DNA of 62,770 bases, counting the filler, from Malassezia furfur (Eukaryota): NCBI GenBank assembly GCA_052055015.1. It is 5 parts of 5 records of this genome, joined end to end, with 100 filler letters (N's around TTAATTAATTAA, not from the genome) between each part and the next. Parts side by side here need not be neighbours in the genome. Positions count along the whole stretch, not along the records: positions 37,971 to 50,412 come from JBQJIT010000336.1; 4 more parts are not named here. One strand, 5' to 3'. How positions within the stretch are numbered: position 1 is the stretch's first letter; each line of letters starts with the position of its first letter. Of the stretch, positions 1 through 62,770 are shown piece by piece. A program made the translations under genes and the position numbers. The notes below the pieces were generated by a model. The model was given only the letters and a program-made list of their open reading frames with translations. It was not told the origin of the DNA and did no database searches.

Positions 1-2
1 CC

Positions 3-221
3 GAGGCGTGGGCGGCCGCCGCGCGCGCCGCAGCCGGCGCGGCCGACGGCGCACCGGCGCAAGACGCCGCGACCCTGCAGATGCTTGCGGACGTCGATGC
101 GGTGCGCAGCGAGATGAATGCGATCGTCGCTGGTGCATGTCCGCAGTGCACGCTCGCGGTGCAGCAGCTCGCGCAGCCGCTCGTCGACGCCAAGGACGAC
201 GATGCAGCGTGGGCTGTCTAG
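3..221 (+). CDS. VPS18: 3' end of vacuolar sorting protein Vps18/Pep3 (partial)
   Basis: Frame from nt 3 reads ...DAVRSEMNAIVAGACPQCTLAVQQLAQPLVDAKDDDAAWAV*, resembling the Vps18 C-terminus (CxxC followed by a terminal W). Confidence 0.6.
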   Translation, partial: EAWAAAARAAAGAADGAPAQDAATLQMLADVDAVRSEMNAIVAGACPQCTLAVQQLAQPLVDAKDDDAAWAV

Positions 222-337
222 CGCGGACATGGTCCGTGCGCCCCCGTACACGGCGGGCCCCTGTTTCGGGTGCCTAAGCCTTGGAATAGCATGCTAGTAG
301 ACGTGCGCACTACCTAGCCTATACAGACGGATGCAGC

Positions 338-2201
338 TTAGAACGTGTCGGCAATGCCCTTGACGAGCGCCCACACACCCCACGCGCCGGGGTCCGGCAC
401 CTTCTCCGAGGTCTCGCCGACGTACGTGGCACGGCCGAGACGCGCCGTGAGGTCGCGCGTGTGCTCCGCGCCTTGCTTGGCCGCATCGACGGCCGCCTGC
501 AGCGCCTGCTTGGCAGCAGCGCCCTGCTGGCCCTGCTTGTCGAGCGTCTTGGCAAACGCCGAGCGCGTCGACGAGCGTGCGGTCACCGGGACGCGCCGGC
601 GTGTAGTGGCCGAGGTTCTCGAGCGCGACGGCGGTCGCGTGGCCCCAGTGCTTGGTGCCGGCCGCCTCGCTCTTGTCCTTGGTGCTCTCGAGCAGGCCCT
701 GGACGAGACCGGTGAAGAAGAGGGCATAGATCGCGCCCGAGGTGCCGCCCATGTGCGACTCAATCACCTGGCCAATGCCGAGCACCGTCGCGGTCGCGCG
801 GTCAAGCGGGATCTCGTTCTTCTTGAGCGCCTCAAGCACCGCCTCACCACAGCCACGCAGCGTCTCGCCGGCATCGCCGTCACCGACGATCGTGTCGTAC
901 TTGGTGAGCGTCGGCTCGATGTCGATCACCGCCTGGCATGCGTTCGCAACGACCTTGCGCGTGAGCTCCTTGTCGCCATTCACAGGGCCGTTGGACGCCG
1001 CGGCACCCTCAGTAGCGCTGCCGCTCACACCGTGGCCAGACGCCTGCTTCTTCTTGAGCAGCGCCTTGCTCTCCTCCAGCTGCTCGTCCGGCTGCGGCAC
1101 CGACGGCGTGTTGCTCCACCCGTGGCCGACGCCGACCCAGCTCGCGGCGTCCGTGGGCGCATCGAGCAGCGAGAGGAAGTCGGCACCGCACTCCTCCTTG
1201 ATCCGCTTGTGGTTAAAGAGCGAGATGTTGAAGCCGGGCGCGTTGAGCGACGTAATGTACGTGCCCACATACACGCGCACAGGGCGCAGCTGCCACTCCT
1301 TCAGCAGCTTGCGCTCAACATCCGCAGCAATCGCCGACAGCTCAAGGTTGCTCATACCGCCCAAGTTGTTGATCACCAGCACCGGGTCGGAGTCCTTGTC
1401 GAACGGCACAAACGCACGCTCCTTGTCGTTCGGGTCAAGCAGCAGCTTCAGCATGTCCGACAGCAGCTTGTCCGAGTCCGGCTTGTTGTCGATGTGCTGC
1501 ACACCGGGCTCGTTGTGGATACCCATGCCGATCTCGATCGCGTTCGGGCCGAGCGCGCCACGCTCCTCGTCGTCCTTCGAGCGGCCCGGCACGTGGCAGT
1601 GGTCGAGCGACGAGCCGACCGTCACGACGTTGTTCACGACCGCGCGGCCGATCTTGCCGATAGTCTTGGCATCCTTGCCATCCTCGGCAGCGGCGCCGAG
1701 CGCCTTGCAGACGAACGGCGCACCCGTCAGGCCACGGCGGCCCACGAGACCGCCCTTGGTGCGGCCGACCGACACGTCGTCGCCGACAATCACCATCTCG
1801 ACGTGCTTGTCGCCGCCCTCACTGTTGAAGGCCGAGCGCGCCTTCTCCGCGGCCAGACCAAAGTTGAGGCAGTCGCCCGTGTAGTTGTTCACAATCACCA
1901 CCAGGCCCTTGTCCGTCGCCGCCAGGTCGACACCCGAGAGGATCTGCGCAGCCGACGGCGACGCAAAGATGTCTCCGGACACAGCCACGGTCAGCAGGCC
2001 CTTGCCGACGAGGCCCGTGAACGACGGCTCGTGGCCTGCACCACCGCCCGCGATCAGGGCAACCTTCTTCCGATCGTGCTCAACGTCGTACACGACGCGG
2101 TGAGGAGCATAGGTACGCAGCGAAGGGTTCGTCAGCGCAGCGCCAAGCACGGCCTTGTCCACAAGGCCGTTGGCGCTTTCGAAGATATGCTTGGTTGACA
2201 T
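338..2201 (-). CDS. DAK1: Dihydroxyacetone kinase (Dak1+Dak2 domains), with an apparent frameshift near nt 560
   Basis: Motifs GGGAGHEP, FASPS, NYTGDCLNFG, EIGMGIHNEPG, GDGDAG, MGGTSGA and GDRTLVDAL. The C-terminal ARLGRATYV...PDPGA lies in another frame. Confidence 0.93.
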
Positions 2202-2401
2202 GAGGAGATCGCTTCGTGTCGAGTTCCGAGCCAGGGTACATGGACCCTTTATAACTCCGCACGGACGGCTCGTGCGCCCGCACCGATCAGTCACATGATG
2301 TGGCCCGGGACCCGACGACAGATCCACGTGGTGGAAGACACCTGTGTGGGGGCGGCCAGTTGGCACATCTACGGAACGCGGCCGTGCGGGGCGCCGCGCG
2401 T

Positions 2402-3451
2402 CTAATGGTTCGTGCCGAGCCAGTCGCGCACCGTGTCCGCAAACGAGACCATGCAAACCTGAGGTTAGTATGGATCTGCGCGCCTGTCCAACGTACCGTC
2501 TGCCAGATACCCAGCAGAATGCGGGGGCTCACACCACGGTACAGACCCTTGATGCCGTTTTCCTTGTAGATGTAAGAAGCAGTGCCCATGATCGTCGGCT
2601 TCGTCTTGTGGTGCTCCGAGGCCGACTTCGACAGAGATTGCATCTGTGGTCAGCGTACGCAATCGACGTACCTCGACACGGATCACCTCGATCGGCTGGT
2701 TCCACGTAGCCAGCGCACCACCGATCGACGAACAGAAGATACGCTCAAGCGGAGAGAGCTTGTCCTTTTCCGTCTTGCCTGCAAATGTGCGCACGGGCGC
2801 CTCAGCAAGACGCGCAAAGCACATGCTATCAGTTAGTACACAACTGCGCCAAGCCTCGCAACATACCGGCTACCCCAGTTGGTGCACTGCCGGATCGCGA
2901 CAGCATTCACACCCTTGTTAATACCACGGATACCCTCGCGGCGGAAGATGTCGGCAAACACGGCCCAAGTCGACGGCGGCTTCACACCAGCCTGCATCTG
3001 CTTGACACGCGTAATCTCGGCCGTTTTCATACATGTACAGAAACCCATCGTCGCGTATGCCTGCACGACACCACCGAACATGCCACCAGCCAGACCCGCT
3101 GCGCCAGGACCGAAGCCGAAGGTCTTGGCCACCTTGTTCACCTCGCTCGCAGTGAACAGGAGCACGGCACCCTTGGTCGATGCCTCAATCCATGCCTGCA
3201 CATTGTCAGCTTCCTGCACCGCGTCACGCACGTACCCATGGGATAAGGCCCTGGTAAAAGCCGAGCACGCCACCGCGGCTCCACACCGTGCGGAGCGCCT
3301 GCGCCATGCTTTGGCTACGGTTCGACGCCATCTGCGTCTTGACCACCTCAAACGGCTGACCGAGGGTGGTCACTTCGAACATGTTCATGGCTGCGCCAAC
3401 CGCAATGTTGGACCACGAAAAACCTTGTTGTCCTGGAGCTGGAGGTGCCAT
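2402..3451 (-). CDS. YHM2: Mitochondrial citrate/oxoglutarate carrier Yhm2, 4 introns (28-41 nt)
   Basis: [80 protein letters not shown]. Confidence 0.9.
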
Positions 3452-3715
3452 CGTGGTACTGTCGATAGAGAGGGATTTGCGCGTGGCGGAAAGAAGACCC
3501 CCCTTGGATGCAACGCGATGCCTGAGGATTCCAGTCACGCATCTGTGCATAGACAAGCATAATCGCTTTGACTAAGATAAAGGATCCAGCCTATCAGAGA
3601 TGAGGACGCGTCACCTCCACGTGCGAAAATGACTCCTTGGCCCTGCACGATCTAAATGACCTACTGGCGCAACGCGGGGGGTCCATCATTGGCGTGGGGT
3701 TCCCAGCTGTACATG

Positions 3716-4642
3716 CTATACCTGCAGCATGGCCATCGACTGTGATGCAGATGTCACCGTAGGATGCACAGTCTCACTGTCGACAAGCGCTGGTGAATAG
3801 TAGCGCTGTCTCCGAGACTCGGGAGCCGCAGAAAGATCATGGGGAACTACATCCACCCACATCGTCCCATCGCTCATAACCATACCGTCGAGCACTTGTT
3901 GTGCACGTAAGCTCGACCAACCGCGTAGTGTAGGCATTGCTGGATCATCTGCGTCCTCTGCAGTCACAAAAGGAACACCTTGGGTATCTTTTCGGGACGT
4001 GCCCGAAGTGAGGTGTTGGAGAATGGACAGTGCGTCCGCGTTCAGCTCCATGGGTACGGTGCGCACCATGGTTTTTCCATGCAAGGAAAATACCTCATAG
4101 CCACACCCGAGCGGCCGCAGGGCATCAATACTTCGTTTCACATCCTCCTCGGTAATATGCGCGTCGACCTGCTCTTCCTCGCCAGCCTGCGTAGGTCCAA
4201 ACGAAGACCGGCGCAATCGGACAATTCCATCAATGAGGTCCTGCATCGAAATCACACCACCGTTCCTCTTGCGCGTGCTCACGCAGACATCAACGACTTG
4301 GACGCCGAGCTCGTGCTGCCAATCGCTAAACCCAAGTAGCTCGTTCCATAACTCGCCGACTTTTCCGAGCCGCGTGCCTGCCGCTGCCGTTGCGGGACGG
4401 CCCGCTAGGGGATCCACCCACATGCTCGTACACATTTGCTGGAATGCATGGCGGAGGTGCGGGTCCCGACGGAGGTCTTTCTTGTGAGCCACGGCAAATG
4501 CGCGCAACTGTCGCCGGAATGCGTCAATTTGGCCCCGCAGCTCATCTACTTTGGATTCATTTAGCTCATGAGACAAGGAGGTGTATTGCGCACGAGACTG
4601 GTTTCGTCGGTCCAACGCAGCAATGCCTGACCCACGTCGCAT
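3716..4642 (-). CDS. SNF8: ESCRT-II subunit Snf8/Vps22
   Basis: MRRGSGIAAL...LRAFAVAHKKDLRRDP...FQQMCTSMWVDPLA, ELGVQVVDVC, NGGVIS, VRTVPMELN. Confidence 0.9.
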   Translation of the reverse strand: MRRGSGIAALDRRNQSRAQYTSLSHELNESKVDELRGQIDAFRRQLRAFAVAHKKDLRRDPHLRHAFQQMCTSMWVDPLAGRPATAAAGTRLGKVGELWNELLGFSDWQHELGVQVVDVCVSTRKRNGGVISMQDLIDGIVRLRRSSFGPTQAGEEEQVDAHITEEDVKRSIDALRPLGCGYEVFSLHGKTMVRTVPMELNADALSILQHLTSGTSRKDTQGVPFVTAEDADDPAMPTLRGWSSLRAQQVLDGMVMSDGTMWVDVVPHDLSAAPESRRQRYYSPALVDSETVHPTVTSASQSMAMLQV

Positions 4643-5183
4643 ATTTTCCAAGGTACTGCCCGGTACCTGAACAGTGCCCCGTCTGTGCCCGTGGACGAAT
4701 GGATTGGTCGATCGATCAATTCCTAGGTGCCAAACCCGCTCGGAATTAAGTCCGGCCTGGTTAATCTGACTCCGCTCTAAGGTCCGCGGAGGAGTTAGCG
4801 TATAGGAAATTAATTCCGTGAATGAAAGTGGCGGTGAGCGCTATTCATAAAACCCTCCGGCCCAATCAAGCACGAGGCCGCTGGAGACAGCGGAGTTTGC
4901 AAGGGATAATTAAACCCTTCAACCTCGGATGCGCGCGAATCTGGCTGTGTGAGTGGTCGGATATTGCGTCATTCCAAAAAGCAATTAGTGTGCGGCTAGC
5001 CCTTTCAGTTTTTCACGAAATAGACTGCGGCACTCAATGCAATGCATACCAAGAAATATGGTATCCGCATGTAGTATAAATTTGACATCGCATGTTTGTG
5101 CACGGTACTCTTTGGTTTTAAATTGTGTGGCGTACAGGTCGATCGTATCCTTTTGACATCCTCTGCACACGGACCGCCAAGGA

Positions 5184-6164
5184 ATGCTAGGCAACTCACA
5201 TTCTCAGCTAGAGAATGATGGGTCAAAACCGCCTGACAATGTGCACGAAGAGGATGGATATGCTTCTCGCTTGCCGGTATACAAGCGAAGTGAATCGGAC
5301 ATGTCAAGCACCTCAGAAGCACCCGAAGTCAGTTTGGCCGATGCGGAAAAGGTCGATCGCGATCTAGGTAAGGTGACTGGTGGCAGCGCTACAAAAGCGG
5401 CCCGTTCGCAGTCCCAAGGGGGCCGTGGCAGCAACGGGTCCAAGCGCGCCCGAACGCTCCTAACGCCTGAACAGAGCCGTGTTTTACATGAGCTTTTGCA
5501 ACAGACGTGTTTTCCATCCACACAGGTTCGAGAGGCAGTCGCGGCGAAGCTGGGACTGTCTCCGCGCAAGGTACAAGTCTTCTTTCAAAACAAGCGTCAG
5601 AAGCAACGGAAAAAATCCAACGGCGTGCCTATGTCTTCGCATCCGCTGGTGGTTCCCATGTACCCTCCCAATATAACGACGGAAAGACTTGTGGATGGTC
5701 CAAATGCTTCGTCCAAGATGGGCCCACCGCGGCTTTCGCCGCCTGCTCATCCGGCAGCTGACCCCAACGCGTCGAATGTGCGCGAGCGTACAACGCCCTT
5801 GTCGACACCGGCATTTAATGTGCGGAAACCGCCGCTGGGACCTGCTGTGGACCCTTGGGTGAACAATTGGCATGCACGGCCCACGAATACGGACCGGCGT
5901 ACCTCCTTGCTTCTCCGCCCGTCCAGTTATGACCCCCACCAGCCCACCGCTGGACCTGATACCCTTACGCACAGTGTTCACAGGCATTCGCCTCCAACAC
6001 TTGCGGATGCATATACGCCGACTGGGCAACCAGCACCCAAGGAGAAAGGCGCAGCGGCAGGCTCGACGGTCCTGCCCCCTATCCTTACGCAGGATGAACC
6101 GAAGTCTTCTCAGCTGCAACTGCCTAGCATCGACAAACTGATTGCTAAGGAAGCTGCACAGTAA
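5184..6164 (+). CDS. Homeodomain transcription factor (start codon uncertain)
   Basis: KRARTLLTPEQSRVLHELLQQTCFPSTQVREAVAAKLGLSPRKVQVFFQNKRQKQRK is a three-helix homeobox. Confidence 0.85.
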   Translation: MLGNSHSQLENDGSKPPDNVHEEDGYASRLPVYKRSESDMSSTSEAPEVSLADAEKVDRDLGKVTGGSATKAARSQSQGGRGSNGSKRARTLLTPEQSRVLHELLQQTCFPSTQVREAVAAKLGLSPRKVQVFFQNKRQKQRKKSNGVPMSSHPLVVPMYPPNITTERLVDGPNASSKMGPPRLSPPAHPAADPNASNVRERTTPLSTPAFNVRKPPLGPAVDPWVNNWHARPTNTDRRTSLLLRPSSYDPHQPTAGPDTLTHSVHRHSPPTLADAYTPTGQPAPKEKGAAAGSTVLPPILTQDEPKSSQLQLPSIDKLIAKEAAQ

Positions 6165-6442
6165 GTCAAGGTTCTTCTTTGCATCTTTTGCTACACTTGA
6201 ATTTTCTACGGTTTATTTTTTTTTCCTGAAGCCTGTCGGTTCGGAGTATGATGTACCTTTATGAAAAATTAACCGCACAAGTGTACAACAATCTCCGTGA
6301 TGAACCGTCCTCCTCACCTATCACTGTTGTTAAATTTTGGCACGCCCTTGCAGAACCTAGGCTTAGGTTTCTGTGTGCAGCATGTTGTCTGCACTTAGTA
6401 TATAGAATTAACTGTAACATGCTATTGAGAAAAGGGATCTCC

Positions 6443-8104
6443 TTAATTGTTGGGCTTGTGTGTGATTGGGTTGTACGTGACGTTTGGCGATACGACTTCG
6501 TATTGCACCGTCGCGTTGCCCTGGCGGAAATTGCTCGTAGTGCTGCCCTTCGTCTTGTAGGTGTCCGAAGGTGACTGGCGTCCGGTAGCCACATCCTTTC
6601 CATGGATTGTCCGGTTGAACATCTCCAGCGCAGCGATGGGCTGGTAGAATGGCACCTCGTGACCGCTGTAATAAATACGCACAAAGCTGAAGTTGCCCGC
6701 CTGCTTCACTTGACCCGGAGTCTGGGAGCCAGCGGTCTGCATGTCCACATAACCAGCCTTGGCGAAATCGTCGCCACCCACTTTGTGGGCAATCACTTCG
6801 CCACCAAGCCAATTGCAGTTGTAGTCCGCATCACCCGCATGCAGGGTGACCGAAATGCCCTGCTGCAACAGGGAACGGAGGTTCTTGACAGCTCCCTCGC
6901 GACGACCATCGTCACCAGTACGAGTAAACGCTTTGCTCACGATCGCCGAGCTTTCCGAATAGTTCTGGTAAGCCCCGATGGCCGACTGAACCTTTTCAGT
7001 GTTCATGTAATCCACATAGTTGCTGTAAGGGAAGGGGTCAGGCATGAGCTCGCGGATGTCGTATTCGTCACGGTTCGCGTAGATATCCAAGATCGACTCC
7101 ACGTTCTCCGCACAGTAGGCGTCCGCCTTGCGGCATACCTTGTTCGCCTTGGAGGAGTAGCACTCCTTCAGTTGGTCGATGCACTTGCCTTCGCCGTAAA
7201 GATTGTCATACATCTCGTCGCTGATGCTCTTGTTGAAAGGGGAAAGATCGTACGTGTTTCCAGGGGACACAGTAAAGTTGTAGTAGGCTTGGTACTGCAC
7301 CATCGGGTCATACCAACCATTGCCAATCAGGATCGACTTCAAGTTCAGCGTCACTGCATCATCCGGCTTGTTCTCGTTTTGTTCAAGAATGTAAGTGCCG
7401 AACGCAGGGGCATAGTGGCCACCATACGACTCGGTAGTCAGGTGCAAGGACCGGTTGCTGTATTCGGGGAAGGCGCCCATGAAGCCTTGCAGAAGCTTCC
7501 ACACAGCAGGGGGGGTGTCGCGCGTCGTCGACGGAACTTCGGTTTCATCGGGAAGCGAGAAGGTCGCGCACGCCTCATGTTTCTTTAAGTCATCGGGACA
7601 TTCGTCCGAGTCGAGCTTCCGCACAATCGAACCCGAGTATGTGTTGTACACCACAGGGCTCACCACCGAGTAGGAGAGACCGGTGGTGACAGGTTGATCA
7701 ATGAACAACATATTGGACACCTCGGACCAGGCATGCTTGTTGTTGTGCAGCTTGCCATCAGGGTTCACGCGGCAGGGACCGTTCTCCTGGAAAAGACCGA
7801 TCATGGAGGAAGAGCCAGGGCCGCCGTTAAACCACACCGTGAGCGGCGCCTTCTCGGGGTTGTGGCGCGCCTCAAAGAACCAAAAGAACATGTGTTCATT
7901 CTCAGCAGTGTCGACATAGCCAGAGTAGCTCTTGACACCCTCGGTGGTCTCGCAGATGCCAGTAGGGACTTCCTTGTAACGAACGGTAGTGTTGGCATGG
8001 CCTTGCTTGGTCGTAAAACCGGTCGGCGTAGACACAAAGCCATTCTTGGCGCTTGCGGCCGCCGCCATAGCCAGAGCCGCGAGGCTCAACCTTGCAAACA
8101 ACAT
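6443..8104 (-). CDS. Secreted serine carboxypeptidase (S10, carboxypeptidase S1-like)
   Basis: Signal peptide; FFWFFEAR, WFNGGPGSSS, IDQP, ESYGGHY (catalytic Ser), GDADYNCN, SGHEVP (catalytic His). Confidence 0.93.
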   Translation of the reverse strand: MLFARLSLAALAMAAAASAKNGFVSTPTGFTTKQGHANTTVRYKEVPTGICETTEGVKSYSGYVDTAENEHMFFWFFEARHNPEKAPLTVWFNGGPGSSSMIGLFQENGPCRVNPDGKLHNNKHAWSEVSNMLFIDQPVTTGLSYSVVSPVVYNTYSGSIVRKLDSDECPDDLKKHEACATFSLPDETEVPSTTRDTPPAVWKLLQGFMGAFPEYSNRSLHLTTESYGGHYAPAFGTYILEQNENKPDDAVTLNLKSILIGNGWYDPMVQYQAYYNFTVSPGNTYDLSPFNKSISDEMYDNLYGEGKCIDQLKECYSSKANKVCRKADAYCAENVESILDIYANRDEYDIRELMPDPFPYSNYVDYMNTEKVQSAIGAYQNYSESSAIVSKAFTRTGDDGRREGAVKNLRSLLQQGISVTLHAGDADYNCNWLGGEVIAHKVGGDDFAKAGYVDMQTAGSQTPGQVKQAGNFSFVRIYYSGHEVPFYQPIAALEMFNRTIHGKDVATGRQSPSDTYKTKGSTTSNFRQGNATVQYEVVSPNVTYNPITHKPNN

Positions 8105-8211
8105 GGACGCGTGTTGATAAGCCTAAGCCTACTCCAGATTGTCACTTTAGGAAGATTGCAGATCCACATGTCACGCTTAGTCAGGGTGCGGCCATTTTGG
8201 TTCGGGCGACG

Positions 8212-9008
8212 ATGTGGTTGCGGGGATGGAACCAGTTGAGCCGACAGGCACTGAGGCCCGTACAGATGCATGTGCGGCGCTTCAACACGGTAGATCTGGC
8301 TTCGGATGCCTACACAAAGCCATCAGAACGTCGTGTTGAACAGCTTCGGCGTACGGCACAATTCTTGTCCTCGCTTGATGTAGCCGACCAACGCGAAGTG
8401 GCAGCTATGCTTCGCGTCGACCACTCTGGCGAAATCGCGGCCAACACAATTTACGAGGCTCAAGCCGATGTGTTCGGATTCCAGGGAAAGCGTCAAGAGA
8501 AGGACCTGATTATTGTATGTCTCGGGCTTACACAGGAAATGTGGGAGAATGAACGGAAACATCTAAAGGCTACAAGTGCCATGCTGGACGAATACCAGAC
8601 ACGTCCATCCGCTCTGGTCCCACTGTGGGCGTTGGCAGGAAGAGTTCTAGGTGGAGCCACTGCGATGATGGGCGAAAAGAGTGCCATGGCCTGCACGGAA
8701 GCCGTTGAGACCGTCATTGGCGAGCACTATGACGAGTACGTTTTTGTCTACTCTGACCCAGTCAATTGGCACACTTGGACGAAATTGGCGATAAACTTCG
8801 GGCTAAGTTCATGGGAGAGAAGGCGCAGCAGCTTGATGAATCCCTGGCGCTGCTCCGTTCGGTGCTGGTGGAATTCCGTGATGACGAACTCGAGCACCTG
8901 GATACAGCAGTCGAGCACGATGCCCAGCAGGCCCCTGCACATGCTCTACTGTCTGCCATTGTGGCCTACGGCTGCAAAGGCGCAATCGAGGTGGCCAAAC
9001 GTATATAA
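8212..9008 (+). CDS. COQ7: 5-demethoxyubiquinone hydroxylase Coq7, introns 8515-8535 and 8736-8761
   Basis: [64 protein letters not shown]. Confidence 0.93.
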
Positions 9009-9017
9009 TGTTTGAGA

Positions 9018-9949
9018 TTAAGCAAGTCCTTGACCACTCCCTCGCGACCATATTTTGACCGACGAACGTACCCCGTTGGCATTTTTAGGTCCTGTTCCGT
9101 CCGGTACGATGCGAAACAGACACGTCTCGGAAGGTTGGTCCAGGCGGAAGGCCTGCAGAGGCAGTTCTTCGTCCGCTTTCGGTGCGCATGCCGTTGTGGC
9201 TGCGGCGCACCGCGAAAGTCCATGTACAGTGAGCTCTCCATCGCAGTCGGCTGCACGTCCACTGGGCAATTCATTCACAGCAACCCAGATGTCGGCCGTG
9301 CGCAAGATATAGCGGAATAAGAGTTCGTCGCCCTCGTCAAGTGTGCCATGTGTATTCACCGCAGAACATGCGTCAGCGTGCTGCAGCGTCAGTAATGCTG
9401 CCTGTTGTTGGACGCAAAGCTCTCGTAGAGAAAGAAGGAAACGGGTGAGAGCCGACTGGACCGACTCCATGGAGCCTGGTAGGTTCCATTGCAAGATGGA
9501 AAGATCATCGACTATCACCAGTGTACGCGCCAAATAAGGCGGACTGGGTTCTTCTGTCTTGTTCGGTGTTTGTGCCACACGAATGGCGCCATGAATGGCG
9601 TCGAAAAGTACAGACAGCGGCTCTTCGGCGCCCAGGTATTGTTCGGCATCGACCGTTTGAAGCTCTCCCGACGCCAAGTATTGAGTCAATGGCATTCCCT
9701 GTGTTAAAAATGCAGACTTACCGCCTTGCGTGTGATGCTGTTCCAATGCGCAACGCCGTCGGCGCGGCAGCTCACCCACACGACGTTGTGAGCACTGGCT
9801 TGTAGTGCGATGAGCCCATAGTGAAGAAGAACAAACACGCCAGATGCATCAAGGGTATCAGTAATATGGATGTGAGCATCGCATGGTGGCAGCATGGACA
9901 CGGCATCCCCTTCAGGACCGAGTGCCAACAGCGACTCGATGGAGAGCAT
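9018..9949 (-). CDS. ELP6: Elongator complex subunit Elp6, intron 9699-9721
   Basis: HITDTLDASGVFVLLHY, HWNSITRKA|GMPL, LVIVDDLSIL and LPSGRAADCDGELTV fit the RecA-like Elp6 pattern. Confidence 0.75.
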
Positions 9950-10019
9950 AGCGCAAGGTGCCTGTTGGATTACGCAACGGCGTACGAAAGTGTCTCCCTC
10001 CACCTAACATTTTTCGGTA

Positions 10020-11609
10020 ATGAACAACGACGCGGCGAATCCGCCACGCCGGTTTGGGCGACCTGCCGCCTCAGAGGCTGCGCTCGTAGGGGGCGGCGTG
10101 CCGGAAGAGATCCAGAAGGACCCATTGCTCAACGGGGTAATTGCAAGTCTGCTACCCAGTAACTACAACTTTGAGATTCACAAGACGATCCACCAAATTC
10201 GAAAATACGATGCACAATGTGTGGCACTACAGATGCCCGAGGGGCTCACGCTGTGGGCGACCGCGATTTCTGATATCATCGAACGGTTTACCAACGCGAC
10301 GACCGTGATCATGGGAGATGTCACGTATGGTGCATGCTGTGTGGACGATTATACTGCGCGGGGTCTGGGTTGTGACATGCTGGTGCATTACGGCCACAGC
10401 TGCCTCGTGCCGGTCGACCAGACGATGATCCGCACTCTGTATGTCTTTGTGGAGATCCGCGTGGACACGGAGCATCTGCTGCAAACCATCCGAGCCAACT
10501 TCCCTGACGAACGCAGTGCCTTCCAGCGTGCGGTGCTGACGGCGCCGAACGAGCGCAAGGCGCCCCCTGCGATCGAGATCGAGTCTGGCTCAGAGCCACA
10601 GCGCACGCATTTCGCGCTGGTAGGCACCATCCAGTTTATTGCGGCAATCCAAGACATTCGCACACGGTTAACTGACGGAGACGAACCGTCGTCCGAGTCG
10701 TCCGCGCCGCTAGCAATCGAAGACGGTCAGGAGGTCGCACCCGACGCGCTGGTCAAGCGCCAGGCACACCAGCCGCGTTACACGATCACTGTCCCCCAAA
10801 TCAAGCCACTGAGTCCCGGTGAAATTCTGGGATGCACGTCGCCCAAGTTGGACGCCAACCAAGTCGACGCGATTTTGTACGTCGGCGACGGGCGGTTCCA
10901 CTTGGAGTCGATCATGATTGCCAACCCCCGTATCCCCGCCTTCCGCTACGACCCATATACCAAGCGTCTCCAACGTGAGCTGTACGACCACCCGTCCATG
11001 CGGCGGCTGCGCCAAGCCGCGATTGAGGAGGCGCAATCCTCGCTGACACGCGCACCCAAGGCCCTGGAGGACAAGCCGGCGGACGAGCAACCACAAACGC
11101 AGGGCTGGGGGCTTGTGCTAGGGACGCTCGGGCGGCAAGGGAGCACCAAGGTGCTCGACTACCTCGGCGAGACGCTACAAGCGCGAGCTGGATCGCTCCC
11201 TCATGTCCCGATCCTGCTGTCGGAGCTATCGCCTCAAAAAATCCGGCTCTTTGGCGAGCACCTCTCGGTCTTTGTGCAAACGTCCTGCCCACGCCTCTCG
11301 ATCGATTGGGGGTCTGCATTCCCGAAACCGCTCCTGAGCCCGTATGAAGCGGCGGCCGCGCTGGGCCGCGCGCCGCTGTGGAGCGAAACCGACGCCCAGC
11401 TCGGCCTGGTGCGGTATCCGAAATCGCGCGCAGGCGAGGAGGAGAGCGATCGGGATTACCCTATGGACTTTTACGCGAACCAGTCGATGGGCCCCTGGAC
11501 GCCGCGGCACGGCCTCGGCACGGTCAAAGCCGGCGGCCGCAGCAACCGTGCGTTGCTGCGGTCTTTGGGCATCCGCGCGAAAGCGCCGGCGGCCCCCCCC
11601 GCCTCATAG
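10020..11609 (+). CDS. DPH1: Diphthamide biosynthesis protein Dph1
   Basis: [77 protein letters not shown]. Confidence 0.96.
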
Positions 11610-11662
11610 TGGAGGTCCGTAATTCCAAACCAGGCCCGAGCCCGTTCGGGTCGCTTTCGCAC

Positions 11663-12594
11663 ATGATGTGGACTGTGCGAGCTGTGGCTGCGTCGCGCGC
11701 GTGGAATGCTGCGCGCATTGGAAGCACGCTGCGTACGGCGGCCATGAGTACGTCGGCCGTGCGCTGGGACGTGCACAAGATGACCATGCCGGCCATGAGC
11801 CCCACGATGGAGAAGGGCAACCTGGGGCAGTGGAAGGTCAAGGAGGGCGACACGTTCAACGCGGGTGATGTCCTCCTAGAAGTGGTATGTTCCTTGCACT
11901 TACACAGGAAACGGACAAGGCGATGATGGATGTCGAAGCCGACGACGACGGGAAGATGGCAAAAATCCTCGTGCCGTCTGGATCGAAGGACGTCGAAGTG
12001 AATAAGCTCATTGCGTACCTGGCCAGTCCCGACGACGATCTGTCGAGCCTCAAGCTCCCTGATGCCGAGGAGGCACCGAAGCCGTCGCCCAAGGAGGACA
12101 AGCCGGCCCCGCCCAAGCAGAGCGAGGCGCCGCCCAAAGAAAAGAAGGCGGCGGAGACGCCCGCGCATGTGTCGTTCGAGCATACTCCGCTCCCCTCGGT
12201 GCTACGTCTGGCCGAGAAGTATGGGATCGAGCACCCGGAGAAGGAGATCAAGGGCACGGGACTGCACGGCATGCTCACCAAGGGCGATGTGTTGGCGTAT
12301 CTGGGCAAAGTGAAGAGCCCCTTTGGTTCGGCCAGCGGCAAGGCGACCAAAATCACCGACCTCGGTATGCCGCCCTCGAAGGACGCGGCGTCTTCGCCAG
12401 CGAAGAAGCCTAGCGTCACCTCGCTGACGCCTGACGAGGAGCGCGACCTGATCCTGGCGGGTCTCGTCCAGCTGACCTCGTCGAAGCCGGCGCCGGCACC
12501 CGTGGCTACGTTCGACACGATTATGGAAGCCTACAAGGCGCCTGTCACGAAGCAGGGCCCTGCGCCGCCCCCCGAGGCGCGGTGCACGACGGCC
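11663..12594 (+). CDS. PDX1: Pyruvate dehydrogenase protein X (E3-binding protein), 3'-truncated by gap; intron 11885-11907
   Basis: Mitochondrial presequence, lipoyl domain [12 protein letters not shown]...[14 protein letters not shown]3-binding domain PSVLRL...[16 protein letters not shown]. Confidence 0.85.
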
Positions 12595-12694
12595 NNNNNN
12601 NNNNNNNNNNNNNNNNNNNNNNNNNNNNNNNNNNNNNNTTAATTAATTAANNNNNNNNNNNNNNNNNNNNNNNNNNNNNNNNNNNNNNNNNNNN
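12595..12694. other. Artificial contig linker (N44-TTAATTAATTAA-N44)
   Basis: 100-nt N spacer with a six-frame stop linker. Confidence 0.98.
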
Positions 12695-13008
12695 TTTTCA
12701 GTATGATGGTCGTGTACATGACCGTCGTGAACCCGCTCAAGGGCATCACGACCCTCAACGCAGGTACGTCTCGCGTGCTCATACGCAGTGTTTGCGCCGT
12801 ACCGCAACCCGAAGCACACGGTGCTCCCACAGATGCTCGTGTTCATCGTGTGCCAGCTGGCCTGCACCTCGGTCGGCCTGTACAAGTGCTGGAGCATGGG
12901 CCTGCTCCCGACCGAGGCCAGCGACTGGCTCGCATGGTACAAGGCGCCCAGCGTACGTCGCCGGATGCACTCACACAGCCGCTGGAATACACCCCGCGAT
13001 TGGCATAG
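12695..13008 (+). CDS. EMC4: ER membrane complex subunit Emc4, 3' part, 2 short introns
   Basis: FSMMVVYMTVVNPLKGI...GLYKCWSMGLLPTEASDWLAW. Confidence 0.85.
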
Positions 13009-13019
13009 CTGTGTAGTGT

Positions 13020-13458
13020 TTAGCTGGGCGGCGCAGGCGCGGTCTTGCGCTCGCCGCGCCGCCGCCGTGCATACTCCTCCTTGATGCGCCGCATCTGCAG
13101 CTCCTCGGCCGCGCGCGACCGCCGGCACGTCTCCCTGCGTGAGTGCGTTCCGACGTACCATCCGACGACGGAAATGAACAAAAACGTGCCGACCGACCAG
13201 TTGACGACGCGTCCGACGCCGCGGCGCGCGAGCGCCTGAATGGTGCCGATGCTCGTGGCCGACGCAATGGCGAACAGCAAACTGCTCCGTGCGCATGGCA
13301 CGCGCAGAAACGCTTCAAGCGACTCCTTGGACCACACCTGGCGGAGCACCTCGGTGGTGCTGGGCGCCTTGGGCGTGCTGGGCTGCGTGTGAGCGCGTGC
13401 GGGCGCGCGAACGTACCGCTTCGGGCTGCGACAGCCGCGACACGCCGGGGTCCGCCAT
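13020..13458 (-). CDS. COX20: Cytochrome c oxidase assembly factor Cox20, 2 introns
   Basis: VPCARSSLLFAI...NWSVGTFLFISVVGW|ETCRRSR. Confidence 0.8.
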
Positions 13459-13608
13459 CGCGCGCGAACGGGGGGCGAAGCGCGCGGCGTGGGCCGGCCA
13501 TTGGCTTAGGTAAGCCGGCCGTAACCGCGTGGCGTCCTATTATCAGATTACCTACGCCCTCGATCCTTTTTGGTGTGCGAGTCGTCGCACCGAGGCCAGG
13601 AACGCAAC

Positions 13609-15441
13609 ATGATGAAATTGAGTACAGAGAGCACAAAAAATGTGGTTGTGCTGGGCGGGAGTTATGGCGGTATGCATGCGGCCATGGTGCTCGCCAAGAA
13701 GCTCCCGCCGTCCCACCGCGTGATTCTGGTGGAGCGCAACAGCCACTTTAACCACCTCTACGTGTTCCCCCGCTTCACCGTGTACCCGGGGCACGAGCAC
13801 AAGGCGTTTGTGCCGTACACCTCCATCTTCTCCGAGTCGAAGCCGCGCAAGCCGGCCGACTCGACCATTGTCACGGCGGCGCACCTGCATGGCGCCCAGA
13901 ACGACGACAAGACGGGCGACGCTCCGCTGGACGCGGCCGAGATCGAAGGCGCGATCCTCGAGGACCGCGACACGCTGCAGACGGCCGAGGAGGCGCCCGC
14001 GTCGCGGCAAAACAAGGTCATGGACGTGCAGGACATGGTGAACGAGAAGCTGCGCCTGGACGACGATGCCCCGGGCGAGAAGACCGCCGTGAACGGCACG
14101 CACGCCAACGGCACCGCCGAGCCCGCGGACCCCTATCAGAACGCGGAGCCGCACCTGATTGTGTGCGGCGAGGTGGTGAGCATGACCGATAAGCATGTCA
14201 CCGTGCGCCAGCACAACGACGACGAGTCGAAGCAGAAGCCCAAGAACCGGCTGTGGTCCATCGACACGGTCAACATCCCCTACTCGCACCTGATCTACGC
14301 ACTCGGCTCGCACATGCCGGACCCGCTGCGCCACGACTCGTTCTGCAAGGAGAAGGGCGTGCAGTGGATGCGCAAGGCGCACCAGCGCATCGAGAAGAGC
14401 GACGACATCATCCTCGTCGGCGGCGGTGCGCTCGGCGTGGAGCTCGCGACCGACATCAAGACGCTCTACCCGCAGAAGAAGGTGACGCTCATCCACTCGC
14501 GGCAGCGGCTGCTGCCCAACTTTGACAAGCGCATCCACGAGCACGCCTTGGCACAGCTCGAGAAGCTCGGCGTGCACGTCGTGCTGGGCCACCGCCTCGC
14601 GCTCGCCGAGGGCTGCCCCATGGGCAGCAACGTGCAGCACTTTGAGCAGAAGCGCGCGGCGCCGGACGAGGTGCCGGCGGCGCCCGGCAAGCCGAAGCCG
14701 ACCATCATCGAGCCGGCGGTGCCCGAGGGCGAGGAGGCGCCGCCGATGCGCCACCACATCCGCACGACGCTCGGCCTGGAGCTGGACTGCGACCTGCTGC
14801 TCTTGTGCACCGGGCAGCAGCCCAACTCGTCCATCATGGCCCAGTTCTCGCCGCGCAGCGTCAACCACAAGTCGCGGCTCGTGAGTGTGCTGCGCACGCT
14901 GCAGGTGATGATCTCCGACGACGACGACGCCGCGCAGCAGCCGTTCAACACCGTGCCGCCGTGCAAGGACTGCGACTGCTTCGTGGACCACAAGGCGAAC
15001 GGCGTCGAGGAGCACACGCACGTCGACAGCGACCACGAGGTCAAGCAGCTGCGCTTCTTCCCCAACATCTACGCCATTGGCGACGTGGCTGACGCGTTCG
15101 GCGCGCTGAATGCAGGATACCAGGCCTGGTTTATGGGCGAGACGGCCGCAGCCAACATCCTCCGCGACATTATGCACCGCACCGACCCCGAGGACCCGAG
15201 CACGGAGGTGCCGGCCGACCAGCCGGTGCCGCTGCAGGAGTTTACACCCGGGCCGGACATGATCAAGCTGACGATCGGCGGCGGGAAGCTCGTCACGCAG
15301 GGCGCGCCCGAGCCCGATGAGTCGCTGCCGGACAAGCCCGTGCGCCCGACGATCACCGAGTCGGACGACACCGAAGACATGTACATCGAGAGCGTCTGGA
15401 AGAACATGGCGCTCGCGGACCCCTCGGACATGTACAAGTAG
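13609..15441 (+). CDS. AIF/AMID(FSP1)-like FAD/NAD(P)H oxidoreductase
   Basis: VVVLGGSYGG, VERNSHFNHLYVFPRF, ILVGGGALGVELATDIK, LIHSRQRLLP, NIYAIGDVAD. Confidence 0.88.
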   Translation: MMKLSTESTKNVVVLGGSYGGMHAAMVLAKKLPPSHRVILVERNSHFNHLYVFPRFTVYPGHEHKAFVPYTSIFSESKPRKPADSTIVTAAHLHGAQNDDKTGDAPLDAAEIEGAILEDRDTLQTAEEAPASRQNKVMDVQDMVNEKLRLDDDAPGEKTAVNGTHANGTAEPADPYQNAEPHLIVCGEVVSMTDKHVTVRQHNDDESKQKPKNRLWSIDTVNIPYSHLIYALGSHMPDPLRHDSFCKEKGVQWMRKAHQRIEKSDDIILVGGGALGVELATDIKTLYPQKKVTLIHSRQRLLPNFDKRIHEHALAQLEKLGVHVVLGHRLALAEGCPMGSNVQHFEQKRAAPDEVPAAPGKPKPTIIEPAVPEGEEAPPMRHHIRTTLGLELDCDLLLLCTGQQPNSSIMAQFSPRSVNHKSRLVSVLRTLQVMISDDDDAAQQPFNTVPPCKDCDCFVDHKANGVEEHTHVDSDHEVKQLRFFPNIYAIGDVADAFGALNAGYQAWFMGETAAANILRDIMHRTDPEDPSTEVPADQPVPLQEFTPGPDMIKLTIGGGKLVTQGAPEPDESLPDKPVRPTITESDDTEDMYIESVWKNMALADPSDMYK

Positions 15442-15714
15442 TGGGCCCGGCCCCCTTCTTCCTCTCGGCCCCCCTGGTCTACCGGACTCGTGGGCGGCGG
15501 CATACCCCCTCTTCTGTCTAGGTTTGACACAAAATAGCATTGTGATGATATAACTGCACTAACATGCATGCATGCCGGTACATCTAAAGCCCAGCCTTTT
15601 TCTATTCCACGAGGAATATGGGTGTAAGAGTCAAGATACATGGCACAGAGCTCGTTGGCTGGTGCACCGGCGCAGCTCGTGCATAGGATATCCAAGAAGA
15701 AGGAGGAAGGCCGT

Positions 15715-17106
<1,392 letters not shown>

Positions 17107-17206
17107 ATAGAGGGCACGCCCAAGCCACTGCTCATCACGGGGCACCGGGCACGCCCCAAGGCGGCGCACCTGCTGGATTGCTACTATACACACCGTGTCC
17201 CACTCT

Positions 17207-17545
17207 TTACATACGCGGGGGCGACACCTGCGCGGGGTCAGCATGGTCAGTGCATGCGTACCAGAATGACACCGTCGCCACGCACAAACATCATTTTGGC
17301 ATTCCGCTTGGAGATCTGCGTGAGCTGCATGCGTCGCGTACCTTGATGGACTCGGCGCCGGTGTCCTCGGCGACTTGCACGTCGTAGATCGTCTCCTCGA
17401 CGTCGCCCATGATGAGGTTCATGTGACCGTCGTACGCATGGAGCACACCGCGCAGCTCGCGGTCGCCGCGCAGCTTCACGAGGACGCGCTCGCTGATCGA
17501 AAGCCGGATCAAGTCGAACGGCTCGGTGACGCCAAGGTTGGGCAT
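17207..17545 (-). CDS. LSM3: Sm-like protein Lsm3, 2 introns
   Basis: [46 protein letters not shown]...[15 protein letters not shown]. Confidence 0.95.
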
Positions 17546-17652
17546 TGTGTGGGAGGCGACGAAGAAGCGGCGCGTGGCGGGGTATTTTTGCCAATAAAAA
17601 TGCAACGGCCTACGAGGCGCCTCTTTCTTCGCGACGCCCTCTGGCAACGACC

Positions 17653-18636
17653 ATGCTTCGTGCGCGGCTTCTTCGCAGCGCGCAGGCGACTGCGCCGCTC
17701 GTGCGCGGTCGCTGGCTCCATGCTACGCGCGTGTCCGCGGAGAACTTTGTGCCCTCGCGCAACCAGCTCCCGGAGCACCCGCTCGAGATCGGCGACGTGC
17801 AGGCGAGCCGGCTTCGTGAGCACTACGAGCGGACGCTCGCGCCTGACATGCTGTATATGATGTACGACCCCACGCCCGAGACCAAGAAGGAGCAGGTGCT
17901 GAACCACGAGGACCGTGTGCGCCGCTGGGAGGGCGACTCGCCCTACTTCCGCAACCGTTCCGCGCGGCCGCAGCGCGGCAACCGCCCGCTCCTGCCGCTG
18001 GCGAAGCCGCTGCAGGAGGTCAAGCATCTCGAGCACGCGATCCCGCACCTGGAGCGCGTGGTAATCACCGCATTCTGCCGCGACGCCATCACCAACAAGC
18101 AGGCGCTGCTGCCGCTGCTCGGTCAGCTCCGTGCGATCACCGGCCTGCCGGTGCTGGGCTCGCAGGCGGACCCGACGGTGGGCAACGCGCCCGAGACGGC
18201 CAAGCTTGCGCGCCACGGCTACGTGCAGGTGCTGCGCGCGAAGAAGGGTGTCGCCTCGTTCAAGCTGCGCCCGGGCATGCCCGTGGGCGCACAGGCCGTG
18301 CTGTATGGTGACGCGGCCTACCAATTCATCGAGGTGCTCACTACGTTTGTGCTGCCGCGCCTGCGTGGCTTTGCGGGTCTGCCGCTCCCGCCCGCGGGCC
18401 AGCCGCTGCTGAGTCCCGCGGCAGTGAGCGGCGTGGTGTCGTTCGGCATGGGCCCCGAGGCGCTGCCGCTGTTCCCCCAGGTGGAAGTCAACCTGGACCA
18501 ATACCCCGGCCGGCGCCACGGCATGCAGATCGACTGCGTCACCAACCAGCGTGGGCGCCGTGCCACGGAGCGCGCGCGGACACTGCTGAGCGGACTCGGA
18601 CTGCCGTTCGTGCGCCGCGGCACGGTGGCTTTGTAG
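17653..18636 (+). CDS. MRPL7: Mitochondrial ribosomal protein uL5m
   Basis: [58 protein letters not shown]. Confidence 0.9.
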
Positions 18637-19644
18637 CTATGCATAGTACGCCTGGACGGCGTTGCGCACCTCTTGCGAAATGAACAAATCCTCGCTCAGC
18701 TCGCTCAAGGGCGTGCCGGGTACCAGCGCGTAGCGGTCTAAGTCCTCGGTGGTGAAGCCGTGCTGCTGGCGTAGGTACAGCTCGTCAATCAAGAAGCGGC
18801 CCCTGTGTCAGCGAAAGGGGCACGTACGTGAAGGTCGCTGGCTCGGCCAGGATGCGCACCGCCGCATCCGACACAATTTCGGGCGAGCGCCAGTGCTTCT
18901 CCGCACCCTCGCCGGGGTTCACGATGCGCATGGCGCTCGTGCCGATCAGCGTGTATGGCCACAGCGCATTGCTGGCCACGCCTTTCGCCTTGCACTCGGC
19001 TGCGAGCGCGTAGGCGGCGACCGACATGGCGCACTTGGACATGGCATACAGCGCCTTGGTGTCTGCGAACGACGACAAAATCTCGCCGTTCTCGCGCTCA
19101 AACATGCCCTGGTCCAGCGGAGGAGAGAGCGTCAGAATGTGGGGGTTGCGCTGGGCCTGCGCCGAGGCGAACAGGTGCGGCAGCGCATAGCGCGACGTGA
19201 GCCATGTCCCACGCGCGTTGATGTTGTTGATCAGGTCGTACGTCTTGGGCGTCGCGTCCGCGGTCGGGCCCAGGTTGATGGCCGACGCCTGGGGTCAGAA
19301 GCACCGACGTACATTGTTCACCACCATGTCGAGCGAGCGAAAGTGCGACGCGACACGGTGGACGGCGTCCTCGACGGCACCTGCATCACGCACATCGAGC
19401 TGCAGCGCAAGCGCCTTGGCGCCCGTGTTGTTGCGCTCGGCGATCTCGTGCAGCTCGTCGACGACCGTATGAATGGTGCCCGGCAGCGTCTTGTGCGGCT
19501 CGGCGCTCTTGGCCGCGACGGCGACGTTCGCGCCGCGCGCGACCAGCGCCTTGGCGATTTCCGCGCCGATCCCCCGCGAGGCGCCCGTGCTGTGTGAGGC
19601 AAGCAGACCTACATCAGTGCCGTCTTCCCCGCCAAGCTTGTCAT
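18637..19644 (-). CDS. HSDL2-like short-chain dehydrogenase, 3 introns
   Basis: LAGKTAL|TGASRGIGAEIA, AAKSAEPHKTLPGTIHT, VNN|ASAINL, YAMSK (YxxxK), RSPEIVSDAA, GRFLIDE. Confidence 0.88.
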
Positions 19645-19683
19645 GGTGTGGGGAAAAAGCCGGCCGGCCTTCCTCCACCCGCC

Positions 19684-21384
19684 ATGGTGGTGTGCCAATA
19701 CTACCTGCAGGGCCGCTGCCGCTTTGGCAACAACTGCCGAAACGAGCACCCGCCCAAGACAGGCAGCGGGTTTGGGCAGCCGTCGGCATTTGGAAGCGCC
19801 AACACCTTCCAAGGCAATGCGTTTGGCGGCGGAAAAAAGACCGCCGAGCCGGAAATTGCGCTCACGAAAGACGGCATCGCCCAAGACTTGGGGCCGCATG
19901 GCCGCCCCCTATGGAAGCGCACGAGCTACGCGCCTGCGCGCTCCGACCCCAATCTGATCACCGGCATTGACACGAGCCCCGAAGAGGACCGCGTGATGGC
20001 GTACCAGGCCAAGCAGTCGGGGCAGCAGGCCGCCTACACCCAGCATGTCCAGCAGATGGAGATGCAGGCGGATGCAGCGTATGCGCAGATGGCCAGCAAC
20101 CCCCAGCAGGCGCTCCAGAAAGCACTGGCGAACCGCAAGCAGGGCCAGGCGCCCGCCCCGAGCGCCCAGCCGACCGCGTTTGGCGCCGCGGCGCCCAGTG
20201 CGTTTGGCGCGTCGGCCGGCACACCAAGTGCGTTTGGTGCAGCTGCGCCGAGTGCGTTTGGCAGCGCCGCGAAGCCCGCAACGGCCTTTGGCGCGCCGGC
20301 CGCACCGAGCGCATTTGGCGGCGCGTCGAGTACGCCCAGTGCGTTTGGATCGACGTCCGCGTTCGGCGCCAAGCCCGCGACGGGCGCCGCATTTGGGAAG
20401 CCCGGCGGAGCGGCGTTCGGCGCCCCGAGTGCGTTTGGCGCCGCGCAGCCAACGGCCTCGGCGTTCGGGTCGACCGCGCAACCGTCGGCGTTCGGCGGCG
20501 CTGCATCGAGCACGTCGACAGGCGCCTCGGCGTTTGGATCGACGGCGCAGCCGTCTGCGTTTGGCAAGCCATCCGCGTTTGGCGCCGCGGCGCAGCCGTC
20601 AGCCTTTGGCAAGCCCGCACAGCCTTCGGCGTTTGGGTCGACCGCACAGCCGTCGGCGTTTGGGTCCACGGCGCAGCCGTCGGCGTTTGGCAAGCCATCC
20701 GCGTTTGGGGGTGCGCAGCCCTCGGCGTTTGGCTCCGCGCAGCCGGCGTCGGGGTCGGCTCCGCAGCCGTCCGCGTTCGGCTCGACGGCCCAGCCGTCGG
20801 CGTTCGGCTCCACCGCGCAGCCTTCTGCGTTTGGCTCCACCGCACAGCCTTCTGCGTTTGGCTCGACGGCGCAGCCTTCTGCCTTTGGGCAGCCGGCGCA
20901 GCCCTCGGCGTTTGGTCAGCCGGCGCAGCCGTCGGCGTTTGGCTCTGCCGCCAAGCCTGCCGCCAAGCCGTCGGCGTTTGGTGCGCCGTCAGCGTTTGGA
21001 CAGCCTGCCCAGGCGGCCGCATCGGGCGCGAGTGCTCCGTCAGCGTTCGGAGCACCGAGCGCGACAGGCACATCGGCGTTTGGGACGCCCAGCGGGGCGG
21101 GTGCATCTGCGTTTGGGGCGCCGGGTGCGGGTGCTTCCGCACCGGGTGGAGCGGCCCCGGCGGGTGCTTCCGCCCCAGGGGGCGGCGCGCCGAGTGCGTT
21201 TGGGGCCCCTGGGCCCAGCGCGCCGTCGGCGTTCGGCGGCGCGCCACCGGCGCCCGCTGCGTCGCTGTTCCCCCGCCCCGACGCGAGCGAGCTGCCCGAC
21301 GACGTGCTGGAGGCGTTCCGTGCAGAGACGTTTGTCTGGGGCCAGGTCCCCCAGGTGGAGCCGCCGGCGTCGGTGTGCACATAG
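19684..21384 (+). CDS. NUP42: FG nucleoporin Nup42/Amo1 (NUPL2-like) with CCCH zinc finger
   Basis: MVVCQYYLQGRCRFGNNCRNEH, DTSPEEDR, long SAFG repeat tract, C-terminal AFRAETFVWGQVPQVEPP (Gle1-binding-like). Confidence 0.88.
   Translation: MVVCQYYLQGRCRFGNNCRNEHPPKTGSGFGQPSAFGSANTFQGNAFGGGKKTAEPEIALTKDGIAQDLGPHGRPLWKRTSYAPARSDPNLITGIDTSPEEDRVMAYQAKQSGQQAAYTQHVQQMEMQADAAYAQMASNPQQALQKALANRKQGQAPAPSAQPTAFGAAAPSAFGASAGTPSAFGAAAPSAFGSAAKPATAFGAPAAPSAFGGASSTPSAFGSTSAFGAKPATGAAFGKPGGAAFGAPSAFGAAQPTASAFGSTAQPSAFGGAASSTSTGASAFGSTAQPSAFGKPSAFGAAAQPSAFGKPAQPSAFGSTAQPSAFGSTAQPSAFGKPSAFGGAQPSAFGSAQPASGSAPQPSAFGSTAQPSAFGSTAQPSAFGSTAQPSAFGSTAQPSAFGQPAQPSAFGQPAQPSAFGSAAKPAAKPSAFGAPSAFGQPAQAAASGASAPSAFGAPSATGTSAFGTPSGAGASAFGAPGAGASAPGGAAPAGASAPGGGAPSAFGAPGPSAPSAFGGAPPAPAASLFPRPDASELPDDVLEAFRAETFVWGQVPQVEPPASVCT
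20170..21240 (+). repeat. Coding tandem repeat encoding PSAFG units (core 27-nt PSAFGSTAQ)
   Basis: Dozens of degenerate tcNgcgtt(t/c)ggN units; boundaries approximate. Confidence 0.9.
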
Positions 21385-21394
21385 TCTAGATACC

Positions 21395-24300
21395 CTATAC
21401 CTCGAGACGGTACGCGTTGCGCTCGGCACACACGGGGCACCCGGTGTGTGCGAGCGGGAGCGCCGCGAGCTGCTTGGCGCGGCGCACGGCGCGGTGCTGC
21501 ACGTGTGCCTGCGTGTGTGCTGCCGGCGTCAGGCGCGTGTCGTCGGTGTCGGCCGCGAGGCCCGGCAGCGCGTCGTCCGCGGGGTCAGCACGCACCCAAG
21601 CGGCGCTCTCGCGTGCGTACTGCGCACTGACCGGTGCGTCGACCGGCGCGAACGGTGCGGGCGCCGCGGCGCGCGCCGTGTCCGGAGCGACACACGCGAG
21701 GTGCGCCACGTGCCAGCAGAAGAAGAGCACGGCGGGCTCGGCGCGCGCGAGGAGCGGCGCGGCACAGACGGCGCAGCGCGTGTGTGCGTCGCATGCGCGG
21801 GCGGCCTGGAGCGACGCGAGGTAGTGTGCGGTGAGCTCGCACACGGCGTGGCTCTGCACGTCGCGGCACCCCTGGAGGAGCGAGTGCTGGAGGTGGATGG
21901 TGTGGAGCGTCTTGATCACGGCGTGCTTCAGCCCCGGGATCGCGAGGCCGGGGCGGATGAGGCGCAGGATGCGCGACGGGTCGATCTCGCCGCCGACGTG
22001 CTCAAGCAGGCCGCGCAGAAAGTCGGGGCGGTCGCGCGCATAGTCGAGCAGGCGGTCCCACAGCTCTGCGTCGTCCTGCTGCTTGACAAAGTCGACGGCC
22101 ATGCGCACGTCGTGCAGGCGCTCGATGATGAGGTTCAGCGCGCCGCGCACGTCGCCCGTGCGCCCGAGCAGGAAGATCATCTCGGGCACGTAGTCGTGCG
22201 CCTCGCACACCTGGTACGCCTTTTCGAACGAGTACACATAGCTCATCGTGCGCAGGAACGGCATGAGCTTCGCGTAGTGGAAGTCGGCGTAGAGCGCCAC
22301 GAGCTCGTTCGCGTACTCGGACACGAGCGGCGGGTCGCGGTCAAAGAGCGCGTCGAGGTACACGTACGCGTACCACGGAAAGGGCGCGAGCTGCGCCATG
22401 GCGCGCCCGATCGGGATCGAGTGCAGGTGGTCGACGAGGAGCGGCGTCACGGCGTTGGCCGCGGGGCGCGGCGTGCCGGCCAGGTCCTGGTCGAGCGCCA
22501 CGAGCTGCGCGAGCTTGTCCTGCACGTCGGTGAACAGGTTGTGCTCGCGGATCAGCGCAAAGACGGTCGGGTCGCGCAGCTGCAGCAGGTAGCCGAGCGC
22601 CTTGCCCGGCGCGTGCGACGCGAGGTACAGCTCCGCGAGGCACGCCGTGAGCGTCACCGAGCCCGCCGCGCGGTCCTGGATCGCGGCCGCGACCGCCTGC
22701 CGCGAGTAGATCGTCGCAGGCCACGCGCGCAGCGTCGCGAGCAGCTGCGCCGGGTCGTGGTGCAGCAGGTCGACGAGCACCATGTCGTACACCATCTCGC
22801 TCAGCACGGGGTCGTGCGTCGGGATGTGCGGCAGCACCGCCGCGAGCTCGCCGCGGTCGAGGTACAGGAGCACCATCTCCTCCCACGCCGCTGCGTCGGT
22901 GCGCAGCAGCACGGGGAAGAGCGCCGCCGCGCCGGCGTAGTCGCCCTGCGCGATGCGGTGCTGCAGGTAGGTGCGCCCGATCGCCGCCGTGTCGAAGCCG
23001 AGCGCACGCGCGCCCGCGCTGCCGAGCGCCTCGAGCGCCTCGAGCGCCGCGCGGTACGCCTGGCGCTCCAGCAGCCACGCGATGTGGTCGCGCACGGTGC
23101 GCGGGTGCGCCGCGGTGAGCTGCGCGCGCGCCGCGACGTACAGCACGCGGCGCTCGGCGCGCGCATGCGCGGGCGCGTCGACGTCGCGCTCGACGACCGA
23201 CGCAAGGTGCAAGTCGCGGCACCGCAGGCGCGCGGGGTCGATGTCGAGCACGTCGCACCCCACCTCTTCGCCGTGCGCATTGATCACGCGCAGCTCGGGG
23301 TGCTGTGCGTCGTGCGCCATGCGCACCGCGCCCTCGTCGCGCAGGCGGCGCAGGTCGTCGGCGTGCGCGACGTACGCCAGCACCACGAGGCGGTCGCCGT
23401 CCGGCGCGACGCTGGCGACGAGGCAGTCGAGCTCAAAGATGTCGGTGATCTCGACGTAGAACGACGGCGGCGCCGTGCCGACGCCGGGCACGAGCGTCGA
23501 CAGCCCCGACACGCTCTGCAGCACGTCGGCAGCCGCGGCGTTGCGCGCATGCACGCGGGCGATCGTGATGCGCTGCCCCTGCGCGACGAGCAGCGACGTC
23601 GGCGAGTGCCACACGAGCGTGTACGGCGCGAGCTCCGCACGCACGCCCGGCTCGGGCGCCGCGATGCGCGTGATCAGGTCGTGCGTGTGCGCGTCGACGA
23701 TGCGCACGCCCCGGTCGTTCGCCCACGCAATCCACCGGTCGCGCCAGGCGATCGCCCAGATCGGGCCTTCGCCCGCGTGCAGGACGGTCTCCTTGTGGCC
23801 GAACCAGCGCTTTTCGCGGTAGATCAGCGCGCCGCCCATCCCGCCGCACACAAACGCGCGCGAGGAGCGCTGGCCAAAGTGCGGCTCGAGCGCGAGCGCC
23901 TGCATCGGCCGGGGGAAGTCGAAGCGGTACTGCTCGGAGGTGTGCAGCGACGCGATCGCCACGCACCCATCGAGGCCCGCGCTGCCGACAAACGTCCCCG
24001 TCGTGTCCAGCACAATCTGCTGCACGGCCGCCGTGTGGAAGGAAAAGCCCTTGTGCAGCAGACCGTCCTTGTTCAGCACATAGATCATGCCCGACGCCAT
24101 GCCGAGTGCAATGTGCTCTGCGGACACGGCGCACGCGCTCAGCGTGTCGCGCGCAAAGATGTCGCGCGCGCTCCATCCGATCGCGACGTAGTTGTACATG
24201 GGCTCTTCGTCATCGGACGCATCGGACGCGTCGGAAGCGGACGCAGCGGCGTCGGATGCCTCGGACTGTGTGTCGGCATCGTCGTCGTCCGCCGCGGCGT

Positions 24301-24697
24301 CCGGCACCGCGGCGTCCGGCGCCGCGGCGGCTTCGCCGGGCGACGACGGCTGTGGGGTATCCTGATCGATCGGGCGAGCCGCCTTGGTGTCGGATGCGGC
24401 GCCCGGCGCGGCGCTCGGCGATGCATCACCCGGCGGCGGCACCGCATCGCCCGGCGGCTCCGCCGCGTCTTGCTCGTCCAGCGCGCCGTCGGCATCCTTG
24501 GCGCGCTGCGTCGCCTCCTCCCCGCCTTCCGTACGGCCGTCCGTCTCCGCTTCCGCATGGCCGGCCGCCTCAACGTCTGTATGCGCGTCGCGCTGTGTGT
24601 CCGGCTCGTGGCCCTCGCGCGGCGCACGCGCAGGCACGCCCGCGGCGCCCGCGGCGCCCTTCTTGCCCCGACGACTGCGCTTGCGTTCGGGCCGCAT
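21395..24697 (-). CDS. VPS41: HOPS subunit Vps41
   Basis: Acidic N-terminus, WD40 region (ALEPHF...AFVCGGMGG, EGPIWAIAW...IAWANDRGVRI), clathrin repeats (EMVYDMVL, KLMPFLR, EMIFLLGRTG), C-terminal RING CAVC...FFCWHVAHLAC. Confidence 0.93.
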   Translation of the reverse strand: MRPERKRSRRGKKGAAGAAGVPARAPREGHEPDTQRDAHTDVEAAGHAEAETDGRTEGGEEATQRAKDADGALDEQDAAEPPGDAVPPPGDASPSAAPGAASDTKAARPIDQDTPQPSSPGEAAAAPDAAVPDAAADDDDADTQSEASDAAASASDASDASDDEEPMYNYVAIGWSARDIFARDTLSACAVSAEHIALGMASGMIYVLNKDGLLHKGFSFHTAAVQQIVLDTTGTFVGSAGLDGCVAIASLHTSEQYRFDFPRPMQALALEPHFGQRSSRAFVCGGMGGALIYREKRWFGHKETVLHAGEGPIWAIAWRDRWIAWANDRGVRIVDAHTHDLITRIAAPEPGVRAELAPYTLVWHSPTSLLVAQGQRITIARVHARNAAAADVLQSVSGLSTLVPGVGTAPPSFYVEITDIFELDCLVASVAPDGDRLVVLAYVAHADDLRRLRDEGAVRMAHDAQHPELRVINAHGEEVGCDVLDIDPARLRCRDLHLASVVERDVDAPAHARAERRVLYVAARAQLTAAHPRTVRDHIAWLLERQAYRAALEALEALGSAGARALGFDTAAIGRTYLQHRIAQGDYAGAAALFPVLLRTDAAAWEEMVLLYLDRGELAAVLPHIPTHDPVLSEMVYDMVLVDLLHHDPAQLLATLRAWPATIYSRQAVAAAIQDRAAGSVTLTACLAELYLASHAPGKALGYLLQLRDPTVFALIREHNLFTDVQDKLAQLVALDQDLAGTPRPAANAVTPLLVDHLHSIPIGRAMAQLAPFPWYAYVYLDALFDRDPPLVSEYANELVALYADFHYAKLMPFLRTMSYVYSFEKAYQVCEAHDYVPEMIFLLGRTGDVRGALNLIIERLHDVRMAVDFVKQQDDAELWDRLLDYARDRPDFLRGLLEHVGGEIDPSRILRLIRPGLAIPGLKHAVIKTLHTIHLQHSLLQGCRDVQSHAVCELTAHYLASLQAARACDAHTRCAVCAAPLLARAEPAVLFFCWHVAHLACVAPDTARAAAPAPFAPVDAPVSAQYARESAAWVRADPADDALPGLAADTDDTRLTPAAHTQAHVQHRAVRRAKQLAALPLAHTGCPVCAERNAYRLEV

Positions 24698-24765
24698 GGC
24701 GCATCGCCGCACAGAAGCACCCACTCCACTTGCCCGCCGGGTGTTTGTCAGCACGCCCGGCTGGC

Positions 24766-25239
24766 CTACATGACTACGTAGTTGTTCGGCACGTAGCGCT
24801 TCGTGTTGTACACGCTTTCGCCAGGCTGCGATCAGTGCATGTCCACGTACCACCCAGCCAGGCACGTCCTTCATGAGCGCCTTCTCGCGCGCGGCCGAGG
24901 CCTTCTCGCGGCGGAAAGTGTCGCGGTCCGCCTCGGCGAGCAGCATCGGCGTGAGATAGATCCGGCTCCACGCATTCTCGCGTGCAAGCTCGCTGTGGTC
25001 AGCCGGCGAGTGGCGACGTACCGCTTCTCGATGTTGTTCAGGCCGACGCGCCAGAACCCAAAGGCGGTCAGGCCGACCATCGAGGCGAGCAGCATCACGC
25101 CGCTCGGCCCCTTGGCAGGCAGGTTGCGCTTGTAGCGGACCGGTCCGAAACCGCCGCGGGGCGGGAGATCCCTGGGGTAAGTCGAGCCACGCACTGTTTG
25201 TAGGGGACTGCGTCAGCCGCGCGATACGTACCGCCTTCG
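24766..25239 (-). CDS. NDUFA13: Complex I subunit NDUFA13/GRIM-19, 5'-truncated by gap, 4 short introns
   Basis: Q|DLPPRGGFGPVRYKRNLPAKGPSG, WSRIYLTPMLLAEADR, MKDVPGW|..GESVYNT. Confidence 0.92.
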
Positions 25240-25339
25240 NNNNNNNNNNNNNNNNNNNNNNNNNNNNNNNNNNNNNNNNNNNNTTAATTAATTAANNNNN
25301 NNNNNNNNNNNNNNNNNNNNNNNNNNNNNNNNNNNNNNN
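25240..25339. other. Artificial contig linker
   Basis: N44-TTAATTAATTAA-N44. Confidence 0.98.
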
Positions 25340-26914
25340 TCGGGCATCGCGCCCGGCGCACTGCCCGGCGGGAACATTTGGAAGAAGAGCATCTGCTGGA
25401 ACTGCAGCTGCATCTGCATCTGCATGCGCATCGGCATCGGCAAGTTGGGGTTCTGCAGCATCACCGCAAGCTGCTGCACGAGCTGGGGGTTGAACGTGGG
25501 CGCCTCGCCCGGCGCGCCAGGCATCGGCATCGGCATCGGCATCGGCGGTGCGCTCGGCGCCTCGCTGGACGCGGCCGGCGTCGACTCGGCGTTGCCCTCG
25601 TCCTTGGGTGCGTCCGCCGGCGCGCTGGGCTCATTGCCGGCCTGCATCGCCAGCTCCGCCTCGTGCGCCTCGTTCGCGGCGGCGTTCGCCTCCTCGTCGA
25701 CCTTGGTGCCCTGCTCGAACGCTTCTTCACTGCGCTCGATCGTGCTGGCGATGTACTCGCGCACCTTCTTGCGCTTGGCATCGTCGATCTTGAGCGTCTC
25801 GATGTTTTGGATATGCTTCTCACACTCGGGGCACAAGAAGTCGTGTTCAAACAGGTACGTCTGCACACACTCCTCACAGAAGGACGTCTGGCAGCACGGC
25901 GTGATCACAGCGTCGCGCAGCAGCTTGGAGCAGTAGGGGCACGCCAGCGTCGGGTCCGACGGCACCGACTGGTACACGTCCGTCTTGGACAGGGGCCGTG
26001 CGCGCGACTTGCTCCGGTTCCACGAGTCAGAGTCGGGCGTGGCAATCACGTACGAGCCGTCGGGCGTCACCATCACGCCCGACATCTGCTCGGCGGTCGG
26101 CTGTTCCACGATGCGGAGCATGCTTTTGGGGATACCCGTCGTCCGCTTGAACCGCGGGCGGTTGTCGTAGTCCTGGTTGTCGTTCGTAGGGCAGTCCTGG
26201 ATCCAGTGGCCCTTTTGACCACACCGGTAGCAAATGTAGCCCGCGGGCGGCGGCGGGCGTTCGACGGCGGGCGCAGCGTATGCGCCGTGTCCGCCGGCGC
26301 GCGGCGGCGGCCCACGACGCGGCATACCACTCCGTTCGCGATAGGTGGCGCTGCGTTAGTCGTCCACGTACTGAGCCATGCGCTCCTGCGTCTCGTCCCA
26401 CTGCTCGGTGGTTGCTTGGAACATGGCGGCGATCCGCGCCGCCTCGTCGCCGCCGTCGGCCGCCACAGGCGCGCCGGGCGCGCTGGTGCTGGCTGGTGGC
26501 CCTGCATCGCGTCCGTCGAAGCGCTTCGTCATAGGGCCACGGTACGGCGCCGCGGCCGCAGGCGGCGGCGCACTTGGGGCCGGTTCGGCGCCGCCCGACG
26601 ACGGCTGTACGTCGGACACATACAGCTGCGCAGTGCCACGCCCCGGCCGTGACGGAGGGAGGCGCCGGACCAGCACATGGGACGAGCGCGGCACGCTGTA
26701 GTTGTCGTCTTTGTATTCTGCGTGAGCAACGGCACGTACCTTCCTCCGTATCCGCATCGTACACGGCGAGATCAAAGTCGGTGCCCTTGCCCATTTTGTT
26801 CTGCAGGATGATCTCGCGCTTAAGGTCCCATATACTGATGCCGGTCCCATCAAAGGTCACCCGCTGGGGCTCCTTCTGGGACCGGAACTTGTAGTACACC
26901 GCGGAGGTCGCCAT
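25340..26914 (-). CDS. MPE1: Cleavage/polyadenylation factor Mpe1 (RBBP6-like), 3'-truncated by gap
   Basis: DWNN domain VYYKFRSQKEPQRVTFDGTGIS..DLKREI, zinc knuckle YICYRCGQKGHWIQDCPTN, KRTTGIPKS, RING CPYC...CCQTSFCEEC. Confidence 0.93.
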
Positions 26915-27017
26915 CGTCGCGCGTGCGCACGACCGTCTGTGCGTGCGGCCAACCTTCGCGCCACGTGGGCCACGTGATCCGCTGGCGGGTTTGCCTCCGG
27001 CGACGGCCTCGAGCAGG

Positions 27018-28015
27018 ATGGTTTCCCGCGATGCGTGGGAGGCGCGCCTCGCGCAGGTCCCGGTCTCGAAAAGGTGTGTATCGGACCATGCCTCGCAGAG
27101 GATGAGTCTTTTTTGAAGTGGGAATCTCTCCGAAACACATTGAGGACACTTTTTTTCTTCATTGCTGATCCCACCGCGCGGCCCAGAACCGTACTAACCG
27201 GCAGGGACCTGGACCGCCTCGTGATGGACTACCTTGTTGTCCAGGGCTACAAGTCGGCGGCAGAGACCTTTGGCGAGGAGACGCTGATCGTGCCAGAGAT
27301 GGACATGGCTGAGATGGACGCACGCATCATCGCACGCGACGCACTCCTCCGTGGCGACGTCGCTGCCGCAACTGAGCTCGTGAACGACTTGAATCCGGAG
27401 GTATGTACCCTACGGCGTCGAAAGGAAGAACATCTTCATGCACCACGCTGAGCAGCTCGCTGCCGTGCGGAACAAAAACCTAATCACCATCTTTCGACTG
27501 ATCGACGCCTCTTCTTTTTGAGCAGGACTTACACCCAGATCCTTGATACGAGCCCGCCGCTCTTCTTCCATCTGCAGCAGCTGCGCATGATTGAGCTGCT
27601 GCGGGCGGGGGATGTCGACGCGGCACTGGCCTATGCGGCCGAACACCTGGCCCCGCTCGGTGAAGAGCACCCGCATCTCCTGCACGAGCTGGAGCAGACC
27701 ATGTCGCTCTTTGTGTTTGATATGCAGGCTCCGCAATCGTCGGTGCCGCCGCATGCGGCGCTGCTGTACAGTCCCGCGTACCGGCAGCAGGTCGCTGACG
27801 AGCTGAACGCGGCCATCCTTGCGTCGCAGAGCTACAATGCCTCGGCAAAGCTCGCGCAGCTCCTGCAAATCCTTTCTTCTGGCGAGCGGCTGCTTGGGCC
27901 ATCAGGGCCGGGCAAGACCGAGTTCCCGCACCTCGACGTCCCGGCGCTCCTCGCGCGTTCCGAGCTTGCCGAGGTGGAGGAATCCATGACCGACGATGTA
28001 CATACTGTAGTTTAG
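27018..28015 (+). CDS. GID8: GID/CTLH complex subunit Gid8 (LisH-CTLH-CRA); introns 27074-27204 and 27401-27538
   Basis: MVSRDAWEARLAQVPVSKR|DLDRLVMDYLVVQGYKSAAETF, VNDLNPE|ILDTSPPLFFHLQQLRMIELLR, ELEQTMSLFVF, VADELNAAIL. Confidence 0.9.
27095..27172 (+). ncRNA. Intronic box C/D snoRNA, SNORD79(Z22)-like
   Basis: Box C AGGATGA 27099-27105; guide GTGGGAATCTC 27118-27128 complementary to conserved LSU rRNA GAGAUUCCCAC; D' CCGA 27130-27133; C' TGAGGA; D CTGA 27165-27168. Confidence 0.75.
27414..27509 (+). ncRNA. Intronic dual-guide box C/D snoRNA, U32/SNORD32-like
   Basis: 8-bp terminal stem GGCGTCGA/TCGACGCC; C-like AGGAAGA; guide CATGCACCAC before D' CTGA (SSU GUGGUGCAUG); guide TCACCATCTTTCG before D CTGA (LSU CGAAAGAUGGUGA). 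Confidence 0.85.
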
Positions 28016-28044
28016 TAATCCGTGGCGCGTGCGCACACCGCACC

Positions 28045-29256
28045 ATGTCTGTGCCGCCCGCGCTGAAGGACACGGCCGCGTACGTGCAGCGTGCCGACGA
28101 AGTCGCCAATGTCGACCCGGTGGTGTCGTACTGGTGTACGTGGAATGGCTGATGCAGGCAAATATTACGCAGCTCAGCTAGGGATCGCAAAACCGACCAG
28201 CGATGCCGCATCCAAGACTTATCTGCTCGGCCTCATGGACGACCTCGAAACGGTGCGTCGCTGCAACTGACGCAGACCAAGGCCGCTTTGGGAGACAACG
28301 ATGCCGTAACCAACGATACGGCGGGCTATGCCTACTTGGAGAATTTTGCCCTCAATATATTCCTTGGTGCAGACAATGAGGATCGCGAGGGGCGTGCGAC
28401 CAAGTACGTGACATGCTGACGCCAGGGCAACCGCACGCACGTTTTTGGCGGCCGTCCAGTTCCTCGAACTGCTCAACGTTTTTGGGCCGCTGGATTCCGA
28501 CGTACGTGGGTCAACTCACCCCAGATCCAAGGGAAGATTAAGTACGCCAAGTGGAAGGCCGCCCAAATCTCCAAAGCACTGCGCGAAGGCAAAAAACCCG
28601 CGCCGGGCCCCGCGGTGAGCGAGGAGGAAAGTGTGCTTGCGCAGCTGATCCCGCCGCAGGAAACCGACGCCAGCGGCGCCCATGACGCATCAACAAGGTC
28701 TGCCACGCTGGACGCTGTGTCAACACCAGAGGACGCCAAAGAACCTGCGGCACGTCCTAGCACAGACGCTGTTGTGCCATCGCAAGACGCTGTGTTTGCT
28801 TCGGTGCCTACGGTGCCTAGCGATACTGCGCGCACCGCCGCCGATGCGCCGTCGTTCCCTAGCGCGCCCAGCGTTGATGCCGCCGATACACCTCCCTTTC
28901 CCAGCGTACCCAGCTCCGATGCCGCGCATCAAGCCTCTGCGCCCAGCAGCGAGAGCCGCCTGCCGTCCGTGCCGGACGAGGGCAGCGCACCGAGTGCCCC
29001 CGTGCAAGTCATCGCCGCTACGTCGGCACCCTCGGCACCTCCTACCAAGGCTGTACATACGACGCCCTCCGCACCACCGCCGCCTCCTACGGATACACGT
29101 CTAAGCGTGACGGACATCGCGAAAGTGCAAAAGTTCTCGCGGTGGGCGAGCAGCGCCCTGGATTACGAGGATGTGGAGACGGCGCGCGCGCATCTCCGAG
29201 ATGCGCTCCACATTTTGGACAGCGCACGGTCTCCGCCCCACGTGAACCCCACGTGA
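28045..29256 (+). CDS. VTA1: Vta1 (Vps4 cofactor), four 22-23 nt introns
   Basis: YVQRADEVANVDPVVSYW|CKYYAAQLGI, LMDDLE, ADNEDREG, KIKYAKWKAAQISKALREG, C-terminal VSL QKFSRWASSALDYEDVETA. Confidence 0.92.
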
Positions 29257-29319
29257 CGCGCTCGGGCAAAAATCGAGCAAGACGGAGTAAAGTTCCCGTA
29301 CAAACCTTAGAGCATCGCG

Positions 29320-30377
29320 ATGATTGCTAGGACGTCTTTGAACCTGCTGCGTGCAGCCCCGCGTACTGGTATGTGGTATCACTTATGCAGCTTGCGCCCC
29401 GCGTCTTCTGTCGACGTCGGCCGTGCGTCGCAGCTATGCGGATACGATCAAGAACATCTACGTGAACAAGGACTCCAAGGTGATCTGCCAGGGTTTCACC
29501 GGCAAGACGGTACGTATGCCTGCCCTAACACCAGGCCACGTTCCACTGTGAACAGGCGCTTGAGTACGGCACCAAGCTCGTGGGCGGTGTCTCGCCCAAG
29601 AAGGCTGGCTCGGAGCACCTTGGCCTGCCGGTGTTTGGCTCGGTCCGCGAGGCGGTGGACAAGACCAAGCCGCAGGCGTCGGTGATTTACGTGCCCCCGC
29701 CTGGTGCTGCGGACGCGATCATCGAGGCCATCGAGGCCGAGGTGCCCCTCATTGTCGCCATCACCGAGGGCATTCCCCAGAAGGACGAAGTTCGCGTCGC
29801 CAACGTGCTCAAGCAGCAGAGCAAGTCGCGCCTCGTCGGCCCCAACTGCCCCGGTGTGATCAACCCGGAGGGCTGCAAGATCGGTATCATGCCCGGCCAC
29901 ATCCACTCGCCCGGCCGCGTGGGCATTGTGTCGCGCTCGGGTACGCTCACCTACGAGGCGGTGAACCAGACGACCAACGTCGGTCTCGGCCAGTCGCTGT
30001 GTGTGGGTATCGGTGGTGACCCCTACCCCGGCTCGACGACCATCGACCTCGTCAAGCTTTACCTCGAGGACCCCAAGTCCGAGGGTATTGTGATCATTGG
30101 TGAGATTGGTGGCAGCATGGAGGAGGATGCCGCGGAGTACCTGGAGAAGTACAACAAGACCCGCGAGAACCCCAAGCCGGTCGTTGCCTTCATCGCGGGC
30201 CGTACGGCGCCTCCGGGCCGCCGCATGGGCCACGCCGGTGCGATCATCAGCGGCGGCAAGGGCGGTGCGGACGACAAGGTCCGTGCGCTCACCAAGGCCG
30301 GCGCCATCGTCGCCGATAGCCCTGCCATGATCGGCGAGCTGATGCTCAAGGCCTTCAAGGACAAGGGCCTGGCCTAA
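29320..30377 (+). CDS. LSC1: Succinyl-CoA ligase alpha subunit, 2 introns
   Basis: [52 protein letters not shown]. Confidence 0.97.
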
Positions 30378-30431
30378 AGGAGAATACATAGTCGTATGAA
30401 CAATCATGGCTGCATTGCTACAGGCTTCCTT

Positions 30432-31570
30432 TTAGGCAGCAACCGAATCCATCGGCTGGAACTGCGTCGGGTCGTTGTTGTCTGTCCGTCAGCCTTGTCG
30501 TTCAACGTACACGCCATCTCGTCAAGCGCCACCACACAGCTCTCGCGCACCACACGCGGCGCCTGCTGGTCTTCGGCCCACCGCTTGAGCGTCTCGATGG
30601 CCTGCGTCTGCGCTGCGTCGTCGTCCGCCTCCTCAAGCACACCGCCAAGCGCCTCGGCAGCCTCGTGGCGCACCATCTCGTGCTCCTGGTCATCATTCAG
30701 CACCCGAGTCATGGCCGGCACCGAGGCGGGGTGGCACAGCTCGCCAAATACAAAGCAGATCTCGTGGCTGGGGGTTAGCGTGCGCAACGTACCGGAACAG
30801 CGCGCTTTCGTCCCGCAGACCGTCGGCCAGGGCGAGCACAGCAGGCGTCTCCGCATCCTTGCCGCCCTGCTGCACCGTGTTGCGCAGCGCAAACATCGCA
30901 CGGTAGCGATCGAACAGCGAGAGCGACGTGTTCATGAGCGTGTCGCGGAACAGCGGCACGTTCTCCAGCGTATACACGTTCTGCTCGTCCTGTGCGTTGG
31001 GCACACGCACAATCGCCGGTGCGGGGTCGATGGGCGCAGCGGCACTGCGTCAGTCAGCGAATAGAGTACGTACCGTGCAGCTGCATCGATCGCATCGCCG
31101 TGCGCCTTGTCACGCTGCTCCTTGATCTCCTGCTCCTTCTTGCCCGTCTCCGAGTTATCCAGCTCGATTTTGTTGATGGCCAGGTGGCACGTCTCGCGCA
31201 CCGACACGTCGGGGTCGTGCAGGTATTCGTTGAGCACCGGAAGCGCTTCGGGCGACGAGATCGCGCCCATCGCCTCGGCGGCCTCGTGCCGCACCATCGC
31301 ATGTTCGTCCTCGTCCGAGAGGATCTTGGTGAGGCACGGCAGTGCGCGCGTGTCCTTGAGTTGCCCCAGGACATAGGCCATCTCGTGCTTCAGCAGCGCC
31401 GAATCGTCACCAAAGCCCTTGGAGATGATGTCAATCACGCGCTCCATGCGGTCCTCCGAAAGCGATGCGAGACCCTTGAGCGTAAAAAGTGTACGGAAGC
31501 GCGCATCCAGCTTCACATTGCCTGAAGTGTTCAGCAGCGACGCCTCGAGCGCGTCCAGGTCCGGCAGCAT
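30432..31570 (-). CDS. LIA1: Deoxyhypusine hydroxylase, 3 introns
   Basis: RFRTLFTLK, SALLKHEMAYVLGQ, MVRHEAAEAMGAI, RYRAMFALRN, SALFR|HEICFVFG, MVRHEAAEALG. Confidence 0.95.
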
Positions 31571-31675
31571 GTCCAAAAAAAAAGTGGATTCCAACCTGCG
31601 TCTGCGCGAGCGCTGACTAAAGCCGCAGAAAAAAAAGTTGCGGTGGGCGCGTGAGCGCCTTCGCTCCAGGCAAAG

Positions 31676-32572
31676 ATGGCCAGAACGAAGCGCAACAAGG
31701 TGGTCTCGCTCACGCGGACCAAGTCCAAGACTCGGGAACACAAGGAGACCCTCGTGGACCGGGTCCGGGACGCTGCGCAGCAGTACGCATACCTGTATGT
31801 GTTTGCCGTGAGCAACATGCGCAATACCTACTTGGACGAGGTGCGCAAGCTCTGGACCGGCTCCAAGATCTTTTTCGGCAAGCTGCGCGTGATTGCCAAG
31901 GCGCTGGGAGAGACCGAAGAGGAGGAAATTCGTCCGGGCCTGAGCAAGATTGTGCCCCGCCTGCGCGGCAACGTCGGGCTGTTGTTCACCGACTCGCCGC
32001 CCGCCGAGGTGCTCGACTGGTGCAGCGACTACCGCCGCCTCGACTTTGCGCGTATGGGCGGCCGTGCCACTGAAACTGTGGAACTGCCCGAAGGTCCCGT
32101 GTACTGCCGCACGGAGCCGCCGGAGACTCTGCCGCACAACGTCGAACCGCAGCTCCGTGCGCTTGGCATGCCGACGCAGCTCAAGCAGGGCACGCCGACG
32201 CTCCTGCAGCCGTTCACGGTGTGCAAGAAGGATGAGAAGCTCACGGCGGAGAAGGCACAGATCCTCAAGCATCTTCTCATCCAGATGGCGCACTTCCGCC
32301 TGGTTCCCTTTGTATATTGGTCTGCCATTGGTGCCAAGGGCGACGAGACCGAGGGCGCCATTGACGAGTTCCCCCTCAGCGATGAGGACCGTGAGGTGCT
32401 GGACGATGCAGGCGTCACGCTCGGCAAGAAGAAGAGCGCGATCCGGCCCAAGAGCGGCGATGACGACGAAGAGATGATGGACGACGACGATGACGACGTG
32501 GAGCCGGACGAGTTCGACCTGATCGAGGAGCGCGACAATGCGATGATGCTTCCCAAGGGAATGCAGCTGTAG
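31676..32572 (+). CDS. MRT4: Ribosome assembly factor Mrt4
   Basis: MARTKRNKVVSLT, NMRNTYL, IFFGKLRVIAKALG, LRGNVGLLFT, EPQLRALGMPT. Confidence 0.95.
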   Translation: MARTKRNKVVSLTRTKSKTREHKETLVDRVRDAAQQYAYLYVFAVSNMRNTYLDEVRKLWTGSKIFFGKLRVIAKALGETEEEEIRPGLSKIVPRLRGNVGLLFTDSPPAEVLDWCSDYRRLDFARMGGRATETVELPEGPVYCRTEPPETLPHNVEPQLRALGMPTQLKQGTPTLLQPFTVCKKDEKLTAEKAQILKHLLIQMAHFRLVPFVYWSAIGAKGDETEGAIDEFPLSDEDREVLDDAGVTLGKKKSAIRPKSGDDDEEMMDDDDDDVEPDEFDLIEERDNAMMLPKGMQL

Positions 32573-32623
32573 GATTGAAATTCATGTTGGATATCACTGC
32601 AGAAGATGCACGCTATAGAACCA

Positions 32624-33774
32624 CTACCTCGTCGGCAAGTCGCCGAGGTGGATACGACGGCTCAGCGGCGAGGAAGACGTCGGAACATCCATGTAGAACC
32701 GCTTGTATTGGTAAATGCCCTCCTCGTCCTTGACCAGCTCGACGTGCACCTCTCCCTCGGTCCAGGTACCAGGCGCAGTACGGAAGTTAGCGGTGAGGTC
32801 CACCGACGAGATGCCCAGCACATCCTTCGAGCTGCCGACCAGGTCGCCGACGCTGCGCGTAATGCTGCGCAGCTTGCTGGTGATCCACCACGGCTTGGCC
32901 GGTTCCTTGGGCGGCGGCGCCGGCACGGGCACCGCAGATTCGCCGGAACTTTGCTCTTCCCACCAACGGTACACCGCATCGTAGCCATCGAGCACACGCT
33001 CCTTGGTCCAGTGCACGCCATCCAGGAATCCGGTACGTGCCTTTTGCCAAAGACTCAGCGGCGTATCCTTGTCGCGGCCCTCGACAAAGAAGTGCAGGTA
33101 GAGTGTGTCTTTGCCCGTACGAGGGTCAATGACGTGCATCGAAGCCACTGTTTGCGACGGGCGCGTGGGGTGCGACGGCGGGTTCAGCGGCGAATAATCG
33201 CTAAACTCGGTCAGCGACGTCTGGAAATTGTACGGCTTGAGCAGGTAGTCGTGCACCTTGGGGCTGTTTTCAATGATCTTGCATGCCTGTTGGTAGATCA
33301 CCGTAGGGCTGTTCCGCGCAAACAGCTCGCTGGCCAGCGCATAGGTGATGACACCGGTTAGCGCTGCACCAAATCCAATCACCAGCAGGCGGGTCGAGTT
33401 GACCGTAGCACGCGCGACTGGGGTCAGTACAGCAACGTACCTTTTTGTCCGCCACGGAGCTCCTTCCACGACTTGCCCTGACCGGTCCACTTGTCCACAC
33501 GCGAGCTACGCGTACCCTGGGCACCCTCGTAGAGCGCTGTTCCAGCGAGGCCAAGCGAGGTCTGCATACGCTGCGCCTCGGCGAGCTTTTTGTCGTTACG
33601 CAGTAACTTAAGAATTTCTTCCTTCTCCCGCTCGAAGCGCGCATCGTCCTCGGCGCTCGAGGGGCTCGGCTGCGATGCAAAATTCCGAGAGAGGGGAGCA
33701 ACGGGGCATCCGAGGATCGGCTGGCGTGGGACGGCGCGCAGCCATCCCACGCGGCGCATCGCGAAGCTGGCCAT
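32624..33774 (-). CDS. TIM21: Mitochondrial import protein Tim21, 1 intron
   Basis: Presequence; WKELRGGQK|VARAT...TM helix...SELFARNSPT; LHFFVEG; GEVHVELVK...YQYKRFYMDVP. Confidence 0.75.
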
Positions 33775-33877
33775 CGATCGTGTACGAAGGAGGCTCCGGA
33801 GCCCGACGTGCGGTTGTCACGTGTTCCCAAGGAGGAGCACGGACCTATCCGGGGTCGTGGCAGAGGAGACCATCACG

Positions 33878-34278
33878 ATGGGGATGAAACACAAGGAGTA
33901 TCTGCAGTCGCAATACATCTATGGGTGCGCAAAGTGCAAGACTCATTTGACGACGCTCGAGGCACTCATCAGTAAGGTATGGTTCGACCCCCGCTCACGC
34001 GCAGGAATTCAACGGCCAAATGGGACGCGCGTACCTCTTCGATAAGGTGGTCAACGTTGACCTTGGCGAAGCAGACGACCGGCATATGCGCACAGGAAAG
34101 CACACGGTGCGCGATGTGGCCTGCTCGCGATGCAAATCCTATTTGGGTTGGAAATATGTACGTGTTGTGTGCGCAGGATACGGCGCTGACACGGTAGGAT
34201 CGCGCCTTTGTCTCGGCGGAAAAGTACAAAGAAGGCAAGTTTATACTAGAAATTACGCTGCTGGACGATGTGGTGTAG
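33878..34278 (+). CDS. MOH1: Yippee/Moh1-family protein, 2 introns
   Basis: MGMKHKEYL..IYGCAKCKTHL..LISK|EFNGQMGRAYLF..MRTGKHTVRDVACSRC..LGWKY|..KYKEGKFILE. Confidence 0.9.
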
Positions 34279-34951
34279 GGCGTCGATGGGTGCCCGGCGA
34301 TACGCCGTCGACGGTATGCGCGCAGCCCATAGAATGCGCTAGCCTAGATACCCCTGGACTGCACTAGCTGTCTCTCTATACCAAGTCTGCGATTGTGTGC
34401 AGCGAACGGCCCTACACATGCATGGGGCCGGCCATGTCCGACGCCTCTGCACGCCCTGCTGTCATGGGAGTGCTGCACGGAGCAGGGCTATCGGGCTGCA
34501 GACACCCGGGTGGGGTTGCCACAACGGTGTGCGCACATCTCGCCCTGCATTTCCTCCCCCACACACCGACTGGCGCAGCTTGACAGCACCGCGGACGCCC
34601 GCGCGGTGGCTGGTGACGCGTTGCAGGGGACAAATCACATCGATGCGTTTGACGTGTGGATCACGTCGCTATCGTGTCGCCTGTTTGTTTTGCTGCACCG
34701 CCAACATACACCGGCAGTGCAAGGGGCGCGCCACTGCGCGGGTTCGCCACAGGCCAAGACCTGCGGAGGCACAAAATCCGCGCACCGATTTGCCCGATAT
34801 CTGCAGGACGGCATCGATGTAAATAAGTAAATGTACGATTCAGTACCCCTCACAGACATCCGGGGATTGATTGGGCAATTCATTATGGAGCAAAAACGCC
34901 CAGCCGACTGCGAAGACGCCGCGTTTACAAAACACGAAAGGCGTCCGGGAG

Positions 34952-34957
34952 TATATA
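34952..34957 (+). promoter_or_regulatory. TATA-like box upstream of the secreted DPBB gene
   Basis: TATATA about 140 nt upstream of ATG 35093, followed by a CT-rich leader; an ATTGG (CCAAT) lies near 34870. Confidence 0.45.
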
Positions 34958-35092
34958 GGGGGCCGGCGCCGCCAGCCACGACCCGCACCGCCTCCCCCAT
35001 TCAATTCGTCGAAGAGCGCCAGTCGCTTGACCTTTCCCCTTTTCAACACCCTCACGACCTCCGCTAAACGACTCAAACTCACCTATATCGAA

Positions 35093-35731
35093 ATGATCCG
35101 TGCTATGAAGTTTGCTCTCTTTGCGCTCCTGGCGCTGGCCGCCCTCGCTGCCGTTGTCAAGGCCGAGGAGAAGTTCTACGATGAGAACGGCAAGGAAATC
35201 GTCGTGTTCGACTCCAAGGTCGGTGACGACGAGTTCGAGGACGACGACATGGAGAAGCGCTCGATTGGCGTGCGCGGCAAGTCGGCCTTTGGCCTTGCCG
35301 CCCGTCACTCGCGCCACAATGGCTTTACCCACGGCCCCGAGGAGGGTGATGAGCTGCAGGACGGCAACATCCGTATCACCTGGTACGCTTCGGAGGACCT
35401 CAAGAACCCTGCTTGCGGTGACGACAAGTGGAACCCGAACAACAACAACCACATTGGTGCTGTCCAGAAGTCGTGGACCAACGGTCCCCAGTGCGGCGAG
35501 TTTGTGCGCCTGTGCAACACCAAGACGGACAAGTGCCTCAAGGTGCGCGTTGTTGACGAGTGCGCTGGCTGCAGCAAGAACCACGTCGACCTGACCAAGA
35601 GCGCGTTCAAGCGCCTGTCGACCACTGGTACCCTTGACGAGGGTCTCACGACCGGCCTCAAGCTGTACAAGTGCAACAAGCCCAACCCCTGGGACTTTGC
35701 GCTGTACGGCCCGCTCAAGCTCCGCGACTAA
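35093..35731 (+). CDS. Secreted RlpA/DPBB (expansin/barwin-like) protein
   Basis: Signal peptide, acidic pro-region ending in EKR, ITWY...PACG...CGEFVRLCN...VRVVDECAGC..NHVDLTKSAF. Confidence 0.85.
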   Translation: MIRAMKFALFALLALAALAAVVKAEEKFYDENGKEIVVFDSKVGDDEFEDDDMEKRSIGVRGKSAFGLAARHSRHNGFTHGPEEGDELQDGNIRITWYASEDLKNPACGDDKWNPNNNNHIGAVQKSWTNGPQCGEFVRLCNTKTDKCLKVRVVDECAGCSKNHVDLTKSAFKRLSTTGTLDEGLTTGLKLYKCNKPNPWDFALYGPLKLRD

Positions 35732-36213
35732 AAAACACGGCGCTACTTTTCAAACCTTCGACGACTATGAAACGCACGACAATATAATTGGGGCGAGCAT
35801 TCTGGCAATGTTTGCATCATGTTTCTGTTTCTTGTTGGCCAAGCCGGACTTGGCCCTTTTTGCTTGAATTGGCGAGCGCGATGCCTTTTTATCTAGACTC
35901 TGTTTTGCGCGCTTGCTCTGTTGCGCTATAGGTTCTGCTGGTTTCGGATCCTATAGACCTTTATCCAGTTTATTTTTTTTTTAACTCCGACGGACTCGAG
36001 CGGGTCGAGTCGCGCGCGCATCGATAGGCCTTTGTGCTTGGCACGCACGCGTGCGCACCGGGCCCCGGGTGGGTTTAGTAAGTGGAGGACCGATAAAGTC
36101 GGTGCGCGTGCAGGGTACGCCGCGGGCCTGGGGCAGGTTCCAAGTGCCCATCGCTACGTTCCTGACGAGCGAGCGACGCCAGTGGGGACTCGGGCCAGAT
36201 TGTGAGCGAGACG

Positions 36214-37870
36214 ATGTCGTCGTTCTCGTGGAAGGGTATCTTTGGCATCAGTGTACCTGATTCGAGCGGCTCGCCGTCGGGGCGCTCCGGCTCGCAGCGG
36301 AAGACCTCGGGCGGTCCGCGGGTCGCGTCGAGTGCGGGCAGCGCCGCGTCGCCGCCGAGCGGATCGGTGGGGGCGGCTGGCGCGGCGCGCCCCAATGCCA
36401 TCCGCACGGACGTGAACGGGACGAGCGCGGGGACAGGTTCGCCGATGCGTTCGAGTGCGGGTGTGTCGTCGTCGCCGAGCACGTTTGGATCGCAGCGCCC
36501 CGATGAGGCCGCGTTGGCCGCGAGTTTCCCCCTGTCCCTCGGGTGGACGGCACCCGAGTGGCGCGAGTGGTCGCGCGACAGCGGGCACCATGTGCACGAC
36601 TCGGATACCAAGACGGCGCTGCTCGGCATTGAAAACGTACGTACACAGCGGGGGGAGAGGCGCGCAGAGGCTAACCGGGCGTGCAGTTTGGGAATACATG
36701 GTAGGTGGCCCCGCTTTGCTCACCCCCAGCTATGCCAACTCGGTGCTGCAGGCACTCTACTTTTGTGCGCCGCTGCGCGAGGCGGTGATGGAAGCCGATG
36801 CCGCGCACGTATCGCCGGTGGTGCGGCGCTCCGATACACTGCATACGGCGCTTGTGCGTCTCTTCCACACGATGGCGCGCGAGGCGTCGCGCATCTCGAT
36901 CGAGGTAGGTTGCGCCGCTGACGCGCAGAGCGGCGATGCCCCGGCCAAGCGCGAGGCAAGTGGCACGCCGGCGATTGTGTCGCGGACGGTCAACACGGAG
37001 GCGATCAAGACGTTCCTTGAGACGCTGATGCGCAACTGCGATCTGTTCGACATGAGCATGCACCACGACGCGCACGAGTTCCTCAACTTCACGCTGAACC
37101 AGGTGGGCGAGGACCTCGAGGCGCTGCACGCGCCGGCGCGGGGGGCGGGCAGTGTCGGCAGTGGCAGTGCGCCGGCCACGCGTGGCGACGACGATACCCA
37201 GCGCACCTACGTGCACGACCTGTTCCAGGGCGTGCTCACGAACGAGACCAAGTGTCTCACGTGTGAGAATGTGTCGTACCGCGACGAGGCCTTCCTCGAC
37301 CTGTCGGTGAACGTGTCGCCGAACACGTCGCTCTCGTCGTGTCTGCGCCAGTTTTCCGAGAGCGAGATGCTGCACGGGCGGAACAAGTTTTTCTGCGACG
37401 CGTGTGCGAGTCTCCAGGAGGCCGAGAAGCGCATGAAGATCCGGCACGCGCCCAACATCCTTGCGCTGCACCTCAAGCGCTTTATCTGGGACGAGCGCGT
37501 CCAGGCGTACGTCAAGCACGCGTGCCGCGTCGTGTTTCCGCTCGACCTCCGCCTGTTCAACATGTCCGACCAGGCAGACAATCCCGACCGTCGCTACGAG
37601 CTGTTCGCCATCGTGATCCACGTTGGCGCCGGCGCCAACCAGGGCCACTACATCTCGATCGTCAAGATCGGGCAGCGCTGGGCGCTCTTTGACGACGAGA
37701 CGGTGACGTTCATCGCCGAGTCGGACATCGCCAAGTACTACGGCGACGCGCCCGAAATCGGCAGCGCCTACGTTCTCTTTTACCGCGCCGTCGAGCTCGA
37801 CGAGCGCGCAGCGCATGCCGCGGCGCAGATCACGCACCACACGCCCGCCGCGTCGGCCGCCGCACCCGCC
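36214..37870 (+). CDS. Ubiquitin-specific protease (Ubp9/Ubp13, USP12/46/CreB-like), 3'-truncated by gap
   Basis: Spliced Cys box GIEN|FGNTC|YANSVLQAL, HHDAHEFLN, NKFFCDAC..QEAEKRMKI, LHLKRF, His box GHYISIVK. Confidence 0.9.
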
Positions 37871-37970
37871 NNNNNNNNNNNNNNNNNNNNNNNNNNNNNN
37901 NNNNNNNNNNNNNNTTAATTAATTAANNNNNNNNNNNNNNNNNNNNNNNNNNNNNNNNNNNNNNNNNNNN
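37871..37970. other. Artificial contig linker
   Basis: N44-TTAATTAATTAA-N44. Confidence 0.98.
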
Positions 37971-38134
37971 ACGCGCGGCCAGGCGGTCCGTCGGCCATAG
38001 AGACGCAGACGCCGTGCGAGTCGAAAGCGAGGCCCGATCGCTGCGGTGCAGCCCCGGCCGAGTGCGGCCGAAGGCGCATATTTCCTCGCGGCAGTGGGAA
38101 GCAGCGTGCTGGCTTCCCCCGGAACGACGGCGCG

Positions 38135-39208
38135 ATGGTGTGGCTTGGGACCCTGCTCGCGCTTTGTCTGTACGCGGTGCCGTGCGCGTATGCGGTGCGC
38201 AGCTCGGGTGTGAATCCAGAGCTGAATGCCGACGCTATTGTGCCGCTGCGTACGCACTCGCTTTTTTCGCCGTTCGTCGACTCCAGTTTGCAGAACAACT
38301 ACTGGGACTTTGGCGGACACACGATCATTGACACCAACCGCTATGTGCGCCTGACGCAGGACCGTCAGAGCGAAAGCGGCTGGCTCTGGTCGCGCCTGCC
38401 GATCGAGGCAAGCGACTTCGAGATCACGACCGAGTTTGTGATCAAGGGCGATTCGCCGACGCAACACGGCGACGGCTTCGCGATGTGGCTCACCTCGACG
38501 CGCGCCAAGGAGGGGCCCGTGTTTGGCAACCAGGACTACTTTAAGGGACTTGGCCTGATCTTTGACACCTACCCGAACACGCCGCACCGCAGCGTCTTTC
38601 CGCGCATCTCAGCGGTGTACAACAATGGCGACATGAGCTACGACATGGCGCACGACGGCGAGAACCAAGACCTTGTGTCGTGCACGGAGCAGCTGCGCCG
38701 AACGCCGGTCGAGACGCGTCTGCGCTTCACCTTTGTCCGCGACGTGTACATGGAGCTGGCCATCCAGAACCGCCAGTGGAACCAATGGACAAGCTGCTTC
38801 CGCGTGCCGGCCGTCGACCTGCAGCACCCGTATCTCGGCTTTACCGCGAGTACGGGCGGTGTGAGCGACTCGCACAATATCGTGTCGGTGTGGACCAACA
38901 GCCTTGTTTACCACTCGCGCTCGCCCGAGGACCTCGAGCGCGAGCGTCTGCACATCTTTGGCGACAAGCAGGCCTCGCGCAAGTCCAACTGGTGGGGCGG
39001 TTCGGGCGCCTCGGACACCTCGTCGGCCGCTCACCGCACGGCACGCGACGACATGCGGCGCCCGTCGATCATCAAGCGCTTCTTCCTGGGCGTGGCATTC
39101 TTGATCAAGTGGACGCTCATCCTCGTCGTCGTGGGCGCGGCAGGCTACTTTGGATACCAGTACTACACAGCGCGCACGCGGCGTCACACGCGGCGCACGC
39201 TCGCCTAA
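38135..39208 (+). CDS. L-type lectin cargo receptor (VIP36/LMAN2-like)
   Basis: Signal peptide, LRTHSL..P, WDFGG, VRLTQDRQS, GDGFAMWLT, GPVFGNQDYFKGLG..DTYPN, YLGFTASTG, C-terminal TM helix. Confidence 0.9.
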   Translation: MVWLGTLLALCLYAVPCAYAVRSSGVNPELNADAIVPLRTHSLFSPFVDSSLQNNYWDFGGHTIIDTNRYVRLTQDRQSESGWLWSRLPIEASDFEITTEFVIKGDSPTQHGDGFAMWLTSTRAKEGPVFGNQDYFKGLGLIFDTYPNTPHRSVFPRISAVYNNGDMSYDMAHDGENQDLVSCTEQLRRTPVETRLRFTFVRDVYMELAIQNRQWNQWTSCFRVPAVDLQHPYLGFTASTGGVSDSHNIVSVWTNSLVYHSRSPEDLERERLHIFGDKQASRKSNWWGGSGASDTSSAAHRTARDDMRRPSIIKRFFLGVAFLIKWTLILVVVGAAGYFGYQYYTARTRRHTRRTLA

Positions 39209-39854
39209 GTACATACCCTGTCGACAAAAACCGTTTTCCTGTAGAATGCAAGCTCTGCGTGAGTTCGCAGCGTACCAGCAATCGACCCACGAATGTCGTC
39301 CAGCGCGCGGTGCCGCACGGCGCCCTTGGGCGGCGTCCAGACGCGCTCGGCGCCGTACCAGCGCCGCACTAGCTCCTTGACGGTGCTCACGTCAACGATG
39401 CGGTAGTGCAGGTGCGCCATCAGCTCCGGCATCTCGTTCACCAAAAAGCTCTTGTCTGCGTGCACCGTATTGCCCGCCAGACACGCGTCGCCTTTCCCGG
39501 GCACGCGGTCCAACACGTAGGCAAGCAGCGCCGTGCGCACAGCTTCGTGCGAGGGCGCATCAGGCGCGAGGCATGCATCGGTCAGACCGGTAGCCTTGTG
39601 CGTAGTCGTGCACCACGCATCCATCTGCGCCAGCACCGCAGGCGGCGTGGCGATCACGTACGACACCCCCTCGTCGACGGGTTGCAGATCGCCATCGGTG
39701 ATCACGCACGCGACTTCGAGCAGCCGTTCCTTGCGGGGGTCCAGACCCGTCATCCTGCATCAGAGTACACAACCCACTCGCAGTCGATCCACACCAGCGG
39801 GCCATCCTGGCGGCCTAGCACGCGCGTTGGCGCCGGCGGGGGAATGGACGCCAT
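39205..39854 (-). CDS. REX2: Oligoribonuclease Rex2/Orn, 2 introns
   Basis: PLVWIDCE|MTGLD, LAGNTVHADK, HYRIVDVSTVKEL, HRALDDIRGSIA|ELAFYR. Confidence 0.95.
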
Positions 39855-39885
39855 GGTGCGGAATCGGGGATCGGGCGTCCGTGCG

Positions 39886-42126
39886 CTACGACGGGTGCAG
39901 CGCCAGGGGCTGCGCGCTATAGACGTCCAAGGTGCGGCGTGTCCCAGGCGGGCTCGCGAGTACCGTGTAGGTGCCTGCGGGTAGCATGCGCATGTGCAGC
40001 GTAACACACGTCGACATGGGCGACACAGGTGCCGCCGAAGCCAGGGCCGTGTGAGCATCGTACACCGACACGTGCAGCGACTCGGGCTCGTCGCTGCTCA
40101 CCACCAGCTCGACACTCATGGAGCGCTCAAGCACAAGCTCCCAACGTGTATCACTGACGACTGCACGGTGGTACATCCCGGCACCCTCAGCGGGCAAGCG
40201 CTCCACGTCGATTGGTGCACTGCACTCGACCGTCAGCGCAAACTGCGCCTGCACCGGTGCAAGCGTCGACAGGATCAGGGTATATTCGCCGGGTTGGACC
40301 GCCGGTATTTCAGACAGCGCTAGGCCGCGGGTGTAGGGGCCACTGCTCGTGATAAGTGTCGGCGGGCCAAGGTAGGTGATGCGCTGCTTGCCGCGCACCA
40401 GCGCAAGTTGGACCGGCAGCTGCGCCTGTGTCGTCACTCGCACCACCAGCTGCGGTAGGCTGCCTGGAAGCGAGTGCACCATGATGGCGTACTGCGGGTT
40501 GTGCCGGAAGCGTGCCGAGAGGGCATGTCCGCCTTCGCCCTGCCATGCGCCGAGAAGCTGCGCACGGTGCGCCAGCATCGCCGGCATGCGTTCCAGCGTA
40601 AAAGGGTCTCGAGAAAAGACACGCAGCGAGTACAACGGAAAGGGGCGCATCGAAGATCCATGCCGCGATACGGCCAGCGTATAGTGCGCCTCGTCGGCCT
40701 GTGCAGAGAGGCGGAGCAGCGTATGCCGCCCGTCAACATATACGCCCATCTCACCGCCATGCTCGACCTGCGCAAGCTTGCGCTGGGCATTGGTGTGGAA
40801 GGCGTGCACAGCAATGTACTCAGGCGTCTCCCGCGCATCGTACAGGCGGTGCCGCTCCAGATGCACGAGCAGCTCTTGCGCACCCGGCGGAAGCTCCAGG
40901 TGGTACTGGTCGCTCACCGCCGCCTCTACATGGTCAGGGCATACCCCGGCATCGGCGCTCCAGTCCCACGATGCATGCGCCGCATCGGTGTGCTCAAACT
41001 CGGCCGGATTCCAGTTCACGGCAATGGTGTCGAACAGCGCACAGACTTCTTCCCATGCACACGTCAGCACAGCGGGGGTATCGTCCACAACAAACGGCGC
41101 CGGCGCCCCTTGCGTCTTCCAAGGATTGACGAGCGTCACGACCCGCTCGCCATTGCGTTCGTCCAGCGATAGGATTGCATAGCAGTGGAGCGGGATAAAC
41201 GTACGCAGCGCATCCGACACCGTGGCATCCACCACGGCGCCCGTACCGAGTGATAGCAGACACGTGCCTTGCTGCCATGCTTGGAGCAGGCGCTGCCACG
41301 TCTTTTCGCGCTGAAAGCCGGGCGCATGCAGCGTAATATGCTCCGGAATCCAGCCCGTGAGCATGTACAGATCCGCCGCAGCATCCGAGCCGTGAAAAGC
41401 ATAGCTCGATCCGTGCGCAACCAAGAACGCCTTCTCAAGCAGCGCAGGCCATAGCTGAGGCGCTTCGCACGTCGAGGCACACACCAGGTTCCCTCTCGCA
41501 TCCATCGGTAGCTCGTCATTGATGGTAATGCAGCGTCTTGCCCCATCGACAAACAGCGACACGGCGTACACACCCTCGGTGCTTTGGCATGGATCACCAT
41601 CCTGGCGCGGATGCAGCGCGCCATGGGCTAGCTGTGTATGCCACCGCGCGTCATATTCGGCCGCGACCTCAAGCGCTGCTACAAAGGAGCAGTCTGTCAC
41701 AGCACCTTGCCGAATGTCGCCGCCACGTACACGCACTTCGGGGCGAAAAACGGGCAAGGCGCTACGTCCGTACGTGGCGCCTTGCTCCACCTGCAGCGTC
41801 GACAGTGCAGGGTTTGACAGCGGTGCCCCGCTATACGGCCACAGGGGCCAATTTTGTTCCTCGTGGGCTGAAAAGGCAATACGTGGGCCTAGCGGATGAC
41901 GGAGCGCACGCTTAAGTCGCTCGGCGCGCGAGAGCAGCCGCGAAGCGAGGCGTTTGTGTTGCTCGGCGTCCGCAGTTTGGACCTTGGTGGGTATACGAAG
42001 TAGGTCCAAGTACGCCTGAGCAGCACTGGTATATAGCTTAAGCGCCTCAGCATAGGCGCCCTCTAGCTCATGCTGCACCGCCCGCGATGCGCACGCCCTT
42101 GCACCGTCCAAATCCCCAACAGTCAT
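39886..42126 (-). CDS. RIM13: Calpain-like protease PalB/Rim13
   Basis: N-terminal MIT helices, IRQGAVTDCSFVA (Cys), LWPALLEKAF, LTGWIPE, HCYAIL (His), VNPW (Asn), two C2-like domains. Confidence 0.88.
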   Translation of the reverse strand: MTVGDLDGARACASRAVQHELEGAYAEALKLYTSAAQAYLDLLRIPTKVQTADAEQHKRLASRLLSRAERLKRALRHPLGPRIAFSAHEEQNWPLWPYSGAPLSNPALSTLQVEQGATYGRSALPVFRPEVRVRGGDIRQGAVTDCSFVAALEVAAEYDARWHTQLAHGALHPRQDGDPCQSTEGVYAVSLFVDGARRCITINDELPMDARGNLVCASTCEAPQLWPALLEKAFLVAHGSSYAFHGSDAAADLYMLTGWIPEHITLHAPGFQREKTWQRLLQAWQQGTCLLSLGTGAVVDATVSDALRTFIPLHCYAILSLDERNGERVVTLVNPWKTQGAPAPFVVDDTPAVLTCAWEEVCALFDTIAVNWNPAEFEHTDAAHASWDWSADAGVCPDHVEAAVSDQYHLELPPGAQELLVHLERHRLYDARETPEYIAVHAFHTNAQRKLAQVEHGGEMGVYVDGRHTLLRLSAQADEAHYTLAVSRHGSSMRPFPLYSLRVFSRDPFTLERMPAMLAHRAQLLGAWQGEGGHALSARFRHNPQYAIMVHSLPGSLPQLVVRVTTQAQLPVQLALVRGKQRITYLGPPTLITSSGPYTRGLALSEIPAVQPGEYTLILSTLAPVQAQFALTVECSAPIDVERLPAEGAGMYHRAVVSDTRWELVLERSMSVELVVSSDEPESLHVSVYDAHTALASAAPVSPMSTCVTLHMRMLPAGTYTVLASPPGTRRTLDVYSAQPLALHPS

Positions 42127-42226
42127 GGCCGCAAGTTGTGGAGGTGGAGCCAACGGCCAGAAAATAAACGAAGTGATTCGACGCTCTAATCGTAACTCGG
42201 CGGGCGCTTGCCCAACCCAGACCTAT

Positions 42227-42515
42227 ACCTGTCATGGGTGCAACGAAGGAATGAATTCTCCTGTGGCGCGCCCCACGCAATGTTAGCCGTTCCTATGGAT
42301 GATTGAGGTTGGCTGGCGCACTAGCGTGCTTCAAAGCATGTTGGTCCCAGCTGTAAACGGGGGAGACTAAGGAGCCGTTCTGCGGCTTGTAGGATCAGTC
42401 GGTTCTGCCGAGCACTCCACTCAACCGACCTCAGTCGCACGTATTCGTAGGGCTTTCGGTAAGCAGGGAGCACCTAGCTTGAAAGCGCGCCCAGGCCTCG
42501 TGAGGATTCAAACTG
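42227..42515 (+). ncRNA. Putative signal recognition particle (SRP) RNA
   Basis: 5' UGU hairpin followed by CGAAG; long-range helices 42252-60/42502-10, 42261-71/42485-94 and 42321-30/42469-77; TAGG...AGCAG helix-8-like motif 42448-42466; T9 immediately downstream. Confidence 0.65.
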
Positions 42516-42524
42516 TTTTTTTTT
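42516..42524 (+). terminator. Oligo(T)9 RNA polymerase III terminator
   Basis: T9 directly after the closing helix of the putative SRP RNA. Confidence 0.55.
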
Positions 42525-42551
42525 GCCACGTGCGCTTGACTCAGATTGGTA

Positions 42552-43670
42552 ATGCTTTCGGCCTGGAGGGCGAGCATCCGTGCGCCAGGCTGCCGCACGT
42601 TGGCTGCACGCCCTACGTTTTGTACTAGCGCCATCCAACGAAGTGCATGGCCTACGCCACCGCGCACCTCGGATGTGAGCGTGAACACGTCAGGACCCGT
42701 CTCGGTGGCGAGCCTAACACGGCAGATGGCTGAAAAGAAACCCATCGTGTGCATCACTGCCTACGACTATCCCACCGGCCTGGCGGTGCGTGCCGCCGGC
42801 GCAGATATCTGCCTTGTGGGTGACTCATTAGCGAATGTTGCCCTGGGACATTCGTCCACCCGGTGCCTCACGCTCGAGGCCATGATCCACCACAGCACTG
42901 CCGTCCGTGACGCTATCCGGGCGAACGACTTGAGATACGACCCCTTATGTCCCCCAGAACCCCTTCTCGTCGTGGATATGCCATTTGGAACATGTGAGGT
43001 TTCTGTCGAAGAGGCAACGCGCAACGTGCTGCGTGTGGTGCAAGCGACGCAAGCACAAGCCGTCAAAATTGAAGGCTCGCGTGAGCTGGTGCCCCTCGTG
43101 GAGAAGCTCTCGACGTATGGGATTTCGGTCATGGCCCATGTCGGCTTACAGCCGCAGCGTTTTGGTGACGCTGCCTCACTCCGTGTTCAGGCCGCACGCG
43201 CGGACAGTGCCTTCCAATTGCTCGAGGACGTGCTTGCGCTGCAAGAAGCAGGCAGTTTTGCGATCCTGCTCGAGTGTGTTCCGTCGCGCGTGGCAGAAAC
43301 GATTAGCGAGCACGTCTCGATCCCGATCATTGGGATTGGCGCAGGGCCTCATACGCATGGCCAGGTGCTAGTGGGCAGCGACCTGGTGGCCGATCTCGAG
43401 AGCCCTGCACATGTGTCGGCAGCGTTGCGTACAGAGCCCCAGGAAGTGCGCGGCGTGGATACACCAACCGAGTGGCCGGCGCCGCCCAAGTTTGTGCGCT
43501 CGTTTGCTCCTATGAGTTTGGGCGCTCTACGTGTCCAGGCGTTCCGTGCATTTGCCGAAGCAGTGCGTGCGCGCTCTTTCCCCGAAGTTACCCGCGAAGC
43601 GTACCGCATCAAGTCGGAGGAATTGGCCAAATTCCGCGCGATGTTGGCGGCGCGTCATAGCTCCGAATGA
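42552..43670 (+). CDS. ECM31: Ketopantoate hydroxymethyltransferase (PanB)
   Basis: CITAYDY, LVGDSLANVALG, VVDMPFG, AVKIEG, MAHVGLQPQ, LECVP, IGIGAG, PKFVR. Confidence 0.95.
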   Translation: MLSAWRASIRAPGCRTLAARPTFCTSAIQRSAWPTPPRTSDVSVNTSGPVSVASLTRQMAEKKPIVCITAYDYPTGLAVRAAGADICLVGDSLANVALGHSSTRCLTLEAMIHHSTAVRDAIRANDLRYDPLCPPEPLLVVDMPFGTCEVSVEEATRNVLRVVQATQAQAVKIEGSRELVPLVEKLSTYGISVMAHVGLQPQRFGDAASLRVQAARADSAFQLLEDVLALQEAGSFAILLECVPSRVAETISEHVSIPIIGIGAGPHTHGQVLVGSDLVADLESPAHVSAALRTEPQEVRGVDTPTEWPAPPKFVRSFAPMSLGALRVQAFRAFAEAVRARSFPEVTREAYRIKSEELAKFRAMLAARHSSE

Positions 43671-43688
43671 CTAGGTACGAATGTGGAG

Positions 43689-45575
43689 ATGCACTCCACC
43701 AGCATGCAACTCGGACGGCTTCGCGCGGCCCGTGCGTCTTTGCACACGTCCGTACGTGCTGCAGCGGCACGACCGCCGCTGTTCCATCTGGAGAATGCAG
43801 CGATTCCTCATGCCAAAAGTGTGGGTGGAAAGCCGGCACAAGGACTTTCTTGGACTATCGAAGATCTTGGAAAGGACCAGTGTTGGGCAGTTATTGGACC
43901 GTCCGGCGAGACCGGCGGCGCAGTGCGGGATGGGCTTCGCGCGCTGCTCCTGGGCGAGTTGCGTGCACGACGGGCTGACCAGAATCGGTCACTTCATGCG
44001 CCGGTGCATCGTTTCCTCGAGTCGGGCGGGCATGCACCCCAGCACTCCATTGCGCACGTCTCGTTTGGAACCCGGCCAGCGCAAGGCGGAGATTTCGTGG
44101 ACTACTCGACACGCTACGGCTCAATCCGCGGCGAGGACCGCATTACGCTGCTCGAGAGCCTGTTGGAATCGTTGGGGGTGTACACGGGCATCGTCGCGCA
44201 ACAGCACATGCGTCCTGACCCACTGGCCCCCGACGACTCCGACACAGCGTCGGGCGTCGGGCTGCTCAAGTGGCCCAACAAAGAGACACAGCGCAAGGCC
44301 AAGGAGGATGCGCACGCGGCCCTTGCTCGGATCCGGAAAACTGCCCCTCTCTTGCACATCGACGAGGCGCTGCTCCAGCGCCCGGTCGTGGCGCTGTCCA
44401 ACGGCCAGACGCGCCGTGCGCGTATTCTGCGCGCGCTCGTATCGGGTGCCCAGCTCTTGGTATTGGACGAGCCATTTACAGGCTTGGATCCGATAACACG
44501 CGACGACATATCGCGCCTCTTCTCTGAGGTGCACGCGGCGCGGCATCCGCGCCTCGTGCTGATTCTGCGTGAACAGGACCAAGTGCCGTCGTTCATTACG
44601 CATGCGCTTCGCATTGATGACGAGGGGCACATTGTACATGGAAATGTGCATGAGGTCAATACCGCACCATCGATGGCGTATGCGCCCGGCAGCTATGAAC
44701 GCGTGCGGTCCAACCATACGGCCGGCACCGGCGTCGGGGACGCTGCGCAGCCGCCCGTGGTTGAAATGCACGATGTTTCGATTGAGTATGGTGGCGTGAG
44801 TGTGCTAAACAACATTTCGCTGACGCTGCGCCCTGGTGCGCGCCTCGTGTTGGTGGGAGATAATGGCAGCGGGAAGACGACGCTGTTGTCGCTGCTACTG
44901 GGTGACAACCCCCGGTCGTATGCGCTGGATGCATCGCAGCTCGCGCTGTTTGGCGCAGCACGCGATGCACCGCGCAATGCGCATGTGCTGCTGCAGCGCC
45001 GGATGGGTCACCTGTCGCCCGAGCTTTTCAACGCGTTTCCGCGGCGCAGTCTCGAGGCCGGCGGATTGGCCGTGGAGGAGGCGGTCGCGAGTGGCTTTGA
45101 TGGCATCTTTACGCGGCGCAGGCTGACGCCCGAGCGCCGTGCGCGTGTGCACCACCTACTGCGCCTGTTTGCGGACGTGCTAGTGGCGCATGGGCAGCAC
45201 TCGACGGGCTCGGTGTTCGACGGGGTCGAAGCGCTGGCCGAGTCGTCCTTTGCCTCGCTCACGCACGGGTCGCAGGCGCTGGTCTTGCTGCTACGTGCGA
45301 TTGTGCACCAGCCTGAATTTGTGGTGCTGGATGAACCATTCCAGGGGATGAGTGCGAAGCAGTCTGCGCGTGCGCGCGAGTTCCTCGACGGCGGCGTGGT
45401 GCCGACCAGCGACGGCTTTTGGCTTGAAGGGCTCTCGGTGGAGGAACAGGCGCAGGAACGCGCATGGCGGCAGCAGCTGGTTCTGGTGATGGTAAGCCAT
45501 TACCAAACCGAGTGGCTCTTGTCGTGTGGCCGCCTGCTCCGTTTGCAGGCTGGGAACGCTGTAGAACAGCTGTAG
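43689..45575 (+). CDS. Soluble tandem ABC ATPase, ModF/YDR061W-like
   Basis: LSNGQTRRARI..LLVLDEPFTGLD; GDNGSGKTT; VLDEPFQGM..VSH; no TM segments; Arg-rich presequence. Confidence 0.85.
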   Translation: MHSTSMQLGRLRAARASLHTSVRAAAARPPLFHLENAAIPHAKSVGGKPAQGLSWTIEDLGKDQCWAVIGPSGETGGAVRDGLRALLLGELRARRADQNRSLHAPVHRFLESGGHAPQHSIAHVSFGTRPAQGGDFVDYSTRYGSIRGEDRITLLESLLESLGVYTGIVAQQHMRPDPLAPDDSDTASGVGLLKWPNKETQRKAKEDAHAALARIRKTAPLLHIDEALLQRPVVALSNGQTRRARILRALVSGAQLLVLDEPFTGLDPITRDDISRLFSEVHAARHPRLVLILREQDQVPSFITHALRIDDEGHIVHGNVHEVNTAPSMAYAPGSYERVRSNHTAGTGVGDAAQPPVVEMHDVSIEYGGVSVLNNISLTLRPGARLVLVGDNGSGKTTLLSLLLGDNPRSYALDASQLALFGAARDAPRNAHVLLQRRMGHLSPELFNAFPRRSLEAGGLAVEEAVASGFDGIFTRRRLTPERRARVHHLLRLFADVLVAHGQHSTGSVFDGVEALAESSFASLTHGSQALVLLLRAIVHQPEFVVLDEPFQGMSAKQSARAREFLDGGVVPTSDGFWLEGLSVEEQAQERAWRQQLVLVMVSHYQTEWLLSCGRLLRLQAGNAVEQL

Positions 45576-45668
45576 ACGCACCCTGGAACGCGCCTACCCC
45601 GCATTGCGAAGAGGGACGAAGGGGGGGGGTGGATGTGGAGAAATGGCCCCTTTTGGCCCTCGGCCGGT

Positions 45669-48600
45669 CTACTTCCACTCTACGATCCAGTCGTCGGCGA
45701 TGAGCACGCGCGGGTCACGGATGGTCAGCTCGGATGCACGCATCTGGCTGCTATCGGTGTCCGAGTGCGTGACCTTCTCTGCGGCGCGCCATGTAAACTC
45801 GAGCGGAGTCGCGTTGCCGGCGCTGTCGATCGCAGTGACCGAGCTCGGTGCCTGCTCGAGACCCAGGACGACGATACGCTCGACGCGCGCGCGTGTCGAG
45901 CGCACGTACGCATTATCGGCCACCTGGAGTGCCTCGCCGTGGCTCTCGAGCGACGAGGCTGCGAGGCGGTGCCGCCCGCCGTCCTGCTGGACGACCCACT
46001 GGCGTGCGAGGAAGGCGTTGGCGTCGCGGTAGGCAAACGTCTGCCCATCGTCCATGTACAGCTCGCCGCGCGCACGCACGCCCTGGCGGTTGCGCGCAAG
46101 CGCGACAATCAGTGTGTATGGGTCGCCGTGCTGCAGCTCGGCGGCGCGGCGGTTGCGTGCATGCGTGGGCAACACCGACCCGCCGCGGAGCAGCACCGGC
46201 AGCTCGTGCGTGAGCGGCGCCGGGACGGTGACGTTGAGCCCGGTGGGCGCGCCGCGGTACTCGTGCTTGGTATAGTAGTGGTAGTAACGCTGGTCCTCGG
46301 CGAGGTACATCTGGACGCTCTTGGCCCCGCGCACGACGGGCGGCTTGACGAGCAGGCCGGCGTCGCCGAGGTAGAACTGGTCGTCGATCGCAAAGCCGTG
46401 CGTGTCGAGTGGGAAGAGGAGGTGCTGCGGGCGGAGCACAGGCTGCCCCGTGGTGCCGCTCTTCCAGAACGCCGTGTACCACACGGGAAGCAGCTGGTAG
46501 CGCAGCTGCAGCAGCCGGCGGAGCGCGTCGCGCGTGGCGCCCTCGTACAGGTACGGCTCGCGGCGCTTGGTGTCGATGTGGGCATGTGCCCGGAAGAACG
46601 GCTCAAAGATCCCGGCTTGGTACCAGCGCACGAGCAGCTCCTCGTCCGGGTTGCCAAAGAATCCGCCAATGTCTGCGCCACAGAAACTCATCCCTCCCAG
46701 GCCGTTCTGGAGGAGCATGGCGACGGTGCCCGCAAAGTGTTCCCACGTGCCGAGGTTGTCGCCGGTCCACACCGCGCCGAAGCGCTGCGAGCCGAGCCAC
46801 CACGCGCGGCTCAGCACAAACGGCCGGCGCTCGACGCCGCGCTGGCCGTGCGCGTCGGTGGTGCCGAGCTCGCGGCGCGTGAGGCCGATCGAGGTGAGGT
46901 TCTGGAGGATCATGCCGTTGATGTTGTGCAGGTCGCGGTTCTCCCAGTGCGGGTAGTGGATGACGTCCTTGGGCGAGGTCACCTCGGGCCCCGTAAAGAT
47001 GGCCGGCTCGCTCATGTCGTTCCAGATAAACACGTTGCGGGCATTTGCCTCGAGCTTCTGGGCGGCGAGCAGGTGCTGCTCGATCCACCACGGCCACGTC
47101 TTGGGGTTGAACACGTCGATCCAGCTCGCGTCGCCGCTCCAGCACACCGCCTCGTAGTCCGACTGCCCGTCGGCGTTGCGCACGAACAGCCCCTTTTCCT
47201 TCGCCTCGCTGTACAGGTAGTAGTTCTTGGTCTTCTTCAGGTGGGGGTCCATGATGATGACGAGCTTGCGCCCACGCTCGTCGAGCGCGCGCACCATCCC
47301 TGCGGGGTCCTTGAACGCGCGCTTGTCCCACACGCCGTACATGTGGTCCTTGCTCCACTCGATGTCGAGCCAAACGACGTCCATCGGCATGTCGGCCGTG
47401 TCAAAGTCCTCGCTGACGTGCACGACGTCGGCGTCGCTCAAATAGTTCCAGCGCGACTGGTGGTAGCCGAGCGCAAAGTACTGCGGCAGCGCCGTGCGGC
47501 CCACGAGCGACGTGAAGCGCGCCATGTTCACCTCGGCAGACGGGCCGAGGAACACAAACAGGTCCAGCACGCCGGCCTCCGAGAAGAAGTGCGCGTGCGC
47601 CGAGCGCGCGGCCGAGCCGCCGCGCAGCAGCGCGGGGTCGATGCGTGACGCGTCCGTCGGCTTGCCGCGCGCGGGCGCGGGGCCGGGGCGCCGCGTCGTC
47701 TTGTGCACGTCGACCCACGTCTCGGCGGCATTGAGCCACAGCACACTCACCGCGCTGCCCTTGCTCTGCGCATGGAGCACCGGGGCGCTGCCGTACAGCG
47801 CCATCGGCGAGTCGTACTCGTACTCGAACACGTCGGTGTTCATCAGCCGGTACGGGTCGGTGTAGCGCCCCGGCTCGGGGGCGTCGCCGGTGCCGTTGGG
47901 GGGCGCGCGCGTCGAGCGCAGCGAGAGCGGCGAGGCGTGCTCGGGCAGGCCGTACAGCGTCTCGTAGCCGGGGAACGACACGTCCAGGCCGATGCCCTCG
48001 GGGCCCTTGGGCTTGGAGTCGAGCACGCGCGACCACGACTCTTCCCACTCGCCGTGGTCCTCCTTCTCGAACGCGGCCCAGGCCTCGATCGTCGCGGGCG
48101 TCGGCGGCGTGCGCCGTCCGTGGTGCGCGGCAATCTCTTGCGCGCGCTGCTGGAACGCAAGTGACGCCTTGGCATCGCCCTCGCCCTCCTCTTTGATGCG
48201 GGGGAAGGGCTCGGGCTTCGGGCGGAAGTGCTCCATGTGGAGCAGCGCGCGGTCGTTCAGCAGCACCTGGGGGACGCCGTCGCGCACAAAGCGCACACGC
48301 AGCGGCTCGTGCTCGAGCACGGCCTCGTTGCCGTGCGCGCTCCAGCGCACCGTCGTGGTGTGTGTCTTGGCGTCGTACGATGCCACAACGTCCGTTGCGA
48401 GCGCGGGCATCTCGGCGATGGTCCACATCGCCGTCTCGTCGTAGCGCTTCCACTGGTTGTAGCGCGCCCCGACCTCGTCCATCTGCACGCGCGCGTTGCC
48501 GTCGTCAAAGAGGGTCAGCGAAAGCTCAAACGAAATGTTGGGATACAGCGCGCTGTGCACCGGCCAGCGCAGGCGCGCGCCGCCCTCGTCCGTGTGGGCG

Positions 48601-48773
48601 GTGTCGCCGAGCGCATATGGCGACGGTGCGTCCGTCGCCTCGACGTGCTCCGCGATTGCGCGGAACCTGCGACACAGCGAAGTGTCCTTGCATGCCTTGA
48701 AGTCGTTCGGGCGCACGGCGAGCACCGCCGCCGCCGCCCAAGCGAGCACCATCGCAAGCACCGCACGCCGCAT
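45669..48773 (-). CDS. ROT2: ER glucosidase II alpha subunit (GH31)
   Basis: Signal peptide, FKAC..CRR, YGLPEHA, PYRLMNTDVFEY, LGYHQSRWNY, WLDIE, IWNDMSEP, WTGDN, GADIGGFF, PFFRAHAHIDTKRREP. Confidence 0.96.
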   Translation of the reverse strand: MRRAVLAMVLAWAAAAVLAVRPNDFKACKDTSLCRRFRAIAEHVEATDAPSPYALGDTAHTDEGGARLRWPVHSALYPNISFELSLTLFDDGNARVQMDEVGARYNQWKRYDETAMWTIAEMPALATDVVASYDAKTHTTTVRWSAHGNEAVLEHEPLRVRFVRDGVPQVLLNDRALLHMEHFRPKPEPFPRIKEEGEGDAKASLAFQQRAQEIAAHHGRRTPPTPATIEAWAAFEKEDHGEWEESWSRVLDSKPKGPEGIGLDVSFPGYETLYGLPEHASPLSLRSTRAPPNGTGDAPEPGRYTDPYRLMNTDVFEYEYDSPMALYGSAPVLHAQSKGSAVSVLWLNAAETWVDVHKTTRRPGPAPARGKPTDASRIDPALLRGGSAARSAHAHFFSEAGVLDLFVFLGPSAEVNMARFTSLVGRTALPQYFALGYHQSRWNYLSDADVVHVSEDFDTADMPMDVVWLDIEWSKDHMYGVWDKRAFKDPAGMVRALDERGRKLVIIMDPHLKKTKNYYLYSEAKEKGLFVRNADGQSDYEAVCWSGDASWIDVFNPKTWPWWIEQHLLAAQKLEANARNVFIWNDMSEPAIFTGPEVTSPKDVIHYPHWENRDLHNINGMILQNLTSIGLTRRELGTTDAHGQRGVERRPFVLSRAWWLGSQRFGAVWTGDNLGTWEHFAGTVAMLLQNGLGGMSFCGADIGGFFGNPDEELLVRWYQAGIFEPFFRAHAHIDTKRREPYLYEGATRDALRRLLQLRYQLLPVWYTAFWKSGTTGQPVLRPQHLLFPLDTHGFAIDDQFYLGDAGLLVKPPVVRGAKSVQMYLAEDQRYYHYYTKHEYRGAPTGLNVTVPAPLTHELPVLLRGGSVLPTHARNRRAAELQHGDPYTLIVALARNRQGVRARGELYMDDGQTFAYRDANAFLARQWVVQQDGGRHRLAASSLESHGEALQVADNAYVRSTRARVERIVVLGLEQAPSSVTAIDSAGNATPLEFTWRAAEKVTHSDTDSSQMRASELTIRDPRVLIADDWIVEWK

Positions 48774-48835
48774 GGCGGATCGTGGCAGCCCGTGGGGGGC
48801 GCGTGCGCTGACTAAGCCACCGTCTTCCAGCCACG

Positions 48836-50412
48836 ATGGCCGAGCAAGTGAGCGCAGTGCAGTGGGCGTGTACGTGGCGCAACTCACCCAGATCGCGCGC
48901 AGAAGCGGCTCGGCGTGCACGCGGGTGTGCCCGACTTTGCGCCGGTGCCCGGCTTTGATGGAGACCATCAGGGCGCACGCATGCTCCAATACAGCCCGAA
49001 CGGCGCTCTGCTCGCCGTCGCGCTCGACAAGTCGTACGTGTGCGCGCACAGCTGACCACGCAGAGTGTGCGTGTACGAGGTGCACGACAGTAGCGTCACG
49101 CTGCGGCACACGCTCCCGCTCGAAAAGGCGATCGAGCTGTCGTTCTCGCCGCGCGGCTCCTACCTGTCGACGTGGGAGCGCCCGGTGAAGAGCGAGGAGG
49201 GCGACCGCGTCTCCTGGAGCAAGAACCTGCGCGTCTGGGACACGCAGACCGGCGCACAAATCGCCGAGTTTGAGCGCCGCCAGCTCGACGGGTGCTTTTT
49301 CCAGTTCACCGAGGACGAGTCGCGCTGCGTGCGCCAGGCGGGCAGCGAGCTGCAGGTGTACGACCCGCAGCAGCTCACGCAGGGGCCCGTGGGGCGCCTG
49401 CGTGCCGAGAACATTGGCGCATTCCGCCTGGGGCCCGGCGCGCACCCGTCGGTCGCCGTCTTCTTCCCCGAGAAGAAGGGCGCACCGGCGTTTGTCAAGA
49501 TTTACGCGCTGACGTCGCTCTCGACGCCGGAGCCGACGCACGTCGCGCAAAAGTCCTTCTTCAAGGCGGACAAGGTGACGTTCAAGTGGAACGCGACGGG
49601 CACCTCCCTCCTGCTGATGACCGCGACCGACCACGACCAGACGGGCAAGTCGTACTACGGCGAGACCAACCTGTACATGCTCTCGGCGCGCGGCGACTTT
49701 GACTGCCGCGTGAGCCTCGACAAGGAGGGGCCGATCCACGACTTTGCGTGGAATCCGAACGCGCGCGAGTTCCTCGTGGTGTACGGGTACATGCCCGCCA
49801 AGGCGGTCATCTTCTCGTACCGCGTCAACGTCATCGCCGACCTTGGCACGCAGCCGCGCAACCTGATTGCCTTCAACCCGCAGGGCCGGCTGTTCTGCCT
49901 GGCGGGCTTTGGCAACCTCGCGGGCACCGTCGACATCTGGGACCGCGAGCAGCTGCAGCGCGGCAAGCTCTTCACCCTCGACGCGAGCAACAGCACCACG
50001 CTCGAGTGGGCCCCCGACGGCTTCTTCCTGCTCACCGGCACGCTCTCGCCGCGCCTGCGTGTGGAGAACGGCGTGAAGGTGTGGCACTGCTCCGGCCAGC
50101 TCGTGCATGTCGACATGATCGACGAGGCGTACCAGGTGTGTTTCCGCCCCGCGCTCGGCCCTGCGCCCGCGTTTCCGGCGGCGATCCCCGCGGCGCCGAC
50201 GCCGAGTGCCGCCGCCTCGGCGCTGCTCGCCAAAAAGACGACGTCGGCGCGCCCGACGGGCGCCTACCGCCCGCCCGGCGCACGCAGCGCTGGCACCGCA
50301 TCGTCCGACTACCTGCGGCGCAACGAGGACCTGGGCCCCGCGCCGACGCCCCCCGCGGCGCAGTCCAAGTACGTCGCGCCGAACGCCAAGGGCCGCCGCG
50401 GCAAGGTGCCTG
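48836..50412 (+). CDS. Translation initiation factor eIF2A, 3'-truncated by gap
   Basis: FSPRGSYLSTWER, KSFFKADK, DQTGKSYYGETNLY, KEGPIHDFAW, VYGYMPAK, AGFGNL, SPRLRVENG, GAYRPPGAR. Confidence 0.94.
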
Positions 50413-50512
50413 NNNNNNNNNNNNNNNNNNNNNNNNNNNNNNNNNNNNNNNNNNNNTTAATTAATTAANNNNNNNNNNNNNNNNNNNNNNNNNNNNNNNN
50501 NNNNNNNNNNNN
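50413..50512. other. Artificial contig linker
   Basis: N44-TTAATTAATTAA-N44. Confidence 0.98.
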
Positions 50513-52146
50513 AGCAGAACGCGGCCGAGTGTGTGCCGCTCGTGCTCGAGCCGCACGCCGCGTACTACCGCGACCCGGTGCTGGTGCTCGACTTCCAGTC
50601 GCTGTACCCCTCGATGATGATCGCGTACAACCTGTGCTACTCGACATGCCTCGGGCGCGTCGCGCCGTTCCGCGGCACGTACAAGCTCGGCTTCACGGCG
50701 CACGCGCCCCAGCCCGGCGCGCTGCGCCGCCTGCAGCACCACATCGCCGCGATGCCCAACGGCACGCTGTTTGTCGACCGCAGCGTGCGCGAAAGCACGC
50801 TGGCGCGCATGCTGCGCGAGGTGCTGGCGACGCGCGTCATGATCAAGCACGCGATGCGCCAGCCGCACGTCAGCAAGGCGCTCGCGCGGCGCTACCAGGC
50901 GCAGCAGCTCTCGCTCAAGCTGCTCGCCAACGTCACCTACGGCTACACGGGCGCCACCGCCTCGGGGCGCATGCCGTGCGTCGAGATCGCCGACGCCATC
51001 GTGCAGTGCGGGCGCGAGACGCTCGAGCGCGCCATGGCGCACATCGAGAGCACGCCGCGCTGGGGCGCACGCGTGCTCTATGGCGACACCGACAGCCTCT
51101 TTGTCGTGCTCCCGGGCAAGAGCCGCGACGCGGCGTTTGCCATCGGCCGCGAGATCGCCGAGGAGATCACGCGCGCCAACCCCGACCCGGTGCAGCTCAA
51201 CTTCGAAAAGGTGTACCACCCGTGCGTGCTGGTCGCCAAGAAGCGCTACGTCGGCTACAAGTGGGAGACACCGGCGCAGCCGCGGCCCGTGCTCGACGTC
51301 AAGGGCCTCGAGACGATCCGCCGCGACGGCTGCGTCGCGCTGCAGCGCATGCAGGAGACGTGCATCCGCCTCCTGTTCGATACCCAGGACCTGTCGCTCG
51401 TCAAGCGCTACTGCCAGCGGCAGTGGTCCAAACTGTACGCGGGGCGCGTGTCGCCGCGCCACCTCGTCACCGCCACGGCCGTGCGCCTCGGCACGTACGC
51501 CGGCACCCTGCCGCCCAGCGCCGCACTCGCTGCGCGCGCGCTCCTGCACGACGCACAGCGCGTGCCGCACCCGGGCGAGCGCATCCCCTTCCTCGTGCGC
51601 CACGGGCTGCCCACGCACAAGCTCGCGGACCTCGCCATCGACCCCCGCCACGTGCTCCTTCACCCCGACACGCGCCTGCACGCCGACTACTACGTCCGCC
51701 GCGTGCTCGCACCGGCGATCGCGCGCATCTTCAACCTGCTGGGCGTCGACGTGCTTGCGTGGGTCGACGAATTGCCGCGCACGCGGGCTGTGGCGCCCGG
51801 TGCAGCGGCACTCGGCGCGACGCCGTTCACCGTCGACGCATGCGTCGTCTGTGGGCACACGACGCAGCACGGCGTGTGCCAGGACTGCGTCCGGAACCCG
51901 GAGCAGGCGCTCGCGCGCGCCGCGCTCGAGCTGCACACCGCCGAGCGCCGGCAGATGGCGATCCACGCACAGTGCACAGCCTGCGCCGACGACGGCCTCG
52001 TCGAGCGGCCGCCATGCATGTCGGTAGAGTGCCCGGTGGCCTACGCGCGTGCGCAGACCGATGCCGAGGTGCACGCACACAGCGCGCGGCTGGTCGAGGT
52101 TGAAAAGCACGTTACGCGGTCCGTTGAGGACCCGTGGGTATGGTAG
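50513..52146 (+). CDS. REV3: DNA polymerase zeta catalytic subunit, 3' part
   Basis: LDFQSLYPSMMIAYNLCYSTCLG, KLLANVTYGYT..SGRMPC, YGDTDSLF, KKRYVG, KGLETIRRD, C-terminal CysA/CysB. Confidence 0.95.
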
Positions 52147-52174
52147 TTATCTAGGCCAAAAAATAATAATGACG

Positions 52175-55006
52175 TTACGCATACACCGCCCGCATCAGCT
52201 GCTGCGCTGCCACGATGTTGCACGCGAGCGTCGCAAGGTTCGCGTCCGCGACAATGACTTCCGGCGAGAACTCCACGCCAAACGCGTCCCGGATGCCGGC
52301 CGCAATGTGGCGCACCTGGTCGTGCCGCCAAAACACGAGGTCGTCGGGGTCCTCGGAGCGGTACGCATTCGCGTCCTGCGGCGGCGGCGAGTCGGCCAGC
52401 GCAAAGCGCACAATCTTGGACAACGACGCGTAGGTCTCCGCGTACGACTCACGGTCGCGCGGCGTCTCGACGTAGATCTCGAACGGCTCGCTGCGCGCCA
52501 GCACGTCGTGGCTCCCGTCGTGGTGGTAGCGCAGCTCGTAGAGGCCCGTGCGCCACGGCAGCTTGGCGCCTCGGAACACGCTGATGCCCTCCACAAGGTC
52601 CTCGGCCTCGTTCACGTCCGAGGCACCCGCCGTGCCCAGCGGACCACGCTCGGCGCCCGCGTGCTTGTCGCCGACCCACTCTTGCTCCGCAATGCCGACC
52701 CACTTGCCCCGGCTCGACACGCGCGTAACCAGCAGGCCCATGTCGTCGCGCCCACTCGGCTCCTTGTCAAACACCGACACCAGGTACATCCCGATCCAGT
52801 CGCGGCGCGAATGGTTCCGCGGCGCCGTCCAGCGCACCGAGATCGACTCGCCCAGGTGGTAGCGCGACGTCTGCGTGTTCGGCGAGTCCACCAGCGTCAC
52901 GCTGTACTTGGTGCGGTCCAGCGTGCGCACCTCGTTGCCTGTGCGCTTCGACAGCAGCCGGTCGATGTGCTGGATGACCAGCGCCTCGGTGTTGTTCACC
53001 AGCCGGCCCACACTCGGCTTCTTCTGCGAGAGGAACTGGTCCACGGCCTTCTTGGCCTGCGACTGCGTGCGCCGCAGCGTGTCCTTCACCTCGCGCACCG
53101 TCGACGTACCGCTTGCATTCTTGAACAGGAAGGCATTGCGCCGCGCAATCTGCTTCATCTGCTTCGTGACGCTCGACTCGACACGGATCTCCTCGCCGTA
53201 CACCTTGCGCATGTGAGGGTCCTCGACGTAGCTCAGGAACCACCAGTGCGACAAGGTGGACAGGATTGCGGCACACGTCACCAGCGGGCTGCCGCTGATC
53301 AGCGCCATGCCAAAGAAGGCCGCGCCGCCCATGGTCCGCTCAGGGTTGTTCAGGAAACGATAGATGCCAGTGTACGACAGGCGCCGGGGGTAGTCGGTCA
53401 CGAAAAAGTCGCCGTACAGCCACCCAAACGGCCCCAGCACGCGGAACGACGAGCGCGCGCTCCAAATGTGTAGCAGAATCAGCAACACACCCAGAACATG
53501 GCGCAGCAGCGCCGTGCCCGCAGGCCACGCCGCATCAACGGGCATGTAACAGCGGTAGGCAAGCATCGCAAACGACACGTACACCATCACCAAGCTCGTG
53601 TTGTAGATTGCCTTCCAGTGCTCAAACGCCTCGTACACAGCATCGCGCGCATCCGCAAACGGATAAAACTTGAGAAAGTGACGCACGATCCACGCATCGC
53701 GCGACTGCGCCGAAAGCGCCATCCCGAGACCAAACGTGTGGTACACACGCCAAAAGAGTGCATTGGCGCACAACAGAACCAGCGCCACGCGGGGGCCCGT
53801 GTTGTACAGCACCAGAGGCACGATCGCGTACACGCACAGCACGACCAGCATAAAGTCGGTGGCACGCATCAAGTCCAGGTGCGACAGAATCACCGCATCA
53901 CTGTGGAAGAGGCGGTGGTGCAGATCGTGTACGTTGGGCGGCGTTGCAGTTGTCCTGGGCACCGATTCCGACTCTTCGGTCGCCCCGCTCTGCTTCTGCG
54001 AGACACGCGCAGCAATCGGACGCTTCTCGCCATACACCCGCTCCATGTGGGGGTTCTCGAACAGCACGAGGAACAGCAACTGCGAGGCGTGCGCAGCCAG
54101 CGACACAAACAGCACCGTGTAGCTCCCAGTGAGCAGCGACAGGCCATAGTAGCCGGCGTAGCCAATGCTGTACATGGGGTCGGGCGCAACTTCGTACACG
54201 CCGTCAAACACGAGGTTCTGCAGACACAGGAAGAAGCAGTCGCCCCAGTACCATGCATAGTCCTTCACGACCCGATGCGCATCCAGCTTGACCCAGATGT
54301 TGAACAGGATCAAGAGCAGCCCTGCCGTCCAGCGCACCACAAACAGGAACGTGCCCAGCCCACGCGTGCCGTGTAGATTGGAGACGCCGAAGAAGAAATA
54401 CGCAAGGAAATCGTTGAGTAAAATCACGTCCACCATCGACCGGAAAAGCAGCCAAGTGTTGTACTCGAGCGGCATCTCTTCAAGCTTGTACTGCTTTCCC
54501 ATCTTGGTGACCAGGTGCTGCTTCACCCACGGCGCCATCCTGGGGTTCCGCTTCGCGTCCATCCAGCCCCAGCGGTCCACCAGCTTGACTAGCCACTGCG
54601 ACTTGCTCTGCTGTACCAGTAGGTATCCAAGTCCGGCATTGTACGAAATGCGCCAGAACGCAAAGTACATCATGAAGAAGACGCGGGCCTGTGCACGCGA
54701 CACGCTGAAGAAGATGGCTACCTGGATCGCTAGGGTGAATAGCGTGAAATAATCCAGCGGCGTCTTCGGCAGGTCAGGACGGAAGATGGAACTGAGCATG
54801 TCAGGCGTCTCTTGAACATGGAAGAGACGCCCGTCGGGTGTGCGACCAAGCACAGCACCCTTCTTGGACCCAACATTCTCCGGCTCCTGCTCCTGCGACG
54901 TAGACTCCTCGTGGTCGGCCTTCACGGTCTCAGTGACAGGCACACGCTGTCGAAGTCCATCTTTTCCATTTACAGAGGCATCCAGTGCCGTACTGTCAGC
55001 ATTCAT
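52175..55006 (-). CDS. CHO2: Phosphatidylethanolamine N-methyltransferase
   Basis: GRTPDG..T.DM, FWRISYNAGLG, LDAHRVVKDYAWYWGDCFF, ENPH, LGPFGWLYGDFF, GIYRFLNNPE, EDPHMRKVYG. Confidence 0.95.
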   Translation of the reverse strand: MNADSTALDASVNGKDGLRQRVPVTETVKADHEESTSQEQEPENVGSKKGAVLGRTPDGRLFHVQETPDMLSSIFRPDLPKTPLDYFTLFTLAIQVAIFFSVSRAQARVFFMMYFAFWRISYNAGLGYLLVQQSKSQWLVKLVDRWGWMDAKRNPRMAPWVKQHLVTKMGKQYKLEEMPLEYNTWLLFRSMVDVILLNDFLAYFFFGVSNLHGTRGLGTFLFVVRWTAGLLLILFNIWVKLDAHRVVKDYAWYWGDCFFLCLQNLVFDGVYEVAPDPMYSIGYAGYYGLSLLTGSYTVLFVSLAAHASQLLFLVLFENPHMERVYGEKRPIAARVSQKQSGATEESESVPRTTATPPNVHDLHHRLFHSDAVILSHLDLMRATDFMLVVLCVYAIVPLVLYNTGPRVALVLLCANALFWRVYHTFGLGMALSAQSRDAWIVRHFLKFYPFADARDAVYEAFEHWKAIYNTSLVMVYVSFAMLAYRCYMPVDAAWPAGTALLRHVLGVLLILLHIWSARSSFRVLGPFGWLYGDFFVTDYPRRLSYTGIYRFLNNPERTMGGAAFFGMALISGSPLVTCAAILSTLSHWWFLSYVEDPHMRKVYGEEIRVESSVTKQMKQIARRNAFLFKNASGTSTVREVKDTLRRTQSQAKKAVDQFLSQKKPSVGRLVNNTEALVIQHIDRLLSKRTGNEVRTLDRTKYSVTLVDSPNTQTSRYHLGESISVRWTAPRNHSRRDWIGMYLVSVFDKEPSGRDDMGLLVTRVSSRGKWVGIAEQEWVGDKHAGAERGPLGTAGASDVNEAEDLVEGISVFRGAKLPWRTGLYELRYHHDGSHDVLARSEPFEIYVETPRDRESYAETYASLSKIVRFALADSPPPQDANAYRSEDPDDLVFWRHDQVRHIAAGIRDAFGVEFSPEVIVADANLATLACNIVAAQQLMRAVYA

Positions 55007-55226
55007 AGGGCACAAGAAGGACAGGGGGTGAAGACGACGCCCACCCCCGGTCTCTGCTTTAACGGCGCCGAGCCATTGCGCCACGTGGCAAGATTGGCTC
55101 AACCCCGCACGAATTAGACGCCGATGCGGGGGACTAAAACCGTCGCCGCCCGAACTCGCGAGAATGTGTGTCTAGTGAATACACAGGAACTACCACATTA
55201 TTCACGAGACAGAAAGCAGTGCAAGC

Positions 55227-56031
55227 TCACTGCAGGATCTTCTTGTCAACGACCTTGCCGTCCGAGTCGATCTTGTACACGATCGGGACACCGGTCGCGA
55301 GCTCAGTCGAGATGATCTGCTCAGGCGTCATGTTCTCGAGCGCCATGATAACAGCACGCAGCGAGTTACCGTGGGCAGCAACAAGAACCGACTCGCCCTT
55401 CTCGACCAGCGGCTTAATTTCCTTGTTAAAGAACGGCAGCACACGGTCAGCCGTGAGCTTCAGCGACTCGCCACCAGGCGGGCGCACGTCGAACGAGCGG
55501 CGCCAGGTGTGAACCTGCTCCTCGCCGAACTTGGCACGAGCATCGTCCTTGTTCAGGCCAGTAAGCTCGCCGTAGTCACGCTCGTTCAGCGCCTGGTCCT
55601 TGACGACAGGAATGCCCTCCTGGCCAATGGCCTTGAGCTGGATGTCCAGCGTCTTCTGGGCACGCTGGAGAGCAGAGGTGAAGGCAATGCTGTGGCAGTG
55701 TTAGCACGAGTCAACCACATCGTGAAGTACGTACTTGAAGTTGGTCTGGAGGAAGAAACGGAAGGGCGAGTCAGTACAAGCTCTTTTCGACGCAAAATAC
55801 GTACGTATCCATACTTCTTGAGCTCCTCAGCACCCTTGAGTGCCTCCTCACGACCCTGCTCGGTCAGGTCGGGGTCCTTCCAGCCGGTGAACTGCGGTTA
55901 GCGGGCCAGAAAACCAAGGGATACCCACGAGGTTCTTCTTGTTCCATTCGGACTGGCCGTGACGAGTGAGGACGAGAGTTCTTCGAGGTTAGCAGGCTGT
56001 TACCCCAGAGCTGCACCACGTACCCAACCAT
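55227..56031 (-). CDS. GPM1: 2,3-BPG-dependent phosphoglycerate mutase, 4 introns
   Basis: [68 protein letters not shown]. Confidence 0.95.
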
Positions 56032-56342
56032 GGTCTATGCGTTAGGTAAAACCCCGGATCCCGCACGGTCAGGTAGTCCGGCACCGGTTGCCCACGTGGG
56101 TGATCGGAAGAAGCCGGGGATAGGGCTGAACCTGAGCGCACGTGACATTGTGGAGAGACACACACTGCAGTTATCTGATAGAGAATGGACCCGGCCTGCG
56201 CAGGAAAAACTTGGCTAGGAAGGTCGAGCGCGATCTTCGTCTAGATTCTCAACCTATACTGTGGCGGAAGAGAGGCGTGAACTGGCAGAAACGGAGTTCA
56301 TTCAGCAAGCAAACTGTATGAACAAGCGTTCGAGCGTTCGAG

Positions 56343-58096
56343 ATGGCGCCCAGCTTGGAAATACCTGGGGTACGTCGTTCGTGCTGTGCCACTAATACGC
56401 AGAACAATTTTGTCGAGTTCACCAAAGAAGGTGATGCTCAGCAGTTGGTGAAGAATGCACTGCTGTGTTCCCGTCTGAATGAATCTCTCCAGTCTTCAAG
56501 GCGTCTGGAAAATGTGTCTTGGCGAATGTGGTACAAGCAGCATCGCTCTGACAAGGTGAGCGCCACATTTTTTTTCCGTGCGGAAATGCTAACCGTCAGT
56601 CATTGAACCTGGAGCGGCGAAAGCCTGCGTTCTTGAATGCAGAGATTGATGTGACGAACATTTCGCCATTGCGGACGCTGGACGAACATGTCTTGACCAA
56701 CGCCCTGAGCTCGTCCATGGACGTGGATATGCTGCACGGCAATCAGACCGCGCAAACCCTCCCTTTTCTTGCGGGCAGCACAGGCGTGAATCAATGGCCG
56801 AACATCTCGGCATTGAACGATACCAAGCATTTCCACGGTGTTTTCCAAAACACGCAGCCACCGGAACAGCACGTGTCGCCGGATATGCTCCAGCTATTTC
56901 CTGCCCCGCCGAACGAGCAATTCTGTGGCATTCCGGGCTGTTCGTACGTGGACAATGGCAACAGCTTGTTGCGGAATGCTCTTGGTATCTCGGGTGAGAC
57001 GCAAGACACTTCTCAAAAGGAGGAACAGGACGGGTACAACAACTTCGCGGGCGCGGCTCCCCCTGCGCCATCGTCTGGCCAAAACGAGGGACACCCGCAC
57101 CTAAACGAGGTCGATTCGACTCCTACAACACCTCGGCGGCGATCAGAGGTATCCATGGATGCTACGCCTGGATCGTCTGCCCCCACCGACGACGTTCCCA
57201 CCTGCAGTAACTGTGGGACGCATAATACCCCGTTGTGGAGACGAAACCATGACACGCTCCTCCTTTGCAATGCATGCGGTCTGTACCTCAAGATTCACAA
57301 AACGCATCGCCCATTGCTGCTGCGCCAGCGTCAGCAAATTTGCAACGCTTCCCGCGCCAATGGACAAGATCGTGGCTCGCGCTCGGCCAATGTGACCAGC
57401 TGTACAAACTGTGGCACGCGTGTGACACCGTTGTGGCGCAAGGACGACAATGGCGCAATGCTATGTAACGCGTGTGGGCTTTACTTCAAGCTACACCGCG
57501 AGCACAGGCCACCTAGGTACCGTGCGGACATTATCCGCAAGCGTGCTCGGTACGACCCGCGACAACGCACCAACAGCGATGACGGACAAGCGTCGCCGCG
57601 CTCGGAGCCTATCTCGCCCGCACAGAGTACGCCCCAGAGCATGGGCTATGCCGGCCCCTCTAGTGCGGGCGCCATGCTGCAGTCACGGGATACGACATCA
57701 GACTCGCCCACCGTAAAACGGCACTCGACGCCTTCGTTGCTTCCGCAAGAGAGTTGCAGCCCCGTACAGGACGCCAGTCGGTTCCTGAGTTCCAGTCAGG
57801 GCCCATTGGCGGCCGAGCTTGCGTCGTTGGCGTGCTGTGGCAACGACGCATGTACCGGCCCGATCCTAATGAACGACGGTGCGCCCGAGTTCGTGGAGAA
57901 TCCGCACGAGTACCACATGCACGACCAGCCCCACTTGATGTTCGGCATGGACTTCAATATGGAATCCATTATGCGGCCCACTCACGGTCATGTGAATCGG
58001 CACTCGCTATGGCCCGTATACCAGTCCACGGAAATGTATCCCCAGCCGGAGAACAAGGGGGATCCCAATTCTAGTGTATCTCTACCGCTGCACTAA
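56343..58096 (+). CDS. GATA transcription factor with DUF1752-like N-terminus and two zinc fingers (AreA/Nit2-like)
   Basis: RRLENVSWRMW; CSNCGTHNTPLWRR...CNACGLY; CTNCGTRVTPLWRK...CNACGLYFKLH..RP; 2 introns near the 5' end. Confidence 0.85.
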
Positions 58097-58772
58097 GGTG
58101 CCAGCATCGCTTACGATATCTTTTTTCTTCCTCCCTAGCAATCTACATCGTTGCGTAATACGTTCCCAACAGTGCGGGGTTTGTGCGCACGTTGGTCGCC
58201 ACGGAATTCCTTGGTTGCGCACGCTGAATCTTATCCGTGACCCTGGCTCGTGCATCGCGACTCGCTTGGGCGTCGCGCAGCGTGCTTGGCGCATGGCTGC
58301 CGCACCGCGGGCCGAGGAATTATGTTGCAGGCGGATTCCAAGCAGGCGCACGCAGATAGTACAGCCGCTAGGACGCGCACTGAGCGGTACCTCCACCTCG
58401 GCACGCGTCGAGCGCGAATTAGCGTGCTGTGGTTGGATGGATTTTGGGTGGAGAGGTCAAAAGTTTCGCCTCGCGCCCTGCAATCGATGCAATCATAGCC
58501 TCATTCCAACGCGGACATATGCCTCACAGTAGTGCAACACTGGCAAGACGCGCGTCCGCGTGCCGCTCGACAAGCTTCACGTGGCGTGGCCGGGAGACGC
58601 TGGCCTGGCGTGGGCAACGGATACCCTGGACGCGGAGCGTGCTCTTCGTTAGACCACAGTTGGAGACGCGCCGGTCGGCTTGTGCCTGACGTCAATAATC
58701 CCTTGTTGTTACTCTTGGGGTCTCAGCGTGACGCACACAACTACTGTGTGCTGTCTCTGAGCAAGGCAGGCT

Positions 58773-60950
58773 ATGCCGCGCATTCCCATTCGTGTTGAGC
58801 CCTACAGCTCGCCCGCAAAACAACATCGCCATTACAAATGCAAAAGAGACCAGGTCCTACGCGCGCTAGGCAAAGCAGCCTACATTAACGGCAGCCAGTT
58901 TGCCATTCTGTTGGTTTCCGCGCGCGGCGACGTCGAGACGTACGCGAGCGATGCTTTGCAAGACCATTTGGACGACTGGTTCATGAAGAGCGGCGTTGCC
59001 GAAGAAGCACGGCAATTGACGCTCGATAGTGTCCCCGAGCGGCGTAACCCGCCCGTGGGTAATCTCACCGCTGATGATCTCCTAGACGACGGCCAGGAAT
59101 CGGTGAGTGGTGCGGCAACGCCCGCCGTATCACGCATGGCAGACGATCCCTTCCTGGAGTCGTGGTCGACACTCGGGAGCGGCTCTGAAAAGATGCCTGG
59201 GGCCGAAGACTGGTCGAAGCTGCTCAAGCGCACCGACCTGACTGACGAGCCGCAGCCGATAGGCGAGGCGAGTGGATCGGCGGGCAGTCCGACGGTACCG
59301 ATGATGCCGCAGATGTCGACGCCGATCCGCCCGCCCATGCGTGCGCGGACCGGGAGCACGGGCCGCGTTGCTGCGAATGCGCACCAGCCTCAGCATACCA
59401 TTGTGCTGAAAAACGAGGCAGAGCGTACGGCGTTCCTCGAGATGCGGTTCGGCCAACTGCAGCAGGTCATGTGCAAAATGATCGCCAAGGAATGGATCAA
59501 GGTGATCGAGCCCAAGAAGCAGACTCGCTACCCCTACAACAAGGGGGAAGAGGCGAAACCGAGCTGGTGGCCGAAAGACGTGCGGCACAAGGAGCCAGAC
59601 CACCTGATGAAGCCGGAGCGCCATGCGCTGTTGCTTGCCATGCTCCGCTTGAACCAGGCCCGGATTGCCCGCCTGCAGCTGGCCACGGCCGAGGTCGTGG
59701 TACAGATCAAGTCGGGGCGCGTAAGCCTGCTGATGGACATCTACCGCGTGGCCCGCGAAGAGGAGAACCTACGCGACCAGAACCTGGACATTAACACACC
59801 CATCACCGTGGGCGTCTCGTCGCTCGAGGGCTGGGAAGGCGAGTCGGTCCCGGCTGCAGATACCTCGGCTGCGATCGAGACGCCGTCGGCGAGTCAGGTG
59901 CGCGAGGACTACGCACACACAGAGTCGCTCTCGCGGCGCCTGAGCACGCAGCGCAAACGGCCTCGCTTTGACTCTGCACCCGAGGAGACGCCGGAACGCA
60001 CCGGAGGTGCACCCATGACATGGACACCGATGAATGACCCGTATAATCCGTATCCCACCATGCGAGGTGTGCCACACATGCCACAGCACGCCATGTCTGG
60101 TGGGGTCCCTGTTCGGTCCATGCCGGGGATGAATGCACCGTCTGCGCAGCCCATGCAGCCCTCATTTGACTCGTCGGATCTGTCAAGCTATTCACCGCTA
60201 AACACCCGTGGAGATTTGCCTCCCACAACGCCCATACCCACGGCCGCACCGCACGGAACTTTGGCGCAATCGCCCGTTGCGGGGCGCCCGAACCTGGTCA
60301 ACTATTCTGGCATCGAGCATGAGCCGCAGCGCAGTTCGTTGCCCGGAGTTCTGCCGGTCGGCAACGTGGGGCAACCCATGAAACCGACCCGTTCGGCGCC
60401 TCCGCAGATGCCCAACTCGCCCGAGGCATGGCAAATGCTCCAGACGCACCAGCACGGCCAGTCCTTCCGCATGGACCAGCCGGCACCGTCGCCACTCGCG
60501 ATGCCGCAGCATCGCGACAGCGACCACCGCATGTCGTGGACGTTTGGTCACCCCACTTCGCCGATGTACCCCGGCAATGCGCCAGCGCAACCGACATGGG
60601 GTATGCCCGAGACGCCCCTGCAGCGGCCGCCAATGCAGAACATGGGGATGAGCGTAGGGTCCAGTGACGTGCGCTTCTCCCCGTCGTTTGACGCGAGCTT
60701 CAGCAACTCGGGCCCCATGACCCCCAGCAATATGTCGATGCACCTGCACCCGGTCCATCCGCACATGCAAGCACCGGGCGGCGCAACGATGGGCTACCAT
60801 CCGCCGACGGGCAAATCGAATACGATGCTCGGCACCGACCTTTCCACCGTGCCCCAGGCGCAGCCCAGCGAGATGGGCCCCTTTGACGTGAAGCTGGAGC
60901 CCAAACCCAACGTTCGTTACAACGGCATGGAGGAATGGCCGTGCCCCTGA
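58773..60950 (+). CDS. DUF2841 (YDR124W-like) protein
   Basis: [31 protein letters not shown]...[22 protein letters not shown]-rich C-terminus. Confidence 0.8.
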
Positions 60951-61070
60951 GTCGGGCTCTCCTTCCCGCCCAAGCCCACGCTCTTTCTATGAATCATATA
61001 CCCTCCCGATGCCGCACAACGCGGAGTGAACAATGGACGTTTTTTCTTCTCGTCTATCTCTGAGGATCTT

Positions 61071-61673
61071 CTAGACAGCATACAACGTCGTCCATTTACG
61101 ACTTGTCTCGATGGCACTGCGTTAGCGTGCACTACGCACTCTTTCTCATTCGTTTTGTAGTGCTCTGCAACGTCATTGGCCAAAGGATCGTCGGGGTTCG
61201 GCGCGGATAAGAGCGCCTGGATCGAAAGTAACACGGTCCGGATCTGTAGCGCGGGAGACCATTTGTCTGCGGTTAGCACGGAGGCAGGCGCACCTTTGAG
61301 GATATCGAGGCAGATACGACCGAGTTTGTCTGCGCAATAAGCCACAGCAACGTACCAATATTGGGGTGGTAGATTTTGGTCAGGAAACGGACTTTGGGCG
61401 GCGCCATCGGATAGTCTTCCGGCAGGAACAGCTCGAGTTTGAACTTGCCGCCTGTGTGTCAGCAGTGTGGTCCGAACACACCTTCGAACGGACTTTGCGC
61501 AGGACCGGAGATGACGACATCAAAGTAGCGCAAGTTGTCCTCGTGTGGCGTCGCCTGGATGCCAGGCGCAGGATCCGCAATCAAGCGTTCCGTTTCCTGT
61601 GCGTGTAAGTATTTCTGACCATTTTGCGCGTAAAAACGCAACCTACCTTGATAATGCGCTTGGGAAGTGCCAT
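61071..61673 (-). CDS. UBC13: Ubiquitin-conjugating enzyme Ubc13, 5 introns
   Basis: [79 protein letters not shown]. Confidence 0.96.
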
Positions 61674-61851
61674 AGTCTAGCGAAAGCCGTGCTGACAACG
61701 CCGGTCCGACCGTCGCGTCGTGCGGGGAGTCCGTCGAGGATGTACTGGCATAAATCCATTCACGTGGAGGTCACCCGGCTGGCTGGCCCTGGCGCCTATC
61801 ACCGTCGTACCTGGACGCGCGCGACGAAGAACCCTTAGGCGAGCGCGCAAG

Positions 61852-62770
61852 ATGCCGTCGACTTTCTCGTCCTCCGAGAAATCGACGATCAAGTCGGTCC
61901 TCGCGTCGTCGAACAAGATCATTACCGCTACGCCCGCGCGCATCTATGTTGCGTACCCAACCCCTGATCGCTGGTACTACACCGGCATCGAAGGTGCCCT
62001 CGCGTTCGTGCGCGATGCCAAGGGCAACTTTGGCTTCCGCGTGGTGGATGTGCACGTATGTACACGCATGGCTAATTGCAGCATCAAGGAAACGTTACGT
62101 GGGAGCACGAGCTATACGAGGACTTCTACTTTTACGAAGACAAGCCGTACTTTCACACATTTGCGGGCGATGTACGTCAAGTGCTCATGTGCAGGAATGT
62201 ATGATTGGTATTTGCTATGCAGACGAATCTGGCGCCGCACAGCTGTATAAAAAGGTCCAGAACCGCGCCAAGTATGGTACGTTCGCATTGTGTGCTCACA
62301 CACAGCCAAATCTTCGTCCGGCTCTTCCAGCTTTGGATTCGCAAAGAAGCTGACAAGCAAGCTCGACTGGTCGAGGAGTTCGCACGCCGAAGACAAGCGC
62401 ACCAAGGCCGATGCACCACCTGTGAATGCCGCGGACGAGCCTCATTGGAACGGGCTTGTGGACCAGCTGGGATCCATGGGTGTCTCGGAATCCGACATCC
62501 AAAACAACCAAGACTTCATCCGTGACTTTTTGGCACAAAAGAACCAGACGGGGCAGGCCAATGGCACAGCAGCCCCGACAACTGCGGCCCCACTGCGCAA
62601 TCTCCCTCCGCCGGTGCCGTCGGCGTTTGCGAGTGCATCGAGTCCGGCGCCTTCGGCCGCGCCGCCGATCCCTCAGCGCACTGCGACCGAGAGCTCGAGT
62701 GCACCGGCGGGGCCTCGTATGCCACGTACTGCACCGGCGCCGCCGGCACGGCCGGGCGCGGCGGGCGGCG
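61852..62770 (+). CDS. LAS17: WASP homologue Las17/Wsp1, 5' part
   Basis: WH1 domain NKIITATPARIYVAYP.PDRWYYTG..GALAFV, WEHELY..F.FYEDKPYFHTFAGD; GVSESDI..NQDFI; Pro-rich tail begins. Confidence 0.88.

Follow-up and report, generated by a model that had tools for sequence, protein, structure and literature searches.

The second intron of a GID8-like gene of Malassezia furfur contains a candidate box C/D snoRNA which, with a probability that we put at about 0.86, guides 2'-O-methylation at two rRNA sites, one G in the small subunit (SSU) and one A in the large subunit (LSU). The window studied is the whole stretch of DNA that was analysed (62,770 nucleotides, consisting of five parts of five records of the genome GCA_052055015.1 joined end to end with filler). 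The snoRNA is a previously unannotated member of a well-known class of RNA and bears several variant features: the order of its guides is swapped relative to that of U32A, its box C is devoid of uridines, and its unusual host gene carries two snoRNAs. Three independent lines, namely the register of the guides in Rfam families, the uniqueness of the targets and the conservation of the locus, make it convincing. It adds, for a fungus whose introns are extremely short, a well-supported candidate guide of two rRNA sites that are universally conserved.

Structure of the snoRNA and its host gene

The features of the locus are collected in Table 1. An earlier note on this window had described an intron of 138 nt containing, at 27414-27509, an element with an 8-bp terminal stem, boxes C, D', C' and D and an atypical box C. 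Both intron and element can be read directly from the sequence at agreeing coordinates, and the stem and all four boxes are found there, although box C' is degenerate and putative. The terminal stem is made up of eight perfect pairs that are present in both the minimum free energy and the centroid folds, and the fold z-score of the snoRNA is modest (-1.76). Box C (AGGAAGA) is indeed atypical: it matches the RUGAUGA consensus at five of its seven positions, G3A4 and G6A7 being kept and both canonical uridines replaced. One A lies between the 5' arm of the stem and box C, and a 7-nt spacer between box C and CATGCACCAC; a single G separates CATGCACCAC from box D', a short linker leads from box D' to the putative box C', and a single A separates TCACCATCTTTCG from box D. 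The position 5 upstream of box D' is C27443 (partner G) and the position 5 upstream of box D is T27493 (partner A). The D' duplex has 10 bp, or 11 bp if a G-U pair at 27436 is included.

The host gene was recognized from its protein domains. Pfam recognizes a LisH domain (1.8e-10) in the product of exon 2 and a CTLH/CRA domain (CTLH, 6e-21) in that of exon 3, while all four PDB sequence matches of the host protein, which are its sole relatives of solved structure, are entitled 'Glucose-induced degradation protein 8 homolog'. The LisH and CTLH domains and these four matches confirm that the host is GID8, as had been proposed, an unusual gene for this role. Exon 1, with the start codon, was inferred from the reading frame. 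Within intron 2 the snoRNA is flanked by 13 nt upstream and 29 nt downstream, together roughly the length of an ordinary intron here. The accompanying statement that most other introns are very short is plausible, given that the next gene downstream has an intron of 22 nt at 28136-28157 (as judged from reading-frame continuity), but intron 1 of GID8 itself has 131 nt. Since the mean intron size given for a published Malassezia genome is 30 bp (PMC5389616, Table 2), such short introns are already known in fungi. The two long GID8 introns both bear a snoRNA and the neighbouring intron has 22 nt, a situation that fits the idea that the introns of intron-reduced fungi are kept for their RNAs (PMC8476143).

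Table 1 Features of the GID8-like locus and of the two candidate snoRNAs (positions counted from the first nucleotide of the window)
Feature	Position	Strand	Remarks
Host gene, GID8-like (LisH and CTLH/CRA)	27018..28015	+	Frame translation, Pfam and PDB sequence matches
Host exons	27018-27073, 27205-27400, 27539-28015	+	Last exon includes the stop codon
Intron 1 of GID8	27074..27204	+	131 nt; contains the second candidate box C/D snoRNA
Second candidate box C/D snoRNA, SNORD79-like	about 27094-27178	+	In intron 1
Intron 1 snoRNA, box C AGGATGA	27099-27105	+	
Intron 1 snoRNA, guide GTGGGAATCTCT	27118-27129	+	
Intron 1 snoRNA, box D' CCGA	27130-27133	+	Directly after the guide
Intron 1 snoRNA, box C' TGAGGA	27141-27146	+	
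Intron 1 snoRNA, box D CTGA	27165-27168	+	
Intron 2 of GID8	27401..27538	+	138 nt, GTATGT...CTTAC...CAG; same exon junction (..NPE / ILDT..) in L044 and L045
Candidate box C/D snoRNA in intron 2	27414..27509	+	96 nt, terminal stem included
Terminal stem, 5' arm GGCGTCGA	27414..27421	+	Perfect pairing with 27502-27509
Box C AGGAAGA, atypical	27423..27429	+	Aligned to box C of RF00134 and RF00300
D' antisense element CATGCACCAC	27437..27446	+	Complement GTGGTGCATG in eukaryotic SSU rDNA loci
Box D' CTGA	27448..27451	+	Perfect match
Putative box C' TGCGGA	27466..27471	+	Assigned from its position; degenerate, invariant in three orthologues
D antisense element TCACCATCTTTCG	27484..27496	+	13 nt; complement CGAAAGATGGTGA in rDNA loci
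Box D CTGA	27498..27501	+	3' stem arm adjoins directly
Terminal stem, 3' arm TCGACGCC	27502..27509	+	Directly after box D

The guides and their predicted rRNA targets

The duplexes of both guides were evaluated on a eukaryotic reference rDNA of 4,680 nt that extends from the 5' end of the SSU into the LSU (L039). On this reference, the best duplex of each guide corresponds to the expected site, with -19.9 kcal/mol for the D' guide (11 bp including one G-U pair; runner-up -14.6) and -22.0 kcal/mol for the D guide (13 bp; runner-up -14.1), that is, with margins of 5-8 kcal/mol. In the SSU, the partner of C27443 is the fourth base of GUGG-UGCAUG. The targeted G is found at nt 1266-1278 from the SSU 5' end in eight of the twelve rDNA loci that have a locatable 5'-end motif; in the other four it is found at 221, 1245, 1517 and 1560, in SSUs with insertions or an odd structure. 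In the LSU, the partner of T27493 is the second A of CGAA-AGAUGGUGA; placed with the help of an LR0R-like anchor, this A has the approximate LSU position 822 in L026 and 982 in L010. The 41 rDNA loci come from prokaryote assemblies, in which they are eukaryotic contaminants, and the pattern used to fetch them contained the SSU target, so the SSU match in them exists by construction. The LSU 13-mer CGAAAGATGGTGA is exact in five of the seven rDNA loci that span the site; it is not universal, since L016 has one mismatch and L040 has two.

The equivalence of these positions among eukaryotes can be taken from published tables. Arabidopsis thaliana Gm1275 is listed as the counterpart of human Gm1328 and yeast Gm1271, with AtsnoR21 as its guide (PMC8583080, Table; PMC3511168, table), and A. 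thaliana Am816 as that of human Am1524 (Am1511 in an older numbering) and yeast Am807, with AtU51 as its guide (PMC8583080; PMC3511168). Based on these site tables (PMC8583080; PMC3511168), on the best duplexes on the reference rDNA and on the register that the guides share with RF00300 and RF00134 (see below), the predicted target of the D' element is supported as the SSU G equivalent to yeast Gm1271 and human Gm1328, and that of the D element as the LSU A equivalent to yeast Am807 and human Am1511, which, as regards the yeast sites, is the assignment that the earlier note had made.

Rfam families and significance of the guides

At gathering thresholds, an Rfam search of the whole window gave no match. 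When matches up to E = 1 were considered, the snoRNA locus was reported solely for RF00300 (E = 0.19), and there were besides two implausible matches to bacterial sRNAs. A local scan aligned the locus end to end with two families, RF00134 (snoZ196/R39/R59; 30.1 bits against a gathering score of 55) and RF00300 (Z221/R21b; 26.8 bits against 44). The consensus of RF00134 contains the D guide and box D unchanged and in the same register (AAUCACCAUCUUUCG followed by CUGA, 15 nt plus the box), and the D' guide and box D' are identical to RF00300, again in the same register (UCAUGCACCAC followed by CUGA). In the comparison with Rfam, which had been suggested as a check of the locus, two curated C/D families align in the register of the guides and neither reaches its gathering score. 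The member of the clan CL00054 that is reported at this locus is RF00134 and not RF00133, the family of U32/U33, with two lower-scoring matches of the clan being suppressed.

The window contains 282 CTGA sites on both strands, ten of which, including the two of the snoRNA, have a perfect complement of at least 10 nt to the reference rDNA (L039) at 0-2 nt from the box. A single 10-nt complement beside CTGA is not significant, as eight other sites out of the 282 have one, while a match of 13 nt is reached by the D guide only (1 of 282). Nevertheless, the combination of both guides is not the product of chance: both blocks are invariant in the orthologous introns of two distant relatives (see below), and both share the register of the guides of two curated Rfam families. 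A second apparent pair of guides, next to the CTGA at 36162 and 36257 (11 and 10 nt), was attributed to chance: it has no Rfam support and is located at the start of a coding region.

Conservation in related loci

Metagenomes were scanned with a pattern of 30 specified bases made up of the D' guide, any nucleotide and CTGA, followed after 18-48 nt by the D guide, any nucleotide and CTGA. Six loci were found (L042-L047) and all six are snoRNA-like. Four of them (L044, L045, L046 and L047) are the same intron of a GID8 orthologue and represent two distinct sequences, L045, L046 and L047 being identical over the aligned 201 nt. In the GID8 orthologues the upstream exon ends in ..NPE or ..HPE and the downstream exon begins with ILDT.., and the intron, of 138 nt here, has 141 nt in L044 and 134 nt in L045. 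With the two orthologous sequences, BLASTP of exon 3 gave identities of 55% (E = 2e-43) and 51% (E = 6e-37). The host exons share 56-62% of their DNA sequence in pairwise comparisons and the protein encoded by exons 2 and 3 is 40-49% identical, while the body of the snoRNA is 79-84% identical among the three orthologues, above the flanking exons. Three stretches are invariant among them, TTCATGCACCACGCTGAGC, TGCGGA and TAATCACCATCTTTCGACTGATCG; the D' guide with its box forms an invariant block of 21 nt, and the D guide with its box and the base of the stem another one of 28 nt. The guides are thus more constrained than the surrounding coding sequence, as these invariant blocks contrast with the 40-49% identity of the host protein.

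The terminal stems, on the contrary, have diverged (GGCGTCGA/TCGACGCC here, GGCACGA/TCG-T-TGCC in L044 and GGCAGGCGA/TCGCC-A-TGCC in L045), but those of all orthologues still pair directly outside boxes C and D. They were compared by direct duplex folding, the stem arms having been misaligned by MAFFT in an alignment of five snoRNAs. The orthologous boxes C are AAGAAGA (L044) and AGGACGA (L045), so that both GA dinucleotides are retained and neither canonical U position holds a U in any of the three orthologues. These comparisons show that at least two distant relatives conserve the snoRNA in the corresponding intron of the same host gene. They also show that both guides, the boxes and the pairing of the stem are under purifying selection. 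The description of the locus as a dual-guide box C/D snoRNA, made in the earlier note, is therefore upheld: both guides are in the register of Rfam families and both blocks are invariant in orthologous introns.

The two remaining loci, L042 and L043, show the same order of guides, SSU at D' and LSU at D, in contexts unrelated to GID8, and the D' antisense element is invariant in the five aligned sequences that include them. In L043 (35% GC), box C is canonical (AUGAUGA), the stem has 7 bp and box C' reads GAUGAG; an RNase MRP RNA gene (93.7 bits) is located at a distance of 450 nt. L042 (46% GC) is found within a run of weak snoRNA-like matches and its stem pairs next to the boxes.

Comparison with known guides

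The human U32A carries both guides (bioRxiv 10.1101/2024.11.18.622494; PMC2653536), its D element guiding the methylation of 18S G1328 and its D' element that of 28S A1511 (bioRxiv 10.1101/2024.11.18.622494). Like the candidate from GID8, SNORD32A (U32A) is a single intron-encoded box C/D snoRNA with the same pair of targets, the SSU G and the LSU A; unlike it, U32A addresses the 18S rRNA with D and the 28S rRNA with D', whereas here D' is directed to the SSU and D to the LSU. The snoRNA would then be a functional analogue of U32A rather than a collinear copy of it. The host genes differ as well, GID8 here and RPL13A in the case of U32A, and the box C studied here lacks both uridines. The name 'U32-like', under which the locus had been reported, is consequently apt for the pair of targets but not for the positions of the guides, which are reversed with respect to U32A, nor for the family, RF00134 being reported instead of RF00133. 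That the guide pairing of U32A also exists in opposite positions is relevant to the evolutionary assembly and splitting of two-target snoRNAs.

In yeast, the D' element of snR40 guides 18S Gm1271 (and Gm562) and its D element 25S Um898 (PMC4344503; PMC5824354). The candidate shares with snR40 (RF01201) a D' element for the Gm1271 site and the use of one RNA for both subunits. It differs from it in its D element, directed to the Am807-type site instead of Um898, and in the reach of its D' element, which in snR40 extends to Gm562, while the five best duplexes on the reference SSU include no comparable second one here. Am807 is guided in yeast by snR39 and snR59, the latter encoded in an intron of RPL7B, and an snR59-type guide is present in an RPL7 intron in 82% of the fungal species examined, including Ustilaginomycotina with few or short introns (PMC8476143). 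The D guide, its register and the target A are common to the candidate, to snR39/snR59, to the plant Z196/R39/R59 and to U51 (RF00134/RF01197); these RNAs are single guides, however, and the fungal snR59 resides in an RPL7 intron, not in GID8. Guides for this LSU A are redundant both in yeast (snR39 and snR59) and in human (U32A and U51) (PMC3511168; PMC8476143; bioRxiv 10.1101/2024.11.18.622494), and in chicken the two functions are carried by separate single guides (PMC2653536). The statement in the earlier note that yeast divides the two targets between snR40 and snR39/59 and that human U32A has both agrees with these sources (PMC4344503; PMC8476143; bioRxiv 10.1101/2024.11.18.622494; PMC2653536).

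The plant snoR21b/Z221 (RF00300) has the same D' guide in the same register (UCAUGCACCAC and CUGA), with A. thaliana Gm1272/1275, equivalent to yeast Gm1271, as its target, but the D guide of RF00300 is unrelated. The layout of the candidate can hence be described, from its sequence, as an snR40-type (also Z221) 5' half followed by an snR39/59-type (Z196) 3' half. Strict assignment to the families of U32A, snR40, snR39/59-Z196 or Z221 failed on thresholds, on the second guide or on the host gene, although its predicted mode of action is that of all of them. Our literature search found no paper joining G1271, A807 and snoRNA, and a term search in a paper on Neurospora crassa snoRNAs gave nothing relevant on snR40, snR59, U32, U51 or the expected sites.

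Evolutionary origin

The combination of guides in this layout may have arisen in different ways. It is possible, at somewhat less than even odds, that the RNA is the snR40 orthologue of this lineage, in which an snR39/59-type element took the place of the D guide for Um898, so that the LSU A acquired a further, redundant guide. Its D' guide and the position of this guide are as in snR40, redundant guides for the LSU A are known in yeast and human, and the RPL7-intron snR59 is widespread in fungi (PMC8476143). Yet this replacement would have to be reconciled with the same guide pairing in L042 and L043, which are found in quite different contexts.

Alternatively, and with a slightly lower probability still, the RNA could be, as the earlier note suggested, the survivor of an ancestral two-target guide; this guide would have been split into snR40- and snR39/59-type RNAs in yeasts and plants and have persisted, rearranged, as U32A in mammals. 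The SSU G at D' and the LSU A at D make up the layout that would be expected of a common ancestor of snR40 and Z196/R39/R59; moreover, U32, snR40 and snR39/59 are placed in one Rfam clan, CL00054 (PMC3511168), and the recurrence of the layout in three unrelated contexts (the GID8 intron clade, L043 and L042) favors its antiquity. Nevertheless, the guides of U32A are in opposite positions, chicken has two single guides and such pairings are readily gained and lost (PMC2653536), and the presence of the RPL7-intron snR59 in 82% of the fungal species examined implies that the LSU A guide may be secondary and redundant here (PMC8476143).

A more comprehensive reading, which we consider unlikely, would bring these observations together as follows. 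The RNA with D' for the SSU G and D for the LSU A would be the undivided form that gave rise to both the snR40 line and the snR39/59-Z196 line of CL00054 and would have survived in several eukaryotic lineages; the fungal clade would have evolved a box C without uridines (A-R-G-A-M-G-A), implying a relaxed or altered recognition by Snu13 of the protruding nucleotide of the kink-turn; and GID8 would have been kept as a carrier of snoRNAs in two introns where ordinary introns have about 20-45 nt. If this were true, GID8 as a two-intron snoRNA carrier would couple a subunit of a glucose-response ubiquitin ligase to the modification of rRNA.

Predicted biogenesis and activity

Intron-encoded box C/D snoRNAs are released from introns and trimmed by exonucleases, and they form a kink-turn within an snoRNP in which fibrillarin carries out the methylation. 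Following this general pathway, the snoRNA would be transcribed within the GID8 pre-mRNA and released from the spliced and debranched intron 2, after which exonucleases would trim it back as far as the terminal stem of 8 bp. There, a kink-turn of box C (AGGAAGA) and box D (CUGA) would recruit Snu13, Nop56/Nop58 and fibrillarin. In this kink-turn, U2 of box D would lie opposite A5 of box C (or C5, in L045), and the protruding position 2 of box C would be occupied by a purine and not by U. With its conserved lack of uridines, this box C lends itself naturally to testing how far the sequence of a kink-turn may vary and still be recognized. The D' element would pair with GUGGUGCAUG in the SSU, so that the G opposite position 5 would enter the methyltransferase site, and the D element would pair with CGAAAGAUGGUGA in the LSU, its middle A being targeted; both sites would then be methylated by fibrillarin.

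For the D' element there is an alternative explanation, according to which the D guide alone is active, C'/D' being too degenerate for a second site, and the D' element is conserved for extra pairing, folding or splicing. The putative box C' reads UGCGGA instead of UGAUGA and the D' duplex is short (10-11 bp), as this explanation would expect. We nonetheless hold it to be improbable: the D' guide and its CUGA form a 21-nt block that is invariant in three distant species, box C' is invariant in the three orthologues as well, the D' element is found in exact register in L042 and L043, and its register is identical to that of the RF00300 guide. Finally, the view that there is no snoRNA at all, but a structured or regulatory intron with boxes and complements arisen by chance, or a decayed snoRNA pseudogene, could appeal to the non-canonical box C, the Rfam scores below threshold and the ease with which 10-nt complements to rDNA arise by chance, but it is made very improbable by a conservation that exceeds that of the flanking coding exons, by the compensatory nature of the changes in the stem and by the fact that the 30-base pattern retrieved snoRNA-like loci in six cases out of six.

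A second snoRNA in the first intron of GID8

Besides the dual-guide snoRNA of intron 2, the gene contains in its first intron a second candidate box C/D snoRNA that resembles SNORD79 (Table 1). Its Rfam score for SNORD79 is 25.4 bits, below the gathering score of 47. The boxes and a guide block of 16 nt are conserved in L044 and L045, and position 2 of box C is G instead of U in the three species. The table of PMC3511168 assigns U79 and AtsnoR44 to the sites human 28S Am3809 and Arabidopsis Am2316. Among the rDNA loci, L040 is the only one that reaches the LSU region of the intron 1 guide, and it contains a complementary site with two mismatches.

A second snoRNA in GID8

GID8, which hosts the dual-guide box C/D snoRNA in its second intron, also carries a second box C/D snoRNA within intron 1. 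This element is kept in L044 and L045, two loci with GID8 orthologue introns from distant relatives. The guide on its D side shows no conservation. It is SNORD79/snoR44-like, with an Rfam score of 25.4 bits, below the gathering score of 47. In both GID8 snoRNAs, the second position of box C is a purine instead of U in all three species (the window, L044 and L045). Judging from these sequences, the purine may be a clade-wide habit of kink-turns.

Features of the window and of two further metagenomic loci with the dual-guide arrangement
Feature	Sequence	Position	Strand	Details
Intron 1 of GID8	window	27074-27204	+	
Intron-1 snoRNA	window	about 27094-27178	+	
box C	window	27099-27105	+	AGGATGA (L044 and L045: CGGATGA)
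D' guide	window	27118-27129	+	GTGGGAATCTCT, CCGA directly after
C'	window		+	TGAGGA
box D	window	27165-27168	+	CTGA
Intron-2 snoRNA, box C	window	27423-27429		AGGAAGA (L044, L045: AAGAAGA, AGGACGA)
Short intron, gene next to GID8	window	28136-28157	+	22 nt, GTACGT...CTGAT..CAG
CTGA pair	window	36151-36165, 36247-36260	+	95 nt apart
snoRNA run	L042	293-387, 626-691, 780-866, 1557-1645	-	
RNase MRP RNA gene	L043	109-454	+	93.7 bits, above gathering
Dual-guide snoRNA	L043	905-989	+	canonical boxes

Surroundings of the other dual-guide snoRNAs

In L042, the dual-guide snoRNA lies within a same-strand series of weak matches (SNORD33-like, 25.5 bits; SNORD110-like, 25.6; snR41-like, 25.9), all below gathering. 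U32 and U33 are linked in mammals, an arrangement that the U33-like neighbour resembles. The L043 snoRNA, whose D' and D targets are those of the GID8 intron-2 snoRNA, is found 450 nt downstream of an RNase MRP RNA gene in a sequence of 35% GC. Since it is bordered by GTGAGT and CTAAT..CAG, it may itself be intronic.

A chance pair, short introns and contaminant rDNA

Next to two CTGA sites of the window are stretches of 11 and 10 nt complementary to the rDNA used as reference (L039). Given their lack of Rfam support and their location at a coding-region start, these sites were rejected as a guide pair, judged a chance occurrence, and can serve as a negative control. The 22-nt intron was called because the frame of its gene needs its removal (MSVPPALKDTAAYVQRADEVANVDPVVSYW, C, KYYAAQLGIAK...); when the window was surveyed with crude intron motifs, the lengths of the candidates peaked at 21-26 nt. 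Finally, eukaryotic SSU rDNA occurs on at least 41 contigs (L001-L041) filed as bacterial or archaeal assemblies, and contaminant rDNA is therefore common in this contig collection.

Follow-up and report, generated by a model that had tools for sequence, protein, structure and literature searches.

SRP RNA is essential and universal, and the closest described relatives of the element reported here are the basidiomycete SRP RNAs characterized by Dumesic et al. (2015). According to the parts of that paper drawn on here, these RNAs had eluded computational detection (PMC4605306). [quoted passage not shown] Basidiomycete SRP RNAs lack the Alu helices 3 and 4 and keep the UGUNR motif in a loop, and their helix 8 retains the A-C pair, which is invariant, and the G next to it (both from the same sections of PMC4605306). 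In C. neoformans, a 17-nt stem-loop is inserted in helix 8's asymmetric loop. The Malassezia rows of Table S4 of that paper, for M. globosa and M. sympodialis, each give one inserted helix in helix 8 and a symmetric loop free of any 1-nt insertion. The excerpted text further describes the 5e loop as diverse in fungi and the helix 6 loop as having a conserved A at its third position (PMC4605306). In human SRP, adenosines of the short strand touch helix 6, and according to reviews every archaeal and eukaryotic SRP RNA has helix 8 clamped to the helix 6 loop by the fourth-position A of the helix-8 apical loop. A non-canonical helix 8 in Basidiomycota, and the presence of this class in the genus Malassezia, have been known since 2015.

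In this study, we analyzed a 62,770-nt stretch of Malassezia furfur DNA, filler included (the window), and focused on the gap between a Rim13-like gene and ECM31. The sequence and the coordinates given for this region by the first-pass annotation, an earlier reading of the same DNA, match the window. The flanking genes it had named were also recovered: a gene on the - strand encodes a Rim13-like protein of 746 residues with calpain (Peptidase_C2) and MIT domains (start codon 42124-42126), and a gene on the + strand encodes ketopantoate hydroxymethyltransferase (PanB), the ECM31 product. The gap between them measures 425 nt (42127-42551), as had been reported. Its description as far longer than most spacers did not hold, since in a crude ORF map of the window (at least 150 codons) it comes 12th in size among 34 gaps and 5th among the 9 divergent ones, which is the median divergent size.

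A search with the ECM31 product gave 3962 proteins at E<=1e-30 among 8000 scored. Among the best 120 listed, identity is 94% to a protein recorded under M. furfur and 91% to an M. brasiliensis protein, and the remaining Malassezia and Ustilaginomycotina relatives reach at most 69%. By these protein identities, the source yeast is placed within the M. furfur group and is not among the two Malassezia species of the published SRP RNA table. The basidiomycete SRP model is applicable here because the closest matches of ECM31 are from Malassezia.

The start codon of ECM31 was set at 42552, because an N-terminal presequence is common to seven relatives. It lies only 27 nt past a run of nine T residues (T9), which means that the element described below must share DNA with a Pol II promoter or leader. 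The M. furfur ECM31 entry in the database (P0002, 328 aa) begins 44 residues inside the window ORF (42552-42683), and the upstream presequence of seven other relatives carries a conserved SAW motif. Since this presequence is shared by seven relatives, the database entry may have been annotated with too short an N-terminus.

We found that the gap contains a candidate SRP RNA gene. With a probability of roughly 80%, the region from 42227 to T9 is where this Malassezia encodes its SRP RNA, and the RNA is of the basidiomycete type of Dumesic et al. (2015). Its features are as follows, with RNA position 1 set at window position 42227 and P denoting ensemble probability.

42227..42519, + strand: candidate SRP RNA of ~290 nt; the predicted 5' end is the A at the base of the first hairpin, and the predicted 3' end falls in the T run
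42227..42239, + strand: helix 2 hairpin with the UGUNR motif UGUCA (42230-42234); RNA 1-4/10-13, mean P 0.47
42252..42309, + strand: helix 5, 5' strand; RNA 26-83, pairing with 42428-42510
42311..42352, + strand: helix-6-like hairpin; RNA 85-90/121-126 and 94-104/109-119, P 0.86 and 0.98
42358..42427, + strand: predicted helix 8; RNA 132-201, constrained fold as good as the MFE
42372..42388, + strand: inserted 17-nt stem-loop; RNA 146-162, P 0.85-0.98
42395..42398, + strand: symmetric loop, 5' strand UCAG; P(unpaired) 1.00 for A171 and 0.87 for G172
42399..42411, + strand: helix-8 apical hairpin UCGG(U)-UCU-(G)CCGA; P 0.57-0.64
42412..42415, + strand: symmetric loop, 3' strand GCAC; P(unpaired) 0.83 for G186, 0.84 for C187 and 0.99 for A188
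42419..42419, + strand: asymmetric loop, short (3') strand, the single A193; P(unpaired) 0.99
42428..42510, + strand: helix 5, 3' strand; RNA 202-284, of which RNA 243-258 forms a side loop of 16 nt
42448..42466, + strand: UAGG-GCUUUCGGU-AAGCAG, formerly read as helix 8, reassigned to the helix 5 3' strand, where it pairs with RNA 55-74
42516..42524, + strand: T9 run, predicted Pol III terminator; SRP RNAs finish in a U tract

The first-pass annotation had proposed the same identity with a different interior. We found that SRP RNA of the basidiomycete type is the best-supported reading, and that most of the internal anatomy proposed earlier has to be replaced. The points that support this identity are the UGUNR 5' hairpin, the long helix 5, T9 and a near-canonical helix 8 with one 17-nt insertion.

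At the 5' end, the hairpin at 42227..42239 is the sole paired NNN-TGTNATG-NNN hairpin of the window, and the ACC/GGU stem that had been noted there is present in the ensemble (mean P 0.47 for 1-4/10-13). There are no more hairpins between it and helix 5, and the candidate is without helices 3 and 4. Helix 5 is built of the segments 26-33/277-284, 34-37/266-269, 39-45/259-265, 46-48/240-242, 55-58/236-239, 60-63/231-234, 65-74/217-226 and 75-83/202-210. The segment probabilities are 0.69-0.90, which bears out the two outer long-range helices proposed earlier. The candidate sequence offers ten arrangements of the canonical 5e type, but none of them lines up in register with this rod.

At the far end of the rod, the hairpin formed by RNA 85-126 and the arm formed by RNA 132-201 make a three-way junction. 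The AGCCG/CGGCU hairpin that had been listed in the earlier fold is strongly represented in the ensemble (P 0.94). The loop of the helix-6-like hairpin is UCAA (42331-42334). It has A at the third position and U rather than G at the first, and is not GNAR.

The arm at RNA 132-201 is the predicted helix 8. When this helix was enforced with its loop bases single-stranded, the energy was -112.5 kcal/mol, the same as that of the MFE fold without constraints. Its basal stems are 132-134/199-201 and 137-139/194-196, followed by an asymmetric loop whose long strand (RNA 140-165) holds one 17-nt stem-loop, and by a middle stem of 3 bp (166-168/190-192). The first-pass annotation had two extra stem-loops here, and the remapped fold has one insertion. 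Between the 3-bp middle stem and the 4-bp apical stem (173-176/182-185) lies a 4x4 symmetric loop, in which A171 is opposite C187 and G172 is opposite G186. This model places the predicted SRP54-binding loop at 42395-42398/42412-42415, and not at 42448-42466.

The apical stem closes on a loop that can be read as UCU or UUCUG. No adenosine is present in the helix-8 apical hairpin (RNA 174-184), and the conserved fourth-position A of a GNRA/GRRA loop is absent. The apical loop is not GNRA because the hairpin has no adenosine at all. A non-GNRA helix-8 loop had been claimed before, and this part of the claim survives for a different hairpin (42399-42411) from the one that had been assigned.

The inserted hairpin (42377-42383) and the apical hairpin (42402-42408) have the heptamer GTTCTGC in common, and the stem pairs around it are swapped (CCG..CGG in one, CGG..CCG in the other). 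This shared heptamer with swapped stems therefore suggests that one hairpin is a duplicate of the other. A further step, that the 17-nt hairpin duplicates the apical hairpin and takes over or reshapes the packing of helix 6 against helix 8 together with an enlarged Srp54 M domain, is speculative and in our estimate rather unlikely. The module GUAGG-N16-GAGCAC also occurs twice, at 42389-42415 (RNA 163-189, distal helix 8) and at 42447-42473 (RNA 221-247, 3' strand of helix 5), and both copies hold an internal UCGGU. This likeness is weak and may be due to chance, because the repeat search missed it. The second copy could be left over from the hairpin duplication.

At the 3' end, we located T9 at 42516-42524, in agreement with the earlier report of a T run after the element. 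It is one of only 4 runs of T or A of at least nine in the window. The other long homopolymer runs are T9 at 6216-6224, T10 at 35973-35982 and A9 at 31575-31583, none with an Rfam match; the T9 run at 6216-6224 sits in a convergent gap of 40% GC. Read from the DNA, the candidate 5' end is a purine, the A with which the stem of the first hairpin starts. Scans of the window with A-box and B-box consensus motifs returned 293 and 216 matches, which is chance level, and neither a TATA box nor an A/B box stands out for the candidate.

The extensive folding of the + strand that had been reported was reproduced. The MFE of -112.5 kcal/mol corresponds to a z score of -1.96, and 11/200 shuffles folded as well; in a second shuffle set, 20/500 matched it. 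Folding of the - strand gave a z score of +0.07, with 104/200 shuffles as good, showing that the fold is strand-specific. The excess of the + strand MFE over shuffles is modest, with z at only about -2, and the GC-corrected folding energy is equalled by 47/1136 genomic tiles. The rod stands out further: the optimal fold has 47 pairs between the first 30% and the last 30% of the RNA, a value reached by 4/500 dinucleotide shuffles and by 10/1136 window tiles of the same length on both strands.

We also searched the window with structural descriptors. A four-part descriptor (UGUNR hairpin, T5 at 230-340 nt, closing helix of at least 8 bp, AGG..AGCA) matched only at this locus, with 0.03 matches per shuffled window, and a version with three of these features was present in 23/200 shuffled windows. 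A descriptor for helix 8 (stem of 3 bp, 4x4 loop NNAG/GCAN, at least 3 bp in the distal stem, loop of 3-7) had 8 matches in the real window, compared with 3.3 per random window. Only the match at 42397 has a hairpin upstream and a T run downstream, a context that 1/100 random windows also yielded. The p-values of these descriptors are optimistic, because the descriptors were written after the candidate had been seen; the rod statistic is independent of them.

The first-pass annotation had suggested that standard models may miss the element, which is what we observed. Rfam 15 gave 0 matches over the whole window at gathering thresholds and no SRP family over the whole window at E<=5. At E<=10, on regions of 326-551 nt, there was no SRP-family match, and the sole match was CRISPR-DR9, a chance match whose 16.1 bits fall short of the gathering score of 45. 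A metagenome scan with a degenerate 20-mer from the UAGG...AAGCAG element, which has since been reassigned to helix 5, returned 45 loci, all 45 unrelated, as judged by no blastn similarity and no hairpin or T-run context. A scan of genome contigs with the Rim13-like protein found 0 relatives, and a DNA scan of genome contigs with a pattern of the 5' domain gave 3 matches, bacterial and due to chance. For three C. neoformans SRP RNA oligos (Table S3), the summed local alignment score was 44, which 1558/4166 tiles (37%) equalled. A collinear likeness to these oligos that had been seen by eye was dropped, with its score at background.

The evidence above has to be weighed against three other explanations. 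One keeps the SRP identity and the fold of the first-pass annotation, with helix 8 at 42448-42466 (UAGG-GC-UUUCG-GU-AAGCAG), stem-loops at 42372-88 and 42398-429, and helix 6 at 42341-70. Every base pair listed in that fold is a standard pair, and the gap from UAGG to AGCA is exactly 10 nt, the spacing of canonical helix 8; forcing this element open costs only 5 kcal/mol. However, with all of its helices enforced, the earlier fold reached -89.0 compared with -112.5 kcal/mol, which is 23.5 kcal/mol worse, and it was rejected as a whole. Three of its helices (CUAG-C-GUGCU/AGCACCUAG, UUGGUC/GACUAA and GUCGGUU/AACCGAC) are missing among the helices at P>0.3, because they are outcompeted by longer alternatives: 94-104/109-119 (11 bp, P 0.98), 74-85/200-211 (12 bp, 0.89) and 65-74/217-226 (10 bp, 0.76). 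The element that had been read as the SRP54 site is unpaired with a probability of just 0.03-0.19, and as a helix 8 it would have an apical stem of just 2 bp and a 3' strand of 5 nt, and would lack proper middle and basal stems. The alternative helix 8 (42358-42427) is iso-energetic with the MFE, and the Malassezia rows of Table S4 (PMC4605306) show no symmetric-loop insertion and one inserted helix instead of two. We give the earlier fold hardly any credence.

The two others set the SRP identity aside. The gap may hold no RNA gene at all and consist of a promoter shared by the two divergent genes, RIM13-like and ECM31, together with the leader of ECM31, with T9 as promoter poly(dT) and the folds and motifs due to chance. 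The divergent gene order, the median size of the gap among the divergent gaps, and an ECM31 ATG (42552) just 27 nt past the T run, with its presequence conserved in seven relatives, all suit this explanation, as do an MFE z score of just -2, the frequency of the three-feature descriptor in shuffled windows and the lack of an Rfam match. Yet it would leave to chance several independent SRP-specific features that appear in the correct order and spacing, namely the UGUNR hairpin, the 47-pair rod, the symmetric loop, the single-A strand, the 17-nt insertion and T9, and the strand-specific fold also speaks against it; we consider it improbable. A structured non-coding RNA of another kind with a mere resemblance to SRP RNA, for example a different Pol III transcript or a regulatory ECM31 leader, would explain the rod-like, strand-specific fold and the T-run end, and it would agree with the silence of the SRP covariance models, the non-GNRA loops and the missing 5e motif. 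Against it, no other Rfam family fits, CRISPR-DR9 being a chance match, and the candidate bears hallmarks of SRP: UGUNR in its 5' hairpin, and an A-C/G-G symmetric loop together with a short strand of one A. This makes an RNA of another kind very improbable.

Beyond the observed sequence features, energetics and rarity, we infer the transcription, the ends, the protein binding and the function of the candidate SRP RNA. RNA polymerase III would transcribe about 290 nt from near 42227 and halt in T9. [quoted passage not shown] In the apical S domain, the helix-6-like hairpin would presumably serve Srp19/Sec65, and helix 8 would presumably be bound by the M domain of Srp54.

Elsewhere in the window, we observed sub-threshold matches at 27415-27508 (+) to two C/D-box snoRNA families, snoZ221_snoR21b (26.8 bits, E 0.19) and snoZ196 (30.1 bits, E 1.6). 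This segment has the terminal inverted repeat GGCGTCGA...TCGACGCC, with CTGA immediately ahead of the 3' arm, and a GTATGT at 27402 could be a 5' splice site. The segment may encode a C/D snoRNA within an intron. In the crude map, three gaps (33362-35092, 55007-56716 and 28212-29495), 1.3-1.7 kb in size, contain no ATG-started ORF of at least 150 codons; genes that are short or have introns, or non-coding RNAs, may lie there.

Since Rfam 15 has no SRP match here at E<=10, a pipeline based on Rfam would leave this locus unannotated. The position and the domain map fill this annotation gap for a skin yeast of the M. furfur group, and the coordinates, the one-insertion helix 8 and the non-GNRA loop provide a template for a basidiomycete SRP model. 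Lineage-specific SRP features were raised by the 2015 authors, in the excerpted text, as possible antifungal targets (PMC4605306). The only details at this locus that may be new are the adenosine-free helix-8 loop and the GUUCUGC common to the inserted and apical hairpins.

Compared with the SRP families of Rfam, including Fungi_SRP (RF01502), the candidate has a similar architecture, with a UGUNR hairpin, helix 5 and an S domain, and a predicted Pol III terminator. It matches none of these models, as is expected for basidiomycetes from the available sections of PMC4605306, but this absence of a match lends the candidate no support. Its helix 8 resembles that of bacteria, archaea and metazoans in the 4x4 loop with A-C and G-G/A, the apical stem of 3-4 bp and the middle stem of 3 bp, and it shares with canonical helix 8 an asymmetric loop with an adenosine short 3' strand. 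Unlike canonical helix 8, the candidate bears a 17-nt hairpin on the long strand, and its loop is UCU/UUCUG instead of GNRA/GRRA, and the adenosine that touches the helix-6 loop is therefore missing. U173, which pairs with A185, sits at the position of the G of canonical NAGG.

The candidate differs from the Malassezia RNAs of the published table in species, and its structural identity with them is deduced from one table row. The adenosine-free apical loop and the absence of a canonical 5e motif are seen in the candidate, and the excerpted text of PMC4605306 mentions neither for Malassezia. With the basidiomycete SRP RNAs described there, those listed for M. globosa and M. sympodialis in particular, it would share a length of ~280-300 nt, a purine start, a poly-U end and helices 5, 6 and 8. 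With these RNAs it also shares the lack of helices 3 and 4, the UGUNR loop, the A-C pair with the adjacent G and the invisibility to Rfam. Whereas the earlier fold, with its two extra stem-loops and 5-nt 3' strand, does not fit that description, the remapped fold fits every point of the basidiomycete type as given in the consulted sections of Dumesic et al. (2015).
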